Positions 1 to 64,000 of a stretch of 64,000 nt of DNA are shown here, piece after piece. This DNA is from an uncultured Actinomycetes bacterium (GTDB lineage: Bacteria; Actinomycetota; Thermoleophilia; Gaiellales; Gaiellaceae). The translations under genes and the position numbers were made by a program. Location: positions 8,663-72,662 of the forward strand of contig CAVTGM010000009.1 of assembly GCA_963734285.1 (NCBI GenBank), written 5' to 3'. Position 1 is the stretch's first letter. Every line of letters starts with the position of its first letter. A model generated the notes under the pieces. The model was not told where the DNA came from and did no database searches. It saw only the letters and a list, made by a program, of their open reading frames with translations.

Positions 1-27
1 CTCCGGGCTGAGAGCCCGACCGTCGAG

Positions 28-1030
28 GTGGTGGTCGCGGACGGCCTGGAGCCGATGGGCAAGCTGGTGAAGGCCATCAGCGCCGACGCTGGACGGGTTG
101 TGTTCTTCCGATTCCTGTGGGTGTGGGATCTCGGCTTCTGGTTCTTCGCGCGGGCACGGCCGACGCGCTGGTTCAGCCAGACCCTCTTGACACGAATCGG
201 GGCGCCTGGGCTCGTCAAGCTGATCGATGACGTCCGGCCGGACGTGATCGCGAGCACATATCCGAACACGACCGAGGTGCTCGGCCGACTTCGGCGCCGA
301 GGGCGACTCGAGATACCAGTCTGCGCGGCGATCACGGACCTCGCCGCGCTCGACTACTGGGCCTGTCCCGGCGTTGATGTCCATCTCATCACGCACCCGG
401 AGTCGATCGACGAGGTGCTTCTGGTGGCGGGGCCGAACGCCCGCGTCAGCTGCGTCCACGGCCTGACCGCGCCCGAGTTTCGTGTCCCGCTCGATGCGGC
501 GGTCGCGCGCGCCCAACTCGACCTGCCCGCCGAGGGGAAGGTCGTCCTTGTCTCGGGCGGCGGCTGGGGTGTCGGAGACGTGGGCGGCGCGGTCGATGAA
601 GCGCTGCGCCTGGAGGAGGTGTCACAGGTCGTCTGTCTCTGCGGTCGGAACGAATCGCTTCGAACGAGCCTGGAGGCGCGTTTCAAGGACGGCGCGCGTC
701 CGGGTCGAGGGCTTCACCGACCGGATGCCGGAGTGGATGGCAGCGGCCGACGTTCTCGTCCACTCCACGGGAGGCTTGACCGTCCTCGAGGCTCTCATGC
801 GCGGCCTTCCGGCCATCTCGTACGGCTGGGGTCGCGGCCACGTGCGCGTCAACAATGCTGCGTACCGCCGGTTCGGTCTCGCCGACGTCGTTTCGACGAA
901 AGACGAGCTCTTGCCGGCCATCCGCCGCGCGCTCGACCGCGGTCGCACGTCCGTCGACGGATTCCAGTCTTTGCCGTCCGCCGCTTCTGTCGTGCTTGCT
1001 GCTGCGGAAAGGGCTACCGCGGACCGCTGA
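28..1030 (+). pseudogene. GT28/MGDG-synthase-like glycosyltransferase, frame broken near 690 (pseudogene or 1-nt assembly error)
   Basis: ORF 28..1122 reads a GT-B N-half (ITDLAALDYW, VLVSGGGWGVGD) up to ~690. The conserved C-half ARVRVEGFTDRMPEWMAAADVLVHSTGGLTVLEALMRGLPAI is readable only in the +1 frame (ORF 482..1030, TGA 1028-1030). Confidence 0.6.
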
Positions 1031-1715
1031 GCGGAACCCACGGGAGGTCGAGCCCGTCCGCGGTTTCGAGTATGCGCGGCAGAGCCGCCACTGTTTTCCG
1101 CCATGAGCCCGGCGCGCTGTAGTGGTCGGCGTCGTGCAACAGAACGATGTCGCCGGCAGCGAGTCCGCGGGTAGCGTTTCGCGCGATCGTCGCCGGTGTC
1201 GCGCGACGCGTCCAGTCCCGGCCCCACTTCGACCAGAGAACTGGATGCCATCCGCGCCTCCGCACAAGGTCGAGCGCGCCGGCGCTGAACACGCCATAGG
1301 GCGGCCGATAGCAGCGCGGTGTCTTCCCGGTCGCACCCACGATCGCGTCCAGCCCCCGATCCAGGTCGCGCCCAAGGCCGCCGACGGTCCGGCGGAGCAA
1401 CAGGCGGTGCCGATACCCGTGCAAGCCGATCTCGTGTCCCGCGGCCGCGATCTCGGCCGCGAGCTCCGGGTAACGGTCTACCTGTTCCCCGACGAGGAAG
1501 AACGTGGCGATTGCTCCAGCACTGCGGAGCAGCTCGAGCACCGCCGGAGTTCCCTCCCGGTGCGGCCCGTCGTCGAACGTAAGCGCGACGCCCCTCGTGG
1601 GCTCCGGCAGCTTTCGTTGAAGACGTAGAGCGTTGGCGAGCGGGGCGAATACGGGTGCCGGAGCGGGAGCGAACCACGTGGAGGCGATGGCAAGGCTCCT
1701 CGTCGTTCCGCGCAC
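1014..1715 (-). CDS. Polysaccharide deacetylase (NodB homology domain)
   Basis: Last 233 codons of ORF 1014..2714 carry VALTFDDGPH, FFLVGEQV, HGYRH and LLHDADH motifs. GTG at 1715 is the first plausible start below the stop of the upstream gene (1733). Confidence 0.8.
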   Translation of the reverse strand: MRGTTRSLAIASTWFAPAPAPVFAPLANALRLQRKLPEPTRGVALTFDDGPHREGTPAVLELLRSAGAIATFFLVGEQVDRYPELAAEIAAAGHEIGLHGYRHRLLLRRTVGGLGRDLDRGLDAIVGATGKTPRCYRPPYGVFSAGALDLVRRRGWHPVLWSKWGRDWTRRATPATIARNATRGLAAGDIVLLHDADHYSAPGSWRKTVAALPRILETADGLDLPWVPLSGPR

Positions 1716-1732
1716 GCGACCATCGTCGCAGT

Positions 1733-2593
1733 TCACCGCGCGAGCCCGCCCGAGGCGAGCTCGCTGACCGAATGTGTTCGCGCGACGAGCGTCGTACCGA
1801 CCACTGCGACCAGCAGCCCGGCGACGATCGGGGAGCCGCCGAGCGGAGCGGAAGTCCAGCGCTCGCGCAAGAAGAGCGGTTCCATCACGATCGGGAGGAA
1901 CGTCTGCACGGCGGTCGTCAACGGCACGACGATCGTCGCCGGCCGCCGCTGGAATGCAGTCATGCCGGTCAAGGTCGCCGCGACGCCCATGCCCACTCCG
2001 ACTGCTGCCCAAATGACCGCGCCTGCGAAGTCGCGGGAGCCGATGTCGTCGCTCATCAGCTTCGTCGCGATGTTCGTCGCCGCGAAGCCGGTTCCCGATG
2101 CGACCATGACGAGGAGAGCCGAGTCGAGGCGGGTTCCCCGGACCGCGAATGGCACGAGCCCCGCGATCGAGAGGGCCGCCACCACGGAAGCGACGGCCAG
2201 GATGCTGCGGTGCGTCTCCGTATGTGCTGGTGCGCCGGCCGCCACGAGGGCGACGCCGGCGACGATCGAAACGACGCCGATCCATCCGGGAATGCCAACC
2301 CGTTCGCCGAGCGTCCGCGATCCGATCCAGAGCAGGAGGAGCAGCCCAACCGCGAGCGCAGGCTGAACGACGACGAACGGTGCCGTTGCAAGCGCGAGCA
2401 CCTGCGGACCGATGCCGATGATCCCGAGGAGCCAGCCGATCAACCAACGCGGCCGGCGAAGCAGACGGACGAGAAGGGAGACGCGGAGGCTCAGCGACTT
2501 CGGCGTCGCGCGTGCCTCCAGCGCCTGCAGGGCCAGCCCGACGTTGAACAATGCCGAGGCGACGAGGGCGCTCGCCAGACCGAGCAGCAACAC
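1733..2593 (-). CDS. Polytopic membrane protein, DMT/NIPA-like transporter fold
   Basis: The 286-aa ORF is almost entirely hydrophobic helices (about 9-10 TM) with short Arg/Gly loops. It lies on the same strand, 17 nt upstream of the deacetylase. Confidence 0.55.
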   Translation of the reverse strand: MLLLGLASALVASALFNVGLALQALEARATPKSLSLRVSLLVRLLRRPRWLIGWLLGIIGIGPQVLALATAPFVVVQPALAVGLLLLLWIGSRTLGERVGIPGWIGVVSIVAGVALVAAGAPAHTETHRSILAVASVVAALSIAGLVPFAVRGTRLDSALLVMVASGTGFAATNIATKLMSDDIGSRDFAGAVIWAAVGVGMGVAATLTGMTAFQRRPATIVVPLTTAVQTFLPIVMEPLFLRERWTSAPLGGSPIVAGLLVAVVGTTLVARTHSVSELASGGLAR

Positions 2594-2694
2594 GACGGCA
2601 CCGTAGCCCCCGGTGCGTGCGAGGTGCCGCTACATGCCGGCTCCCCCGTGGGGCGGACGACGACCGGTAGCCGCTACCTTCAAGGTCACTGCGC

Positions 2695-3530
2695 ATGAAC
2701 GCCGCCGCAATCACAGCGTGTCCACCGGCCCAGGTAAGTCACGTCACACAAGTACGCGTGGTGCTGTCCGAGTGGACGAAGTTCCGCTCGGTTCGCTCGA
2801 CGGTTTACACCTTCGTCGTCGGCATCGCAGCGACGATCGCCTTCGCGATCATCCCTGCGGTGATCAACGCGGTGCGCTGGTCGACGATGAGCCTCCAGGA
2901 CAAGCTGACGTTCAACCCGTTGGAGCCGACGTTGATCGGCGTCAACGTGGCGCAGTTGGCAGTCGGGGTGCTCGGCGTTCTCATGATCACCGGCGAGTAC
3001 TCGACCGGAATGATCCGTGCGACGTTCACTGCCGTTCCGAAGCGGCTGCCGGTCCTGTGGGCCAAGGTCGGCGTCTACGGGACGGCCACTCTGATCGTCA
3101 GCGTTCCCGCAACGCTGATCGCCTTCTTCTCCGCACAGTCGATCCTTGCGGGGCACACCCTGTTCGGTCGCGACATTTCCCTGTCGATCACGGACCCCGG
3201 CGTCGCCCGGGTGGTCGTCGGCGGCGCGCTGTATCTCACACTCGCGGGACTCTTCGGTCTCGGGCTCGGCGCGATCGTTCGGAACACCGCCGGCGGAATC
3301 GGAGCGTTCGCGGCAATCCTGTTCGTGATTCCGCCGGTGCTGACGCTGCTTCCGTCGAGCTGGGACGATGCGATCTCGCCGTACCTTCCCAGCAACGCTG
3401 GGCAGGCGATCATGCAGTTCGGCGTTCCCGACCATACGCTCGGGCCGTGGACTGGTCTGGCGCTCTTCACCGGGTACACCGCATCACGATCGCCGCGGCT
3501 GCTGTTCTGCTCTGGAGACGCGACGTCTAG
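2695..3530 (+). pseudogene. ABC-2 type transporter permease, frame broken near 3483
   Basis: It has the SEWTKFRSVRST N-terminal motif and multiple TM helices typical of ABC-2 permeases. The natural C-terminus ITIAAAAVLLWRRDV-stop (TAG 3528-3530) lies in another frame (ORF 2613..3530). As assembled it reads through into the next gene. Confidence 0.6.
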
Positions 3531-3543
3531 AAGCGCGCTGCTG

Positions 3544-4701
3544 ATGCTCGTCGGACTTGCTGCGGCCGCCACCGTCCTGGGCGGGTGCGGCGGGACGAAA
3601 CGCAGCACGACGACGACCAACGCCGCGACCGTCGGTCTCCCGCTCGACCGCTACGGGACCACCTGGCTGTGCCGACCCGGCATGGCGGACGATCCCTGTA
3701 CGGCGGGCCTGACCTCCACCACGATCGCACGCAACGGGTCGACCCGGGCGGAGTCTGCCGCCGTCGCGCGCGATCCGAAGGTCGACTGTTTCTACGTGTA
3801 CCCGACCATCAGCGACGAGTCGACGATCAACTCCGACCTCGCGATCGGGGTCCGGCAGGCGGAGGTTGCGATCGCGCAGGCCTCGCGGTTCTCCCAGGTC
3901 TGTCGTGTCTACGCACCGGTCTACCGGCAGATCACCCTGAGCGCGCTGGATCACCCTGGTCGCATCACGCTCGCAGATGCGTTGATCGCATACGACAGCG
4001 TGCTCTCGGCGTTTCGCACCTACCTCGCCCATTACAACCAAGGCCGAGGAATCGTGTTCATCGGGCACTCGCAGGGAGCGTCGATACTGATCAAGCTGCT
4101 CAAGAGTCAAGTCGACAACAATCCCGCGCTTCGCCGTCACGTCGTCTCCGCACTCTTGCTCGGCGGCAACGTCACCGTCGCGAAAGGTGACACCGTCGGT
4201 GGCGATTTCAAGCACCTCCCGCTTTGCGGCTCGAGCACGCAGACCCGTTGCGTCGTTGCCTACTCGACCTTCGCGAGCAAACCACCGAAGAACAGCCAAT
4301 TCGGTCGCACGACGTCGGACGCCGGCGTCAGCCTGCTCGCCCCGCACAAGCTGAAGCCGAACGTCGCGATCGCTTGCGTGAACCCGGCCGCCCCAGCCGG
4401 CGGACAGGCGCGTCTCGACCCCTACGTTCCGGCGATCTTTCTCCAGTTCCTCGGCGCAGGCGCCACGCTGCAGGTGAGCACCCCGTGGGTGTCCTTCCCG
4501 AGTGAGTACACAGCCGTCTGCAAGACGTCAGGTACCGCGACATGGCTGCAGGTCAGGCATACGCCGGGGATCCGCGACCAGCGGCCGCTACTTGCAGACC
4601 TAAGCGATCCCTCGCTCGGCCTGCACATCCTCGACGTCAACATCGCGCTCGGCAACCTCGTGCACCTCGTGCGCGACGAGGCCGCTGCGTATAACGGCTA
4701 G
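3544..4701 (+). CDS. Secreted lipoprotein, DUF3089-like alpha/beta hydrolase
   Basis: Lipobox MLVGLAAAATVLGG-C, a DCFYVYPT motif and a GHSQGA nucleophile elbow. This is the second half of ORF 2695..4701, stop 4699-4701. Confidence 0.65.
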   Translation: MLVGLAAAATVLGGCGGTKRSTTTTNAATVGLPLDRYGTTWLCRPGMADDPCTAGLTSTTIARNGSTRAESAAVARDPKVDCFYVYPTISDESTINSDLAIGVRQAEVAIAQASRFSQVCRVYAPVYRQITLSALDHPGRITLADALIAYDSVLSAFRTYLAHYNQGRGIVFIGHSQGASILIKLLKSQVDNNPALRRHVVSALLLGGNVTVAKGDTVGGDFKHLPLCGSSTQTRCVVAYSTFASKPPKNSQFGRTTSDAGVSLLAPHKLKPNVAIACVNPAAPAGGQARLDPYVPAIFLQFLGAGATLQVSTPWVSFPSEYTAVCKTSGTATWLQVRHTPGIRDQRPLLADLSDPSLGLHILDVNIALGNLVHLVRDEAAAYNG

Positions 4702-4817
4702 CGCTCGCAAAGCCAGGGTACGCGTTTGTTGGGTGGGTGCCAATCGCTGATCCAACTCGGGCGCCGTCTCGTCATCAGAGGGCGGTGTTGACCTGGCGCG
4801 CAGTCTCAGAATTCGGT

Positions 4818-5585
4818 TTACCGAGCGACCGTCACCGCCGCGTGGACATACCTGCTGACGGCCGTGGCCGACAGCGATCCCGTGGGCAACTCGACGACGA
4901 ACGCGGTTGTGCCGGGGACGGCGTGGTTCTCCCAGCCGACAGGGCTTCCTGGTTCGCGGGTGAGCCGGGCGAGCGGCAGGCCGACGAGCTTGGCGAAGCG
5001 CTGCTCGATCGTGAGGGTGCCTCCCGATTCGTCGACAAGGCCCATGTGTTGATGGAACCAGATCGTGATCTGCGGTCGCACTTTCCGGATCAGCCGGGAG
5101 GCGATCCGGCTTTCCGGCTCAGACAGCGCCCGGGATCCCGAGTAGAAGAGTCCGCTCAGGCGTTGCCAGTGCCAGGGAAAGTTGCGATTGAGATCGACGC
5201 CGTGAGCGTTGCCGCGGGTTCGGGCAGCGACGCCGTCCGGGTTGAGGACTGGGATGACCCAGAGGTCGAGTTCGTGCGGCGGGGATATGTGGGCGAGCCG
5301 GTTGGCGATCGCGATCCCCGCTGGCTCGTTGCCGTGGATGCAGCCAACAACGAGGACGCGCTTTGACGCGTCGAAGTCGCCGGTCTCGATCGCGACGATT
5401 GGGCGGCCGTCGACCGATCGGCCGAGGAGGGTCTGATGGCGACCGGCCGGGTCGGCAGCTGCCCCGCCGGCGGTCGCATGGGCAAGGAAGAGGGCAAGCG
5501 CGAACACGCAGCTCGTCCGAGCCGACACGCTGCGCTCCCGCCGAACAGTGGCGCCGGGGAGAGTCGCAGGACGTGGACGGATCAC
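4818..5585 (-). CDS. M14 family zinc carboxypeptidase (MpaA / gamma-D-Glu-DAP peptidase-like), secreted
   Basis: CIHGNEPAG zinc-binding motif, NPDG, DLNRNFP and a signal-like N-terminus. Its start overlaps the stop of the upstream ATP-grasp gene by ATGA. Confidence 0.75.
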   Translation of the reverse strand: MIRPRPATLPGATVRRERSVSARTSCVFALALFLAHATAGGAAADPAGRHQTLLGRSVDGRPIVAIETGDFDASKRVLVVGCIHGNEPAGIAIANRLAHISPPHELDLWVIPVLNPDGVAARTRGNAHGVDLNRNFPWHWQRLSGLFYSGSRALSEPESRIASRLIRKVRPQITIWFHQHMGLVDESGGTLTIEQRFAKLVGLPLARLTREPGSPVGWENHAVPGTTAFVVELPTGSLSATAVSRYVHAAVTVAR

Positions 5586-6841
5586 CGGGCGACGTTTACG
5601 CGGATGAGGCGGGTCGCGAGTCGCGCGAGTTCGAGAGCTTGGCGTTGATCGTCGGCGGTTGCGATGACGTATCCGCGTCGGTCAGCATCGACCTGCACGG
5701 GACGGATGGTTTCCCCGATTTGGATGTATGTATCCGCTTGGAGGATGCCGGCGGCCGCGCGTACGCGGTCGAGGCCGTGGACCGACATGACAGTGCCGGT
5801 CGGCAGGATCCCGGGGCTGGCGGTGAGGAAGCTGACGGCGAGTGGGCGGTGGAAGCGTGCGGTGACCATTGTGTCCGTGACGGGGTCGCCAAGCGCCTGG
5901 GCGAGCGCGATCTCGACCAGGTCGATGCCCGTTCCGAGCCGAACGAGGTCGGTCATCTGTCCGGCGGGTATGCGCGCCGCCACCTCGACGACGAAGACGT
6001 TGCCCGTGTCGGTGACGAGCAGCTGTGGGAACGCGATTCCGTTGCGAAGGCCCAGCGCCCGCACGGCGCTGATGGCAAGCTCGCCTGCGGTCTCGAGGTA
6101 CGCGTGCGCGATCTCTGAGGGATAGAGATGGATCCAACCGACGCCGAAGCCCAAGCCGGGTGGGCGCAAGCGATCGGAGAGCGTCAGCAGCGTGGGATTC
6201 CCGTCGCGAGCGACAACAATCGCGTTCAGTTCCTGGCCTTCGATGTAGCGCTCCAATATCGCCCGCCTGCTTCGCGAGAAGGTGAGCGCGAGCGGGAGTT
6301 GCCTGGCCAGTGACGCGTGGTCGTCGATTCGGTATACGCCCCGCTGGCCTCCCGAGTCGGCGGGCTTGAGGACGGCAGGGCACCCGATCGCATCGAGTTC
6401 CCAGGTCGGTTCGACCTCGTCGCTCAGCACTGTGAACGCGGGCTGTGGGATCGCGTGCTCCTGTAGGCGGGCTCGCATGGCGGCCTTGTCGGTCATGACG
6501 TAGGCCGTCTTGGTTCCGATACCCGGGAGGCCGAGCAGATTGGCGACCGCGGCCGCAATTGGAACTGCGCGGTCAGTCGAGATGGCGACCACCGCATCGA
6601 CCCGGTGACGACGGGCAGCCTGCGTCACGCGATCCACATCGGTGAAGTCGATCGTCTCGGCGACGTTGGCCTCATGCAAACCCACTGCATGCGGATCGGC
6701 GTCGACCGCGACGACCCGCCAACCCGCCGCCCTCGCTTGCTTGATCGCAGCGACCTGCGAGACGCTCGCGCCCAGGAAGAGGACGGTTGGCACTGGTGGG
6801 CGATCGTAGGCCGGAGAGCATGCCGCACCTGCTCTGTTCAT
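5582..6841 (-). CDS. ATP-grasp domain ligase
   Basis: Pre-ATP-grasp Rossmann segment VLFLGASVSQVAAIKQARAAGWRVVAVD, LKPADSGGQRGV, EGQELN and VVEVAARIPAG. An alternative GTG start at 6793 gives MPTVLFLGAS. Confidence 0.75.
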   Translation of the reverse strand: MNRAGAACSPAYDRPPVPTVLFLGASVSQVAAIKQARAAGWRVVAVDADPHAVGLHEANVAETIDFTDVDRVTQAARRHRVDAVVAISTDRAVPIAAAVANLLGLPGIGTKTAYVMTDKAAMRARLQEHAIPQPAFTVLSDEVEPTWELDAIGCPAVLKPADSGGQRGVYRIDDHASLARQLPLALTFSRSRRAILERYIEGQELNAIVVARDGNPTLLTLSDRLRPPGLGFGVGWIHLYPSEIAHAYLETAGELAISAVRALGLRNGIAFPQLLVTDTGNVFVVEVAARIPAGQMTDLVRLGTGIDLVEIALAQALGDPVTDTMVTARFHRPLAVSFLTASPGILPTGTVMSVHGLDRVRAAAGILQADTYIQIGETIRPVQVDADRRGYVIATADDQRQALELARLATRLIRVNVAR

Positions 6842-7205
6842 TCAGGCTTAACGCGAGTACAACCGCAGCGCTACAGAAGCATCGCTGCAGTAGCTCGCAG
6901 ACGAGATCGGGCGTCCCGCCTGGAAGGTGATCGCCGTTGCGGGTAGCGCTCCCATCGCCGGCGCGACCGTCGCCGTACGGGCTCCCCGTGCGTGCGGGAG
7001 CGGCCGGCGCGGATAGCTCGCTCTGAAGATCGCGTGTGCGTCACCGCCCGCCGAAAAAGGCACGAGTGAGCTTCTCACGCAAATCGGATGCATCCGCGTC
7101 GGGCGCACCTCTGTAGACCGGCTGTAGATCGATGCAGGAAGCTGCGCGGAACGAGGGCTCCAATCGAGAGCCTCGCGCTCGCTTTCCAAAAGGCCTCGCG
7201 GCGAG

Positions 7206-7277
7206 TGCCCCCGGGCCGGATCGAACGGCCGCACGCGGTTTAGGAAACCACTGCTCTATCCACTGAGCTACGGGGGC
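7206..7277 (-). tRNA. tRNA-Arg (anticodon CCT)
   Basis: The minus strand reads GCCCCCG-TA-GCTC-AGTGGATA-GAGC-A-GTGGT-TTCCTAA-ACCGC-GTGC-GGCCG-TTCGATC-CGGCC-CGGGGGC-A. This is a full cloverleaf with anticodon loop TT-CCT-AA; CCA is not encoded. Confidence 0.85.
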
Positions 7278-7297
7278 GCGGGAAAAGTCTAGAGCCG

Positions 7298-7750
7298 CTA
7301 CGCGGCGGATTCGGTCCTGCGCCTGCGGTGCAGATCGAGCCCCGTCACCTCGCCGCCGCACGCGGCGCATGTGTGCTTCAGGTCGAGCTCGGCGCCGCAC
7401 TCGTGCAGCCACGTCGCATGCGTGGTCTCGTCGGTCCAGCGCGCGCCCCACTCGGCGAGCGAGAGGAGGATCGGGCGCAGTTCGTCACCGGCCTGCGTCA
7501 GCCCGTACTCGTACCGCGGTGGGTGGAGCTGGTACAGCCGCTTCTCGACGACGCCCTCCGACTCGAGGCGCCGGAGCCGGCTCGTGAGGATGTCGCGCGG
7601 TGCGCCGGTGTTGCGCTGAATCGCGTCGAACCGGTGGACGCCGAGTGACAACTCCCGGACGACGAGAAGGGACCACTTCTCGCCGATCACCGCCAGGGAA
7701 GCGGCGATGCTGCAGGCACGGGGGCTGGTCTGCTCGGTCACGTTCACCAT
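7298..7750 (-). CDS. HxlR family transcriptional regulator
   Basis: Last 150 codons of ORF 7298..8119, starting MVNVTEQ, include CSIAASLAVIGEKWSLLVVRELSLGVHRFDAIQRNTGAPRDILTSRLRRLESEGVV, a typical HxlR winged helix. Confidence 0.8.
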   Translation of the reverse strand: MVNVTEQTSPRACSIAASLAVIGEKWSLLVVRELSLGVHRFDAIQRNTGAPRDILTSRLRRLESEGVVEKRLYQLHPPRYEYGLTQAGDELRPILLSLAEWGARWTDETTHATWLHECGAELDLKHTCAACGGEVTGLDLHRRRRTESAA

Positions 7751-7765
7751 TCTGCCACAGGTGGG

Positions 7766-7794
7766 TTGACTTTTCCAACCCTCTAGGGTAGGTT
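7766..7794 (+). promoter_or_regulatory. Putative promoter TTGACT-N17-TAGGTT for the GNAT gene, overlapping a GGTTG-N7-CAACC palindrome
   Basis: The site lies in an AT-richer 57-bp divergent spacer between the HxlR and GNAT genes. The -10 ends 14 nt before ATG 7808. TTTTCCAAC occurs twice (7771-7779 and 7795-7803). Confidence 0.35.
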
Positions 7795-7807
7795 TTTCCA
7801 ACTGACT

Positions 7808-8305
7808 ATGGAGACCAGGGCTCTCGATCTCTCGCACGGCCTGACGATCGTCGTCCGTCCTCTTGCAAACGGCGATGTGGAGACGGTTGCCGCCGTCTTC
7901 GGCCGCCTCGGGAACGAGTCCCGCCGCCTCCGCTTCAACGGGGCGAAGCCCTGCCTCTCCGACCGGGAGCTGGGCGACCTTGCGCGCATCGACGCGACGC
8001 ACCACGCGCTCGTGGCGCACGTCGTCGGCGATCCCCGCCCTGCCGCTATCGCGCAGCTCGTCCGCTCGAGCCGCGAGAGCGCCGAGATCGCATTCGTCGT
8101 CGCCGACGAGCATCAGCACCGCGGTATCGGCTCAGCTCTGACACGCATGCTGCTCGACGACGCGCGCGCGGCGGGCATCAAGGAGATCACTGCGCTCGCG
8201 AGCGGCGACAACCGCGCTGCGCTCGCGCTCATCCGCCGGACGGCCTCCATCCTCGAGGTTCGCCTCGAAGGGCCGGAGCAGTCGATCCGCGCCGCCATCG
8301 CGTAG
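7808..8305 (+). CDS. GNAT family N-acetyltransferase
   Basis: The 165-aa ORF carries the acetyl-CoA binding motif QHRGIGSALTRML and is divergent from the HxlR regulator. Confidence 0.75.
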   Translation: METRALDLSHGLTIVVRPLANGDVETVAAVFGRLGNESRRLRFNGAKPCLSDRELGDLARIDATHHALVAHVVGDPRPAAIAQLVRSSRESAEIAFVVADEHQHRGIGSALTRMLLDDARAAGIKEITALASGDNRAALALIRRTASILEVRLEGPEQSIRAAIA

Positions 8306-8324
8306 CCCGCGGTACATTCAGCGC

Positions 8325-9674
8325 ATGGACGTGCGCTCCCTGCTCGACGGCGCCGGCGAGAGCGACCTCGACCTGTGGGCGCGCACGATCAATCCGCAAT
8401 TCGTGCGCGTGCTTCGCACGATCGGCTTCGACCGCACGTGGGCACGGGCCGAGGGCGCGTACCTCTACGACAGCGACGGGACGCGCTACCTCGACCTGCT
8501 CGGCGGATTCGGGATGTACAACGTCGGCCGCAACAACCGCGGCGTCCGCGCCGCGTTGATCGAAGCGCTCGAGCTGGACACGCCGGGGATGCTCGCGATG
8601 GGCGTCACCGCGCTCCCGGGACTGCTCGCCGACGCGTTGCTCGTGCGCACGCCGCCGCGCATCGAGCGCTGCCTCTTCACGAGCTCCGGCACGGAGGCGA
8701 ACGAGGCCGCGTTCAAGCTCGGCCGCGCAGCGACGAAGCGTGCGCGCGTCATCTCCACCGACCACGGCTTCCACGGGCTCACGCTCGGCGCGCTCAGCGC
8801 GAACGGCAACCCGGAGTTCACTGCGCGCTTCCAGCCGCTGCTCCCGGGCTTCGACCGGGTCCCCTTCGGCGACCTAGACGCGCTCGAGGCGCAGCTGAAA
8901 CAAGAGGACGTCGCCGTCTTCATCGTCGAGGCGGTGCAGGGGAAGGGGATCAACATCCCGCCCGCCGGTTACCTCGAAGGCGCGCAGGCGCTGTGCCGCC
9001 GCTACGGCACGCTCTTCTGCGTCGACGAGGTCATGACCGGTTTCGGCCGCACGGGGACGATGTTCGCGTTCGAGCACTGGGGTCTCGAGCCGGACCTGGT
9101 CACCGTCGCGAAGTCGCTCTCCGGCGGCTACGTCCCAGTCGGCGCGCTACTGATGTCGCGCGCCGTGCACGAGGCCGTGTTCGACTCGATGCCCCACGCG
9201 ATGTCGCACGGATCGACCTTCGCGCCGAACGAGCTCGCGATGGTCGCAGGCCTCGCGATGCTGCACGAGCTCGACGAGCAGGGCCTGGTCGAGCGCTCCG
9301 CGCAACTCGGCGAGCGCTTGCTCGAGCAGACGCGCCCGCTCGTGGACGAGTTCGACGTCGTTCGCGACGTGCGCGGCATCGGCCTCATGTGGGCGATCGA
9401 GTTCGAGGGCGACGGCTTTGCCTACCGCATGCTCGAGCGCGCGCAGCGCGGGCTCTTCGCGCAGCTCGTCGTCGTGCCGCTCTTCACCGACCACCGCATC
9501 CTCACGCAGGTCGCCGGCCACGACATGGCGGTCGTCCGCATTCTGCCGCCGTTCGTCCTCTCGGACGAGGACGTCGACGAGTTCGCCGACGCGCTCCGCA
9601 CGACCGTGAAGCGAGCGCGGCGCATGCCGAGCTCGCTGACGAAGTTCGCGCTGACCGCCGCCGGCGTGCGTTAG
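8325..9674 (+). CDS. Class III pyridoxal-phosphate aminotransferase (acetylornithine/GABA aminotransferase family)
   Basis: 449 aa with SGTEANEAAFKL, DEVMTGFGRTG, and TVAKSLSGG containing the PLP lysine. Confidence 0.85.
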   Translation: MDVRSLLDGAGESDLDLWARTINPQFVRVLRTIGFDRTWARAEGAYLYDSDGTRYLDLLGGFGMYNVGRNNRGVRAALIEALELDTPGMLAMGVTALPGLLADALLVRTPPRIERCLFTSSGTEANEAAFKLGRAATKRARVISTDHGFHGLTLGALSANGNPEFTARFQPLLPGFDRVPFGDLDALEAQLKQEDVAVFIVEAVQGKGINIPPAGYLEGAQALCRRYGTLFCVDEVMTGFGRTGTMFAFEHWGLEPDLVTVAKSLSGGYVPVGALLMSRAVHEAVFDSMPHAMSHGSTFAPNELAMVAGLAMLHELDEQGLVERSAQLGERLLEQTRPLVDEFDVVRDVRGIGLMWAIEFEGDGFAYRMLERAQRGLFAQLVVVPLFTDHRILTQVAGHDMAVVRILPPFVLSDEDVDEFADALRTTVKRARRMPSSLTKFALTAAGVR

Positions 9675-9988
9675 ATCTCGATGTGCCGGGCCTCGTAGCA
9701 GGCCAGCGCCCACCGCTCGGCCGTGCCGACGACGCGCACGCCAACGTCGTCGCCGCCGTCGGCGGTCTCGATCACGACCTGGTGGAGCGACACTTCGCGA
9801 TCGTCGCTGAACTCGTGCCGCTCCTCGGCGACGATCTCGAACGACGGCGCGATGTCCCGCAGCGCGTGGGCAAGGTCGTCGATCTCCGCAGGAGTCACCT
9901 GGCGGCCTGTCAGCACGCCGAAGTTCACCCGTACCTCGACCGCGAGGCGCTCGTGCTCGCTCACGCGGAATGCGATTACCGGTTCCAT
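9671..9988 (-). CDS. Hypothetical protein (105 aa), translationally coupled to the ABC transporter operon
   Basis: It starts MEPVIAFRVSEHERLAVEVRVNFG inside ORF 9671..10051. Its ATG overlaps the stop of the upstream permease by 1 nt (TGATG). Confidence 0.5.
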   Translation of the reverse strand: MEPVIAFRVSEHERLAVEVRVNFGVLTGRQVTPAEIDDLAHALRDIAPSFEIVAEERHEFSDDREVSLHQVVIETADGGDDVGVRVVGTAERWALACYEARHIEI

Positions 9989-10734
9989 CACGTGTCTCTC
10001 GGCTCCCATCTGAACTTCAACGCGGCGACGGCCACTCCGGCTACGCCCCACGCCGCGAGGACGCCGATCGCGGTCCCCTGTGACCAGAACGAGTGCTTGT
10101 GTAGGTATACCGCGTTCGAGAGGTCGACGAGGTATTTGAGCGGGAGCGCGTCTCCGACGATGCGGAGGAAGTGCGGGTAGTGCCGGGTCGGACCGAACGC
10201 GCCCGTGAGGAACGCCATCGGGAGCACGATGAGGTTGACGACCGCGGACGAGCCTTCGCCCGAGCGGATGAGCCCGCTGAGCCCGACGCCCATCGCCGCG
10301 AAGCAGACCGATCCGAGCACGACGAGGAGGACGATCGAGCCGGGACGCGCCGGGAACGGCGTCCCGAAGACGACACGACCGAGCAGGAAGAGCACGACCG
10401 TCTCGCCGGCGAAGACGAGCAGCGTCGACGTGAGGAGGGACGCGAGGTACACGATTGGCGGCAGCGGCGTCGCGCGCAGCCGCTTGAGGATCGCCTGCTC
10501 GCGCCGCAACACGAGCGTGATCGCGAGGCCCGCGAACGCCACCATTGCGCAGCCGTACCCGATGAGCGCGGCGAGCAGCGCCTGCGCGGCCGGCACGCCG
10601 TAGATGTGACCGGAGTACACCGACCCGAGCAGCATGAAGAGCAGCAGCGGGAAGATGAACGTGAACACCGCCGCCTCGCGCGACCGCCAGTACACGAGCT
10701 GCTCCACCTTCAGCTGATGGAGGTACAGCTTCAC
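9988..10734 (-). CDS. ABC-2 type transporter permease
   Basis: 248 aa with 6 TM helices; YWRSREAAVFTFIFPLLLF is typical of ABC-2 permeases. It overlaps the ATPase stop by 4 nt. Confidence 0.8.
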   Translation of the reverse strand: MKLYLHQLKVEQLVYWRSREAAVFTFIFPLLLFMLLGSVYSGHIYGVPAAQALLAALIGYGCAMVAFAGLAITLVLRREQAILKRLRATPLPPIVYLASLLTSTLLVFAGETVVLFLLGRVVFGTPFPARPGSIVLLVVLGSVCFAAMGVGLSGLIRSGEGSSAVVNLIVLPMAFLTGAFGPTRHYPHFLRIVGDALPLKYLVDLSNAVYLHKHSFWSQGTAIGVLAAWGVAGVAVAALKFRWEPRDT

Positions 10735-11579
10735 TCGTTCTCCTCCTGCACGAGCGTGAGGTAGACCTCTTCGAGCGTCGGCCGCCGCACCTCGAGCCGC
10801 TCGAGCTCCTCGCCGCGGCCGATCGCGTCGGCCGTGATCTCGTGCAAGACGCGCGTTGGCTCGCTCGTGCGCACGAGGATCTCCTCGCCGTCGCGGCGGT
10901 AGCGGATCTCCACCTCGAGGTCGTCGGAGGTGAGCTCGCGCGGCGTCCCGATGCGGACGATGCGGCCTTCGCGCATGACCGCGACGCGGTCGGCGAGCTG
11001 CTCCGCCTCGTCGAGGTAGTGCGTCGTCAGCAGCACTGTCTTACCCAGCTCGCGCAGCGAGCGGATCATCTCCCACGCAGCACGGCGCGCTGCGGGGTCG
11101 AAGCCCGTCGTCGGCTCGTCGAGGAACACGAGATCCGGATCGCCGACGAGCGCGACGCCGAGGTCGAGCCGCCGCTTCTGTCCGCCGGACAGCGTCTTCA
11201 CTCGCGCGTCGCGCTTTTCAGTCAGCCCGACGAGGTCGACGACCTCGTCGACGTCACGCGGATGCGCGTAGTAGCCGGCGAACACGGAGTGCGTCTCGCG
11301 CACTGTCAGGTTCGCCCAGAGCTGGGCCTGCTGCAGGACGACGCCGATGCGTTCGCGGAAGTCGCGGCCGGGACGCTGCGGGTCGTGACCGAGCACCGAC
11401 ACCTCTCCCGCATCGCGCGCCCGGTAGCCCTCGAGGATCTCGACGGTCGTCGTCTTGCCGGCGCCATTCGGACCGAGCAGGCCGAACACCTCGCCCTCCT
11501 CGATGTCGAAGTCGACGCCGCGCACCGCCTCGACTGCGCCGTACGACTTGCGCAGTCCGCGGACGGAGATCGCGCTCAC
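10731..11579 (-). CDS. ABC transporter ATP-binding protein (DrrA-like)
   Basis: Walker A GPNGAGKTT, signature LSGGQKRRL and Walker B LVFLDEPTTGFD. Confidence 0.9.
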   Translation of the reverse strand: MSAISVRGLRKSYGAVEAVRGVDFDIEEGEVFGLLGPNGAGKTTTVEILEGYRARDAGEVSVLGHDPQRPGRDFRERIGVVLQQAQLWANLTVRETHSVFAGYYAHPRDVDEVVDLVGLTEKRDARVKTLSGGQKRRLDLGVALVGDPDLVFLDEPTTGFDPAARRAAWEMIRSLRELGKTVLLTTHYLDEAEQLADRVAVMREGRIVRIGTPRELTSDDLEVEIRYRRDGEEILVRTSEPTRVLHEITADAIGRGEELERLEVRRPTLEEVYLTLVQEENE

Positions 11580-11956
11580 AGCTCGATCTCGTACGTGCCG
11601 GCGGGCGGGAAGGGGACCTCGACGCCGGCGAGCTCGAGGACGGCGTGACCGCAGTCGGGCTGGTGGCCCACGACGACCACGACGCCGCCGCGGCCGAACG
11701 CCGCGTCGCGTACGTCGTCCGGTGACGCACCCGGGGCGAGCCGCTGGTCGATCTCCGGCTCGCCGAGCGCCAATGCAGTCGCCGTCTCTCGCGCGCGCAG
11801 CAGCGGGCTCGTCACGACAGCGTCCGCCGCGAAGCCCTCGCGGCGCAGTCGCTCGCCGAGGGCGCGCGCATGCTCGCGTCCTCGAGGCGTCAGCTCGCGG
11901 AGCTCGTCCGGCTCGCCGGGTGCTGCTTCCGCGTGGCGGACGAGGAGGAGTCGCAT
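11576..11956 (-). CDS. Histidine phosphatase family protein (SixA-like)
   Basis: Last 126 codons of ORF 11576..12664: MRLLLVRHAEA (RHG-type motif) and VVVVGHQPD. It overlaps the ABC ATPase start by 4 nt. Confidence 0.7.
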   Translation of the reverse strand: MRLLLVRHAEAAPGEPDELRELTPRGREHARALGERLRREGFAADAVVTSPLLRARETATALALGEPEIDQRLAPGASPDDVRDAAFGRGGVVVVVGHQPDCGHAVLELAGVEVPFPPAGTYEIEL

Positions 11957-11983
11957 CGCCGGGCGAACGATAGTCTGGCTTCC

Positions 11984-12814
11984 GTGGCGGGCTTCCGGTA
12001 CGTCGTCGCCGACGTCTTCACAGACGTCCCGCTCGCCGGCAACCAGCTCGCCGTCTTCACGGACGCGCGCGAGCTTCCCGAGGAGCAGCTGCAGAAGCTC
12101 GCGCGGGAGATGAACTTCTCGGAGACGGTCTTCGTCCTTCCGCCCGAGCAGGGCGGGCACGTGAAGCTGCGCATCTTCACGCCCTCGAACGAGCTTCCGT
12201 TCGCCGGGCATCCGATGCTCGGTACGGCGTTCGTGCTCGCCGGCCCGCTCCAGCTCGTCGAGATCCGCCTGGAGACCGGCGCCGGGATCGTGCCGGTCCG
12301 GCTCGAGCGCGAAGGCCCGCGCATCGTGTTCGGCTGGATGACCCAGCCGCAGGCGACATGGGAGCCGTTCGACCGCGTCGACGAGCTCCTCGGCGTGCTC
12401 GGGACGGAAACGACAGACCTTCCGGTCGAGCGCTACCGCCAGGGCCCGGGGCACGTGTTGGTCGAGCTCCCGTCCGCAAGCGCCGTGGCTGAGCTGCAGC
12501 CCGATCTCGGCGCGCTCGCCCGGTTGATGCCCGACGGCGCCGTCTGCTTCGCACGCGACGGCTCGCGGTGGAAGTCGCGCGTCTTCGTTCCCGGCGCCGG
12601 CGTCGCCGAGGACCCCGCGACCGGCTCCGCGGCGGGACCGCTCGCGCTCCATCTCGCACGGCACGGCCGCATCGCGTTCGGCGACGAGATCGAGATCTCT
12701 CAGGGATCGGAGATCAAGCGGCCGTCAACGCTGTACGCCGTTGCGCACTCGCCCGAGCACGTCGAGGTCGGCGGCTCGGCCGTCATCGTCGCGCGCGGCG
12801 AGTTCCGCGTCTAG
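11984..12814 (+). CDS. PhzF family isomerase
   Basis: From GTG 11984: FRYVVADVFTDVPLAGNQLAVF, MNFSETVFV, FAGHP and EDPATGSAAGPLA, the classic PhzF/DAP-epimerase-like motifs. Confidence 0.8.
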   Translation: MAGFRYVVADVFTDVPLAGNQLAVFTDARELPEEQLQKLAREMNFSETVFVLPPEQGGHVKLRIFTPSNELPFAGHPMLGTAFVLAGPLQLVEIRLETGAGIVPVRLEREGPRIVFGWMTQPQATWEPFDRVDELLGVLGTETTDLPVERYRQGPGHVLVELPSASAVAELQPDLGALARLMPDGAVCFARDGSRWKSRVFVPGAGVAEDPATGSAAGPLALHLARHGRIAFGDEIEISQGSEIKRPSTLYAVAHSPEHVEVGGSAVIVARGEFRV

Positions 12815-13200
12815 TCGATCCAGGCGACGCCGACGATGTCGGGTAACTCGAGCGCGAGCGACCGCCAGAAGACGCCGCCGTTTGTCGAGAGGTAGAGCCG
12901 GTTGCGGCCGGCGTAGAGCATCCGGTCGGGATCGTCTTCTGCGACGGCTATCGCGAACCCGGGCGGCAGACCGCCGCCGGCCTCGCGCCACGTGGCGCCT
13001 GCGTCGTTCGAGATCGCGAGCGGCGGGCGGCGGTCGACGATTGCCACGACCGTCGAGCCGGCTCCTGAAGTCGCGACCACGCGGGGAAGGTCGACACGCG
13101 GGGCGTCGGCGGCGGGGAGCTCGTCCCCAGCTCCGATCAGCGTTTCCTCCTCGACGTCGACGAGCACGACACCGTCGACCGTCTCGGCCGCGGCGATCAT
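12811..13200 (-). CDS. Hypothetical protein with BNR/Asp-box-like motifs (SNDAGATW, STNGGVFW)
   Basis: Last 129 codons of ORF 12811..13797, starting MIAAAETVDG. It overlaps the PfkB gene stop by ATGA. Confidence 0.45.
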   Translation of the reverse strand: MIAAAETVDGVVLVDVEEETLIGAGDELPAADAPRVDLPRVVATSGAGSTVVAIVDRRPPLAISNDAGATWREAGGGLPPGFAIAVAEDDPDRMLYAGRNRLYLSTNGGVFWRSLALELPDIVGVAWID

Positions 13201-13928
13201 CGCAGCTGCTCCGACACGAGCGCCGTCGCGCGGCGCGCTGCGTCGACGGGCTCCGCTCCCTGCGAGCGAGCGACGAGATACGCAGCCGCGAACATGTCGC
13301 CGGCGCCCGTCGGGTCGCGGTCGACCGCCTCCGCCTGCACGAGCACGCCGTTGACGGTCGCGCCGCGCGCGCCGTGCGTGACGATCATCTCGGGGACGTC
13401 GACGGAACCGATGACGGCGGCCTCCTCGTCGGCCGCCTTCAGCATGTCGACGTGCTGCAGCTGCGCGCGGTCGAACCGGTCGTCCAACCGCAGCGGCCCG
13501 GGCTCGGGCACGCGCACGAGCCCGTGCGCGTCGAGGAGAACGGCACGCCCTTCGGCAACGTCGGCGACGTCGATATCGCCGCGGAGGAGCGAGCCGACGT
13601 ACAGCCACTCGACGCCGTCGAGGCGAAGCTCGTTCGCCGTCCAGGGATCGCCGACGACGTCGACCGTCATCGTGCGCACGCCGTTTGCGTCGTAGGAAAA
13701 CGAGAACGCCGTCGTCTCCGCGCCGACGACGAGCTCGAAGGGAAGGTCGAGCGTCTCGAGCTGGCGTGTGAACTCGATCGCATCTGCCTCGCCGCACTTC
13801 GCGACGATGCGCGCGCGCACGCCGAGCGCACGCAGAGCGCGGGACGCATGCCAGGGCGGGCCGCCGATGCGCGGCGCGCCACCGGCGATGACGTCACGCG
13901 AGAGCTGTCCGACGACGGCGAGTTGCAC
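13197..13928 (-). CDS. PfkB family carbohydrate/nucleoside kinase
   Basis: 243 aa with the C-terminal DPTGAGDMFAAAY PfkB signature. Confidence 0.75.
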   Translation of the reverse strand: MQLAVVGQLSRDVIAGGAPRIGGPPWHASRALRALGVRARIVAKCGEADAIEFTRQLETLDLPFELVVGAETTAFSFSYDANGVRTMTVDVVGDPWTANELRLDGVEWLYVGSLLRGDIDVADVAEGRAVLLDAHGLVRVPEPGPLRLDDRFDRAQLQHVDMLKAADEEAAVIGSVDVPEMIVTHGARGATVNGVLVQAEAVDRDPTGAGDMFAAAYLVARSQGAEPVDAARRATALVSEQLR

Positions 13929-15240
13929 GCGAGACCGATCGGAAGACGAGCATGAGCGCGAACGCGGCGAAGAAGCTCGGCAGCGAGGCGGTGAAGCTCA
14001 CGCTCTGAGGATGCGTGTGCGCGACGAGCCGCGTCCACCACGCAGGCCCGACGGGCGACAGCCACTGGTAGAGGCCGAAGCCCACGAGCCACGCGACGAG
14101 CGCGCCGGGTCGCCATTCCACGTCGTTGAAGATGTGCGCCTGCGTGTAGTGGCCGCCGGCGGCCAGCCAATCGGCCGCGAGGACGCCGAAGAGCGGAACG
14201 AAGAACGAACCGAGGAGATAGAGGAAGTCCTGGTAGTTCCCGAGGTTCAGCGCGAGCGCGAGCCCGGTGGCGACCACGGAGACCAGCGTGATCAAGAGCC
14301 GCTGCGACGCTTTCGGCAAGAAGTTCTGCAGGGAGACCGCGGTCGAGTAGATGTCCGCGAACGCCTTCTCGCTCTCGTCGATCGTGATGGCGGCGAGCGC
14401 GACGAACGCGATGCCGCCCGCCACTGCGACTGCAGCCGGAAGCGCCTGCGCGTCGGAGACGCCGCGCGCGAGCACGATCAAGACGCCGAGGCCGATGCAC
14501 CAAAGCGTCGGCACGAGGTAGCCGATGCCCGCCCCGAGCGCTGCGCCGCGGCGCGTGCGTGAGAAGCGCGTGTAGTCGGCGGCGAGCGGCGTCCACGAGA
14601 CGACGCTGCCGATGACGAGGTCAACCGCCTGCCCGAACGATGGGAACCCGCCCTTGCCGGGGCTCGCCCAGAACGCGTGCAGATGCGACTTCGAGATCGC
14701 CCAGTACGTGAGGTACGCCATCGAGAACAGCAGCGCCCACGACGCGAACTTGCGCAGGTAGCGCCGCACGAACCCGATCGGCCCGAGCATCCCGAGTGCC
14801 CAGCTGAGTACGCCGAAGACGAGCGTCCAGAACCATTTCCCGTGCCAGTGGAAGAGATGCTGCGAGAGCGCGCCCGCGGCGGTCGCGATGATGATCAGCT
14901 CGAACGTCGACCAGCCGAGGTTTTGCGCGACGTTGAGCCCTGTCGGCAGGTATGAGCCTCTACGGCCGAGGGGCGCACGCAGGAGCACCATGCCGGGCAC
15001 GCGGGCATCCGCGCCGATGAGCGCGGCGAGCGCGAGCAGCGCGTTCCCGACGAGCGCTCCGACGAGAATCGCAAGAAGGGCGTCGCGCAGCGAGAGCGCC
15101 GGCACCAGCAGCGCGCCGATGACGATCACGAGCAGCGACACCGACAGGTTCCCCCACAGGAGCGTCGAGTCGAGCCCGCTCAGGACCTGCAGCCGCGCGG
15201 GGACCGGGTCGATGCCCCAGCTGGGAGTCGCGTCGCGCAT
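13894..15240 (-). CDS. NCS1 family (purine-cytosine/CytX-like) permease
   Basis: From MRDATPSWGIDPVP within ORF 13894..15327: 12 TM helices, NLGWSTFELII and SWTPLAADYTRF motifs. Confidence 0.8.
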   Translation of the reverse strand: MRDATPSWGIDPVPARLQVLSGLDSTLLWGNLSVSLLVIVIGALLVPALSLRDALLAILVGALVGNALLALAALIGADARVPGMVLLRAPLGRRGSYLPTGLNVAQNLGWSTFELIIIATAAGALSQHLFHWHGKWFWTLVFGVLSWALGMLGPIGFVRRYLRKFASWALLFSMAYLTYWAISKSHLHAFWASPGKGGFPSFGQAVDLVIGSVVSWTPLAADYTRFSRTRRGAALGAGIGYLVPTLWCIGLGVLIVLARGVSDAQALPAAVAVAGGIAFVALAAITIDESEKAFADIYSTAVSLQNFLPKASQRLLITLVSVVATGLALALNLGNYQDFLYLLGSFFVPLFGVLAADWLAAGGHYTQAHIFNDVEWRPGALVAWLVGFGLYQWLSPVGPAWWTRLVAHTHPQSVSFTASLPSFFAAFALMLVFRSVSRATRRRRTALA

Positions 15241-15261
15241 CGGCGGTAGGCTACGCACTCG

Positions 15262-15708
15262 ATGAAGCGCCTCGCGTTGCTCGCTTTCGCCGGCGTGCTG
15301 CTCGCCGGATGCGGCGGCAGCAGCCACCTGTCGAAGTCCGCCTACGAGCTGCGGCTGCAGACCGACGGGAAGACCGTGCAGAAGTCCGTCAACGCGCTCA
15401 CGAAGACGGCGCCGACCTCGCTCGCGCAGTTTGCGCAGCGCGTCGACGCTGCTGAGGTTGCGGTCAAGGCGGCGGCGGACGATCTCGATTCGCTCAAGCC
15501 GCCGTCGGACGCCACGGCCGACAACACCGCCATCGTCACCGCGCTGCGCGCCATCCAGTCCGCGCTCGAGCGCGTCAAGGCCAACCCGGCTGCGGCGGCG
15601 GCGATCGTCTCGACGCTCCAGGCATCGCCCGCGCTGAAGGCGGCGGAGAAGGCGACCACCGACCTTAAGACGAAGGGCTACAAGGTCGGCGTCATCGGCG
15701 CGCCGTAG
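15262..15708 (+). CDS. Lipoprotein, Ala-rich helical, unknown function
   Basis: MKRLALLAFAGVLLAG-C lipobox; 148 aa. The stop lies 1 nt from the stop of the convergent CMD gene. Confidence 0.65.
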   Translation: MKRLALLAFAGVLLAGCGGSSHLSKSAYELRLQTDGKTVQKSVNALTKTAPTSLAQFAQRVDAAEVAVKAAADDLDSLKPPSDATADNTAIVTALRAIQSALERVKANPAAAAAIVSTLQASPALKAAEKATTDLKTKGYKVGVIGAP

Positions 15709-15709
15709 T

Positions 15710-16267
15710 TCAGGCGTAGCCTTCGTCGAAGAAGCGGCCCTCGTGCGCGATTGCCTGCTCGCGTGTCAGGCCCTGCTCCGAATGCGGCGCCGCGCCGATC
15801 GCGTCAGCGAAGCGCGTGATCATCTCGAACCCCGCCTGCACGTCCGCCGCGTCACGCAGCGCCTGCTTCGACACGCCGGCCGCGAGCGCGCGCGCAGGGT
15901 CGAGCGTCGATAGGAAGGCCAGCGTCCCCCGCAGCCGTTCATCGATCGGTGCGGTCTCGAAGTCGTCGAGGATCGCGTCGACGAGCTCCGTGCTTCCGAA
16001 CGCATACGACGCGACCGCGCCGTGGGCCTCCGTTCAGAACGGGCATTGCCGCAGCTTGGAAGCGAAGGCGGCGAACAACTCGCGCTCGGCCTCGCTCCAC
16101 TCGGACGGCCCCTTCATCACCTCCTGGAAGTACGCGGAGATCGGCTCGCCGAAGAGCTCCGGTCGGTAGCGGAGCGCGAGCGAGATGTCGGACACGTAGC
16201 CGTCGCGCGCCCGTAGCTCCGCGATCCGCGCCGCCATCTCCAGCGAATGCGAGAGCTCAACCAGCAT
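15710..16267 (-). CDS. AhpD/carboxymuconolactone decarboxylase family protein with in-frame TGA (candidate selenocysteine) in a C-x-x-U-x-x-x-H motif
   Basis: ATG 16267 gives MLVELSHSLE...ERELFAAFASKLRQCPF, then TGA (16036-16034). The same frame continues TEAHGAVASYAFGSTELVDAILDDFETAPIDERLRGTLAFL...FFDEGYA to TGA 15712-15710. The offset 16036-15712 is 324, a multiple of 3. Confidence 0.6.
16006..16023 (-). promoter_or_regulatory. SECIS-like hairpin (7-bp stem, GGUC loop) starting 11 nt after the in-frame UGA
   Basis: The mRNA reads UGA-ACGGAGGCCC-ACGGCGC-GGUC-GCGUCGU. Pairs are A-U, C-G, G-C, G.U, C-G, G-C and C-G. Loop sequence and spacing resemble the E. coli fdhF SelB-binding minihelix (from memory). 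Confidence 0.5.
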
Positions 16268-16514
16268 CGATTGCCTCGTGTGCGCGTCGCCGCTTCTCGT
16301 CCGCGGCCGCGTACGCGACCGGCAGCACCGCCTCATACAGCGCATCCGCGTCGAGCCCGGCAACGTCGGCTTGTGTGATCTTCCACGCGCTGACGCGCAC
16401 CTTTTCGAGCAGCGGCGTCAGCTCGCCGACGGGGCCGGCGGCCTCGCCGACGCGGCGCCAGAGGTCGTCAGTCCGCGAGGAGCCGGCGGAGGACGAACTG
16501 GAGGATTCCGCCAT
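16257..16514 (-). other. Short ORF or remnant resembling the C-terminal half of a CMD-family paralogue
   Basis: Frame of ORF 16257..16610: GPVGELTPLLEKVRVSAWKITQADVAGLDADALYEAVLPVAYAA. The only ATG (16514) lies inside the aconitase 3' end, and the stop overlaps the next gene by 11 nt. Confidence 0.2.
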
Positions 16515-19122
16515 GCCGCAAGTATTCACGCTCGCGTGGCGTGTCGAGGCGTACCCGCGCGCGGAACTCCTTGTCGTCGGCGCGAACCGTGACGACATCG
16601 GCCTCCGCATTGTCGACGCCGAGGATGGAGAACTCCTCGCGTCCGGTGAGCCCGAGCGACTCGCGGTTCTCGCCCTCCATGAACTGCAACGGCAGCACGC
16701 CCATCATCAGGAGGTTCGAGCGGTGGATGCGCTCATACGACTCCGCGATTGCGGCGCGCACGCCGAGGAGGTTCGGCCCCTTGGCCGCCCAGTCGCGCGA
16801 GGAGCCGGTGCCGTACTCCTTCCCGGCGAGCACGATCGTCGGCACGCCTTCGGCTCGGTAGCGCATCGACGCGTCGTAGATGGTCATCTCTTCGCCGTCG
16901 GGAAGGTGCGCCGTCCACGTTCCCTCGCCGCCCGGCACGAGCTGGTTGCGCAGGCGGACGTTCGCGAACGTCCCGCGCATCATCACCTCGTGATTTCCTC
17001 TCCGCGATCCGTACGAGTTGAAGTCGCGGCGCTCGACGCCGTGCTCCGTCAGGTACGTGCCCGCGGGCGAGTCGGGCCGGATCGCGCCCGCGGGGGAGAT
17101 GTGGTCGGTCGTCACCGAGTCGCCGACCATGACGAGACAACGGGCACCGTGGACGTCCTCGACCGGGACGGGCTCGGCAGGCATTCCTTCGAAGTAGGGC
17201 GGGAGGCGGACGTAGGTCGAGTCCGGATCCCACGCGTACAGGTCGCCGTCGGGAGTGTCGAGCGCGTTCCAGCGCTCGTCGCCCGTGTAGACGTCCGCGT
17301 ACGTGCGCGAGAACATCTCGCCGTCGAGGGAACCGGCGATGGCCGCGTCGATCTCCGCGCGCGTCGGCCAGATATCGCGCAGGTAGACGTCTCCGGCGAT
17401 CGGCTCGGTGGTCAGGTCGATGTCCATGCGGCCCGCGAGCGCGTACGCGACGACGAGCGGCGGCGACATGAGGTAGTTCGCCTTCACCTCGCCGTGGATG
17501 CGCGCCTCGAAGTTGCGGTTGCCCGAGAGGACGGAGCAGACGACAAGGTCGCCGTCCGTCACCTCGGCGGAGATGTCCTCCGGGAGCGGCCCCGAGTTCC
17601 CGATGCACGTCGTGCATCCGTAGCCGACGGTGTTGAACCCGAGGTCGTCGAGGTACGTGTCGAGGCCCGAGCGCCGGAAATACTCGGTCACGACCTTCGA
17701 GCCCGGCGCGAGCGAGGACTTCACCCACGGTTTGCGCGTGAGCCCGCGCTCGACAGCCTTCTTCGCCAGTAGGCCCGCTGCGATCATCACCGACGGGTTC
17801 GACGTATTCGTGCACGACGTGATCGCGGCGATCACGACCGAGCCGTGCCGCAGCCGGCCGGTGGTCGGCTCGGGCGGAGCGGCGACCGCAGTTCCTCGGA
17901 CGCGGTCCGTGTCCGTCGCGCCGTCGAACGTCGGCGGGTCGCTCGCGGGGAACGAGTCCGCCATCTCCTTGTCGTACGTGCCGTTGTCGTAGTCGGCGCC
18001 GAAGGTGCCGAGCGACTCGATGAACGCGGACTTCGCGTTCGCGAGCGGCACGCGGTCCTGCGGACGACGCGGCCCTGCGATCGACGGCTCGACGTCGTCG
18101 AGGTCGAGCTCGACCACCTGCGAATACTCGGGGTGCTCGTGCGGCTCGTGCCAGAGCATGTTCTCCTTGCAGTACGCCTCGACGAGCTCGACGCGCCACT
18201 CAGGCCGTCCGGTCAGCCGCATGTACTCGAGCGTCACCTCGTCGACCGGGAAGAAGCCGCACGTCGCGCCGTACTCGGGGCTCATGTTCCCGAGCGTCGC
18301 GCGGTCGGCGAGCGCCAGCGACGGCACACCCGGGCCGAAGTACTCGACGAACTTCCCGACGACGCCGGTGCCTCGCAGGATCTGCGTTACCGTCAGTACG
18401 AGGTCGGTCGCCGTCGCGCCCTCGCGCAGCGCGCCGCTCAGCCGGAACCCGACGACCTGCGGGACGAGCATGGAGAGCGCCTCGCCGAGCATCGCGGCTT
18501 CCGCCTCGATGCCGCCGACGCCCCAGCCGAGGACGCCGAGCCCGTTCACCATCGTCGTGTGCGAGTCGGTCCCGACGAGCGTGTCGGGGAATGCGACTCC
18601 GTCGCGCGTCTCGACGACGCGCGCGAGGTATTCGAGGTTCACCTGATGGCAGATCCCGGTGTTCGGCGGGACGACCTCGAGCGTGTCGAACGCCTGCTGG
18701 CCCCACCGCAGGAATGCATAGCGCTCGCGGTTGCGCTCGAACTCGAGCTCGACGTTGCGCCCGATCGCGAGCCGCGAGGCGAACTCGTCCACCTGCACCG
18801 AGTGGTCGATGACGAGCTCGGCGGGGATGAGCGGGTTGATCTTCGCGGGGTCGCCGCCCTGGTCGCGCATCGCGTCGCGCATGGCCGCGAGGTCGACGAT
18901 CGCCGGGACGCCGGTGAAGTCCTGAAGGAGGACGCGGGCGGGCATGAACGAGATCTCGTGCGCGGGCTCCGCGGCGGCCGACCAGCCGAGGATGGGCTCG
19001 GTGTCGCCGCCGCTGCGCATGACGTTCTCGAGCAGGATCCGCAGCGTGTACGGCAGGCGCGCGGCGCTCGCGTCAAGGCGGTGGATCTCGTAGGTCCGAT
19101 CGCCGACGCTGAGTGTTGCCAT
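16468..19122 (-). CDS. acnA: Aconitate hydratase A
   Basis: About 885 aa, with [49 protein letters not shown] and NRNFEARIH. Likely start is MATLSVGD (19122); the longer ORF starts at 19149. Confidence 0.95.
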
Positions 19123-19176
19123 ACCCCGATTCAAGCAGAGGGCGGCCACCCGCCGGGCAGCCGCCCTCCGGTGGTG

Positions 19177-19761
19177 CTAGCCGAAGACCGCGAGGTAGAA
19201 CGAATGGTCGGCCAATGCGGTATTGGCGCCGTTGTACGTCTGGACGATCACATGGCTCGTGTCGTTGCCGGTCGTACACGCCTCGCCGGTGGCCGTTCCG
19301 CCGCACGGCCCAGCGATGACGCCACCACGGGCCGCGTTGTCGTTGGCGACGCCAGGGCTCGCCAGGATGAGCTTCGAGTCAACCGCGGACCCGAAGTCGA
19401 TGATGTACGTGCCGGTCGTGTGCGTCGTGATGGAGATCCCGCCCGACTGGGCCGCGATCGACCCGTTCGGGTTCACGAGGATCCACTTCGACGCGGCCGC
19501 GGAGCCCGCCGGTCCTGCCGGCCCAGCCGGGCCTGCTGGACCTGCCGCCCCTGCGGGGCCTGCGGGGCCGATCGGCCCGCGCGGGATCTGTCCGCGCGCG
19601 AAGTCCTTCGCCAGGAGGGAGTGGTCCCTCACCTGCACCGTCGTGACGCTGTTGCGGGGAAGCGCCGTTGCGGCGTAGCTCACCCCGCCGAGCGCGAGGA
19701 ACAGCGCAATGCTCGCAAGCACCGTTCCCGGCGTGATCCGGATGTTCCGTATGTGTCTCAT
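19177..19761 (-). CDS. Secreted/anchored protein with a short collagen-like Gly-X-Y stalk and a C-terminal globular domain
   Basis: N-terminal TM/signal TVLASIALFLALGGVSYA, then nine consecutive G-X-Y triplets GPIGPAGPAGAAGPAGPAGPAGPAGSA, then a 106-aa Gly/Thr-rich domain. Confidence 0.7.
   Translation of the reverse strand: MRHIRNIRITPGTVLASIALFLALGGVSYAATALPRNSVTTVQVRDHSLLAKDFARGQIPRGPIGPAGPAGAAGPAGPAGPAGPAGSAAASKWILVNPNGSIAAQSGGISITTHTTGTYIIDFGSAVDSKLILASPGVANDNAARGGVIAGPCGGTATGEACTTGNDTSHVIVQTYNGANTALADHSFYLAVFG
19498..19578 (-). repeat. Coding 9-nt/3-codon microrepeat (GGN-CCN-GCN)x9 encoding the collagen-like segment
   Basis: The plus strand reads ...gccggtcctgccggcccagccgggcctgctggacctgccgcccctgcggggcctgcggggccgatcggcccgcgcggg. 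Confidence 0.7.
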
Positions 19762-19815
19762 AATCCCGGGATACCCGGGTCGCGGCTCTCGCGAAACGGG
19801 CGTACTCTTTGCGGC

Positions 19816-20445
19816 ATGCCTGTCGCCCTGGCCGTGTTGGCAGCCGTCGTCGCGGTTTCCCAGCCGAACCTCGCGAAGGTCGTCCTCAAGCCGAGCGCCG
19901 TCGGGAGCGGCTTCGTTCAGCTTCAGCGCGCCGACGGCAAGGGGACGGCACAGCGCACGCTCGATCTATGCGGCACGAAGAACTATCCGAGCGAGTCCCT
20001 CCGCAGCGACCGGCTCCAGGTCGACTACCTGAAGCAGAACAGCCCGCTCGGATTGTCCAACGAGGTCGTCACGTACAACGGCAGCGGAGCAGCGAACGCG
20101 CTGCGGGAGGTCGAGCAGCACGCGAAGACATGTCCGAAGACGCCGATCGCGTTCGAGGGTCAGCCGCCGCTCGTGTACCACTTCACGCACCTCACGGACG
20201 CCAAGCTTCTGCACGGCTACATCGCGCTCCGAATCGACATCAGCGGGAAGATCAAGGGCAAGGCCGTGAAGGCCGTGCGGTTCGCCGTGTACCAGCGCTT
20301 CGGCAACGTGCTCTCGGGCGTCTACAGCTACGCACTCGCGCCCGGCGTCTCGAGTGCGGCGCAGCAGGCGTTCGTGCTCCACGCGGCCGAGATGAGCGCG
20401 AAGGCCCTGCGCGGCCAGTCCGCGGCCGGCGGTCTCCCTGCGTGA
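19816..20445 (+). CDS. Hypothetical secreted protein
   Basis: ATG 19816 gives MPVALAVLAAVVAVSQP, signal-like; 209 aa. It is the in-frame tail of the spurious long ORF 17845..20445 and is followed by a strong terminator. Confidence 0.6.
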   Translation: MPVALAVLAAVVAVSQPNLAKVVLKPSAVGSGFVQLQRADGKGTAQRTLDLCGTKNYPSESLRSDRLQVDYLKQNSPLGLSNEVVTYNGSGAANALREVEQHAKTCPKTPIAFEGQPPLVYHFTHLTDAKLLHGYIALRIDISGKIKGKAVKAVRFAVYQRFGNVLSGVYSYALAPGVSSAAQQAFVLHAAEMSAKALRGQSAAGGLPA

Positions 20446-20512
20446 CTTAACCGAGGCTTAACGCCCTACAGCCGTACCGGAGCCTTCGGGTTGGTACACA
20501 GAGAAGCACGAG

Positions 20513-20553
20513 ACGGGGCCCCGACCGCCTGCCCGGGGCCCCGACTCTCTTTT
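20513..20553 (+). terminator. Intrinsic terminator
   Basis: CGGGGCCCCG-N10-CGGGGCCCCG forms a 10-bp GC stem followed by ACTCTCTTTTT. Confidence 0.6.
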
Positions 20554-20593
20554 TGCGGGCGGCCGCTTTCGGGCTTCGCGCTACCTTTCCGCC

Positions 20594-20959
20594 GTGGAGC
20601 GGGAGGAGATGCGGCATGGCCGCATTCAGATGGTTGACGAGATCGCGCCGCTCGAGGACGAAGAGCTCTGGACCGGCGAGGAGGACGGCGATCACTCCGG
20701 CTGGTACTGCGTGAGCACGGATCCGTTTCCGTGCCCTGCGCCCGACTGCAGCTTCGTCGCCAAGTTCATGACCGCTGCGCATCTCGTGCTCGTATGGCAA
20801 GAGCGCGACGATCCGAACCTCCTTCGCCACGCCGGCCGCGCCAAGGAAGTCGGACGCAACCCGCGCGTCGTCACGTACGAGCAGTCGTTCGGCCCGAGCG
20901 CGTCGTACTACGCATGGGAAGCCGCGGGGCGTCCGGTGCACGGGATCCGCGGCAAGTAG
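20594..20959 (+). CDS. Hypothetical protein (121 aa, Cys-containing)
   Basis: GTG start; no recognised motif. It sits directly upstream of the carboxylate-amine ligase gene (4-nt gap). Confidence 0.45.
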   Translation: MEREEMRHGRIQMVDEIAPLEDEELWTGEEDGDHSGWYCVSTDPFPCPAPDCSFVAKFMTAAHLVLVWQERDDPNLLRHAGRAKEVGRNPRVVTYEQSFGPSASYYAWEAAGRPVHGIRGK

Positions 20960-20963
20960 CCGC

Positions 20964-21965
20964 GTGCTCGAGTCGCACTTCGGTGAGTCGGCGCGTTTGA
21001 GCGTCGGCATCGAAGAGGAGCTGATGATCCTCGACGCCGAGACGCTGCAGCCTGCCGCCGCGGTCGACTATTTCCTCGGCACGCCCGGGTTCAAGACCGA
21101 GTTGCACGCGTCCGTCGTCGAGTTGAATACCGGCGTCAGTCCCGACGTCGAGAGCGCGGTCGACGAGCTGCGCGCGTTGCGCGCGGCGGCCGCCAAGATC
21201 GCGGCGGCGAATGGGCTCGCAGTCGCGGCAGCGGGAGCGCATCCAACGGCGCCGTTCGACTCGCTGCCCGTCGTGCAGGAGGAGCGCTATCTCACGATGC
21301 TGCGCGACGTCGGCTACTCCGCGCGCCGCCAGGGCGTGAACGGGCTGCACGTGCACGTCGGCCTAGAGAGCGGCGATGCATGTTACGAGCGTCTCGAAGC
21401 GGTCCTGCCGTGGCTGCCCGTCGCGCTCGCGTTGTCCGCGAACTCACCGTTCATCGACGGCGTCGCGACCGGCATGCAGTCGAACCGTGCGCTCGTGCTC
21501 GCCGAGCTGCCGCGCGCGGGTGCGCCTCCCGCGTTCGGCTCCTACGCTGCCTGGGAGTCATGGGTCGAGAGGCTCGTCGCGCTCGGCGTGATCGAGGACC
21601 ACACGCGCATCTGGTGGGACGTGCGGCCGCATCCGGCCTTGGGCACGGTTGAGATTCGCATCGCCGACCAGCCGACCGCGCTCGAACGCGCGGCGTTGCT
21701 CGCCGGCCTCATCGTCGGCCTCGTCGCGAGTGCGCCGAAGCGCGAGCCGACCCCGCGCGGCGACTACGCGCAGAATCGCTGGTCAGCTGCGCGGTACGGG
21801 CTCGACGCGCAGCTCATCCACCCCGACGGCGACCGCCTCGTCGTCGCCCGAGAGCTCGCCGCTGAGCTGCTCGGCGCGGATCCGCCCGAGCCGGAAGCGG
21901 GCGAGCAGCTCCGCGTCGGCGCCGATGGCGCTGCGGCGTATCTCGTACGCCGAACGCTAGTGTGA
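20964..21965 (+). CDS. Carboxylate-amine ligase, YbdK / glutamate-cysteine ligase family 2
   Basis: VGIEEELMILD, ELHASVVELNT, GLHVHVG, SANSPF, WWDVRPHPALGTVEIRIAD: GCS2 family signature. Confidence 0.85.
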   Translation: MLESHFGESARLSVGIEEELMILDAETLQPAAAVDYFLGTPGFKTELHASVVELNTGVSPDVESAVDELRALRAAAAKIAAANGLAVAAAGAHPTAPFDSLPVVQEERYLTMLRDVGYSARRQGVNGLHVHVGLESGDACYERLEAVLPWLPVALALSANSPFIDGVATGMQSNRALVLAELPRAGAPPAFGSYAAWESWVERLVALGVIEDHTRIWWDVRPHPALGTVEIRIADQPTALERAALLAGLIVGLVASAPKREPTPRGDYAQNRWSAARYGLDAQLIHPDGDRLVVARELAAELLGADPPEPEAGEQLRVGADGAAAYLVRRTLV

Positions 21966-21969
21966 CGAG

Positions 21970-22179
21970 GTGGCAACGCAGACCGAAACGCTGCAGGTGA
22001 CGGGGATACGCTGCGAGCGCTGCGTCGCGCGTCTCGCGGCGGCGCTCACCGGTCACTCGGGCCTCGAGGCAGCGAACGCGAACCTCATGGGCCAGGTCAC
22101 GCTCTCCTGGGACGACGCGCAGACGAGCAAGGAAGCGCTTCTCTCCGCACTCGGAAAAGCCGGCTTCCGGGAATCCTGA
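21970..22179 (+). CDS. Heavy-metal-associated (HMA) domain protein, CopZ-like
   Basis: 69 aa with LQVTGIRCERCVARL, a GMxCxxC-type metal-binding loop. Confidence 0.65.
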   Translation: MATQTETLQVTGIRCERCVARLAAALTGHSGLEAANANLMGQVTLSWDDAQTSKEALLSALGKAGFRES

Positions 22180-22204
22180 GCACGTCTCTGACGTTCAGGC
22201 TAGT

Positions 22205-22798
22205 GTGGCTTCCATGGCTGAGATGCAGCCTGATGCGACGCGCATAGCCGCGGACGCCCGCGACCGCATCCGGTTCGAGGAAGAGGCGCTCGCCCTCTCC
22301 GACCAGGTGTTCCGCGTCGCGCGGCATCTCGCAGGGTCGCGCGAGGAGGCCGAGGATCTCGTCCAGGAGACGTACGTCCGCGCGTTCAGGAGCTGGCGGT
22401 CGTACCAGCCCGGGACGAACCTGCGCGCCTGGCTCCTCCGCATCCTCACGAACCTGAACATCGACCGCGGCCGTCGCACACAGCGCACACCGCCGATGCA
22501 GGGGCTGGAGGCGAACGACTACTTCCTGTACGACCGGCTCTCCGAGTCCGACGGCGGTGCGAGCGACGAGGACAAGGTCGTCGAACGCCTCTCGCAGGAC
22601 GACATCGTCTCGGCTCTTTCCGCAGTACCGCATGACTTTCGTGACGTGATCGTGCTCGTCGACATCGGCGACTTCAGCTACCAGGACGCGGCGCAGATCC
22701 TCGACATCCCGATCGGGACGGTGATGTCGCGGCTCCACCGAGGACGCCGCATCCTGAAGCGTGAGTTGGCCGAAACTGTGTTGGAGGAGGGTTCATGA
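22205..22798 (+). CDS. ECF-type RNA polymerase sigma factor (SigR/SigH-like by context)
   Basis: Region 2 EDLVQETYVRAFRSW...LRAWLLRILTN and region 4 SYQDAAQILDIPIGTVMSRLHRGR. It overlaps the downstream anti-sigma gene by 4 nt. Confidence 0.85.
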   Translation: MASMAEMQPDATRIAADARDRIRFEEEALALSDQVFRVARHLAGSREEAEDLVQETYVRAFRSWRSYQPGTNLRAWLLRILTNLNIDRGRRTQRTPPMQGLEANDYFLYDRLSESDGGASDEDKVVERLSQDDIVSALSAVPHDFRDVIVLVDIGDFSYQDAAQILDIPIGTVMSRLHRGRRILKRELAETVLEEGS

Positions 22799-23037
22799 AG
22801 GGTCACCAAGACGACCCGTGCGCGCACTGCGAAGAGATGATGCAGCCGTACCTCGACCACACGCTCAGCGAGTCTGAGATGCGCGAGGCAGAGATGCATC
22901 TCGACGAGTGCGAATGGTGTCGGAAGCGTTACCGCTTCGAAGAAAGCCTGCGCGTGTACGTGCGCACGGCCGTGAGCGAGCCGATGCCGGCGGCGCTCAA
23001 GCTGAAGCTCGCATCGCTGCGAATACCGCTGAACTAG
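22795..23037 (+). CDS. Zinc-binding anti-sigma factor (ZAS, RsrA-like)
   Basis: 80 aa with CAHC near the N-terminus and the H-x3-C-x2-C motif HLDECEWC. Confidence 0.75.
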   Translation: MKGHQDDPCAHCEEMMQPYLDHTLSESEMREAEMHLDECEWCRKRYRFEESLRVYVRTAVSEPMPAALKLKLASLRIPLN

Positions 23038-23405
23038 TAGAGCAACTGCTTCGCGTTGCGCGGCATCGGCCGTTCGCCGCGGGCGAGCTGGCCTTCGACC
23101 TGCGCGAGCACTTGGCCCTTGCGGTCCTTCGAGATCTCCCAGCGCAGGCGAAGCTCGTATGGAGCCCAGCTGACCGCCTCGACGAAGAGTGTGTCCGAGT
23201 TGCGCGCACGGGCGGCCGCGACCGGCAGGTCGTAGAAGAAGCGGATGACCATGCGAGGGATGAGCGTGACGAGGAAGACGACGCTGTCGATGACCGCGCC
23301 CTGCCAGCTTGGTGCATCACCAACGGTCGTCTCCTGGACAGGCTTCCGGCGTCGCAGTTGCAGCGCATACGCGTAGATCTCCCACTCGCGCCCGTCCGGG
23401 GCCAT
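23034..23405 (-). CDS. Hypothetical protein (123 aa, one TM)
   Basis: Tail of ORF 23034..23816, starting MAPDGREWEIYAYAL. Hydrophobic segment AVIDSVVFLVTLIPRMVI. Confidence 0.45.
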   Translation of the reverse strand: MAPDGREWEIYAYALQLRRRKPVQETTVGDAPSWQGAVIDSVVFLVTLIPRMVIRFFYDLPVAAARARNSDTLFVEAVSWAPYELRLRWEISKDRKGQVLAQVEGQLARGERPMPRNAKQLLY

Positions 23406-23421
23406 CGTGCGCGCCGCCGGT

Positions 23422-23922
23422 CTAAGGCTGCTCATCGACGTCCCCGGGAGGCGTGAGGTCGTCGCACTCGACGAGGCGCGCGTCGAGCGAGCGTGCGCCA
23501 TCGTCGGGAACGAGTGACCATGCCGCACACGCAAGCAGGACGGGATGGAGGCGGACGCCGCCGTACGTGCATGCGTACACGTCGCCGCCGTCGTACCGCC
23601 ACGCGGCGACGACGCGGTCGATCGCGCGCGGATCGAGCGCGGGCCCGTCGGCAAGCACGACAACCGCTGCTTCCGCGTCGTCGGGCAGTGCGGCGAGCCC
23701 GCAGCGCAGGGATGCGCCGGGCCCGCGCTCCCAGTCCGGGCACGCGACGACGCGCGCGTCCGTCTCGAGAGCGTGTGCTCCGCTGACGACGACGACGTCG
23801 TCGACGACGCTCGCACGGAGCGCGGCGAGCACGCGCGGCAAGAGCTCCTGCTGCTTCGGCGGCGACGTGCCGTAGCGCGACGACGCGCCGGCGGCGAGGA
23901 CGACCGCGTGGATCAGCTGCAA
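23422..23922 (-). CDS. Nucleotidyltransferase family protein, MocA-like molybdenum cofactor cytidylyltransferase
   Basis: AVVLAAGASSRYG P-loop-like start and VVLADGP. It is adjacent to the molybdoenzyme operon. Confidence 0.65.
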   Translation of the reverse strand: MQLIHAVVLAAGASSRYGTSPPKQQELLPRVLAALRASVVDDVVVVSGAHALETDARVVACPDWERGPGASLRCGLAALPDDAEAAVVVLADGPALDPRAIDRVVAAWRYDGGDVYACTYGGVRLHPVLLACAAWSLVPDDGARSLDARLVECDDLTPPGDVDEQP

Positions 23923-24455
23923 CCCGCCAACGCGGCCCAGCGGGCCTCGACGTTGGCGACGTAGCGCATGCTGATCGGGCCGAGGACTTGGTGGTCGGAG
24001 TCGATCCTTGTGGGGCCCGCGTTATACGCGGCGAGCGCGAGATCCGTTCGGTTGTACCGGTCGAGAAGGAGCCGCAGGTAGCGCGCCCCGGCGAGCACGT
24101 TCGTCGCCGGATCGTTCACGTCGAGCTTGAGCGACGCGCCGGTCGCGGGCAGCACCTGGAGCAGGCCGCGCGCGTCCTTCACCGACACGGCGTTCGGAAC
24201 GAAGCGCGACTCGACCTGCGCGACCGCGACGAGCATCGAGAGCTGGAAGCCCGTGTCGTTCGCAGCGGTCGAGAACGCCGGGCGGAACTGCGACGGGATC
24301 GGGCACCGGTTCGAGGCGAGCCGGCCGGTGGTCGGCAGCGCCGGCAGATGTGGCACGAGCAACGTCGAGCCGCGGTCGCTGCGCGCGCCGGCAGCTACTG
24401 CGACCGAGCAGGCCGCCGCAGCCACACCGAGCAGGATGAAGAGCCTCGTCCGCAT
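23913..24455 (-). CDS. Lytic transglycosylase domain protein (SLT), secreted
   Basis: Signal peptide MRTRLFILLGVAAAACS; AVAQVESRF (catalytic Glu), GLLQV and AYNAGP motifs. Confidence 0.75.
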   Translation of the reverse strand: MRTRLFILLGVAAAACSVAVAAGARSDRGSTLLVPHLPALPTTGRLASNRCPIPSQFRPAFSTAANDTGFQLSMLVAVAQVESRFVPNAVSVKDARGLLQVLPATGASLKLDVNDPATNVLAGARYLRLLLDRYNRTDLALAAYNAGPTRIDSDHQVLGPISMRYVANVEARWAALAGCS

Positions 24456-24483
24456 AGTGGGTCGCGGACCTTATCGCAGGGAG

Positions 24484-25302
24484 CTAGAGCTGTGCGACGG
24501 CGCGCCCGATGAGCGCCCGGGCGACGTCCACTTTCCACGCCGTACGCGGGAGTGGGGTCGCCGACTCGAGATCCCCGGGCCCGGCCAGGAGCCAGGGAAT
24601 CGGGGCGACGCCGGCGAGCGCGATCCGCGTCCCGCCGCCGAGCCGGGCCGCTGCCACGCCGACCTGCGGGAAGGCCCAGCGCTTCCGGTCCATCGCCTTC
24701 AGGTACACGCTCGCCTCGACCGGAGGAAGCTCGAGCTCGAGGATGAGCTCGCCCGGCTCGAGCGTCGTCCCGCGGCGATCGGCCTCGTCCGGGAGCCGGT
24801 ACAGCTCGGCCAGGCCGAGCTCGCGGCGATTCGTGTGCACCCGCGCGTCGAGCGCAAGCAGGGCCGCCGCCACGTCGGAGGGATGCGCGGAGGCGCAGAA
24901 GTCGTTCGCGAAGATCGCGTGCTCGCGGTGCTCACCGTCCGCGGCGTGGCAGCGGTCGCCGCCGTGCAGCCGACACGGGACCTTGAGCCGCCAGTACCAG
25001 CAGCGCGTCGACTGGAGGAGGTTGCCGCCGATCGAGCCCATGTTCCGGAGTTGCGGCGACGCGGCCAGGCGGCACGCCTCGCGCAAGGCGACCGGTACGG
25101 CGTCGCTCGACTCGAGCGCCGCGAGCGTCGTTCCGGCACCGATGCGATTGCCATGGATACCCGTGGGGACGATGCCGCGCACGTCGACGAGCGTGTCCGC
25201 GTGCAGGATTCCGTCGCGCAGCAGCGGCACCACCTCCGTGCCGCCGTGGACGAAGAGCCCACCGTCGAGCTCGGCGAGGCTAGACGGCCGCAGGAGCTCC
25301 AC
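24484..25302 (-). CDS. Xanthine dehydrogenase/CO dehydrogenase family, FAD-binding subunit (CoxM-like)
   Basis: 272 aa with LFVHGGTEVVPLL and RNMGSIGGNL motifs. Confidence 0.85.
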   Translation of the reverse strand: MELLRPSSLAELDGGLFVHGGTEVVPLLRDGILHADTLVDVRGIVPTGIHGNRIGAGTTLAALESSDAVPVALREACRLAASPQLRNMGSIGGNLLQSTRCWYWRLKVPCRLHGGDRCHAADGEHREHAIFANDFCASAHPSDVAAALLALDARVHTNRRELGLAELYRLPDEADRRGTTLEPGELILELELPPVEASVYLKAMDRKRWAFPQVGVAAARLGGGTRIALAGVAPIPWLLAGPGDLESATPLPRTAWKVDVARALIGRAVAQL

Positions 25303-27535
25303 GCCGCTCCTTCTTCGCAGCTTCGCGCAGCGCGCGCAGCATCTCCTCGCGCGACACGGGCAGCTCGTGCACGTCGGCGCCGGTTGCGTCGCGGATCGCG
25401 TTCGCGATCGCCGCGGCGATCGGCACGATCGGCGGCTCGCCGAGGCCCTTCGAGCCGAGGTTCGTCAGGTGCTCGTCCGGCTTGTCGATGAACTCGCACA
25501 CGATCTCGGGAACGTCGGCGATCGTCGGCATCCGATACGCGTCCAGCGACGTCGTCAGGACGCGCCCGGTCTCCGCGTCGAGCAACCGCATCTCGGAGAG
25601 CGTGTGCCCGATCCCCTGGATGATTCCGCCCTCGACCTGGCTCTCGGCTCCGAGCGGGTTGATGATGCGGCCGACGTCGTGGATCGCGGCGACGCGCTCG
25701 ACGCGGACCTCGCCGGTCTCGACGTCCACCGCGGCCTCGACGACGTGCACGCCGAAGGTGAGCACGCTCATGCCCGTTGGGTTCGGGCCGCGTGCGCCCT
25801 TGCCGAGGATCTGTGCGCTGCCGAGCATGTGGAGGAACTCCTCGAGCGCGACGGAGAGATTCCCGTCGTGCGAGATGATGCGTCCGTCGCGGATGTCGAG
25901 CACACGCTCCTCGAGGTCGTAGCGCTGCGCGGCGATCTCGATGATCTGTCGCTTCGCGTCGGCGGCGGCGGCTCGCACGGCCGGGCCGACCGACGGCGTC
26001 GTCGACGAGCCGGCGGACAACGTCGCGTACGGACCGCGTGACGTGTCGCCGAGCGCGACGTCCACGCGATCGAGTGCGACGCCGAGCTCCTCGGCGGCGA
26101 TCTGCGCCATTGCCGTCCGCGTTCCCGTCCCGATGTCCTGCATCGCCGTGACGACGGCGATGCGTCCGTCGGAGCCGACACGCGTCCACGCGTACGACGG
26201 CGGTCCTCCGCCGCCGTACCAGATCTGGCTCGCCATTCCGACGCCGCGCTTCCACGTCGCGTCGGAGCGCGCCCGCACGTCGTGCCTGCGATCCCAGTGC
26301 TTCTGCGCGAGCGCGTAGCACTCGGCGAGATTCTTCGACGAGTACGGCGTGCCGTCGTTCGACGTCGCGTAGTTCTTGCGGCGCAGCTCCAGCGGATCCA
26401 TGTCGAGCTTGCCTGCGAGCTCGTCGATGATGCACTCGAGCCCGAAGGTGCCCTCGACGAAGCCGGGCGCGCGGAACGCCTTCATCGGCGGCGTGTTGAT
26501 CTTGGCCGTGTGCCGCGTCGTGCGAACGTTGTCGCACGCGTACAGCATCTTCATCGGGCCTTCCGTCGACGCCGACCATCCGCCCCAGCCGAGCGCGTTC
26601 ACATAGTCGCCGCCGAGTGCCGTGATGGTGCCGTCGCTCCGTGCGGCAACGGTGAGTCGCTGGATCGTTGCATTGCGATTGCCGGCCGCGACGTTCTCCT
26701 CGCGCCGCGTGAGCGCGCACCGCACCGGGCGCCCCGTCTTCTTCGCCAGCACCGCGGCGGCGAACGTGAACTCGCCGGCCGAGTTCTTCGAGCCAAAGCC
26801 TCCGCCCATGTACTCGCACACGACGCGCACGTCGTCGGCGGGAATGCCGAGCTCGCGCGCGACCTCGCTGCGCACGCCCCACACGTATTGCGTCGACGTG
26901 TAGACGTCGAGCCGGTCGCCGACCCACTCGCACACGGACTGGTGCGTCTCCATCGAGTTGTGGAGGACGACCTGCGTCCGATAGGTGCCCTCGACGACCA
27001 CGTCGGCCTCGGCGACCGCGCGGTCGAAATCTCCGCGCTCGTAGTGCTCCGCCTCACCGTGCACGAGGCCCCGCTCGACGGCTTCCTCCGGATCGAGGAC
27101 GGCCTCGAGCAGCTCCCACTCGACCGCGACCGCCTCGAGTGCAGCATGCGCCTGGCCGAAGGTCTCGGCGGCGATCGCAGCCACCGGCGCGCCCGCATAC
27201 CCGGCCTCTGTCTCGAGCCCGGGCGCCTCGCCGGGCCCGACCGCCGCCCGCACGCCCGGGAGCGCGAGCGCCGCACTGAAGTCGATGCTCTTCACGCGCG
27301 CGTGCGCGTGAGGAGAGCGGAGGATCGCCGCCTGGAGCATCCCGGGCAGCCGGATGTCGGCCGTGAAGCGCGCCTCGCCCCGCACCCGCTCGAGCGCCGT
27401 CTTGCGGATGGCCGGACGGCCGACGACGTCGCCGGGCCCCTCCGGCCACTGCTGCAGCGGATCCTCCTCGACGACGAGCCAGACCTCCTCGAAGTTCCCT
27501 TCGACTTCCTTCTCGGTCCGGATCAGTCGCGCCAA
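25280..27535 (-). CDS. Xanthine dehydrogenase/aldehyde oxidase family, molybdopterin-binding large subunit (CoxL-like)
   Basis: Real part of ORF 25280..27787 from about LIRTEKEVEG: GEARFTADIRLPGML, GGGFGSK, and the C-terminal GLGEPPIVPIAAAIANAI. The start (TTG 27535) is approximate. Confidence 0.9.
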   Translation of the reverse strand: MARLIRTEKEVEGNFEEVWLVVEEDPLQQWPEGPGDVVGRPAIRKTALERVRGEARFTADIRLPGMLQAAILRSPHAHARVKSIDFSAALALPGVRAAVGPGEAPGLETEAGYAGAPVAAIAAETFGQAHAALEAVAVEWELLEAVLDPEEAVERGLVHGEAEHYERGDFDRAVAEADVVVEGTYRTQVVLHNSMETHQSVCEWVGDRLDVYTSTQYVWGVRSEVARELGIPADDVRVVCEYMGGGFGSKNSAGEFTFAAAVLAKKTGRPVRCALTRREENVAAGNRNATIQRLTVAARSDGTITALGGDYVNALGWGGWSASTEGPMKMLYACDNVRTTRHTAKINTPPMKAFRAPGFVEGTFGLECIIDELAGKLDMDPLELRRKNYATSNDGTPYSSKNLAECYALAQKHWDRRHDVRARSDATWKRGVGMASQIWYGGGGPPSYAWTRVGSDGRIAVVTAMQDIGTGTRTAMAQIAAEELGVALDRVDVALGDTSRGPYATLSAGSSTTPSVGPAVRAAAADAKRQIIEIAAQRYDLEERVLDIRDGRIISHDGNLSVALEEFLHMLGSAQILGKGARGPNPTGMSVLTFGVHVVEAAVDVETGEVRVERVAAIHDVGRIINPLGAESQVEGGIIQGIGHTLSEMRLLDAETGRVLTTSLDAYRMPTIADVPEIVCEFIDKPDEHLTNLGSKGLGEPPIVPIAAAIANAIRDATGADVHELPVSREEMLRALREAAKKERRGAPAAV

Positions 27536-27963
27536 TGCAGAATCGCCTCCTCGATCTTGGGGTACGTGCCGCAGCGGCAGATATTCCCGGCCATCGCGTG
27601 GCGTATCTCGTCCGAGCTCGGCTCGGGGTTCCCGGCGACGAGCGCCGCTGCGGATACGACCTGGCCCGGCGTGCAGAAGCCGCACTGCACCGCGTCGGCG
27701 CGGACGAATGCGTCGACGAGCTGATGCTCGCGCAGCCCCTCGATCGTCGTCACGTCGCCGTTGACGGTGTGCGCGAGCGTGATGCACGAAAGCACCGGAG
27801 TGCCGTCAACCATGACCGTGCACGCGCCGCAGTGGCCTTCGTTGCACGCGATCTTCGTCCCGGTCAATCCGAGCCGCTCGCGCAGGACGTTTGCGAGGCT
27901 CGTTCCGATCGGCGCGTCAAGCGCGTGCTCGTCGCCGTTCACGACCAGCCGCAGTTCAGGCAT
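27523..27963 (-). CDS. (2Fe-2S)-binding small subunit (CoxS-like)
   Basis: CNEGHCGACTV, CGFCTPG and NICRCGTY cysteine clusters. Confidence 0.9.
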   Translation of the reverse strand: MPELRLVVNGDEHALDAPIGTSLANVLRERLGLTGTKIACNEGHCGACTVMVDGTPVLSCITLAHTVNGDVTTIEGLREHQLVDAFVRADAVQCGFCTPGQVVSAAALVAGNPEPSSDEIRHAMAGNICRCGTYPKIEEAILHWRD

Positions 27964-29104
27964 TCGGGGTCACCGCCAGGACGTCGGCGAGGTGGATGAG
28001 ACGGGACGTCGTGCGCGCGACGGCGCGCACCTCCGCCTCGTCCTCGGCGTCGGGCAGCGTGCGCCAGAGCTCCTGTGCAACGAGCAGCAGCTCCCGGATC
28101 TGCTCGAGGTCGCGGCCGGCGCCGTTGCGATCGTTCGTGGCGTTGAGCGCGAGGCCGAGTGCACCGAACGTGTCCTGCTGCCGGATGAAGATGAGTGGCA
28201 GCGCCATCGAGAGGTACTGGTGGATGCGCGCGAGCGGCATCGGCTGCGCGAAGACGTCCGTGCCCTGCGGACGCGATGGCTCGAGCGGGGGCTCGCCGTC
28301 GGCGATGCGGTTCGCGTTGCCCGAGAGCATGTCCGCGACCTGCGGCTCGGTCAGGCCGGCGGTGCGCGCGGTGCGCAACGAGAGCAGGAGTGAGTTCGGC
28401 TGGCCACCGTACGGATAGTCGGAGGCGTAGACGACCTGCTCCGGCGGCACGAGGTGGAAGAACTCGAGCAGGTCGATCGCGCTCCAGACCGAGGTGTCGA
28501 AGAAGACTCCCGCCTTGCCCGCGAAGTGCGACGCGAGTCCGGAGAGGTCGGCGATCCCAGCGTGCGCGATGATCAGCTGCGCGTTCGGGTACGCGTCGAC
28601 GAGGCGGTGCAGGCTGTCGGCGATCGGCGGTAGGCCGCGGCCGCCGTGGATGAGGATCGGCACGCGCCGCTCCGCGGCGATCGCGAACACGGGCGCGAGC
28701 CGGTCGTCGTCGAGTAGGAACTTCTGCGCCCGCGGGTGCAGCTTGATGCCGCGCGCGCCGAGGTCGAGGCACCGCTCCGCCTCTCCGATCGGATCCTCGG
28801 CGAGGTCGAGGCGCACGAAGGGGATCATCCGGCCCTGCGACCGCTCGGCGAACGCGAGCGTCCGGTCGTTCCCGGCGCGGAACCCGGGGTGCCGGTCGGG
28901 CTCGTCCAGGCAGAAGAAGAAGCATCGCGAGATCCCGTACCGGTCGAGCGTCTCCTCGAGCTGCTCGAACCGGCCGACGCTGCCGTCGATGTCGGTGCCG
29001 AGGTGGGTGTGCGCGTCGAAGACGTCCACACCGGCAGGCATTTCGGCCCGCAGCTCGACCTCGAATGCGGCGAAGAGCTCGCGGGCGCGCTCCAGCGGCT
29101 CCAT
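27956..29104 (-). CDS. Amidohydrolase family (TIM-barrel metal-dependent hydrolase)
   Basis: VFDAHTHLG metal-binding start, GIKLHP, ILIHGG, IIAHAG and YASDYPY. Likely start is MEPLERAREL (29104); the longest ORF starts at 29128. Confidence 0.75.
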   Translation of the reverse strand: MEPLERARELFAAFEVELRAEMPAGVDVFDAHTHLGTDIDGSVGRFEQLEETLDRYGISRCFFFCLDEPDRHPGFRAGNDRTLAFAERSQGRMIPFVRLDLAEDPIGEAERCLDLGARGIKLHPRAQKFLLDDDRLAPVFAIAAERRVPILIHGGRGLPPIADSLHRLVDAYPNAQLIIAHAGIADLSGLASHFAGKAGVFFDTSVWSAIDLLEFFHLVPPEQVVYASDYPYGGQPNSLLLSLRTARTAGLTEPQVADMLSGNANRIADGEPPLEPSRPQGTDVFAQPMPLARIHQYLSMALPLIFIRQQDTFGALGLALNATNDRNGAGRDLEQIRELLLVAQELWRTLPDAEDEAEVRAVARTTSRLIHLADVLAVTPNA

Positions 29105-29145
29105 CCTCCGACTGTATCGGGCCTGCACATGTCTAGGATCCGCCC

Positions 29146-30275
29146 ATGACTGACGTCCTGATCCATGCCGATACGACCCGCTCGCCCGCGATGCGGCACG
29201 AGATCCCGCTCGCCGTCCCGGATCCGTTCCTGTACGTCGAGCACGACGGGCGCCGCCTCGTCGTCATCACCTCGTTCGAGCGCGAGCGGCTGAAGGCCGT
29301 CGCGCCCGACATCGAGGCCCTGCCCCCCGAGCAGTTCGGGGTCGACGAGCTCCTGCGCGGAGGCACGCCTCCCGTCCAGGCGATGCTCGAGGTCTACGCG
29401 CGCGCGCTCAAGGAGATCGGCGTCTCGAGCGCCGACGTGCCCGCGCAGTTCCCGCTCGAGCTCGCTGACCATCTCCGCGCCAACGGCGTCGAGATCAGCG
29501 TCGCCCGCGACCTGTTCGAGGACCGCCGACGGAGCAAGAACGCGAGCGAGATCGCCGGCCTCCGCCGCGCACAGCGCGCGTGCGAAGAGGCGCTCGACGT
29601 CGCGCGAGCAATGCTCCGTGACTCTTCTGGCCTGGGTGTTCTCCAGCACGGAGGCGAGCCGCTCACCTGCGAGTTGATCAAGGCGGAGATGCAGCAGGTC
29701 TTCGTTTCGTGCGGTGCGATCGCCGACGAGTTCATCGTCGCGCACGGAGCGCAGGGTGCCGTCGGTCACGACATGGGCTCCGGCCCGATCTCGGCCGGCG
29801 AGTCTGTCGTCTTCGACCTGTGGCCGCGCGATGCAGAGACGGCCGTCTACACCGACATGACGCGCACGTACGTCGTCGGCGACGTCCCCGACGAGATCCG
29901 CGAGTACCACCTGCTGTGCAAGGAGGCGCTCGAGCGCACCACCGAGGCTGCGAAGCCCGGAGTGAACGGGCGCGACCTGATGCAGATCGCCTGCGACATC
30001 TTCGCCGCCGCCGGATACCCGACGCAGCTGACGAAGAAGCCGGGCGAGGTGCTCGACAGCGGCTTCTTCCACGGGCTCGGCCACGGCGTCGGTCTCGAGG
30101 TGCACGAGCGGCCGCGCCTGTCGGTCGTGGGCGACGATCTCGTCCCGGGCGACGTGATCACGCTCGAGCCCGGCCTGTACCGCGCAGGCTACGGCGGCGT
30201 GCGACTCGAGGACATTCTCCTCGTCACGGACAACGGCGCCGAGACGGTGACGAAGTACCCGTACGAGCTCGAGCC

Positions 30276-30279
<4 letters not shown>
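29146..30279 (+). CDS. M24 family metallopeptidase (Xaa-Pro aminopeptidase-like)
   Basis: 377 aa with VVFDLWP, YTDMTRT, HGLGHGVGLEVHE, TLEPGLY and VRLEDILLV metal-ligand motifs. Confidence 0.85.
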
Positions 30280-32208
<1,929 letters not shown>

Positions 32209-32222
<14 letters not shown>

Positions 32223-32643
32223 AGAGCTCGGCATCGAGCTCTTCAACAAGACGTGGGCGCTGATGGAGAGCCCGGAGCGCGACGAGGACGAGCTCCTGCA
32301 CTGCGCGCACGCGTCGGCGTATCACTGGCGCCAGGCGGGAACGGTTGCGAACCACGCGCGGAGCGAGTGGCAGTGCTCGCGCGTCTATTCGGTGCTCGGC
32401 CGCCCGGAGCCGGCGCTCCACCATGCGCGGCGCTGTCTCGAGCTGTGCGAGTCGGCGCCGGACGAGATCGAGGAGTTCGATCTGCCCTTTGCCTACGAGG
32501 CGATGGCGCGAGCGAACGCGGTCGCCGGGGACGCGGACGCAGCCCGGGAGTGGCTCGCGCGCGCTCGCGCGGCCGGTGAGAAGATCGGCGACGAGGACGA
32601 CCGTGTCCTCCTCGAGTCCGATCTCGCCACGATCGCCGTGTAG
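32209..32643 (+). CDS. Hypothetical protein (144 aa, helical)
   Basis: GTG 32209 lies in the frame of ORF 32119..32643 and overlaps the acs stop by 14 nt. No recognised motif. Confidence 0.45.
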
Positions 32644-32724
32644 GAGTCCGGGAATGGGGGTAGAAGAACGGCCCCCACACGTTTCCCGGCCAGGTTGAAA
32701 GCACCCTGACGGGCGGCTCCGGGC

Positions 32725-33999
32725 TTAGGTGCTGACTGGACCGCCGACCGAGGCCGATTGCTCCGCCGCGTCTTCCGCGACGCGCACGTGGCGCAGCGGC
32801 GAGGGTAGGAGCGGGAGGAACGCGAGCGCACATCCGGCTGCGCCGACCCACAGGGCGGCACGTATACCGAACGCAGACGCGAGCGCGCCACCGAGGAGCC
32901 CGCCGAAGGGCATGACGCCCCAGACGGCGAACCGTCGTGATGCGTTCGCGCGTCCGAGGAGGCGGTCGGGCGTGATCGTCTGCACGAGGCTGATGCCGTT
33001 GACGTTGGCAGCGAGCGCGCAGAAGCCGAAGACGAACTGGGCGGCGACGATGAACGGAATCGCGTAGCCGTCGCGGGCGAGTGGGATGAGGATGAACACG
33101 GCGCCGCCGACGGCGGCGAGGCCGATCATCGCCGGCCCCAGTCCGAACCTGCGTGAGATTCGGGTGCCGGTGAGCGCGCCGAGCAGCGTGCCGATACTTG
33201 CGATCGAGAACATCAACCCGATGGTCGCGGAATGCAGGTGCAGCGTTCGCACTTCGAACACGAGCAGGACGGCGTTCATCACGATCCCGAAGAAGTTGCT
33301 CGCGGCCACCCACGCCATCATCGGCCCGAGAATCGGCTGCCTCATGACGTAGCGGAGCCCCTCCGCGATCTCGTCGCGCATGTGGCGCCTCGAGGCGGCC
33401 AGCGTCTCCGGCAGTTCCTCGACCCTGCGGATCGCGCCGAGCAGGAGCGCCGAGGCGGCGAAGCTCGCCGCATCGACCGCGATCGCGTACGGCGCGGAGA
33501 TGGCGCCGACGAGCACGCCTGCGATTCCGGGGCCGGCGACCTGGGCGCCGGACGCGCTCGACTGAAGCCTCGAGTTGGCGTCGCCGAGCTCGCTTCGATC
33601 GACGAGCGACGGGAGGTACGACTGGTAGGAGACGTCGAACGCCACCGTCAGCGTCCCGGTGACGAAGCCGACGACGAAGAGCTGCGTCAACGTCAAGTCG
33701 TGCATCGCGTACGCGATGGGAATCGTCGCGAGGACCGCACCGCGGCCCCAGTCCGCCGCAACGAGCAGCGGCTTCCGTCTCAGGCGGTCGACCCAGACAC
33801 CGGCCGGAAGGCTGAAGAAGATCCACGGCAGGAGATCGACGACGTTGAGCGCCGCGACCTGGAACGTCGACGCGTGCAGCACGAGGATGGCGGCCAGCGG
33901 CAGCGCGAGGTTCGTGACCTGACTTCCGAGCTGGCTGACGCTCTGCGCCGACCACAGGTAGAGGAAGTCCCGATTGCGCCACAGGGCGCTTCGCTGCAC
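32725..33999 (-). CDS. MFS transporter (EntS/MFS_3-like)
   Basis: 424 aa, 12 TM, with RNRDFLYLWSAQSVSQLG and GVWVDRLRRKP motifs. Confidence 0.85.
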   Translation of the reverse strand: MQRSALWRNRDFLYLWSAQSVSQLGSQVTNLALPLAAILVLHASTFQVAALNVVDLLPWIFFSLPAGVWVDRLRRKPLLVAADWGRGAVLATIPIAYAMHDLTLTQLFVVGFVTGTLTVAFDVSYQSYLPSLVDRSELGDANSRLQSSASGAQVAGPGIAGVLVGAISAPYAIAVDAASFAASALLLGAIRRVEELPETLAASRRHMRDEIAEGLRYVMRQPILGPMMAWVAASNFFGIVMNAVLLVFEVRTLHLHSATIGLMFSIASIGTLLGALTGTRISRRFGLGPAMIGLAAVGGAVFILIPLARDGYAIPFIVAAQFVFGFCALAANVNGISLVQTITPDRLLGRANASRRFAVWGVMPFGGLLGGALASAFGIRAALWVGAAGCALAFLPLLPSPLRHVRVAEDAAEQSASVGGPVST

Positions 34000-35258
34000 T
34001 AGATCAGCTTGTCAAACCTATCGGGGTCGTCGAACGGGCCGATCACCGCGAGTCGTAGCTTGTCGTCGGCGATGACGTCCTGCGCGACGCGCTGCACGTC
34101 CTCCACGGTGACGGCGGAGATGCCGGCGAGCACCTCGTCCGGATCGGGCGCGCGCTGCTCGAGCACTTCCTTGCGCAGGCCGTACATGATCAGGCCCTGC
34201 GGATTCTCGAGCTGGAGCACGAAGCGGCCCTTCGCGAAGTTCTGCGCCTTCTCCAGCTCGTCGGCGGGGACCGGCGTAGCGGCCATCCCCTTCAGCTCGG
34301 AGATGATCGTCGTCAGCGCCTCGTCGATGCGGTTGATGTCGACGCCGGCCTGCGAGTACAGCGAACCGGCGTCGGTGTAGCTGTGGTTGACGCCGTACAC
34401 GTAATACGCGAGTCCGCGGCGCTCGCGCACCTCGGTGAAGAGGCGCGACGACATTCCGCCGCCGAGCACGGTGGCGACCATCTGCAGTGCGTAGCGATCG
34501 GGATGCGCGAGCGGGTAGCTCGGGACGCCCGCGATTACGTGCGCCTGGTCGGACTGCTTCGTGAAGACCTTGACCTGCCCGTTCGCGTGCGGCTGCACGG
34601 GACTTGGCGTGCCGGTCGCGACTGCGGGCATGTCGCCGAGCAGCTCGGTCAGGCGCGCGACGGCGTCGTCGCCGATGCGGCCGGCGATGCCGACGACCAT
34701 GCGCTCCGGGTGATACCAGCGGTCGAGATACGACATGAACGTCTCGCGCGTCGCCGCGCGGACGGTCTCCTTCCGGCCGATGATGTCCCAGCCGAGGGGC
34801 TGGTCGCCATACAGGAGCTCCTCGTACACGCCGCCGATGAAGTCGCGCGGCGTGTCGAAGTACATGTTCATCTCTTCGACGATGACGCCCTTCTCGCGAT
34901 CGATCTCGGCGCCGTCGAAGCGCGAGTTCCGCAGCATGTCGACGAGAACGTCGAGCGCGACGTCGCGATGCTCCGCGGCGCACTTGACGAAGTAGGCGGT
35001 CGTCTCCTTGCTCGTGAACGCGTTGAACTCTCCGCCGATCGAGTCGATCTCGCCGGCGATCGCGCGCGCGTTCGGGCGCCGCTCCGTCCCCTTGAAGAAC
35101 ATGTGCTCCGAGAAGTGCGCGATCCCGTTCGTGTCCGGGGTCTCGTATCGCGATCCGGCGGCGAGCATCACCATGCACGTCACCGACTGCGCGTATGGCA
35201 GGTTCGCGGTCAGGATGCGCAGCCCGTTGTCGAGCTGATGTCTCTCGAAGACGCTCAT
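33999..35258 (-). CDS. M16 family (pitrilysin/insulinase-like) peptidase
   Basis: GIAHFSEHMFFKGT is the inverted zincin HxxEH motif; 419 aa. Confidence 0.85.
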   Translation of the reverse strand: MSVFERHQLDNGLRILTANLPYAQSVTCMVMLAAGSRYETPDTNGIAHFSEHMFFKGTERRPNARAIAGEIDSIGGEFNAFTSKETTAYFVKCAAEHRDVALDVLVDMLRNSRFDGAEIDREKGVIVEEMNMYFDTPRDFIGGVYEELLYGDQPLGWDIIGRKETVRAATRETFMSYLDRWYHPERMVVGIAGRIGDDAVARLTELLGDMPAVATGTPSPVQPHANGQVKVFTKQSDQAHVIAGVPSYPLAHPDRYALQMVATVLGGGMSSRLFTEVRERRGLAYYVYGVNHSYTDAGSLYSQAGVDINRIDEALTTIISELKGMAATPVPADELEKAQNFAKGRFVLQLENPQGLIMYGLRKEVLEQRAPDPDEVLAGISAVTVEDVQRVAQDVIADDKLRLAVIGPFDDPDRFDKLI

Positions 35259-35638
35259 GCGGTAAGTCTCCTCTTCCAGCGGTCAGGGACGGGAACGCTT
35301 TCGCCGCGCGCATAGTCGTAGCCGACGAGGATGCTCTTCGCCTCGGCGACGAGGCGGCCGTCGGCGCGCAGCTCGTATTCCAGCTCGAAGCTCTTCGTGC
35401 CGACGCGGACGGGGCGGACGCCGATGTCGACGATCTCGCCCTCGCCGACCTGCGCGCGGAAGTCGATCTCCGTCCGCGCGAGAATGACGTCGCGGAGCGG
35501 CATCTCCTCGTCCTGCCCGAACCACGCAAGCCGCGCCTGCTCGAGGTAGGTCGAGAAGACCGCGTTGTTCACGTGGCCCATGCCGTCGAGATCGCGGAAT
35601 CGGACCGTCTCGCGGTGCACGAACGGAAACCCCTCCAC
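35255..35638 (-). CDS. Acyl-CoA thioesterase, 4HBT/YbgC-like hotdog fold
   Basis: VRFRDLDGMGHVNNAVFSTYLEQAR motif; 127 aa. It overlaps the M16 start by 4 nt. Confidence 0.8.
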   Translation of the reverse strand: MEGFPFVHRETVRFRDLDGMGHVNNAVFSTYLEQARLAWFGQDEEMPLRDVILARTEIDFRAQVGEGEIVDIGVRPVRVGTKSFELEYELRADGRLVAEAKSILVGYDYARGESVPVPDRWKRRLTA

Positions 35639-35661
35639 GCGATCGATGGTATAGACGCCAT

Positions 35662-36523
35662 ATGGCCGGAGAGCAGACGAAGGCGGCGATAGCCGCGCAG
35701 CCCGAGTGGCTCGCCCAGGTTCCGACGGATCGCCGGTTTCCGGACGGTGCGCGGCTCGTCTTCACGGGCTGCGGCACCTCGTTCCACGCCGCGATGACCG
35801 GCGGGAACGCCGTGCAGGCGTTCGAGCTGGTGCTCTCGCCCGAGCGGAATGCGGACCTGCTCGTTCTCGTGTCGCACGAGGGGTCGACGCCGATGACGCT
35901 CGAGGCCGCCCGCTCGTTCCCGGGGCCGAAGTGGCTCGTGACCGGCAAGGCCGACGGACCGATCGCCGAGCTGTGCGACGAGGTGATCGTGTGCACGCCG
36001 GCGATCGAGGAGAGCTGGTGCCACACGGTGAGCTACACGTGCGCGGTCGCCGCCATTGCCGCGCTGCGCGGCGAGGACGTGTCGTGGCTGCCGGATGCGG
36101 TCGCGGAGGCGCTCGCCGCCGAGCTTCCGTCCTTCGGAGTGCAGGAGCGCTTTCTCGTCGCGGGTGCAGGCGGCAACCTGCCGACTGCGCACGAGGCGGT
36201 GCTGAAGCTGCGCGAAGGCGCGTGGGTCGCAGCTGAGGCGTACGAGACCGAGCAGTTGCTGCACGGCTACCTCGCCGCCGTCGACGAAACGGTGCGCGCG
36301 TTCGTGCTCGACGGTCCGCGGGCCTCGAACGCCGTCGAGTGCACTCCGCGAGCTCGGGTGCGACGTCACGCTCGTGCCGACCCGGCACCCGGTCGTCGAC
36401 ATCGTCCCGTTCCAGCGTCTCACCGTCGCGATCGCCGACGCACGCGGCCGCGAGCCCGACCGCATCCACCGCCACGACCCGCGCTGGGCCGCCGCAGCTG
36501 CGGCCGGCAAAGCGGAGGCCTAG
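35662..36523 (+). pseudogene. SIS domain protein (sugar isomerase/FrlB-GlmS C-domain-like), frame broken near 36340
   Basis: RLVFTGCGTSFHAA and LLVLVSHEGST read in frame 1. The natural end ALRELGCDVTLVPTRHPVVDIVPFQRLTVAIADARG...AEA-stop (TAG 36521-36523) is readable only after skipping 1 nt. Confidence 0.65.
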
Positions 36524-37467
36524 GAGAGAAGCTCTCGCTCTCGCTCGCGCGAGAGCGTCGGTCGCTGCTCGCCCGCCTCGAGGCTCCACGCGAGCGTGTC
36601 GCGCGCCGTCTCCTCGAGCGGCCGGAACGTCAGGCCCGCCGCGAGCGCGCGGGAGATGTCCGCTCGCAGTAGGCCGGCGTACTCGTCGCCCGGAAGCCAC
36701 AGCGGCAGTTCCATCCACGGGCCGACGCCCGCGTCGAGGAGCGTCTGGTCGTCGACCCACACGAGCTCCGCGTCGCCGCCGATGCGCTCGAGCGTCTCCC
36801 CGAGCGTCAGCGGCTCGGCCGGCCCCGTCGCGTTGAACACGCCGCTCGTGCGCTGCTCCGCGAGATGGACGAGGAAGGCGCCGAGGTCGCGAGCGTCGAT
36901 CAGCTGCACTCCCTGCGACGGGTCGCCGGGCGCGAGCACCGTGCCGCCCTCAGCGAGCCGTCGCGGCCAGTACGTGAAGCGGTCGGTCGGGTCGTGCGGG
37001 CCGACGATGAGCCCTGCGCGCGCGATCGCGGCGCGCTCGCCGAAGACGTCCTCGATGACGCGCTCCGACCCGACCTTGAGCCCGCCGTACTGCTCGGCGT
37101 CGAAGGTCTCCGGCTCCGGGTCGGGCGGATCGAAGAGCGGCGAGCTCTCGTCGATCGGCTTCGACGTGTCCGAGTACACCGAGATGGTGGACACGAACAC
37201 GTAGTGGCCGACGTCGACCGCGTCGGCTCGCGCACGTGTATAGCGCGGGAGCTGCGTCGGATCGAGATCGATCGCGGCGTCCCATGTGTCGCCCCCGAGC
37301 GCTGAGAGGTCCTCCTTCAGATCGCCGTGGATCTGCTCGACCTCCGGATAGAGATCGGGATTCGTCTGGCCGCGGTTGAAGAGCGTCACGTCGTGCCCGC
37401 CGGCGAGCGCGGCGTCGACGACGCCGCGACCGAGGAACTTCGTCCCGCCGAAGACGAGCAGCTTCAT
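36520..37467 (-). CDS. NAD-dependent epimerase/dehydratase family (SDR) protein
   Basis: From MKLLVFGGTKFLGRGVV (GxxGxxG), 315 aa; this is the real part of ORF 36520..38202. ATGA overlap with the M20 stop. Confidence 0.8.
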   Translation of the reverse strand: MKLLVFGGTKFLGRGVVDAALAGGHDVTLFNRGQTNPDLYPEVEQIHGDLKEDLSALGGDTWDAAIDLDPTQLPRYTRARADAVDVGHYVFVSTISVYSDTSKPIDESSPLFDPPDPEPETFDAEQYGGLKVGSERVIEDVFGERAAIARAGLIVGPHDPTDRFTYWPRRLAEGGTVLAPGDPSQGVQLIDARDLGAFLVHLAEQRTSGVFNATGPAEPLTLGETLERIGGDAELVWVDDQTLLDAGVGPWMELPLWLPGDEYAGLLRADISRALAAGLTFRPLEETARDTLAWSLEAGEQRPTLSRERERELLS

Positions 37468-38765
37468 CCGGCGTACCGCTCGATCGCCATGCCGACGGCC
37501 TGCGCGCCGAAGCGGATCGCGTCCGCCGTCACCCGCTCGTTCGCGGCGTGGATCAGGCTGGAGAAGACGAAGTCGTCCGGCAGGCGCAGCGGCAGGAAGC
37601 CGTACGTCTGGATTCCGATGTCGGCGAGGAAGCGGCCGTCCGTCACGCCGACCTGGAGCAACGGCACGGGCACGCCCTCCGGGTCGAGCTCGCGCAGGAT
37701 GTCCGACAGCATCGGCATCTGCGACAGGTCCGAGTGCTCCGGATAGGGATCGTGGCGGATGACCTCGAGCTCGAGCTCCGCGCCGACGAGCGTGTGGATC
37801 TCGCGGATGATGTCCTCGGGGCCGAAGCCGGGCAGCAGGCGGCCGTCGAGCTGGAGCTCGATCGTCGACGGGATGACGTTGATCTTCTCGCCGCCGTGGA
37901 CGATCGTCGCGCTCACGGTGTTGCGCAGCGCGCGGTCGAGGGGCCGCAGCTCCGCGAGCGGCGCGCGCAGCGTGAGCTCGGCGAGGCGTGGGTCGAGGAG
38001 CGAGCGCAGCACGAGCGACTGCGGCTTCGGCAGCGCCTCGGCCATTCCCTCGATCCACGCGCGCGCGACCGGCGTCACGTGCACCGGCAGGCGCCCGGAG
38101 TCGAGGCGGGCGAGGATGCGCCCGAGCTTGCCCATCGCGCTCCCGCGCACGCCGAGCGCGCCGTGCCCGCCCGGCCCGCGCACGACGCCGCGCATCCAGC
38201 ACATCTGCTTCTCCGCCACCTGGATCGGATAGAACCGCCGCCCGCCGACCATCTGCGACGCGCCGCCGAACTCGCCGAGCGAGTGCTTCACGCCCTCGAA
38301 CAGGTCGGCGTGCTCCTGCGCGAGGAAGCGGGCACCGAAGTCGCCGCCGTTCTCCTCGTCGCTCAGCACGGCGAGGACGAGGTCGCCGCGCGGGCGGATC
38401 TCACCGCGCGCCGCACGCATGAACGCGTCGAGCATCATCGCGACGCCGCCCTTCATGTCGAGCGCGCCACGGCCCCAGACCCAGCCGTCGACGAGCTCGC
38501 CGGCGAACGGCGGGTGCGTCCACTCCTGACCCGAGGTGGTGACGACGTCGACGTGGCCGTACAGCAGGAGCGGCGGCGCCTCGCCCGCGCCGCGCACGCG
38601 CGCGATCAGGTTCGGCCGCGCGTCGTCCTTCGCGACGATGCGCGTCTCGGCGCCGGCCTCTTCGACGAGGCGCTGGACGTACGCGATGCATTCGCCCTCG
38701 TTGCCGGGCGGGTTCGTCGTGTCGAATCGGAGGAGGTCGCGGAGGAGCTCGACGACGTCCGTCAC
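37464..38765 (-). CDS. M20 family metallopeptidase (ArgE/DapE/ACY1/CPG2 family)
   Basis: The GTG start overlaps the upstream stop (GTGA). Motifs: LLRFDTTNPPGNE, LLLYGHVDVV, WGRGALDMKGG and LSDEENGG. Confidence 0.85.
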   Translation of the reverse strand: MTDVVELLRDLLRFDTTNPPGNEGECIAYVQRLVEEAGAETRIVAKDDARPNLIARVRGAGEAPPLLLYGHVDVVTTSGQEWTHPPFAGELVDGWVWGRGALDMKGGVAMMLDAFMRAARGEIRPRGDLVLAVLSDEENGGDFGARFLAQEHADLFEGVKHSLGEFGGASQMVGGRRFYPIQVAEKQMCWMRGVVRGPGGHGALGVRGSAMGKLGRILARLDSGRLPVHVTPVARAWIEGMAEALPKPQSLVLRSLLDPRLAELTLRAPLAELRPLDRALRNTVSATIVHGGEKINVIPSTIELQLDGRLLPGFGPEDIIREIHTLVGAELELEVIRHDPYPEHSDLSQMPMLSDILRELDPEGVPVPLLQVGVTDGRFLADIGIQTYGFLPLRLPDDFVFSSLIHAANERVTADAIRFGAQAVGMAIERYAG

Positions 38766-39917
38766 TGCATCGCCTCGAGCGCGCGGACGAGCCGGTCGAC
38801 CTCCGCGGTGGTGTTGTAGTGGACGAATCCGGCGCGGACGGCGCCGTCGTCGCCGAGCCCGAGGCGCTTCATCACCTCGACCGCGTAGTAGTTCCCGTCC
38901 CACACGGCGATGTCGAGCTGCCCGAGCCGCTCGGCCACGACACTCGGCGGGACGCCGTCGACGGTGAATGCGAAGGTCGGCACGCGCCCGTCCATCGCCG
39001 GCAGGCCGTACAGCCTGCAGTTCTCGGGGAGGCAGTGCGAGGAAGCGCGTTCCGAGCATTCGCTCGTGCGCGTTGATCGCGTCCCAGCCGAGCGAGTCGA
39101 CGTAGTCGACCGCGGCGACGAAGCCGGCGAGCAGCTCGTGCGCGAGCGTTCCCGTCTCGAAGCGATGGTGCGCGGGGCGCACCTTGTACGTGCGCCACGC
39201 ATCGGCGAGCTCGGCGCGCACGTACGCGAGCCCGAGGTGCGGCCCGAAGAACTTGTACGGCGAGCAGAGGAGCACGTCGACGCCGAGCGACGCGACGTCG
39301 ACCGGGCCGTGAGGCGCGTAATGGACGGCGTCGGCCCAGGCGAGCGCTCCTGCAGCGTGCGCGAGCTCCGCGACGCGCCGCGCGTCGACGATCGTGCCGA
39401 CCGCGTTCGATGCGAGCGGGAACGCGACGATTCGCGTGCGGTCGCTCAGCTGGCGCTCGAGGTCGACGAGGTCGAGCGTCGTGTCGTCGGCGATGTCCGC
39501 GAAGCGGACGGTGAGGTCGAGGTCGTGCGCGAGCTCGAGCCACGGCGAGACGTTGCCGTCGTGGTCGAGGCGCGTCACGACGATCTCGTCGCCGGCGCTC
39601 AGCGTGCGGCCGACCGTGCGCGAGAGCGCGAAGTTGAGCGTCGTCATGTTCGCACCGAAGATCGTCTCGTCCGGATCGCACCACAGGAACGACGCGGCGG
39701 ACTCAGCCGAGCCTGCGTGAGCGAGCGCGTCGCTGCGGCGGCTGTTGCCGAAATGACCGCCGAGGTTCGCGTTCGACTCGCGCAGGTAGGCGGCGATCGC
39801 GTCGATCACCGAGTCCGGGACCTGCGTCCCGCCGGGCCCGTCGAGGAATGCCGTCGGCCCCTGCAGCGCCGTGAAGCGCGCGCGAACGGCGTCGACGTCG
39901 AATGCCGTCACGGCCAC
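38762..39917 (-). pseudogene. Class V aminotransferase / cysteine desulfurase-family protein, frame broken near 39028
   Basis: The N-part (ORF 37464..39917) runs FLDGPGGTQVP...SPYKFFGPHLG...ERMLGTRFL. The C-part PENCRLYGLPAMDGRVPTFAFTVDG...HYNTTAEVDRLVRALEAMQ lies in ORF 38762..39202. An extra C in ctcCCCCgag explains the shift. Confidence 0.7.
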
Positions 39918-39940
39918 GGCAGGACACTACCCTGTCGCCC

Positions 39941-40231
39941 GTGAGCACTCTCGCGCCACCGAAGGAGCGGCTCGACCGCGGCGACCGCAGCGGCCTCGGC
40001 CGCGTGTGGCGCGTGATCGTCCTGAACGACGACCACAACACCTTCGAGGGCGTCGCGTTCGCGCTCTCGTCCGTGCTGCCCGGCGTCGACTACGACGGCG
40101 GGATGCGACTCGCCAACCGGATCCACTCGAGCGGCCAGGCCATCGTGTGGTCCGGCGACCGCGAGCCGGCGGAGCTGTACTGGGAACAGCTGGCCGGGCA
40201 CGGGCTGACGATGGCGCCCCTGGAGCAGTAG
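39941..40231 (+). CDS. clpS: ATP-dependent Clp protease adaptor ClpS
   Basis: WRVIVLNDDHNTFEGVAFAL and HSSGQAIVWSG. GTG 39941 lies within ORF 39902..40231. Confidence 0.85.
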   Translation: MSTLAPPKERLDRGDRSGLGRVWRVIVLNDDHNTFEGVAFALSSVLPGVDYDGGMRLANRIHSSGQAIVWSGDREPAELYWEQLAGHGLTMAPLEQ

Positions 40232-40266
40232 CCGCACCGTCCGGACCTGGACCTAGGCTTTTTGGC

Positions 40267-40461
40267 GTGCGGCGCCTCCGATCGCTGTCCGAGGACGAGT
40301 GCTACGCCCGTTGCTATCGCGGCTGGGAGCCGACGGTGACCGTCGTCAAGCTCGAGCCGCGCCGGCCGCGCTACGCGCTGCCCGTCTCCGGCGAGATGAT
40401 CCGCCAGATCTTCGAGGAGCGGATCGACGCGCGGGCGGACGCAGAGCTCGACGCTGCGTAG
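40267..40461 (+). CDS. Small hypothetical protein (64 aa)
   Basis: GTG 40267 in the frame of ORF 39871..40461: VRRLRSLSEDECYARCYRGWEPTVTVVKLEP. No known motif. Confidence 0.3.
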   Translation: MRRLRSLSEDECYARCYRGWEPTVTVVKLEPRRPRYALPVSGEMIRQIFEERIDARADAELDAA

Positions 40462-40952
40462 CGCTGTTCCGGACGTACTCGGCCCGGGTCTGCGGGTCGT
40501 CTTCTGCGGGATCAATCCCGGCCGCGTCTCCGCGGAGGCGCATGCGCACTTCGCGAACCCGCGCAACGACTTCTGGCGGCTGCTGCACGCGGCGGGCTTC
40601 ACCTCGCGGCTCCTCGAGCCGTCCGAGCAGTTCGAGTTGCTGAAGGAGGGCATCGGCGTGACGAACGCCGCGGCGCGCACGACGCCGGGCTCCGGCGATC
40701 TGCGCCGCGACGACTTCGCGGGCGCGGCGGAGCGGCTCGGCCCGCATCGACGCGCGCTGGATCGGGTTCGTCGGCAAGGAGGCGTACCGCGGCACGTTCG
40801 GCGAGCGTCCCGAGCTCGGAGTGCAGAAGCGGACGCTCGGCGACACGAAGCTCTTCGTGCTGCCCTCGACCTCGCCCGCGAATGCCGCGGTGCCGTGGGA
40901 GGAGCGCCTGCGGTGGTTCCGCGAGCTCGCTAGCTGCGCCAGCGATTCGTGA
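40454..40952 (+). pseudogene. mug: G/U mismatch-specific uracil-DNA glycosylase (Mug), frame broken near 40741
   Basis: PDVLGPGLRVVFCGINPGRVSAEAHAHFANPRNDFWRLLHAAGFT is the Mug signature. The C-half RIDARWIGFVGKEAYRGTFG...LFVLPSTSPANA lies in the +1 frame. The start codon is unclear (CTG 40454). Confidence 0.6.
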
Positions 40953-42507
40953 TCGGCGTGCGCCGGTCGCGGCCGAACGCCTTCGGCCGCAGGCGTACGC
41001 CGGGCGGCGCCTGGCGCCGCTTGTACTCGGCACGGTCGACGAGCGCGACTGCGCGCTCCACGACGTCGCGGTCGAAGCCGTCGGAGGACAGCTCCTCGAG
41101 CGTCCGGTCCTGCTCGACGTACGCCTCGAGCACCCGGTCGAGCGCGGGATACGGCGGGAGCGAGTCCTCGTCCAGTTGGTCGGCGCGCAGTTCCGCGCTC
41201 GGTGCGCGGTCGACGATCGACTGCGGAATGACGCCGAGATACTTCGACAGGCGGAAGACGTCGGTCTTGTAGACGTCCTTCAGGAGCGCGAAGCCGCCCG
41301 CCATGTCGCCGTACAGCGTCGCGTAGCCGACCGAGAGCTCCGACTTGTTACCGGTGGCGACGAGCAGCCAGCCGAACTTGTTCGACAACGCCATCAGCAG
41401 CGTGCCGCGGATGCGCGCCTGCAGGTTCTCCTCCGTGAGATCCGGAGCTCGTCCCTCGAACGACGGCGCGAGCGCCGCGACGTACGTCTCGACCATCGGC
41501 TCGATCGGGATCTCGCGAAAGTCGCAGCCGAGTGCCTCGGCGAGCCGGCGCGCGTCCGTCCGCGTCGCGTCGGAGGAGTAGCGCGACGGCATCGAGACGC
41601 AGTGCACTCGGTCGGCGCCGAGCGCCTCGACCGCGAGCGCGGCCACGAGCGCGGAGTCGATGCCGCCGGACACGCCGACGAGCACCTGCTCGAAGCCGTT
41701 CTTCCGCACGTAGTCGCGCAGGCCGAGCACGAGTGCCCGGCGCATCTGCTCGAGCTCGTCGGCGAACGGGACGATCGAGCCCGTCGCGCCGAGATCGACC
41801 ACGAGCAGCGCCTCCTCGAACCCGGGTGCGCGCGCGATCACCTCGCCGCGTTCGTCGATCACGCACGAGTGCCCGTCGAAGAGCAGCTCGTCCTGGCCGC
41901 CCACGGCGTTGCAGAAGACGACGGCTGCATTGTTGTCGCGCGCGCGCGTGCGGAACATCTCCTCGCGGGTGCGGTCCTTGCCGATGTGGAAGGGCGACGC
42001 CGAGATGTTGACGAGCAGACGCGCGCCCAACCGCGCGAGCTCCGACGCCGGCGGGCCGGGCTGCCACATGTCTTCGCAGACGGTGACGCCGACCTTCGCC
42101 TCTCCGATCTCGATCGGAGTCGCGTCGGTGCCCGGAGTGAAGTAGCGCACTTCGTCGAACACGCCGTAGTTCGGAAGGAGCTGCTTGCGCACGCGCTCCT
42201 TCACCTCGCCGTCGGCGCAGACGGCGGCGACGTTGTAGAGATGCCCACCGTCGGCGTGCGGCGCCCCGACGATCGCGACGATGCCGTGGACGGCGTCCGC
42301 GATCTGCTCGAGGGACTCCTCGGCGGCGCGCACGAACCCGGGGCGAAGGAGCAGGTCCTCGGGCGGGTACCCGGTGACGGCGAGCTCGGGGAAGACGACG
42401 ACGTCGGCGCCCGCCTCCTTCGCCGCCGCGAGGCGGTCGAGGATGAGCGCGCGGTTCCCGTCGAGGTCGCCGACGGTCGTGTCGATCTGGGCGAGAGCCA
42501 GTCTCAC
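40930..42507 (-). CDS. nadE: Glutamine-dependent NAD+ synthetase
   Basis: The N-terminal nitrilase-like domain has VVVFPELAVTGY and VCEDMW. The C-terminal synthetase domain has VGVSGGIDSALVAAL (SGGxDS) and ATGNKSELSVGYATLYGD. Confidence 0.9.
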   Translation of the reverse strand: MRLALAQIDTTVGDLDGNRALILDRLAAAKEAGADVVVFPELAVTGYPPEDLLLRPGFVRAAEESLEQIADAVHGIVAIVGAPHADGGHLYNVAAVCADGEVKERVRKQLLPNYGVFDEVRYFTPGTDATPIEIGEAKVGVTVCEDMWQPGPPASELARLGARLLVNISASPFHIGKDRTREEMFRTRARDNNAAVVFCNAVGGQDELLFDGHSCVIDERGEVIARAPGFEEALLVVDLGATGSIVPFADELEQMRRALVLGLRDYVRKNGFEQVLVGVSGGIDSALVAALAVEALGADRVHCVSMPSRYSSDATRTDARRLAEALGCDFREIPIEPMVETYVAALAPSFEGRAPDLTEENLQARIRGTLLMALSNKFGWLLVATGNKSELSVGYATLYGDMAGGFALLKDVYKTDVFRLSKYLGVIPQSIVDRAPSAELRADQLDEDSLPPYPALDRVLEAYVEQDRTLEELSSDGFDRDVVERAVALVDRAEYKRRQAPPGVRLRPKAFGRDRRTPITNRWRS

Positions 42508-42534
42508 AGGTTTGAGACTACCAGGCGAAAACCT

Positions 42535-43291
42535 TCAGCGCTTCAGGCGAACGACGTTCAGGTCGTCCGCGAGGATCGCGTCCATCCGCTCGCGCAGCTG
42601 CTCCGGCGGGTCGTGCTCGGCGTGGAGGTAGCGCCCCGCGAGCTTGTCGAACTCGCCCGTCGCGAGCGCGTGCACGAGGCGCGGCGCGCACTCGGGCGGC
42701 GTCCACGGCGCGTCGTCGGGAAGCGCGGAGGTCATCGCCGTCCTGCACGAGCCCCGGCGAGATCGAGAACACGAACACGTTCTGCGGCGCGAGCGAGGCG
42801 GCGAGCACCTCGGAGAAGCGGTTCACGGCCGCCTTGCTCGCCGGGTACGCGGTGGCGTTCGGCCCTTCGCGCGGCGGTAGGTACGCCGAGCCGGAGGCGA
42901 CGTTGACGATGCGGCCGCCGCCGCGCTCGACCATGAGCGGCGCGAACGCGCGGCAGCACATGTACGTGCCGAGGACGTTCACCTCGAACGTGTGCCACCA
43001 CTCGTCGACGTCCGCGAGCGGATCCTCCGGCCCGGAGATGCCCGCGTTGTTCACGAGCAGGTCGACGGCGCCGACCTCGCCGCACCAGCGCGCGACGTCC
43101 GCGCGCTTCGACACGTCACCGGTGAGCGCGCGTCCGCCGATCTCCTCCGCGACGGCGCGCACCTCCTCGGCGGTGCGGCCGGTGACCGCGACATCCATCC
43201 CGGCGCGCGCGAGCTCGCGCGCGATGTTCGCGCCGATCCCACGCCCGCCGCCGGTGACGAGCGCAGTTCCTCGCAGTTCAGCGGACAGCAT
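42535..43291 (-). pseudogene. Short-chain dehydrogenase/reductase, frame broken near 42743
   Basis: ALVTGGGRGIG, NNAG and YPASKAA read in ORF 42518..43291 up to ISPGLV. The natural tail MTSALPDDAPWTPPE...VVRLKR is ORF 42535..42735, and removing one A restores it. Confidence 0.65.
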
Positions 43292-45135
43292 CGGCGATCT
43301 CCTCCAGTGACTCGGGGTTCTCCAGGGTGGAAAGGTCGCCGGGATCCTCGCCGAGCGCCCGCGCGCGCACGGCGCGGCGCACGATCTTCGCGGAGCGCGT
43401 CTTCGGCAGCGCGCCGACCCACACGATCCGGTCCGGCTTGAACGCCTTGCCGAGCGCGTCCGTCACCGCGCCGGCGACACGCTCGTCGTCCTGCTCGTCG
43501 CCGCTCGGCACGCAGAAGATCCACGCGACCTCGCCCTTCACCTCGTGCGGGACGCCGACCGCGGCCGCTTCGGCGACGATGCCGCTCGCGATCGCGGCCG
43601 ACTCGAGCTCCGCCGGCCCGATGCGCTTGCCGGCGATGTTCAGCGTGTCGTCGCTGCGCCCGTGCAGGAACCAGTAGCCGTCCGCGTCCACCGATGCCCA
43701 GTCGCCGTGCGTCCAGATGCCGGGGAAGCGGCGCCAGTACGTCTCGAGGTAGCGCTCGTCGTCTCCCCAGATCCCGCGCGTCATGCCCGGCCATGGGCGG
43801 CGGCAGACGAGCTCGCCCACTTCGCCGCGGATGGAGTTGCCCGCGGCGTCGACGACGTCCATGTCCTCGCCGAGCGCGGGGAAGCCGACCGACACGGGCT
43901 TGATCGGCTCCGTGACGATCGTCGTGAGGAAGCACGCGCCCACCTCGGTTCCGCCCGAGCAGTTGACGATCGGAACGCGCGAGCGGCCGACCTTCTCGAA
44001 CGAGCCAGCGGTACGGATCGGGGTTCCACGGCTCGCCCGTCGTGCAGATCGCGCGCAGCGACGAGAGATCCGTCTGCGGCTCGCCCTTCGGGATGAGCGC
44101 GCGCACGAGCGTGGGCGAGACGCCGACCATGGAGATGCGCTCCGACTCGATCAGCTTCCAGAGACGGTCGTCGGGCCAGTCGGGCGCGCCTTCGGCGAAG
44201 ACGATCGTCGCGCCCGCCGCGCCGCCGCCGACGACGGTCCACGGCCCCATGATCCAGCCCATGTCGGTGGCGAAGTGGATGCGTTCGCCCGGCCTGATGT
44301 CCGCCTGGTACACGGTCTCGCGCGCGATCGAGACGAGGAAGCCGCCCTGCACGTGCAGCGCGCCCTTCGGCTTGCCGGTCGTGCCCGGACGTGTAGGCGA
44401 GGAGGTAGGGCGCCTCGCTGTCGACCTCGAGCGGCGGCAGCGTCCCCGGCTGCTTCGTCACGAGCTCCGGCCAGGAACGCGTCTCGCGATTCCACTCGAC
44501 GACGACGTGGTCACCGGTCTCGTCGAGGATCGCCCGCATGTCCATGCGCTTGCCCCGGCGCAGCGACCAGTCGGCGCAGAGGACGACCTTCGCCCGCGAG
44601 TCGTCGATCCGCGATGCGATCGCCGGCGCGGCGAACCCGGAGAAGATCGGCACCTGCACGGCGCCGATGTGCGCGCATGCGTGCGACGCGATCGCGACGG
44701 CGGGGCACATCGGCATGAAGATCGCGACGCGGTCGCCCGGCTCGACGCCGAGCTCGACGAGCGCCTCGGCGAGCTGCGTCACCTGGCGCGACGCCTCCGC
44801 CCACGTGAGCGAGTCGCGTTCGCCGTCCTCGTACAGCCCGACGAGCGCCTCGTCGTCGGATGCCCGGCTGTGCACGCAGACGCGCGCGACGTTCACCTTC
44901 CCGCCGACGAACCAGCGCGTCCACTCGGGCCCGCGCGACGCGTCGAGGACAGCGTCCCAGCGGCGCGAGAACTCGATGCCGAGGTCGTCGATGAGCGCGG
45001 GCCAGAACCGGTCCGGCTCCTCGAGCGAGATGCGGTGCAGCTCGTGGTAGTCGCGGCGCCGAGCACGCGGCCGAGCCGCGTCAGGTTGGCCTCCTCGACA
45101 CGCTCGGGCGTCGGCTCCCAGATGAAGTCGCTCAT
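43278..45135 (-). pseudogene. AMP-forming acyl-CoA synthetase paralogue (acetoacetyl-/acetyl-CoA synthetase-like) with three frame breaks
   Basis: The protein is split over four ORFs (44893..45135, 43781..44896, 43051..44352, 43278..43943). Breaks are at ~45058 (RVLG|RDYHEL), ~44373 (AYTSG|TTGKPKG) and ~44001 (YRWL|FEKVGRSRVPIVNCSGGTE). The end is KTRSAKIVRR. Confidence 0.75.
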
Positions 45136-45138
45136 TGC

Positions 45139-45165
45139 TAGTCTCTACTAACTTAGTGGTTGCTA
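45139..45165. promoter_or_regulatory. Imperfect 13-bp inverted repeat, possible TetR operator in the MFS promoter region
   Basis: TAGTCTCTACTAA-C-TTAGTGGTTGCTA (9/13 arms pair) lies in the AT-richer spacer between the acyl-CoA synthetase remnant and the MFS/TetR pair. Confidence 0.25.
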
Positions 45166-46630
45166 ACCGGGGAAGGTGAGGAAGGCTTGAAGGCTCGCAT
45201 ATTCGCGGAGGAGAACAAGAAGTGGTGGACGCTGGCGGCCGTCTCGTTCGGCCTGTTCATGATCATGCTCGACAACACGATCGTGAACGTGGCGCTGCCG
45301 ACGATCCAGCGCTCGCTGCACCTCAAGGTTTCCGAGCTCGAGTGGATCGTGACGGGCTACGCCCTCACGTTCGGCGCGCTCATGCTCACCGGCGGCAAGC
45401 TCGCCGACCTGCTCGGCCGGCGGATGATCTTCGTCGTCGGGCTCGTCGTCTTCACGCTCTCGTCGCTCGGCTGCGGCCTCGCCGGTAGCGCGAGCGTGCT
45501 CATCGCCGCGCGCGTCGTGCAGGGCGTCGGCGCCGCGCTGATGAACCCGTCGACGCTCTCGATCATCACGGTCACGTTCCCGCCGAAGCAGCGCGGGACG
45601 GCGATCGGCATCTGGGCGGGCGTCTCGGCGCTCGCGCTCGCGATCGGGCCGCTCGTCGGCGGCCTCATCACGGAGCACATCAACTGGAACTGGATCTTCT
45701 ACATCAACGTGCCGATCGGAGCGCTCGCGATCGTCGCCGCGTTCGCGTTCATCCCCGAGTCGCGCGACACCTCGCACGAGCAGAAGCCCGACCTCGCCGG
45801 GCAGGCCGCGTCCGCGCTCGGGCTGTTCGCGCTGAGCTACGCGCTCATCGAGGCGAACACGTACGGCTGGACGTCGGGACGCATCCTCGGGTCGTTCGCG
45901 ATCGCGGCCGCGTCGCTCGTCGCGTTCGTGCTGCTCGAGATGCACCAGCGTCTCCCGATGCTCGACCTCAGCCTCTTCCGCAATCGCGGCTTCGCCGGCG
46001 CGAACACGGTGATGCTGCTCGTCGGCCTCGCGATGTTCGGCGTGTTCTTCTACGTCTCGCTCTACGTCCAGCAGGTTCTCGGGTATTCGCCGGTGCAGGC
46101 CGGCGCCGCGTTCCTGCCGTGGACGCTGCTGATCATCCTCATCGCGCCGTGGGCGGGACGTCTCTCGGACAGGTTCGGCCCGCGGCCGTTCGTCAGCGTC
46201 CGGCCTGCTGCTCGTCGCCGGCTCGCTCTTCGTCTTCTCGCGCCTGGGCGTGCACGAGAGCTTCTGGAACCTGCTGCCCGCGATGCTGCTCGGCGGCATC
46301 GGCATGGCGTCCGCGATGGCGCCGACGACCGCGGCCGCGATGGCGTCCGTCCGGCCGGACAAGGCAGGCGTCGGATCGGCTGTGCTCAACAGCATGCGCC
46401 AGGTCGGCGGCTCGCTCGGCATCGCGATCATGGGCGCGATCGTCGCGTCCGGGATCTCGAGCTCGCTCGCGTCGGGGCACTCGCGGCCGGAGGCGTTCGT
46501 CCACGGCTTCCGGGACGCGACGAGCGTCGCCGCGCTCATCGCGATCGCCGGCGCGATCGTCGCAGCGACGACGCTCCAGCACGCACGGCATCGCGAGCCG
46601 GCGCGCGACACGTTGCCCGAGGCCGCGTGA
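45160..46630 (+). pseudogene. MFS transporter, DHA2 (EmrB/QacA) family, frame broken near 46200
   Basis: MLDNTIVNVALPTIQ, GKLADLLGRR and 14-TM topology. After RLSDRFGPRPFVSV the sequence continues as GLLLVAGSLFVFSRLGVHESFWNLL in ORF 46250..46630. The likely start is TTG 45187. Confidence 0.7.
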
Positions 46631-47224
46631 GCGTCGCTCCCGTTCGGATGGCGGCGGCCGATCGCCGCCGCCATCTCGTCGAGACCGCGATCCGCGTCTT
46701 CTCGGACGGGAGCTATCGCGGGACGACGACCGCGGAGATCGCGCGCGCGGCCGGCATCTCCGAGCCGATCCTGTACCGGCACTTCGCGTCGAAGCGCGAG
46801 CTGTACCTCGCCGCGCTCGACCACGTGTGGGAGACGGCGCGCGCGCGCTGGACGGAGGTGCTCGAGGGCGCACCGGACGTCGCCGCGGGCTTCGCCGAGA
46901 TGGGCCGCGGCCATTTCTCCGTCCACGACTGCAAGTTCCAGCTCGCGGAGCTCTGGGTGCAGGCGCTCGGCGAGGCGGCCGAGGACGCGGAGCTGCGGAA
47001 GCACCTGCGCAAGCACATGCGCGAGGTGCACGACTTCATCGCAGCCGCAATCCGCCGCGGCCAGGAGGAGGGCTCGCTCCATCCCGACCGGGATCGCCGA
47101 GGCGGAAGCCTGGGTCTTCCTCGCCGGCGGCGTCTTCGGCATGGTCGGCCGGAGGGTCGGCCTCCTGGGCGACGACGAAGTGAACCGCATCAGAGCCGCA
47201 CGGCTCGACTGGATGCGCGCCTGA
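46627..47224 (+). pseudogene. TetR family transcriptional regulator, frame broken near 47089
   Basis: The GTG start overlaps the MFS stop (GTGA). The HTH is YRGTTTAEIARAAGISEPILYRHFASKRELY. The tail GIAEAEAWVFLAGGVFGMVGRR...LDWMRA-stop (47222-47224) needs a 1-nt skip. Confidence 0.7.
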
Positions 47225-47226
47225 CT

Positions 47227-47255
47227 CCGTCTGAAGTGCTGCGCACTTCAGACGG
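47227..47255. terminator. Perfect 13-bp hairpin (3-nt loop) 2 nt after the TetR stop; no U-tract
   Basis: CCGTCTGAAGTGC-TGC-GCACTTCAGACGG. Confidence 0.35.
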
Positions 47256-47261
47256 TCAGAG

Positions 47262-47622
47262 GTTCCCGCTTCGCGGGAGCGGAGTCGGGCAAAGCCCGCC
47301 TCCTCTTATGAGCGTTGCCGAAGGTCTTGTCTGCGCGCGCGGTGGTGGGCTTCGCCCATCCCCGCGCGCTGGTTCGGCCTTCGCTAACGCTGCGCGTTAG
47401 GTCCAGCCCGAGGCCGTCGAGCTGGGCGAGGCGCTCAGAGCAGTAGACCTTCGCCCATGCCGCCAACAAGGCCGGAGCGTAAGCCTGGCGGAGCCGGCTT
47501 ACGCGCAGGCGGACTAGCGCGTGGGGACGGCGTAGCCGCCACCGCGCGCGCAGAACATCCCTCCGTCGACGACCCGCAAGAGCTCGCGGGCTTTGCCCGC
47601 GAGCGCTCCCGCGAAGCGGGAC
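47262..47622. repeat. ~360-bp imperfect palindrome made of two inverted ~150-nt repeat copies
   Basis: 47262-47299 pairs with 47586-47622: TCCCGCTTCGCGGGAGCG and GGGCAAAGCCCGC are identical in reverse complement. 47328-47370 pairs with 47516-47557 at about 85% identity, including TCTGCGCGCGCGGTGG. Confidence 0.6.
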
Positions 47623-47630
47623 CCTTCATC

Positions 47631-47658
47631 GGGAGAAAGTGCGCCAGCACTTTCTCCC
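47631..47658. repeat. Perfect 12-bp hairpin, related in core to the 47227 hairpin
   Basis: GGGAGAAAGTGC-GCCA-GCACTTTCTCCC shares the AGTGC...GCACT core with hairpin 47227-47255. Confidence 0.5.
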
Positions 47659-47660
47659 AG

Positions 47661-47696
47661 GACAAAAGAAAGGCCCCGGCTGCGGCTCCGGGGCCT
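47661..47696 (-). terminator. Intrinsic terminator (minus strand) of the orphan transcript
   Basis: The minus strand reads AGGCCCCGG-AGCCGCAG-CCGGGGCCU followed by UUCUUUUGUC. Confidence 0.55.
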
Positions 47697-47830
47697 TGTC
47701 TTATGAGAGGCGCGTACTCCCTGCGTATCGGGGTTCCCGACTCTGCGGCTCAGTCGGGCTGCCCTGTGTCGCTGGGTTGCGGCGACGCGCCCCCTGCAAA
47801 CCCGCCTGGCGTCCGGCTCGCTTGCAAGGT
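47661..47830 (-). ncRNA. Candidate ~170-nt small RNA of unknown family (promoter plus terminator, no ORF)
   Basis: It is bounded by the TTGACT-N17-TATAGT promoter and the terminator above and contains no AUG or GUG. Predicted helices include CCCGACU/AGUCGGG, GUCGC/GCGAC and a 10-bp long-range GGGGGCGCGU/ACGCGCCUCU pairing. The TSS is inferred, not observed. Confidence 0.4.
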
Positions 47831-47836
47831 GACCGC

Positions 47837-47865
47837 ACTATAGGCCCGGTCCGGGAGCGAGTCAA
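47837..47865 (-). promoter_or_regulatory. Near-consensus sigma-70-type promoter TTGACT-N17-TATAGT with upstream A/T tract and tandem AGTCAAGT repeats
   Basis: The minus strand reads tttttcaaaatcacTTGACTagggtacTTGACTcgctcccggaccgggccTATAGTgcggtc. On the plus strand AGTCAAGT occurs at 47860-47867 and 47873-47880 (13-bp period). Confidence 0.5.
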
Positions 47866-47998
47866 GTACCCTAGTCAAGTGATTTTGAAAAACGGCCAGT
47901 TCACTGCCTGTTCCGCTTGTTTATGCCCTTTTAGGGGGATGGCTGGAGCGGACATCTTGCGTTTCAGTGAAGCGTAAGGTTCACTTCGCCTTAGCCGC

Positions 47999-49339
47999 AT
48001 GGCCAGAGAGACCTCAGTCCGCAGCCAAACCACGTCGTCCGCCCTCCGCCTCGGAGAGCGGCTACGGCAGCTTCGCGTTGCCGCCGGGCTGACGCAGAGC
48101 GAGCTCGCGGGCGAACGGTTCTCGAAGGAGTACGTCTCGCAGATCGAGCGCGGCAAGACGCGGCCGACGACCGAGACGATCGAATGGCTTGCCGCCCAGC
48201 TCGCCTGCGACGCCGGCTTCCTCGCGAACGGCGTCGCGACCGACGAGCGCGGCCGGCTCGAGGCCGCACTGGCCCGCGCCGAGACGCTGATCGAGGCGCA
48301 CCGCAACGAGGACGCCGCCGCCGAGTACGAGACGCTCGTCCCCGCTTCGCGCGCGACGGGCGTTCCGGAGCTCGAGGTTCGCGCGCTCATCGGCGCCGGC
48401 CGGACGCAGATGCGTCTCGGCTCGCTCCGCCAGGCGATGGATCTGCTGAACGACGCGCGCGGCATCGTCGAGTCCGGCAACTTCTCCGATCTCGAGCGCG
48501 CGGAGGTCTTCTACGCGCTCGGCATCTGCCGCTACCAGCTGAACAGCGTGCAGACCTCGCTCGGCCTGCTGAACGAGGCGCTCGGTCTCGCCGAGCGCTC
48601 GGGCATGCCGTCCGACTCGCTCCGCTCGAACATCCTCTCGTGGCGCTCGCGCTGCTGGCGCCGGATGCGCGACTACGAAGCCGCGCGCGAGGACATCGAG
48701 CGCGCGCTCCAGCTCGCCGAGGACGCGGGCGACCCGCGCACGATCGGCGACGCGTTCTTCCAGGCATCGCTCGTCGCCGACCGCGAAGGCCACTGGATCC
48801 TCGCGCGCACGTACGCCGAGCGCGCGCGTGGTGCATACGAGGGGCTCGCCGACCGCGTGCACGTCGGCCAGCTGACGAACAACCTCGGCGGCCTGAACTT
48901 CCTCCTCGGCAAGACCGACGAGGCCGTCACGCTGCTGAAGGAAGCATTTGGCATCGCCCTCGACACCGGCCGCGAGGCGGACGCCGCACAGGCGGTGTCC
49001 TCGCTCGCGCAGATCCATCTCCGCACCGGCGACGTGGAGCAGGCCGAGGAGCAGGCGCGTCACGCGCTGCAGCTCCTCGCGGATCGCGAGGATTACCTCG
49101 ACGAGATCGGCAGCGCCCAGCTCGTCCTCGGACGCGCACTGCTGTCGCAGGACCGCCTCGACGAGGCGGAGGCGGCGTTCACCGCCGCCGAGGCAAGCTT
49201 TGGCCAGCTCGGTTCGGCCAGCCACCGCGCTGCAGCGTGGGTCGCTCGGGGCGACCTCGCCGCACGCCGCGGGGACGACAGGCTCGCAGCCCACCTCTAC
49301 CGCACCGCGGCTGAGGCGTTGCAGGACGTTCGCTTCTAA
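47999..49339 (+). CDS. XRE-family HTH transcriptional regulator with C-terminal tetratricopeptide (TPR) domain
   Basis: 446 aa. The N-terminal HTH is LGERLRQLRVAAGLTQSELAGERFSKEYVSQIERGKTRPTTETIEWLAAQL. About 370 aa of TPR-like Ala/Leu helical repeats follow. Confidence 0.85.
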   Translation: MARETSVRSQTTSSALRLGERLRQLRVAAGLTQSELAGERFSKEYVSQIERGKTRPTTETIEWLAAQLACDAGFLANGVATDERGRLEAALARAETLIEAHRNEDAAAEYETLVPASRATGVPELEVRALIGAGRTQMRLGSLRQAMDLLNDARGIVESGNFSDLERAEVFYALGICRYQLNSVQTSLGLLNEALGLAERSGMPSDSLRSNILSWRSRCWRRMRDYEAAREDIERALQLAEDAGDPRTIGDAFFQASLVADREGHWILARTYAERARGAYEGLADRVHVGQLTNNLGGLNFLLGKTDEAVTLLKEAFGIALDTGREADAAQAVSSLAQIHLRTGDVEQAEEQARHALQLLADREDYLDEIGSAQLVLGRALLSQDRLDEAEAAFTAAEASFGQLGSASHRAAAWVARGDLAARRGDDRLAAHLYRTAAEALQDVRF

Positions 49340-49361
49340 CGGGGGAAGGGAGGTGACAACT

Positions 49362-49469
49362 GTGACAAAGGCAAGGCTCTTCACGCTTCTCATCGCAGCC
49401 GTGATGCTGGCATCGCTCCTCGCAGGGGTGAAGCACGGCACGGGCATGAACGACGGGGGTTACTGGTAG
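49362..49469 (+). CDS. Candidate secreted pro-peptide (35 aa) immediately downstream of the XRE-TPR regulator
   Basis: GGGAGG (49348-49353) lies 8 nt before GTG 49362. The product is MTKARLFTLLIAAVMLASLLAG-VKHGTGMNDGGYW-stop: basic n-region, hydrophobic core, then a short polar tail ending in Trp. An alternative GTG is at 49353. Confidence 0.45.
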   Translation: MTKARLFTLLIAAVMLASLLAGVKHGTGMNDGGYW

Positions 49470-49620
49470 GTCGTAGATGCGGGGCCGAGCCGGTGGATCG
49501 GCCGGTCCCTGGAGCTCTGCGGCTTCTCAGCTCACTCTCTTCGTTCGGCTTACAGCGGCCGAACTGCACGCTTCCTCGCCGGCCGATGCGCGGCTCTATG
49601 TCGCTGCTCGGCCGGCGCTT

Positions 49621-49649
49621 TGCGTGCCCGGGGCCTGTAAGCTAGGCTC
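49621..49649 (+). promoter_or_regulatory. Putative promoter TTGCGT-N17-TAGGCT for the peroxiredoxin gene
   Basis: It lies 40 nt upstream of ATG 49689. The RBS GAAAGGAG precedes the start. Confidence 0.3.
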
Positions 49650-49688
49650 CCATTACTTCAAAAGGGATAGTGAAGGAAAGGAGCCGAC

Positions 49689-50360
49689 ATGGGCTTGCAC
49701 ATCGGTGACACAGCACCTGATTTCGAGGCCGAGACGACCGAGGGTCGCATCGGCTTCCACGACTGGATCGGCGACTCGTGGGCCGTGCTCTTCTCGCACC
49801 CGAAGGACTTCACGCCCGTGTGCACGACCGAGCTCGGGTACATGGCGAAGATCAAGCCGGAGTTCGACCGGCGCGGCGTCAAGGTGATCGGCCTCTCGGT
49901 CGACCCGGTCGACCGCCACGGCGACTGGGCGAAGGACATCGAGGAGACGCAGGGCCACGCGCCCAACTACCCGATCATCAGCGACGCGGACTTCAACGTC
50001 TCGAAGCTGTACGGGATGCTCCCCGCGAGCACGTCCGGCGACCCGCTCCAGCGGACGCCCGCCGACAACCAGACGGTGCGCAACGTCTTCGTCATCGGTC
50101 CCGACAAGAAGGTGAAGCTCATCCTCGTCTATCCGATGACGACCGGCCGGAACTTCGACGAGGTGCTGCGCGTCATCGACTCGCTGCAGCTGACGGCGAA
50201 GCACAAGGTGGCGACGCCGGCGCAGTGGCAGCAGGGCGACGACGTCATCATCGCCGGCTCGGTCTCGAACGAGGACGCGAAGGAGATCTTCGGCGAGTGG
50301 GAAGAGCCGAAGCCCTACATCCGCATCGTGCCTCAGCCGGGAGTGAAGACTCCCGCGTAG
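49689..50360 (+). CDS. 1-Cys peroxiredoxin (Prx6 type)
   Basis: [20 protein letters not shown] is the peroxidatic Cys motif; also [15 protein letters not shown]. 223 aa. Confidence 0.9.
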
Positions 50361-51337
50361 GCGTTGAGCGCCGGCTGTCCGCCCAGGTGGGCGTACAGCA
50401 CCCGTGAGCCCGGCTCGATGCGGCCGTCGCGGACGAGGTCGATGAGCGCAGCCATCGACTTCCCCTCGTAGACGGGATCCGTGAGGACGCCCTCGAGCCG
50501 GGCGCACAACCGAATCGCCTCGATCGTCTCCTCATCGGGGATGCCGTACGTTCCGGCGTGCCACTCATCCAGGAGGACGACGTCGAGCTCGCGGTCGAGG
50601 CCGATCGCGTCGGCCGTGCTCGTTGCGATGCGCGTGATCTGGTCGCGCGTCTGCTCGACCTTCGCGGAGCCGTCGATGCCGAGGATGCTCCGCTCTGCGT
50701 CCTGGAGCGCGAAGCCGGCGACCATGCCGGCCTGCGTCGAACCGGTGACCGAGCAGACGACGACGGTGTCGAAGAAGACGCCGAGCTCCGCCTCTTGCGC
50801 CGCGACCTCCTCGGCCCAGCGCGCGAACCCGAGCCCGCCGAGCGGATGGTCGAACGCGCCGGCCGGGATCGCATACGGCTTGCCGCCTGCGGCGACGACG
50901 GAGTCGAGCGCGTCCTGCCAGCTCGGGCGGAACGCGATGTCGAAGCCCGCGTCGACGATGCGCACGTCCGCGCCCATGATCCGCGAGAGCAGGATGTTCC
51001 CGACCGTGTCGTAGACGGGGTCCGGCCATTCGACCCAGTGCTCCTGCACGAGCACGCATTTCAGTCCGAGCTGCGCGGCGACAGCCGCGACCTGGCGCGT
51101 GTGATTCGACTGCACGCCGCCGATCGACACGAGCGTGTCGCATCCCTGCGCGAGCGCGTCCGCAGCGAGGTACTCGAGCTTGCGCGTCTTGTTCCCGCCG
51201 TAGGCGAGTCCGGAGTTGCAGTCCTCGCGCTTCGCCCAGATCTCGACGCGGCCGCCGAGGTGCTCGCTCAGCCGTTCGAGCGGATGGACGGGCGACGGAC
51301 CGAAGAGCAGGTCGACGCGCGGGAAGTCGGCGAGCAC
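50333..51337 (-). CDS. 1-aminocyclopropane-1-carboxylate deaminase / D-cysteine desulfhydrase family (PLP enzyme)
   Basis: From GTG 51337: [22 protein letters not shown] (PLP lysine), [14 protein letters not shown] and VTGSTQAGM. 334 aa. Confidence 0.85.
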
Positions 51338-52036
51338 TAGCCGGGAACGTCGCCGTTCGTCGAGCCCATGCGCTCGATGACGACCTGCGGAATGCGTGCG
51401 TACGGTGAGAGCCGGAGCGCCATGCGCACGATCTCGGCGCAGTCCTCCGGGCGGATCATCTCGCCGGGCTCGATCCCGGACCACTGAGCCATCGGCGTGT
51501 CGACGAATCCGGGGCAGAGCGCGATCGCGCGCACGCCGTCGGCGTCGAGCTCGGCGTTGAGCGACCGCGTGAGCGAGATCACCGCCGCCTTCGTCGCGCC
51601 GTAGACGGAGAGACCGGGCGTCGGCATCGTGCCGGCGATCGACGCGAGATTGACGATCCAGCCGCGCGTTTCGCGCAGCAGCGGGATCGCCGCCTGCGTG
51701 ACGAGGAAGAGCCCGCGCAGGTTCACGCCGAGCTGCAGGTCGAGGTGCTTGACCGGCAGAGTCCTCCACGCGACCGCCGATGCCGACGCCCGCGGAGTTG
51801 ACGAGCACGTCGAGCCGGCCGAAGCGCTCGCGGTGCTCGGCGACGAGGCGCGCGCAGTCGTCGGCGTCGGAGACGTCGGCCGCGACGGCGACCGCGCCGA
51901 TCTCGGCCGCAGCGGCCTCGACCTTCTCCGCGCGACGAGACGCGAGCGTCAGGTCGAAGCCCTCCTCGCGGAGCATGCGCGCGATCGCGAGCCCGATGCC
52001 CGACGATCCACCCGTGATGAGCGCTGCCCTCTCCAC
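51337..52036 (-). pseudogene. Short-chain dehydrogenase/reductase, frame broken near 51759
   Basis: [15 protein letters not shown] and NSAGVG read in the frame of ORF 50333..52084. The continuation [22 protein letters not shown]...YGATKAA lies in ORF 51337..51726. Confidence 0.65.
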
Positions 52037-52055
52037 CGCGCGTACAGTAAACCGC

Positions 52056-53055
52056 GTGGAGGCACCCGCGCTCACGAGCCTCACCGTCGGCGGCGGCTGC
52101 GCCGCGAAGTACTCGGCGGCGCGTCTCGAGGAGCTGCTCCGCGGATTCGTCCCCGCCGAGGCCGAGAACCTCCTCGTCGGACTCGATCCCGCCGACGACG
52201 CGGCCGTCTACAAGCTCGACGACGAGCGTGCGCTCGTCTTCACCGTCGACTTCTTCCCGCCGCTCGTGGACGACCCGTCCGTCTTCGGGCGCATCGCGGC
52301 GACGAACGCGCTGAACGACGTGTTCGCGATGGGCGGCATACCGCTCATCGCATTGTCGATCGCCGCGTTCCCGGAGGAGCTGCCGAACGACGTTCCCGCG
52401 CGCGTGTTCGCGGCCGCCGACGAGACGGTGCGCGCGGCCGGCGCCGTGCTCGCCGGGGGACACACGATTCGCGACGCCGAGCCGAAGTACGGGCTCGCCG
52501 TCGTCGGCACCGTCCACCCCGACGGCATCTGGCCGAAGTCCGGCGCGCGGCCGGGCGACGCGCTCTTCCTGACGAAGCCGCTCGGCACCGGCCTCGTGCT
52601 CGCCGCGAAGATCGACGCCGCCGAGGCGATCGAATGGATGACGACGCTCAACGCGGCCGCCGCCGACGCGCTACGCCCGTTCGAGCCGAACGCGGTCACC
52701 GACGTCACCGGCTTCGGGCTCTTCGGACACGCGCACGAGATGGCGTCGCGCAGCGGTGTGCGCATCACGCTCGACGCGGGCGCAATGCCGGCGATGGCCG
52801 GCGCGCTCGAAGCCGCCGAAGCCGGCGTGCGCACGGGCGGCGACCGCCGCAACCGCGAGTACGCGCCCGTCGAGGCCGACGGCGTCGCCGAGGCAGTCCT
52901 CGCGCTCGGCTACGACGCGCAGACCGCGGGCGGCCTGCTCATCTCGCTTCCCGCCGACAAGGCGCTCTCGCTCGAGAGCGCGTTCCGCGCGCGCGACCTC
53001 TTCATCACGCGCGTCGGCACGCGTCGAGGAAGGCGCCGGCGTCTCAGTCGGGTAG
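52056..53055 (+). CDS. selD: Selenide, water dikinase (selenophosphate synthetase), Cys-type; 3' end frame-shifted near 53021 as assembled
   Basis: From GTG 52056: [23 protein letters not shown] (GxGC-x-x-K active loop, TGC codon), [30 protein letters not shown] and GGHTI. The natural end [10 protein letters not shown]-stop (53053-53055) lies in ORF 52756..53055. Confidence 0.8.
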
Positions 53056-53466
53056 CTCGCGCTTGCGCGCGAGGATGGACTTGCGCTTGTCGACGAGCTC
53101 GGTCTCGAGGCGCTTCAGCTCCTCGATGCGCTTGCGGACGAGGCCGAGCTGCGTGTCGACGTGCGGAAGCGCGGCGTCGAGTAGCCGCAGCCGTTCGGCG
53201 TCGGAGTCGGTCGCGCGGAACTGCTTGCGGATGGCGGCGCGCGCCTCCTCCGCCTCGACGAGCTGCTTCAGCTCCTCGAGCGAGATGTTCAACAGCTCGC
53301 GCAGGCGCCGCAGCTCGCTCAGCCGCTCGACGTCGGTGTCGTCGTACGCGCGGTGCTCGCCCTTGCGGCGCTCCGGCGGCCCCGGAAGCAGGCCGATCTC
53401 CTCGTAGTAGCGGATCGTGCGCGGCGTGAGGCCCGTCCGCTCCGCGACTTCGCCGATCCTGATCAT
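53044..53466 (-). CDS. MerR family transcriptional regulator
   Basis: From MIRIGEVAERTGLTPRTIRYYEEIGLL, followed by a coiled-coil C-terminus. Confidence 0.8.
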   Translation of the reverse strand: MIRIGEVAERTGLTPRTIRYYEEIGLLPGPPERRKGEHRAYDDTDVERLSELRRLRELLNISLEELKQLVEAEEARAAIRKQFRATDSDAERLRLLDAALPHVDTQLGLVRKRIEELKRLETELVDKRKSILARKRELPD

Positions 53467-54935
53467 GCGCGCCTGAAGATCTCGCCGAGCGACGATGTGC
53501 GCCGACATGCGCGGGCCGCATGAGCGAGACGGCGGCGCCGAGCAGCGACACGCCGGTCAGCACCCACAACGCCATGTGCATGTTCGAGATGAACGGATCG
53601 AGCTGCTTCGTCGAGAGCCCGGACGTGACGCCGGAGAAGATCTTGAAGAGCACCGTCGTCGGGATGGCCGAGGTGACGACCGCCATGACGAACGCGATCG
53701 AGATCACCGCGCCCGTGTTCTGCAGCATCACGCGGGCGCCGGCGGCGATGCCGCGCCGGTGCACGGGGACGACGCCCATCATCGCCGAGGTGTTCGGGCT
53801 GTTGAACATGCCCGAGCCGATGCCGACGAGCAGGAGCCACAGCGCGCTCCACACGTACGCGGTGTGCGCCTGCAGCGTCGTCATGCCGGCGAGGCCTGCG
53901 GCCGAGACGAGCATCCCGAGCGCAGCGAGGCCGCGCGAGCCGTGCCGGTCGGCCGCGATGCCGGCCAGCGGTGAGGCGACGAGCATCCCGACCGCCAGCG
54001 GCGCAAGCTCGAGGCCGGCGACGATCGGCGACTTGCCCTGCGGCCCCTGGAAGTAGAAGACGAACAGGAACATCAGCGCGAAGCGCGAGAGCCCGTTGAT
54101 GAAGGCGGCGCCGGACGCGGCCGCGAACAGCTTGTTGCTGAAGAGGGAGAGGTCGAGCATCGGCGCGCGCACGTGCCGCTCGATGACGACGAAGAGCGGC
54201 AGGAGGACGATCGCGGCCGCAAAGCCGGCGATGACGAGCCAGTTGTTCCACCCCGTCAGGCCGCCCTTCGAGAGTGCGAGCACGAGCCCGGTGAGCCCGA
54301 CGACGAACGTCGACGTCCCGAGCGAGGTCGAGGCCGCGTTCGGAGTCGCGCCCGGAGATCTCGTGCAGCACGAGGTATGCCCACGCGGAGCCGATGAGGC
54401 CGAGCGGCACGTTGAACCAGAACACCCACGGCCAGCGGATCGCGACGAGCGCGCCGCCGAGCACCGGCCCGATGACGAGGCCGACAGCGGCGACCATGGT
54501 GTTCGTCCCCATCGCGAGGCCGAGCTCCTCCTTCGGGAATGCGTCGGTGACGAGCGCGGCGGCGTTCGCGAACAGGAACGCCCCGCCGACGCCCTGCAGG
54601 ACGCGCCAGAGGATGAGCTGCGTGCCGCTGCCGGCGAAGCCGGCGCCGAGCGATGCGGCCGAGAAGACGAGGAAGCCGAGCACGTATGCGTGCTTGCGGC
54701 CGAAGAGGTCGGAGAGCCGTCCCGCCGTCAGCACGAGGACGGTGGAGACGATCATGTAGACGAGGATGACCCAGACGAGCTGCAGCAGCGTCGTGTGCAG
54801 GCTGCGCTCGAGGTCCGGGAGCGCAATGATGAGGGTGCCCGAGTTGACGGTTGCGAGCAGCATCCCCAGGCTGGTGCACGAGAGCACCCACCATTTGAAG
54901 TGACGACTGTGTCTGCGACTCCGAAGAAACTTCAT
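53463..54935 (-). pseudogene. MFS transporter, DHA2 family, at least two frame breaks (~54347 and ~53497)
   Basis: The N-half is in ORF 53463..54935 (WWVLSCTSLGMLLATVNSGTLIIALP, GRLSDLFGRK). The C-half is in ORF 52910..54283 (LALSKGGLTGWNNW...). A stop is reachable only by returning to the first frame (…GEIFRRA, TGA overlapping the MerR ATG). Confidence 0.7.
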
Positions 54936-54960
54936 TCTTACGTCAACGTCAGTTTAGCAG

Positions 54961-55833
54961 TTGACTGAGCCCGGCCGCCTTCCGGCGCGTCGCCTGGTGT
55001 CGCCGTCAGCTGCCTCGTCCTCATCGTCGCGACCGGCGCCACCGTGCGGCTGACCGGCTCCGGCCTCGGCTGCCCGCACTGGCCGACGTGCAACAGCGCC
55101 CACGCGCTGCCGAAGGGCTACCACTCGGACATCGAGTTCTCGAACCGCGTCGTCTCCGCGCTGACGGTCTTCTCGACGCTCGCGCTCGCGGTCGCCGCAT
55201 GGCGCACGCCAACGCTCTAGCCGCGGCGCGCGCTGGCTCGCCACGGCCGTCTTCGCCGGAACGCTCGCGCAGGCGCCGCTCGGCGCGATCACCGTCTACT
55301 ACGACCTCAACCCGTACCTCGTCATCACGCACCTGCTGCTGTCGCTGACGGTGCTCGGGCTCGGCGTGCTGACACTGCTCTCCGCCTACAGCGGCGCCGC
55401 ACCGCTTCCCGCGATCGCGCGAGCCGGCGGTGCCGCGCTGCTCGTCGCCGTCGCGGTGCTCGTCGTCACCGGCACGCTCTCGACCGCCGCCGGTCGCTTC
55501 CCCGGCAGCAACGGGACGCAGGTGGTCGAGCGGATCGGGAACTTCCACGACGCGGTGTGGCTGCACGTGCGCGCCGTGGCTGCGTTCGGGATCGTCTTCC
55601 TCGTGCTCGCCGCGTGGGCGTGGACGAAGCGCGCCCGTTGGCCGTGGCTCGTTCGCGCGTGCGCCGGGCTGCTCGCGATCCTCCTCGTACAGATGGGGAT
55701 CGGCGAGTGGCAGTACCGTCGCTACGGCGTCATTCCGTGGTGGGCCGTGGTCGCGCACGTCGCGATCGCCGCGCTCCTTTTCGCGTGGACAGTGGGTCTG
55801 GTCGCGCGGCTGTGGCGTCCCGTACGGCACTAG
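54961..55833 (+). pseudogene. ctaA: Heme A synthase (COX15/CtaA family), two frame breaks (~54997 and ~55216)
   Basis: ATGATVRLTGSGLGCPHWPTC is the CtaA signature, and this segment ends at an in-frame TAG (55217). The continuation RGARWLATAVFAGTLAQAPLGAITVYYDLNPYLVITHLLLS lies in the frame of ORF 55351..55833. Confidence 0.65.
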
Positions 55834-55842
55834 ACTTCGGGG

Positions 55843-56727
55843 ATGTCCGAGCTGAACGTCTCGTTCAGGCCCGAGCTGAAGCGGCCGGTGCTCGTCGCCG
55901 CCTTCCGCGGCTGGAACGACGGCGGTCAGGGCGCGTCGCTCGGAGCCGCGTATCTCGCGAAGCAATGGGGCGCCGAGCGCTTCGCGGAGATCGAGCCGGA
56001 GAACTTCTTCGACTTCCAGGCAGTGCGTCCACATGTGTCGCTCGTCGACGGCGAGACGCGACGCGTCGACTGGCCCGACAACGGCTTTTTCCACGCGTCG
56101 ATTCCCGGCGCCGATCGCGACGCCGTGCTGCTGCTCGGGATCGAGCCGAACCTGCGCTGGCGCACGTTCTCGGGGCTCGTCCTCGACCTTGCGAAGGACC
56201 TCGGCGTGGAGATGGTGGTGACGTTCGGCTCGCTGCTCGCCGACGTGCCGCACACGCGCCCCGCGCCGGTCACGGCCGCGGCGACCGATCCGACGCTCGT
56301 GTCGGAGCTCGGGCTCGAGGCGTCGCGCTACGAAGGCCCGACCGGCATCGTCGGCATCGTGCACGACAAGTGCCGCGAGGCGGACATCGCGTCGGTCAGC
56401 TTGTGGGCGGCGGTTCCGCACTACGTGTCGCTTGCGCCGAGCCCGCGCGCGGCGCTCGCGCTCGTGCGCCGCTTCGGCGAGCTGATGCGCATCGACGTCG
56501 ACCTGCGCGAGCTCGAGCAGGCGGCGTCGGAGTACGCCGAACAGGTGAGCGAGGCCGTGTCGACCGACGCTGAGACCGCGGCGTACGTCGAAGAGCTGGA
56601 GCAGCGCGTCGACGCGCTCGCTCCCGAAGGCGACATTCCATCGGGCGAGTCGCTCGCCGCCGAGCTGTCCCGCTTCCTGCGCGAGCGCGAGGAGCAGGAC
56701 GACGGGGCCGACGGCCCCGCCGTCTAG
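55843..56727 (+). CDS. PAC2 (proteasome assembly chaperone 2) family protein
   Basis: VLVAAFRGWNDGGQGAS, LLLGIEPNLRW and YEGPTGIVG, with an acidic C-terminus. 294 aa. Confidence 0.8.
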   Translation: MSELNVSFRPELKRPVLVAAFRGWNDGGQGASLGAAYLAKQWGAERFAEIEPENFFDFQAVRPHVSLVDGETRRVDWPDNGFFHASIPGADRDAVLLLGIEPNLRWRTFSGLVLDLAKDLGVEMVVTFGSLLADVPHTRPAPVTAAATDPTLVSELGLEASRYEGPTGIVGIVHDKCREADIASVSLWAAVPHYVSLAPSPRAALALVRRFGELMRIDVDLRELEQAASEYAEQVSEAVSTDAETAAYVEELEQRVDALAPEGDIPSGESLAAELSRFLREREEQDDGADGPAV

Positions 56728-59562
56728 GAGTGATCCTCCGCGGTTTCGCCGGCGCCGCCGGCCTCGTGCTGGTTCTTGCCGGAGTCGTGTTCTTCTTTCA
56801 AGGCATCGGCGTTCTCGGCGGGTCCTTCATGAGCGGTAGCGCGAAGTGGGCCGTCATCGGCGCCGTGCTCGTTGTTGCCGGCTTCGGCTTGCTCGCCGCC
56901 GCCCGCTTCCGCAGCCGCTGACGGCTTGCGCCGTCGGCGTCGCCGCGTCGGAGCGGTCTTCTGACCTTCTTGCTGTTGTTCTTGCGCCGCAGGCGCAGTA
57001 GTCGCGGTCGTTTCGACCGCGACCTTCTTCTTGCGCCGCCGCCGTCTTCGCCGCGTGGTGGACGGCTGCTTCGGCGCGGGCAGGTTCTCCGACAGCGCGA
57101 GCGCAACTTCGTGGATCTCGCCGAGCTTCTCGCGTGCGTCGTCGAGCAGCTTCGTTGCGCGCGGCGTGTAGCCCTCCGCCGACGCGAGCAACGCTGCTCC
57201 GACTCGGATGGGCTGCTCGAGCGCCGTCTGCACGAGCCTCGCTGCGTTCTCTTCGTGCCGGTGGCCGCGCGAGTTCGCGAGCGCGCCCAGCAATCGCTTC
57301 GCTTCCGGATACTCCGTCGACGCGTTGCGGTCCTGCACCTTGCGCGTCGCGCGCGCGAGCTTCCACGTCCAGCGGGCGAGGATCTGCTCCGGCGCGTCTG
57401 GTTTTCCGTCTGCGATCGCGCGCAGCAGAATGCCGGTGTCCGCGTGAGTTCGCAAGTGCGCCGAGCAATCGCTTCGCCTCCGGATATTCCGTCGACGCGT
57501 TGCGGTCCTGCACCTTGCGCGTCGCGCGCGCGAGCTTCCACGTCCAGCGGGCGAGGATCTGCTCCGGCGCGTCGGGCTTGCCGTCCGCGATCGCGCGCAG
57601 CAGGACGCGTATGCCCGCGAGCCGCTCCTTCTCCCACGTCGGCGCCTGCGACACGAGCGTGACGAGATCGTCGAAGTCGGCGCGCTCGACGCGCATCGAC
57701 ACGCGATCCTGCAGCGCCATCAGGCGCAGGCGGCGATTCGGATTCTCGGCCGCCGCGATGGCGAGGAAGGTCTCGAGCGCGCCTTTGCTCGCGCGACCCT
57801 CGGTCAGCTTCTGCACGAACGAGCCGCGCTCGTCGAAACGGATCTGACGTCCGGCCATCGTCGCCCAGTAGCGCTGCTCGTCCTCGTCGAGGTAGCGCGG
57901 GTCGACACGCTGCCACTCGCGCTGGATGACGGCGATGCGCCTGCGCACGTCCGGCGTCACGGGCACGAGCCACGGCGCCGGCGTCAGGCGGCGACGCGCG
58001 CGGCGTTGCGCACGGCGGCGCGGCGCAGGCGTGACGCGCGCACCCTCGCGGTAGAAGTCCGCGTCGAGCAGCGAGTGCAGCGAGACGACGCGTTCGTTGT
58101 GCGTCGCGCCCTTCGGAACGAAGTCGACGACGATGCCCGCTTCCTTGCGCGGATGCATGCGCATGATGCGGCCGATGCGCTGCTGGTACACGCGCTTCGA
58201 CGCGGTCGGCGCGAGATGCATGCAGACGGTCGCGCGCGGCGAGTTCCAGCCCTCCGCGAGCAGCTGCGCGTTGATGAGCACGTTGATCTCGCCGCGCTCG
58301 TACGCCGCGAGCGTCTCCGCGAGGCGCACCGGCGGCGTGCGGCCCGATACCGCCTCCGCCTTGATGCCGGCGGCGCGGAACTCCTGCGCGAGGTTGTACG
58401 CATGGTCGACGCCGGCCGCGTAGACGATGCCCGGCGTGTTGTCGAAGCGGTCGCGGTAGAGGCTCGCGGCAGCCTGGTTCAGCGCCTGATGGTCGAGCGT
58501 CTTGGCGAGGATCTCCTGGTCGAAGTCGCCGCCGACGATCGGCACCGAGTTGATCGCCGCCACCGGCGGGACGCGCAGGCACCGCAGCGGCGCGATCAGG
58601 CCGCGGCGCGCGGCGTCCTGCAGCGGGAGGTCGTCGACGGAAGCGGGGAAGACGTCGGAGACCTGCTTCGCGATCAGCTGCTCCGTCGCCGTCATGCCGA
58701 TGTAGATGGGCTCCGGGAACGAGCGGATCGCAGCGGACGTCTTCTCGCCGAGCGCCGTGTGCGCCTCGTCGCAGATGACGAGCTGGTACGCGTCGCGGTC
58801 GATCGAGTCGACGTGCCGCGCGAACCACGCATACGTCTGAATCGTCAGCGGGTTCGTCCGGGTCGACTTCATGCCCGTCTCGATCGCGTCGCTGTAGCGG
58901 TCGGCGTAGCCCTCCGTCTTCAGGTCGCCCGTGAACTGCGAGACGAGCAGGCGGCGGTGCGTGAGGATGAGGACGCCGAGCGTGCGGGCGGCGTCGACGA
59001 AGCCTGCTGCGGCGATCGTCTTGCCGGACGCGGTCGGGTGGCGGAAGCGGTAGCGGCGAACGGCGCCGGGATCCTGCTCGGGCGTGAGCTGCTCGGGCTC
59101 CTCGTCCTCCTCGCCCTCGACGACGACGATGTCGTCCTCGTCGTCCTCCTCCTCGACCTCGGCGACGGCGTGCCCGTTGCCGTTCTCCTTGTGGTCGTCG
59201 TCGCGCTGCGTCGCGGCGATCAGCTCGGTGAGCATCCCGGCGAGCGCGTCGACCTGGTGGCGGCGGAGCGCCGTGCCGGCCTTCGTGTGCGGCTCCGGCT
59301 CGGCCAGGACGCGCTCGAGCCCCAGCATGAGGCCGAAGCGGACCTTCCACTGCGTGCTCGGCGCGCGTTTGCCGGCCTCGATCTCGGCGGTCGCCTCGTC
59401 GAGCGCGCGACGGCGCGCGGTGCCCGCCGCGAGGACCTGGGCCGGATCTTCGCCGTCACGAAGGAACGGCTCGCCCGCCCACGCCTCTGCGCGGTACGCC
59501 GCGGCGGCGAGCGGGTCGGTCGCCTCCGCAAAGGTCGTCGTCTGCTGAATGGCTTCTTGCAT
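56724..59562 (-). CDS. SF2 DEAD/DEAH-box (ResIII-type) helicase with basic/acidic disordered tail; frame shifts inside a tandem duplication near 57432
   Basis: Motif I HPTASGKT, II VICDEAH, III MTAT, VI QRIGRIMR. ORF 56854..59646 leaves the true frame at ...ANSRGHRH, and ORF 56724..57455 carries the continuation. The likely start is ATG 59562 (MQEAIQQ). Confidence 0.75.
56730..56921 (+). CDS. Small 2-TM membrane protein (63 aa)
   Basis: GAAGLVLVLAGVVFFFQGIGVL and WAVIGAVLVVAGFGLLAAA form two clear hydrophobic helices. The ORF is antisense to the low-complexity acidic tail of the helicase ORF. Confidence 0.4.
   Translation: MILRGFAGAAGLVLVLAGVVFFFQGIGVLGGSFMSGSAKWAVIGAVLVVAGFGLLAAARFRSR
57256..57605. 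repeat. Tandem direct duplication, 2 x 175 bp (58 codons plus 1 nt) inside the helicase gene
   Basis: Copy 1 is 57256-57430 and copy 2 is 57431-57605. An 85-nt core is identical. Both encode (I/V)LLRAIADGKPDAPEQILARWTWKLARATRKVQDRNASTEYPEAKRLLGALANSRGHR. Confidence 0.8.
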
Positions 59563-59823
59563 ATGCGCAGCGCACAACGCGCTGCAGACCGTCCAAAGGT
59601 GGCGCTGCTCGACGATCCCCTGGGCGAGCCGCGCTTGTACAAGCATACCCCCAGAGTCGGGAGCGTCAACCTGGCCGAGGAGGGCTTGGCGGGATGGTGC
59701 TCGTCGCGGGGATGCGCTGGGCGGATGCGATGCAAGGACGCAGGGAGCGTTCGTAGCTCTACTACGGACGCGACCGAGGACGCAGCAGCGCGCCGCTCCA
59801 GCGCACCATCCGCGACACAGCCA

Positions 59824-60426
59824 CTATCGCGCCAAGCCCTCCCTAGCCCCTAGGCCTCCGAAGATGGCGAACGGGTTCTGGGGAGTCGTCTCCCAGACGA
59901 CCTCGCCGCCTGCCTCGACCTGACCGTGCAGGCGCGCGGCGAGCGCGTCGGCGTCCTCCTTCGAGGCCGTGCCGACGATGAGGTAGTTGAAGCTCCGTAC
60001 GGGCCGGTAGCCCTCGGACTCGAGCTGCGTCCTCGAGCTTCTTCGCCTCCGCGCGAGACGCGGACTGGACACGCACCTCCCAGGGCGCGAAGCCGCGGTC
60101 GAGCTCCTCCTCTTCCCACGTCTCGCCCTTCGGCTCGTCGTCCCAGCGCTCCTCGTCCTCGAGCCAGTGCTCGATGCTGCTTGCTCTCGCGTCGCCGCCG
60201 AGGCTCTTCAGCTGCGACTCGACCACCTGCTGCGCGTGCTCGGCCTCCGTGCGCGACGACGCGTAGACGAAGATCTCGTCGCCGTCGCGCGAGACCGCCA
60301 GCCGGCTCTGCGAGAGCGCCTGCGCGAGCTCGCGCGCCTCCTCGTCCAGCTCGGCTCCGAGCCGGTCGAGCAGGCCGCCGGCGTGCGTTTCTTCGACTTC
60401 GATGCGGATGCGCCAGTCGTCGGCCA
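59824..60426 (-). pseudogene. Hypothetical acidic protein, frame broken near 60037
   Basis: GTG 60426 gives VADDWRIRIEVEETHAGGLLDRLG...RAEAKKLED (tail of ORF 59843..62200). It continues QLESEGYRPVRSFNYLIVGTASKEDADALAARLHG in ORF 59824..60072. The two halves look like similar small alpha/beta domains. Confidence 0.5.
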
Positions 60427-60438
60427 CGGGCCGCGAGC

Positions 60439-61723
60439 TTACCGTTCGAGCACCCTCATCGACGGGTCGGCGTACAGGAGCTTCCATCCGCGCGACCGCC
60501 ACGGCGCCAGCGGCTGGCGCTTCGGGTCGAGAACGACGAGCTGCGCGCCGGCGGCGTCGGTGCCGTCCTCGAAGCGGACGAGCCGGTTCAGCTCCGCGCG
60601 CGTGAGCAGCTCGAAGCGGATGTCGGCGATCACGCGGCCTGCGAGGCGCGGGTCCTGCCAGAGGACGAAGTCGGCGTGGCGGTCGTCGGCGATCACGTGC
60701 GCCTGCGGCGACCGTGCCGCCGCGCGGTCCAGCGACGGCGGCGCCTCGCGTCGACCAGTTCTTCTTCTGGTGCGTCGACACGGCCCCAGGGAAGGCGACG
60801 ATGCCGACCGCGACCACGACCACGGTCCCGAGCAGGACGCCGGCACGCGCGGGTGCGGCGAAGCGCATGCCGGGCATGCGCCGCACGTGCACGAGCGGCG
60901 GCACCACGATGAGCGCCGCGAGCGCGAACCACGTGATGCTCCGCTTCGCGTCGAACGCGACGACGAGCAGCGCGGTGCACACGGCGAGCTCGGTCGGAGT
61001 CAGTTCATCGCGCTTGCGCACGATCGCGACGACGGCAACGAGCGCGAGCACGTAGAACGGCGCGACCGCGAGCGACGGCGTCGACGCTTTCCACTCGGAG
61101 ACGAGGGAGGCGAACGGCGGGTCGACCGTCATCGTGCGGTAGTACGACGCGATGCCGAAGCCGTACGGATTGGCCGCGAGCGCGAGGACGCCTCCGCCTG
61201 CGAGCGCGGCAGCGCGAAGGATGCCGCGGCGCACGGTCACGAGCGCGTGCAGCCCGAGGATGCCTGCGCCGAGAATCGCCGTCCCGTGCAGGTTCCCCCA
61301 CAGCGCGATGAGCGGCAGCGCGAGGAAGACGCGCGGCGACCGCTGCCGGCTGTCGCTGAAGACGAGCGCGAGCAGGCAGACGAAGAGCGGAAGCGCGAAC
61401 GTCTGCGCGCGCGCCTGCCACGCCCACGGCGCGACGACGATCGTGAACGGCGCCCAGAAGAGCAATGCAAGTCCCGACGCACCCCGCATGCGCGAGAGCA
61501 CGACCGCGAGAACCCAGGCGATGCCGCTCAGCAGCGCGCTGAGCGCGAGCACCGCACGGACGCCGCCGAACGAATACGTCTTGTAGAAGACGAGCTGCGC
61601 GAGCCACTGCTGGTCGATCCACGTTCGCCCGTGCGCCCACACCGTGAGCAGCTCGTGGTGCGGGATGCCGGAGCTCGCGACGAGCCGTCCGGCGACGAGC
61701 GTCAACCACGAGTCCTGGACCAT
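60439..61723 (-). pseudogene. Polytopic membrane protein (about 10 TM, glycosyltransferase-39/ArnT-like topology), frame broken near 60754
   Basis: TM-rich segment MVQDSWLTLVAGRL...VVVAVGIVAFPGAVSTHQKKNW (ORF 59843..62200), then a soluble tail RREAPPSLDRAAARSPQAHVIADDRHADFVLWQDP...MRVLER (ORF 60439..60846). The start is uncertain (ATG 61723, or upstream). Confidence 0.5.
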
Positions 61724-61785
61724 CGCGTTCGGTTCCGCAATGGCGAGCAGCGCGAGACACGCCGCCGCCGCCGCGGCGGTCGTGA

Positions 61786-62352
61786 CTAGTGAACTGCGAT
61801 CCGGCTCGGCGGCCAATACGTGACGAGCACCGGCCCGACGAGGTCGTGGCGCGGGACGGACCCCCACACGCGCGAGTCGCACGAGTGGATCCGGTCGTCG
61901 CCCATGAAGAAGTAGTGACCCGCGGGTACGTGCCATGTCCCAGACATGTGATCGCGGAACTCGACATACCTTTCGCGCAGCGGCGTCCCGTCGATGGCGA
62001 TGAGGCCGTTCCGCTCGGTGACCGTCTCGCCTGGCAGGCCGATCAGGCGCTTGACGAAGGTCGAGCCGCCGTCGCCGGTAGCGCACTTCGATGCCGTCGC
62101 CGGCGCCTTGAACACGACGATCTGCCCGCGCTTCGGGCTCTCGAAGTCGTATGCCAGCCGGTTGACGAGGACGCGGTCGTTGAAGCTGCCGAGGCACCAC
62201 GCGCCCGGCTTCGCGCAGTGGAGCGCGGGCTCCATCGACGACGACGGGATGCGATACGGCTTCGCGACCTCGGCCTCGAACGCGAGCACCAGGACGGTCG
62301 CGAATCCGATCGTGAGGGCCCAGTCAGCCGGCCTGCGCCACGGACGAGACAT
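61786..62352 (-). CDS. lepB: Signal peptidase I (bacterial P-type, S26A)
   Basis: YRIPSSSMEPAL (catalytic Ser), KRLIGLPGE (catalytic Lys) and FFMGDDRIHSCDSR. 188 aa. Confidence 0.85.
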   Translation of the reverse strand: MSRPWRRPADWALTIGFATVLVLAFEAEVAKPYRIPSSSMEPALHCAKPGAWCLGSFNDRVLVNRLAYDFESPKRGQIVVFKAPATASKCATGDGGSTFVKRLIGLPGETVTERNGLIAIDGTPLRERYVEFRDHMSGTWHVPAGHYFFMGDDRIHSCDSRVWGSVPRHDLVGPVLVTYWPPSRIAVH

Positions 62353-63935
62353 CGGCCACGAGTGTAGGCCGAGTCCCCGCGGCTTCGTAGCGGTAGAGCA
62401 CGCCGTCCTCCGCGACGAAGTACGCGTCCTGCCCGGCGACCTTCTCGTGGAGGATCATCCGGTCGTAGCGCTCTGCGATGCGTCCGAGCGCCGCCATGTC
62501 GGAGACGACGACGACCCGCTGCGTCGACGGGTCGCGCACGTGCACCACCTGCACGAGCAGGTTGCGGTAGCGCGAGAGGATGCTGTCCGCCTCGGTCCCG
62601 TGCATCCGATGCCCGAGCAGGTCGCCGATGCCGAAGCCGGCCAGGAAGCAGAGCGCGGCGAAGAGGCAGACGAGCGAGAAGATGCGCATCGCGCTGACGG
62701 TGAAGTGCTTGCCGAGGATCGCGAACGAGGCGGGCAGCATCTTCGTCGCGCTCACGCTTCCCGATGCCGAGGGCTTCAGCGGGTTCGCCGGGTCGGGCGT
62801 GCTCGGATGTCCGACCGCGCCCGGGAGTGTCGGCTGCGAGCTCGTTCGCGTCGAGCGAGAACCCGAGTTGCGGCGTGTAGACGGCACTGAGGCGAGACCC
62901 GGTGACGGCGCCGCCGATCCGCACGAACGGCGTGAGCGTGAACGTGTAGCTGCTGCGAACCTGCGTCGTCGTCTCGAGGTGCGCGACCAGCGCGGCGAAG
63001 CTGCTCAGGTCGATCGCGCCGTGCACGCTCGCGCGGTCGCCGCTGAACGGCTGCGGCTTCGCGAGCGTGAACGTCCGCGTCCATCCAGTCGACGACGCGA
63101 GCGTCGCGGCGAGGCCGATGGTGCCGGCGACGCGATGGTACGCAGAGCTGGAGAAGCGGTACGAGAATCCGACGTCCGCCGAGCGCACGAGGCGAAGGAA
63201 GAGCGGGTCGCCCGTCGTGACACGGCCGTCCGGATACGCCGCTCCGGGAGTGGTGACGGCGGAGTAGGCGAACGTCCCGGACTGTGTGTACGGGACGGCG
63301 AACGGCGCGGGTGCGCGCGAAGGTTTCGTGAACGCGACCACGGTGAGCAGGCCGGCGAGCGCGACCGCGACGCCGAAGCCGACGACAGGCCCGCTCGGCG
63401 CGCGCGTCGGGAGCCGCAGGCGGAAGGTCGGCGCGCGCGCCGCGCGCAGGCGCTTTCGGCGCAGCTGCTTCTTCGTGGACAGGCTGCTCGCGAACAGGAG
63501 CAGTCCGAAGAGCACCGCGAGCGCGACCGAGCCCGGGCGCCGTAGCGGGCCGAGGTGCGAGCCGAGCCCGGGCACGTGCAGCCAGAGCCTTCCGACGAGC
63601 TGCGACTTCGTCGGATGCTCCATGTCGACGAAGTCGTTGTTGTCGCCCTTGAAGATGTAGCGGTCGCCCTCGGTCCGGATGATCCGGTGGAGGATGATCG
63701 TGTGCAGCAGGCGGCTCCGGTACGCGACGATCTCGCCGACGTGGTAGCCGCTCTCCGCGCGGACGATCGCGAGGTCGCCGGCGTGGAAGCGCGGCTGCAT
63801 GCTGATGCCGTCGGTGACGACGTACGTCGCTTCCCCGCCGAGCGCGGTGGGTGCGAGGAGGACCCACGCGGTCGCAAGCGTCCCCAGGGTCAAGGCCCCG
63901 GAGACCATCTGCTTGGGGGTGAGCGAGATCCTCAT
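62324..63935 (-). pseudogene. ER/archaeal-type (SipW-like, S26B) signal peptidase fused to a long multi-TM C-terminal extension, frame broken near 62830
   Basis: The N-terminal ~130 aa have TDGISMQPRFHAGDLAIV, ILHRII and IFKGDNNDFVD (SipW-type Ser/His). Two TM helices and a ~230-aa Ser/Thr/Ala-rich region follow. ORF 62324..62887 continues with another TM helix and a soluble domain. Confidence 0.6.
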
Positions 63936-64000
63936 GTGCGGGGAGAGGTAGGAGCGGCCGGCGGGGCCGGCCGCTCCTTGTGAGGCTGATCGCTTTACGG

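Follow-up and report, generated by a model that had tools for sequence, protein, structure and literature searches.

The window analysed here, a 64-kb stretch of DNA from an uncultured member of the Gaiellaceae, contains on its minus strand a gene of the AhpD-like (CMD) family whose reading frame is broken by a single TGA at the very position where the family carries an active-site cysteine. The order to which this bacterium belongs, Gaiellales, is an abundant and largely uncultured soil order of Actinomycetota. The question raised by the locus is whether this TGA ends translation, reflects an error or a decayed gene, is read as an ordinary amino acid, or encodes selenocysteine (Sec). We conclude that 15710–16267 is very probably a genuine selenoprotein gene in which UGA is read as Sec, a reading that comparison with related sequences makes very strong.

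An in-frame TGA at the position of an active-site cysteine

The features of the gene on which the argument turns are as follows.

15710–16267, minus strand: predicted AhpD-like (CMD-family) selenoprotein gene, 185 codons including Sec78, followed by a terminal TGA
16034–16036, minus strand: TGA, predicted Sec codon, residue 78, replacing the second Cys of CxxC (TGA in 86/86 copies; Cys in homologues)
16022–16081, minus strand: predicted active-site motif E63 ... C75-P-F-U78-T-E-A-H82 (from alignment A1; spacing 12/3/4)

Translated from ATG 16267, the frame meets one internal stop, TGA 16036–16034, past which it stays open for 107 further codons to TGA 15712–15710, an offset of 324 nt; the product reads MLVELSH...LRQCPF*TEAHGAVASYAF...EGYA*. 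The internal TGA falls on the second Cys of the pattern E-x11-C-x-x-C-x3-H. The coordinates and counts that a preliminary description of this DNA had given for the ATG, the TGA, the frame and a downstream hairpin were all correct when we recomputed them. When the window was scanned for further in-frame TGA read-through candidates, 16036 stood alone, the three other hits being antisense frames or gene boundaries.

Family assignment and structural homologues

With Cys substituted for U, the protein scores 27.9 bits against the Pfam CMD model (PF02627; cut-off 23) over residues 41–87. Against the NCBIfam model TIGR01926, 'peroxidase-related enzyme', it reaches 60.0 bits, under the cut-off of 81.8, whereas its relatives P0003 (84.2), P0011 (85.6) and P0007 (103.7) pass; the window protein thus represents a divergent sister subgroup and is a non-member by NCBI's rule. 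It is likewise a non-member of two models that allow for selenoproteins, namely NF041238, AhpD_rel_CFYUT (seleno)protein (34.5 bits versus a cut-off of 175, matching only the C-terminal part of the model), and NF053654, YciW-related (seleno)protein (11.5 bits versus a cut-off of 310).

A phmmer search of the PDB recovered 2pfx (5.9e-12), 6k40 (2e-11) and 2prr (1e-9), and also 3C1L and 2OYO (residues 11–165), with 'rqCPF[U]teaHGA' of the window protein lying opposite 'nkCFYClvaHGA' and 'nrCVYCavsHGA' of PDB chains. Homology to these solved structures settles the assignment of the predicted protein to the AhpD-like fold family. In alignment A1, which holds 15 sequences, R62, E63, C75 and H82 are invariant and the TGA falls in the column of the second Cys. 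M. tuberculosis AhpD itself is too distant to be recovered by sequence search.

Conservation of the TGA among relatives

To place the codon in its evolutionary context, we scanned one genome per GTDB species (541 relatives) and analysed the best 80 loci, nearly all of them from MAGs of Gaiellaceae, Gaiellales or Thermoleophilia. Within these best 80 loci, TGA was observed at the Sec codon in 86 of 86 gene copies, over a range of protein identity from 46 to 97%. Past the TGA, 76 of 85 copies keep 107–118 open codons and 81 of 85 keep 107–135, so that the notion of orthologues that simply end at this position is refuted. The closest locus, L001 from an 'uncultured Gaiellales bacterium', encodes a protein 97% identical to that of the window, with 88% DNA identity over 6.5 kb, and the near-identical TGA and hairpin in this independent MAG show that the TGA is not an assembly error. 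Loci L036–L080 hold paralogues of the P0003/P0008 type (46–52% identity), a type that scores above the TIGR01926 cut-off; they carry the same TGA and the same predicted SECIS. TGA-containing copies stand as tandem pairs in several loci and, because L021 and L067 share one contig, one genome holds at least two unlinked TGA-containing copies. In L008 there is a TAG two codons past the TGA, and metagenome contig L081 has AGA where the others have TGA.

These observations bear on the reading of the TGA as a sequencing or assembly error, or as an inactivating mutation in a pseudogene with a hairpin that is there by coincidence. In its favour, other genes of the window show numerous apparent frame breaks, and L008 and L081 have the codons just described. 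Against it, the same codon is TGA in all 86 copies, which were assembled independently and range down to 46% protein identity, the coding sequence is conserved on both sides of it, and neither errors nor decay would recur at one codon. We consider an error or a pseudogene vanishingly improbable.

A protein search returned 70 relatives, several of which display how gene callers have dealt with the codon. P0006, P0017, P0018, P0021, P0025 and P0028 end exactly at ...QCPF; P0002 begins just past the TGA site, with the sequence MEAHGAVASYAF...; and the JGI gene calls P0001, P0003, P0007 and P0008 render the codon as W, which in the case of P0001 is TGA in its DNA. The sole NCBI-sourced match, P0051, is a shortened 'hypothetical protein'. 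More distant homologues carry Cys at the Sec position, namely P0011, P0016, P0020 and P0023 and PDB chains including 2pfx and 6k40, and the Cys codon at this site is TGT in L083 and TGC in L084. The alignment proposed in the preliminary description, of TGA with Cys encoded by TGC or TGT, therefore holds both for Cys homologues and for the second Cys of solved AhpD-like structures.

If the UGA simply terminated translation, the gene would yield a 77-residue N-terminal peptide, its C-terminal half would be untranslated or translated separately, and the hairpin might serve pausing or mRNA stability. Fragments of just this kind are annotated (P0006, P0017, P0018 and P0021 on one side, P0002 on the other), and the Sec machinery genes selA, selB and tRNA-Sec were not found in the window or the locus flanks. 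Yet termination would split the catalytic C-x-x-C...H motif; the codon past the TGA is ACG, CTC or GCG, with no conserved start codon; and both halves align as one domain to single-chain structures, the Cys homologues also being single polypeptides. We regard termination as very unlikely, and Sec insertion as the reading that the comparison favours.

A conserved hairpin downstream of the TGA

Immediately after the TGA, the mRNA is predicted to form the following structures.

16006–16023, minus strand: predicted SECIS upper helix, 7-bp ACGGCGC/GCGUCGU with a GGUC apical loop (RNAfold and covariation)
15997–16032, minus strand: predicted extended SECIS hairpin, with a lower stem of nt 5–8/37–40 and 10–11/34–35 in addition to the upper helix (MFE fold)

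The upper helix begins 10 nt past the UGA and places the GU of its loop at nt 22–23, counted from the U of UGA. RNAfold gives the 7-bp hairpin as the predicted minimum-energy fold, within a longer stem of nt 5–40. Bacterial SECIS elements are recognized as a stem-loop just after the UGA whose small apical loop contains a G (PMC1088965), and the hairpin at 16006–16023 has both properties.

The stability of the fold is not beyond chance by itself, with z-scores of −1.4 to −1.8 for segments of 46–61 nt and −2.6 for the 18-nt core. Because the genuine SECIS of E. coli fdhF scores no better (z = −1.3), we set fold energy aside as evidence. The preliminary description had held a chance coincidence of TGA and hairpin to be improbable; as far as the fold alone goes this is unsupported, the hairpin being unremarkable, and what upholds the claim is the invariance of the TGA together with frozen synonymous sites and covariation.

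The 19-nt core CACGGCGCGGTCGCGTCGT, which encodes H-G-A-V-A-S, is almost invariant in 82 distinct sequences. Its constraint extends to codon choice: among sequences with the majority amino acid, synonymous-codon entropy at codons +5 to +9 is 0, 0.51, 0.51, 0 and 0.10 bits, against 0.65–1.79 bits for the 22 other multi-codon columns of a 46-codon stretch (Mann-Whitney p = 3e-4). The variation that does occur at codons +6 (GCG to GCA, 10 of 87 copies) and +7 (GTC to GTT, 10 of 87) is coupled in every sequence listed, and the paired changes convert the loop from GGUC to AGUU with its central GU intact. The apical loop reads GGUC in 75 of the 82 distinct sequences (G..C at loop positions 21/24) and AGUU in the other 7 (A..U), the central GU being invariant.

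Covariation tells the same story for the stem. With pairs counted on the named structure, 89.5% of cells form one; sliding the 3' partners by 1–3 columns lowers this to 32–53%, and none of 500 shuffles reached the covariation score or the paired percentage of the real alignment. A-U and G-C are equally frequent at pair 8–37 (31 sequences each), and at pair 17–28 there are 70 sequences with G.U and 5 with C-G, a switch that preserves the pairing and exchanges two residues of the protein (Gly to Ala and Ser to Ala). In six paralogous copies GUCGU is replaced by ACCGU, where the helix is kept with a bulged A on its 3' side. The hairpin is thus conserved, with compensatory changes at pairs 8–37 and 17–28 and in the loop at 21–24, although the covarying cells probably trace to few evolutionary events and the conservation is partly protein-level, because the codons of the hairpin encode the conserved peptide HGAVAS. 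Two Cys homologues served as controls: at the corresponding site P0016 (TGC) encodes H-R-A-V-A-V and the hairpin is absent, and in P0011 (TGT) the hairpin has decayed.

Selenium genes in the window and the decoding of UGA

One gene for selenium metabolism lies in the window.

52020–53110, plus strand: selD (selenide, water dikinase), Cys form (GGGCAAK), 332 bits against TIGR00476 (cut-off 125)

The presence of selD, which the preliminary description had reported, is borne out by this score. No tRNA-Sec was detected in the 64-kb window, tRNA-Arg being the sole hit of ARAGORN and of Rfam at gathering and E-value cut-offs alike, nor in 60 related loci. Neither selA nor selB was recognized when the window and the 80 loci were scanned for the P-loop motif of SelB and the PLP-lysine motif of SelA. 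The window also contains a molybdenum-hydroxylase cluster. Molybdenum hydroxylases use a selenium cofactor in some organisms; because this cluster could also use selenium, selD alone is ambiguous.

A further reading is that the UGA is read through as something other than Sec, by a near-cognate or suppressor tRNA (Trp, Cys, Arg or Gly) or under a reassigned code. It can draw on the W placed by the JGI calls in P0001, P0003, P0007 and P0008 and on the fact that selB and tRNA-Sec were not found in the window or the loci. Against it, TGA is a frequent true stop in this genome and in the AhpD-like selenoprotein genes themselves, where it ends 8 of 20 long ORFs of the window and 25 of the 85 genes, respectively. 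The site is moreover that of a redox-active Cys, whose function is kept by Cys or Sec only; a conserved fdhF-like SECIS close to the canonical distance would be needless for simple suppression; and selD is present. We judge non-Sec read-through very unlikely. Since the codon is TGA in 86 of 86 copies and yet TGA is a normal stop elsewhere, assembly error, a pseudogene and a reassigned code are excluded as explanations, and decoding of the UGA as Sec is the reading that we retain.

Gene neighbourhood

Directly upstream of the selenoprotein gene, two features recur across loci.

16257–16514, minus strand: small upstream ORF, encoding ~85 aa from an uncertain start, with a TGA stop that overlaps the ATG of the selenoprotein gene (ATGCTGGTTGA)
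16468–19149, minus strand: aconitase-like gene, named by eye from its translation and from PF00694 on P0017

By tblastn, the small ORF lies just upstream of the selenoprotein gene in 35 loci. The C-terminus of an aconitase-like gene is found upstream in L001–L035, as in the window, and the small ORF stands between the two genes in 31 of these 35 loci. The stop/start overlap ATGnnnnTTGA is kept in 14 of the 15 orthologous loci listed, and because this junction is conserved it is not a frameshift artefact. The small ORF also occurs fused to the AhpD-like domain, at the N-terminus in P0007 and at the C-terminus in P0031, P0033 and P0051. It has no match in Pfam or NCBIfam, the N-terminal region of P0007 giving only a faint hit to TIGR04029 (18 bits). 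Judging from this arrangement, the small ORF is a conserved putative partner gene or domain of the AhpD-like selenoprotein. No ahpC adjoins the selenoprotein gene; the window has a gene for a 1-Cys peroxiredoxin (49689–50360) at a distance of 33 kb.

Proposed mechanism and function

For the product of 15710–16267 we infer Sec insertion, SelB binding, an enzymatic activity and a partner. In the mechanism that we propose, the UGA at 16036–16034 would be recoded co-translationally, so that Sec replaces the nucleophilic second Cys of the E...C-x-x-C...H site. The mRNA past the UGA would fold as a bacterial SECIS, with its 7-bp helix capped by GGUC, and by analogy with E. coli fdhF this element would act as the binding site for SelB and its Sec-tRNA(Sec) cargo, bringing the charged tRNA to the UGA at which translation has stalled, with selenophosphate supplied by the selD of the window.

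The resulting C75-P-F-U78 centre would most likely reduce a peroxiredoxin-type partner or act on peroxides directly. Precedents are M. tuberculosis AhpD, for which such a role is established, and D. radiodurans DR1765, for which it has been proposed. DR1765 is the protein of structure 6K40, and its deletion makes cells sensitive to H2O2, an effect that depends on CxxC (PMC8945050). The sequence evidence would thus most likely make the AhpD-like selenoprotein a selenol/thiol oxidoreductase in peroxide defence, on the COG2128/TIGR01926 branch.

Novelty and significance

Selenoproteins of this kind have been known since 2005, when Zhang, Fomenko and Gladyshev described 27 AhpD-like (COG2128) CxxU sequences from the Sargasso Sea (PMC1088965). 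The GOS survey of 2008 placed the family fourth in abundance, with 299 sequences (PMC2398784), its members also occur in sequenced genomes (PMC1794560), and a 2026 review files them under TIGR01926, PF02627, NF041238 and NF041047 (PMC13188914). The preliminary description was accordingly right that computational surveys had predicted AhpD-like selenoproteins (PMC1088965, PMC2398784). What is new is the Gaiellales subgroup, linked to an aconitase gene and a small ORF; in the literature searched, we found no report of selenoproteins of Gaiellales or Thermoleophilia.

The finding leaves knowledge of Sec decoding and of AhpD chemistry unchanged. Its practical consequence is for annotation: in the few records checked, public gene calls were wrong, being split at the UGA, cut short as a 'hypothetical protein' or given a W, and the 541 GTDB relatives may suffer from like mis-annotation. 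The motif C-P-F-U-T-[EG]-[AS]-H together with the core CACGGCGCGGUCGCGUCGU offers a seed for an annotation model. The gene also indicates selenium use in aerobic soil actinobacteria.

We raise, as a tentative and rather doubtful proposal, that Gaiellales keep a Sec apparatus chiefly for a lineage-specific AhpD-like set, made up of the orthologue linked to the aconitase gene and the small ORF, and of one to three paralogues of the TIGR01926 type. The members of this set all have one nearly frozen fdhF-like SECIS, and some are in tandem. Were the proposal true, it would define an undescribed selenoprotein subfamily and a two-gene module, which may help to protect aconitase and other Fe-S enzymes, and would depart from the view that the Sec trait is sustained by FdhA or SelD selenoproteins.

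Comparison with known systems

The SECIS of E. coli fdhF, which is established by experiment, resembles the Gaiellales hairpin in following the UGA directly and in its GGUC apical loop. The 46-nt fdhF sequence that we used matches fdhF at 99% identity or more in 5413 E. coli records; on this sequence, the GGUC loop and the upper helix starting 11 nt after the UGA agree with what the preliminary description had said of fdhF. The two elements differ in that the upper helix starts 11 nt after the UGA in fdhF but 10 nt after it in the Gaiellales gene, which brings the loop GU one nucleotide closer (loop nt 22–25 with GU at 23–24 in fdhF; loop nt 21–24 with GU at 22–23 here). The fdhF helix also has a bulged U, whereas the Gaiellales stem is a continuous 7 bp, including one G.U, without it.

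With the AhpD-like selenoproteins already known, the predicted protein shares its superfamily, the placement of Sec at the second Cys of CxxC and a SECIS just downstream whose small apical loop includes a G. Compared with those of the TIGR01926 type, it has a shortened loop after the helix 'FLSTL' and an insertion close to the C-terminus, and its orthologous group, located downstream of the aconitase gene and the small ORF, is specific to Gaiellales. The NF041238 and NF053654 proteins are AhpD-related as well, and their C-x-x-U-T motif resembles the C-P-F-U-T of the window protein.

Among solved structures, 6K40, 2PFX, 2PRR, 2OYO and 3C1L are homologous over the full domain, with an aligned R-E-L...C-x-x-C-x-x-x-H-G-A motif; they differ in having Cys instead of Sec and are ~25–30% identical, and none has a defined physiological partner. 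The proton-relay residues of M. tuberculosis AhpD (Glu118/Cys130/Cys133/His137) and the corresponding residues of PA0269 (Glu36/Cys48/Cys51/His55; PMC3141380) have the 12/3/4 spacing. This spacing is identical to that of E63/C75/U78/H82 in the window protein, which differs in having Phe77 at the position of the mycobacterial His132.

Family distribution and annotation

The AhpD-like selenoprotein family is mishandled by gene callers. Four related proteins from JGI calls (P0001, P0003, P0007 and P0008) render the codon as W, as if genetic code 4 were in use, and where we inspected the underlying DNA, for P0001 only, the codon is TGA. Many further gene calls end at ...QCPF, the residues directly before the TGA, or begin directly after it, and the sole NCBI-sourced match, P0051 (ABUS54_10080), is a truncated 'hypothetical protein'.

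Relatives can carry two AhpD-like genes, found as tandem pairs at six loci (L032, L036, L037, L039, L040 and L042) and as an unlinked pair (L021 and L067, both on contig CAWCCJ010000018.1), with each member of a pair having its own TGA and an identical SECIS core. A variant SECIS 3' arm with a bulged A (GCG-A-CCGU) occurs in six copies. Two sequences depart from the pattern at or near the TGA: in one metagenome contig (L081:1332-1913, encoding P0005), AGA (Arg) replaces TGA and the hairpin is intact, and in one MAG (L008, around 3231), TAG lies two codons past the TGA. Each reflects either a sequencing error or a recent inactivation.

A few copies lie in bins assigned outside Actinomycetota, namely to Acidobacteriota (L018), Chloroflexota (L065) and Gemmatimonadetes/Gemmatimonadales (L049, L064 and L074). 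L018 probably represents a Gaiellales contig placed in the wrong bin, since its copy shares 83% identity with the protein of the window and aconitase synteny is retained. The other four may represent genuine occurrence outside Actinomycetota or horizontal transfer.

Genomic neighborhood

A small ORF follows the aconitase-like gene and precedes the selenoprotein gene, its stop overlapping the start codon of the latter:

16257-16514 (-), small ORF, start codon putative

It has no match among Pfam or NCBIfam models and is kept upstream in 35 related loci; in some related proteins it is joined to an AhpD-like domain, on the N-terminal side of that domain in P0007 and on the C-terminal side in P0031, P0033 and P0051.

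Around selD, reading frames are irregular:

51780-53429 (+), selD reading frame, no stop for ~300 nt beyond the end of homology
50333-52084 (-) and 52910-54935 (-), irregular ORF regions

The selD frame overlaps a MerR-family gene on the opposite strand. One nearby ORF joins a PLP-dependent enzyme to a segment that by eye resembles a short-chain dehydrogenase, and a gene judged by eye to be transporter-like is broken over two frames. The overrun, the fused ORF and the split gene all fit the indel-type assembly errors proposed in the preliminary description.

Selenium use and possible partners

Two further features of the window bear on selenium use and redox partnership:

23422-27969 (-), molybdenum-hydroxylase cluster: MoCo-binding large, FAD-binding and 2Fe-2S subunits, and a MobA-like nucleotidyltransferase
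49689-50360 (+), 1-Cys peroxiredoxin gene, AhpC-TSA and 1-cysPrx_C domains

Some enzymes of the molybdenum-hydroxylase class use a selD-dependent selenium cofactor, so finding selD in the window does not on its own prove that Sec is decoded. The peroxiredoxin gene adjoins the selD region and is unlinked to the selenoprotein gene, from which it lies 33 kb away; its product is a conceivable redox partner of the selenoprotein.
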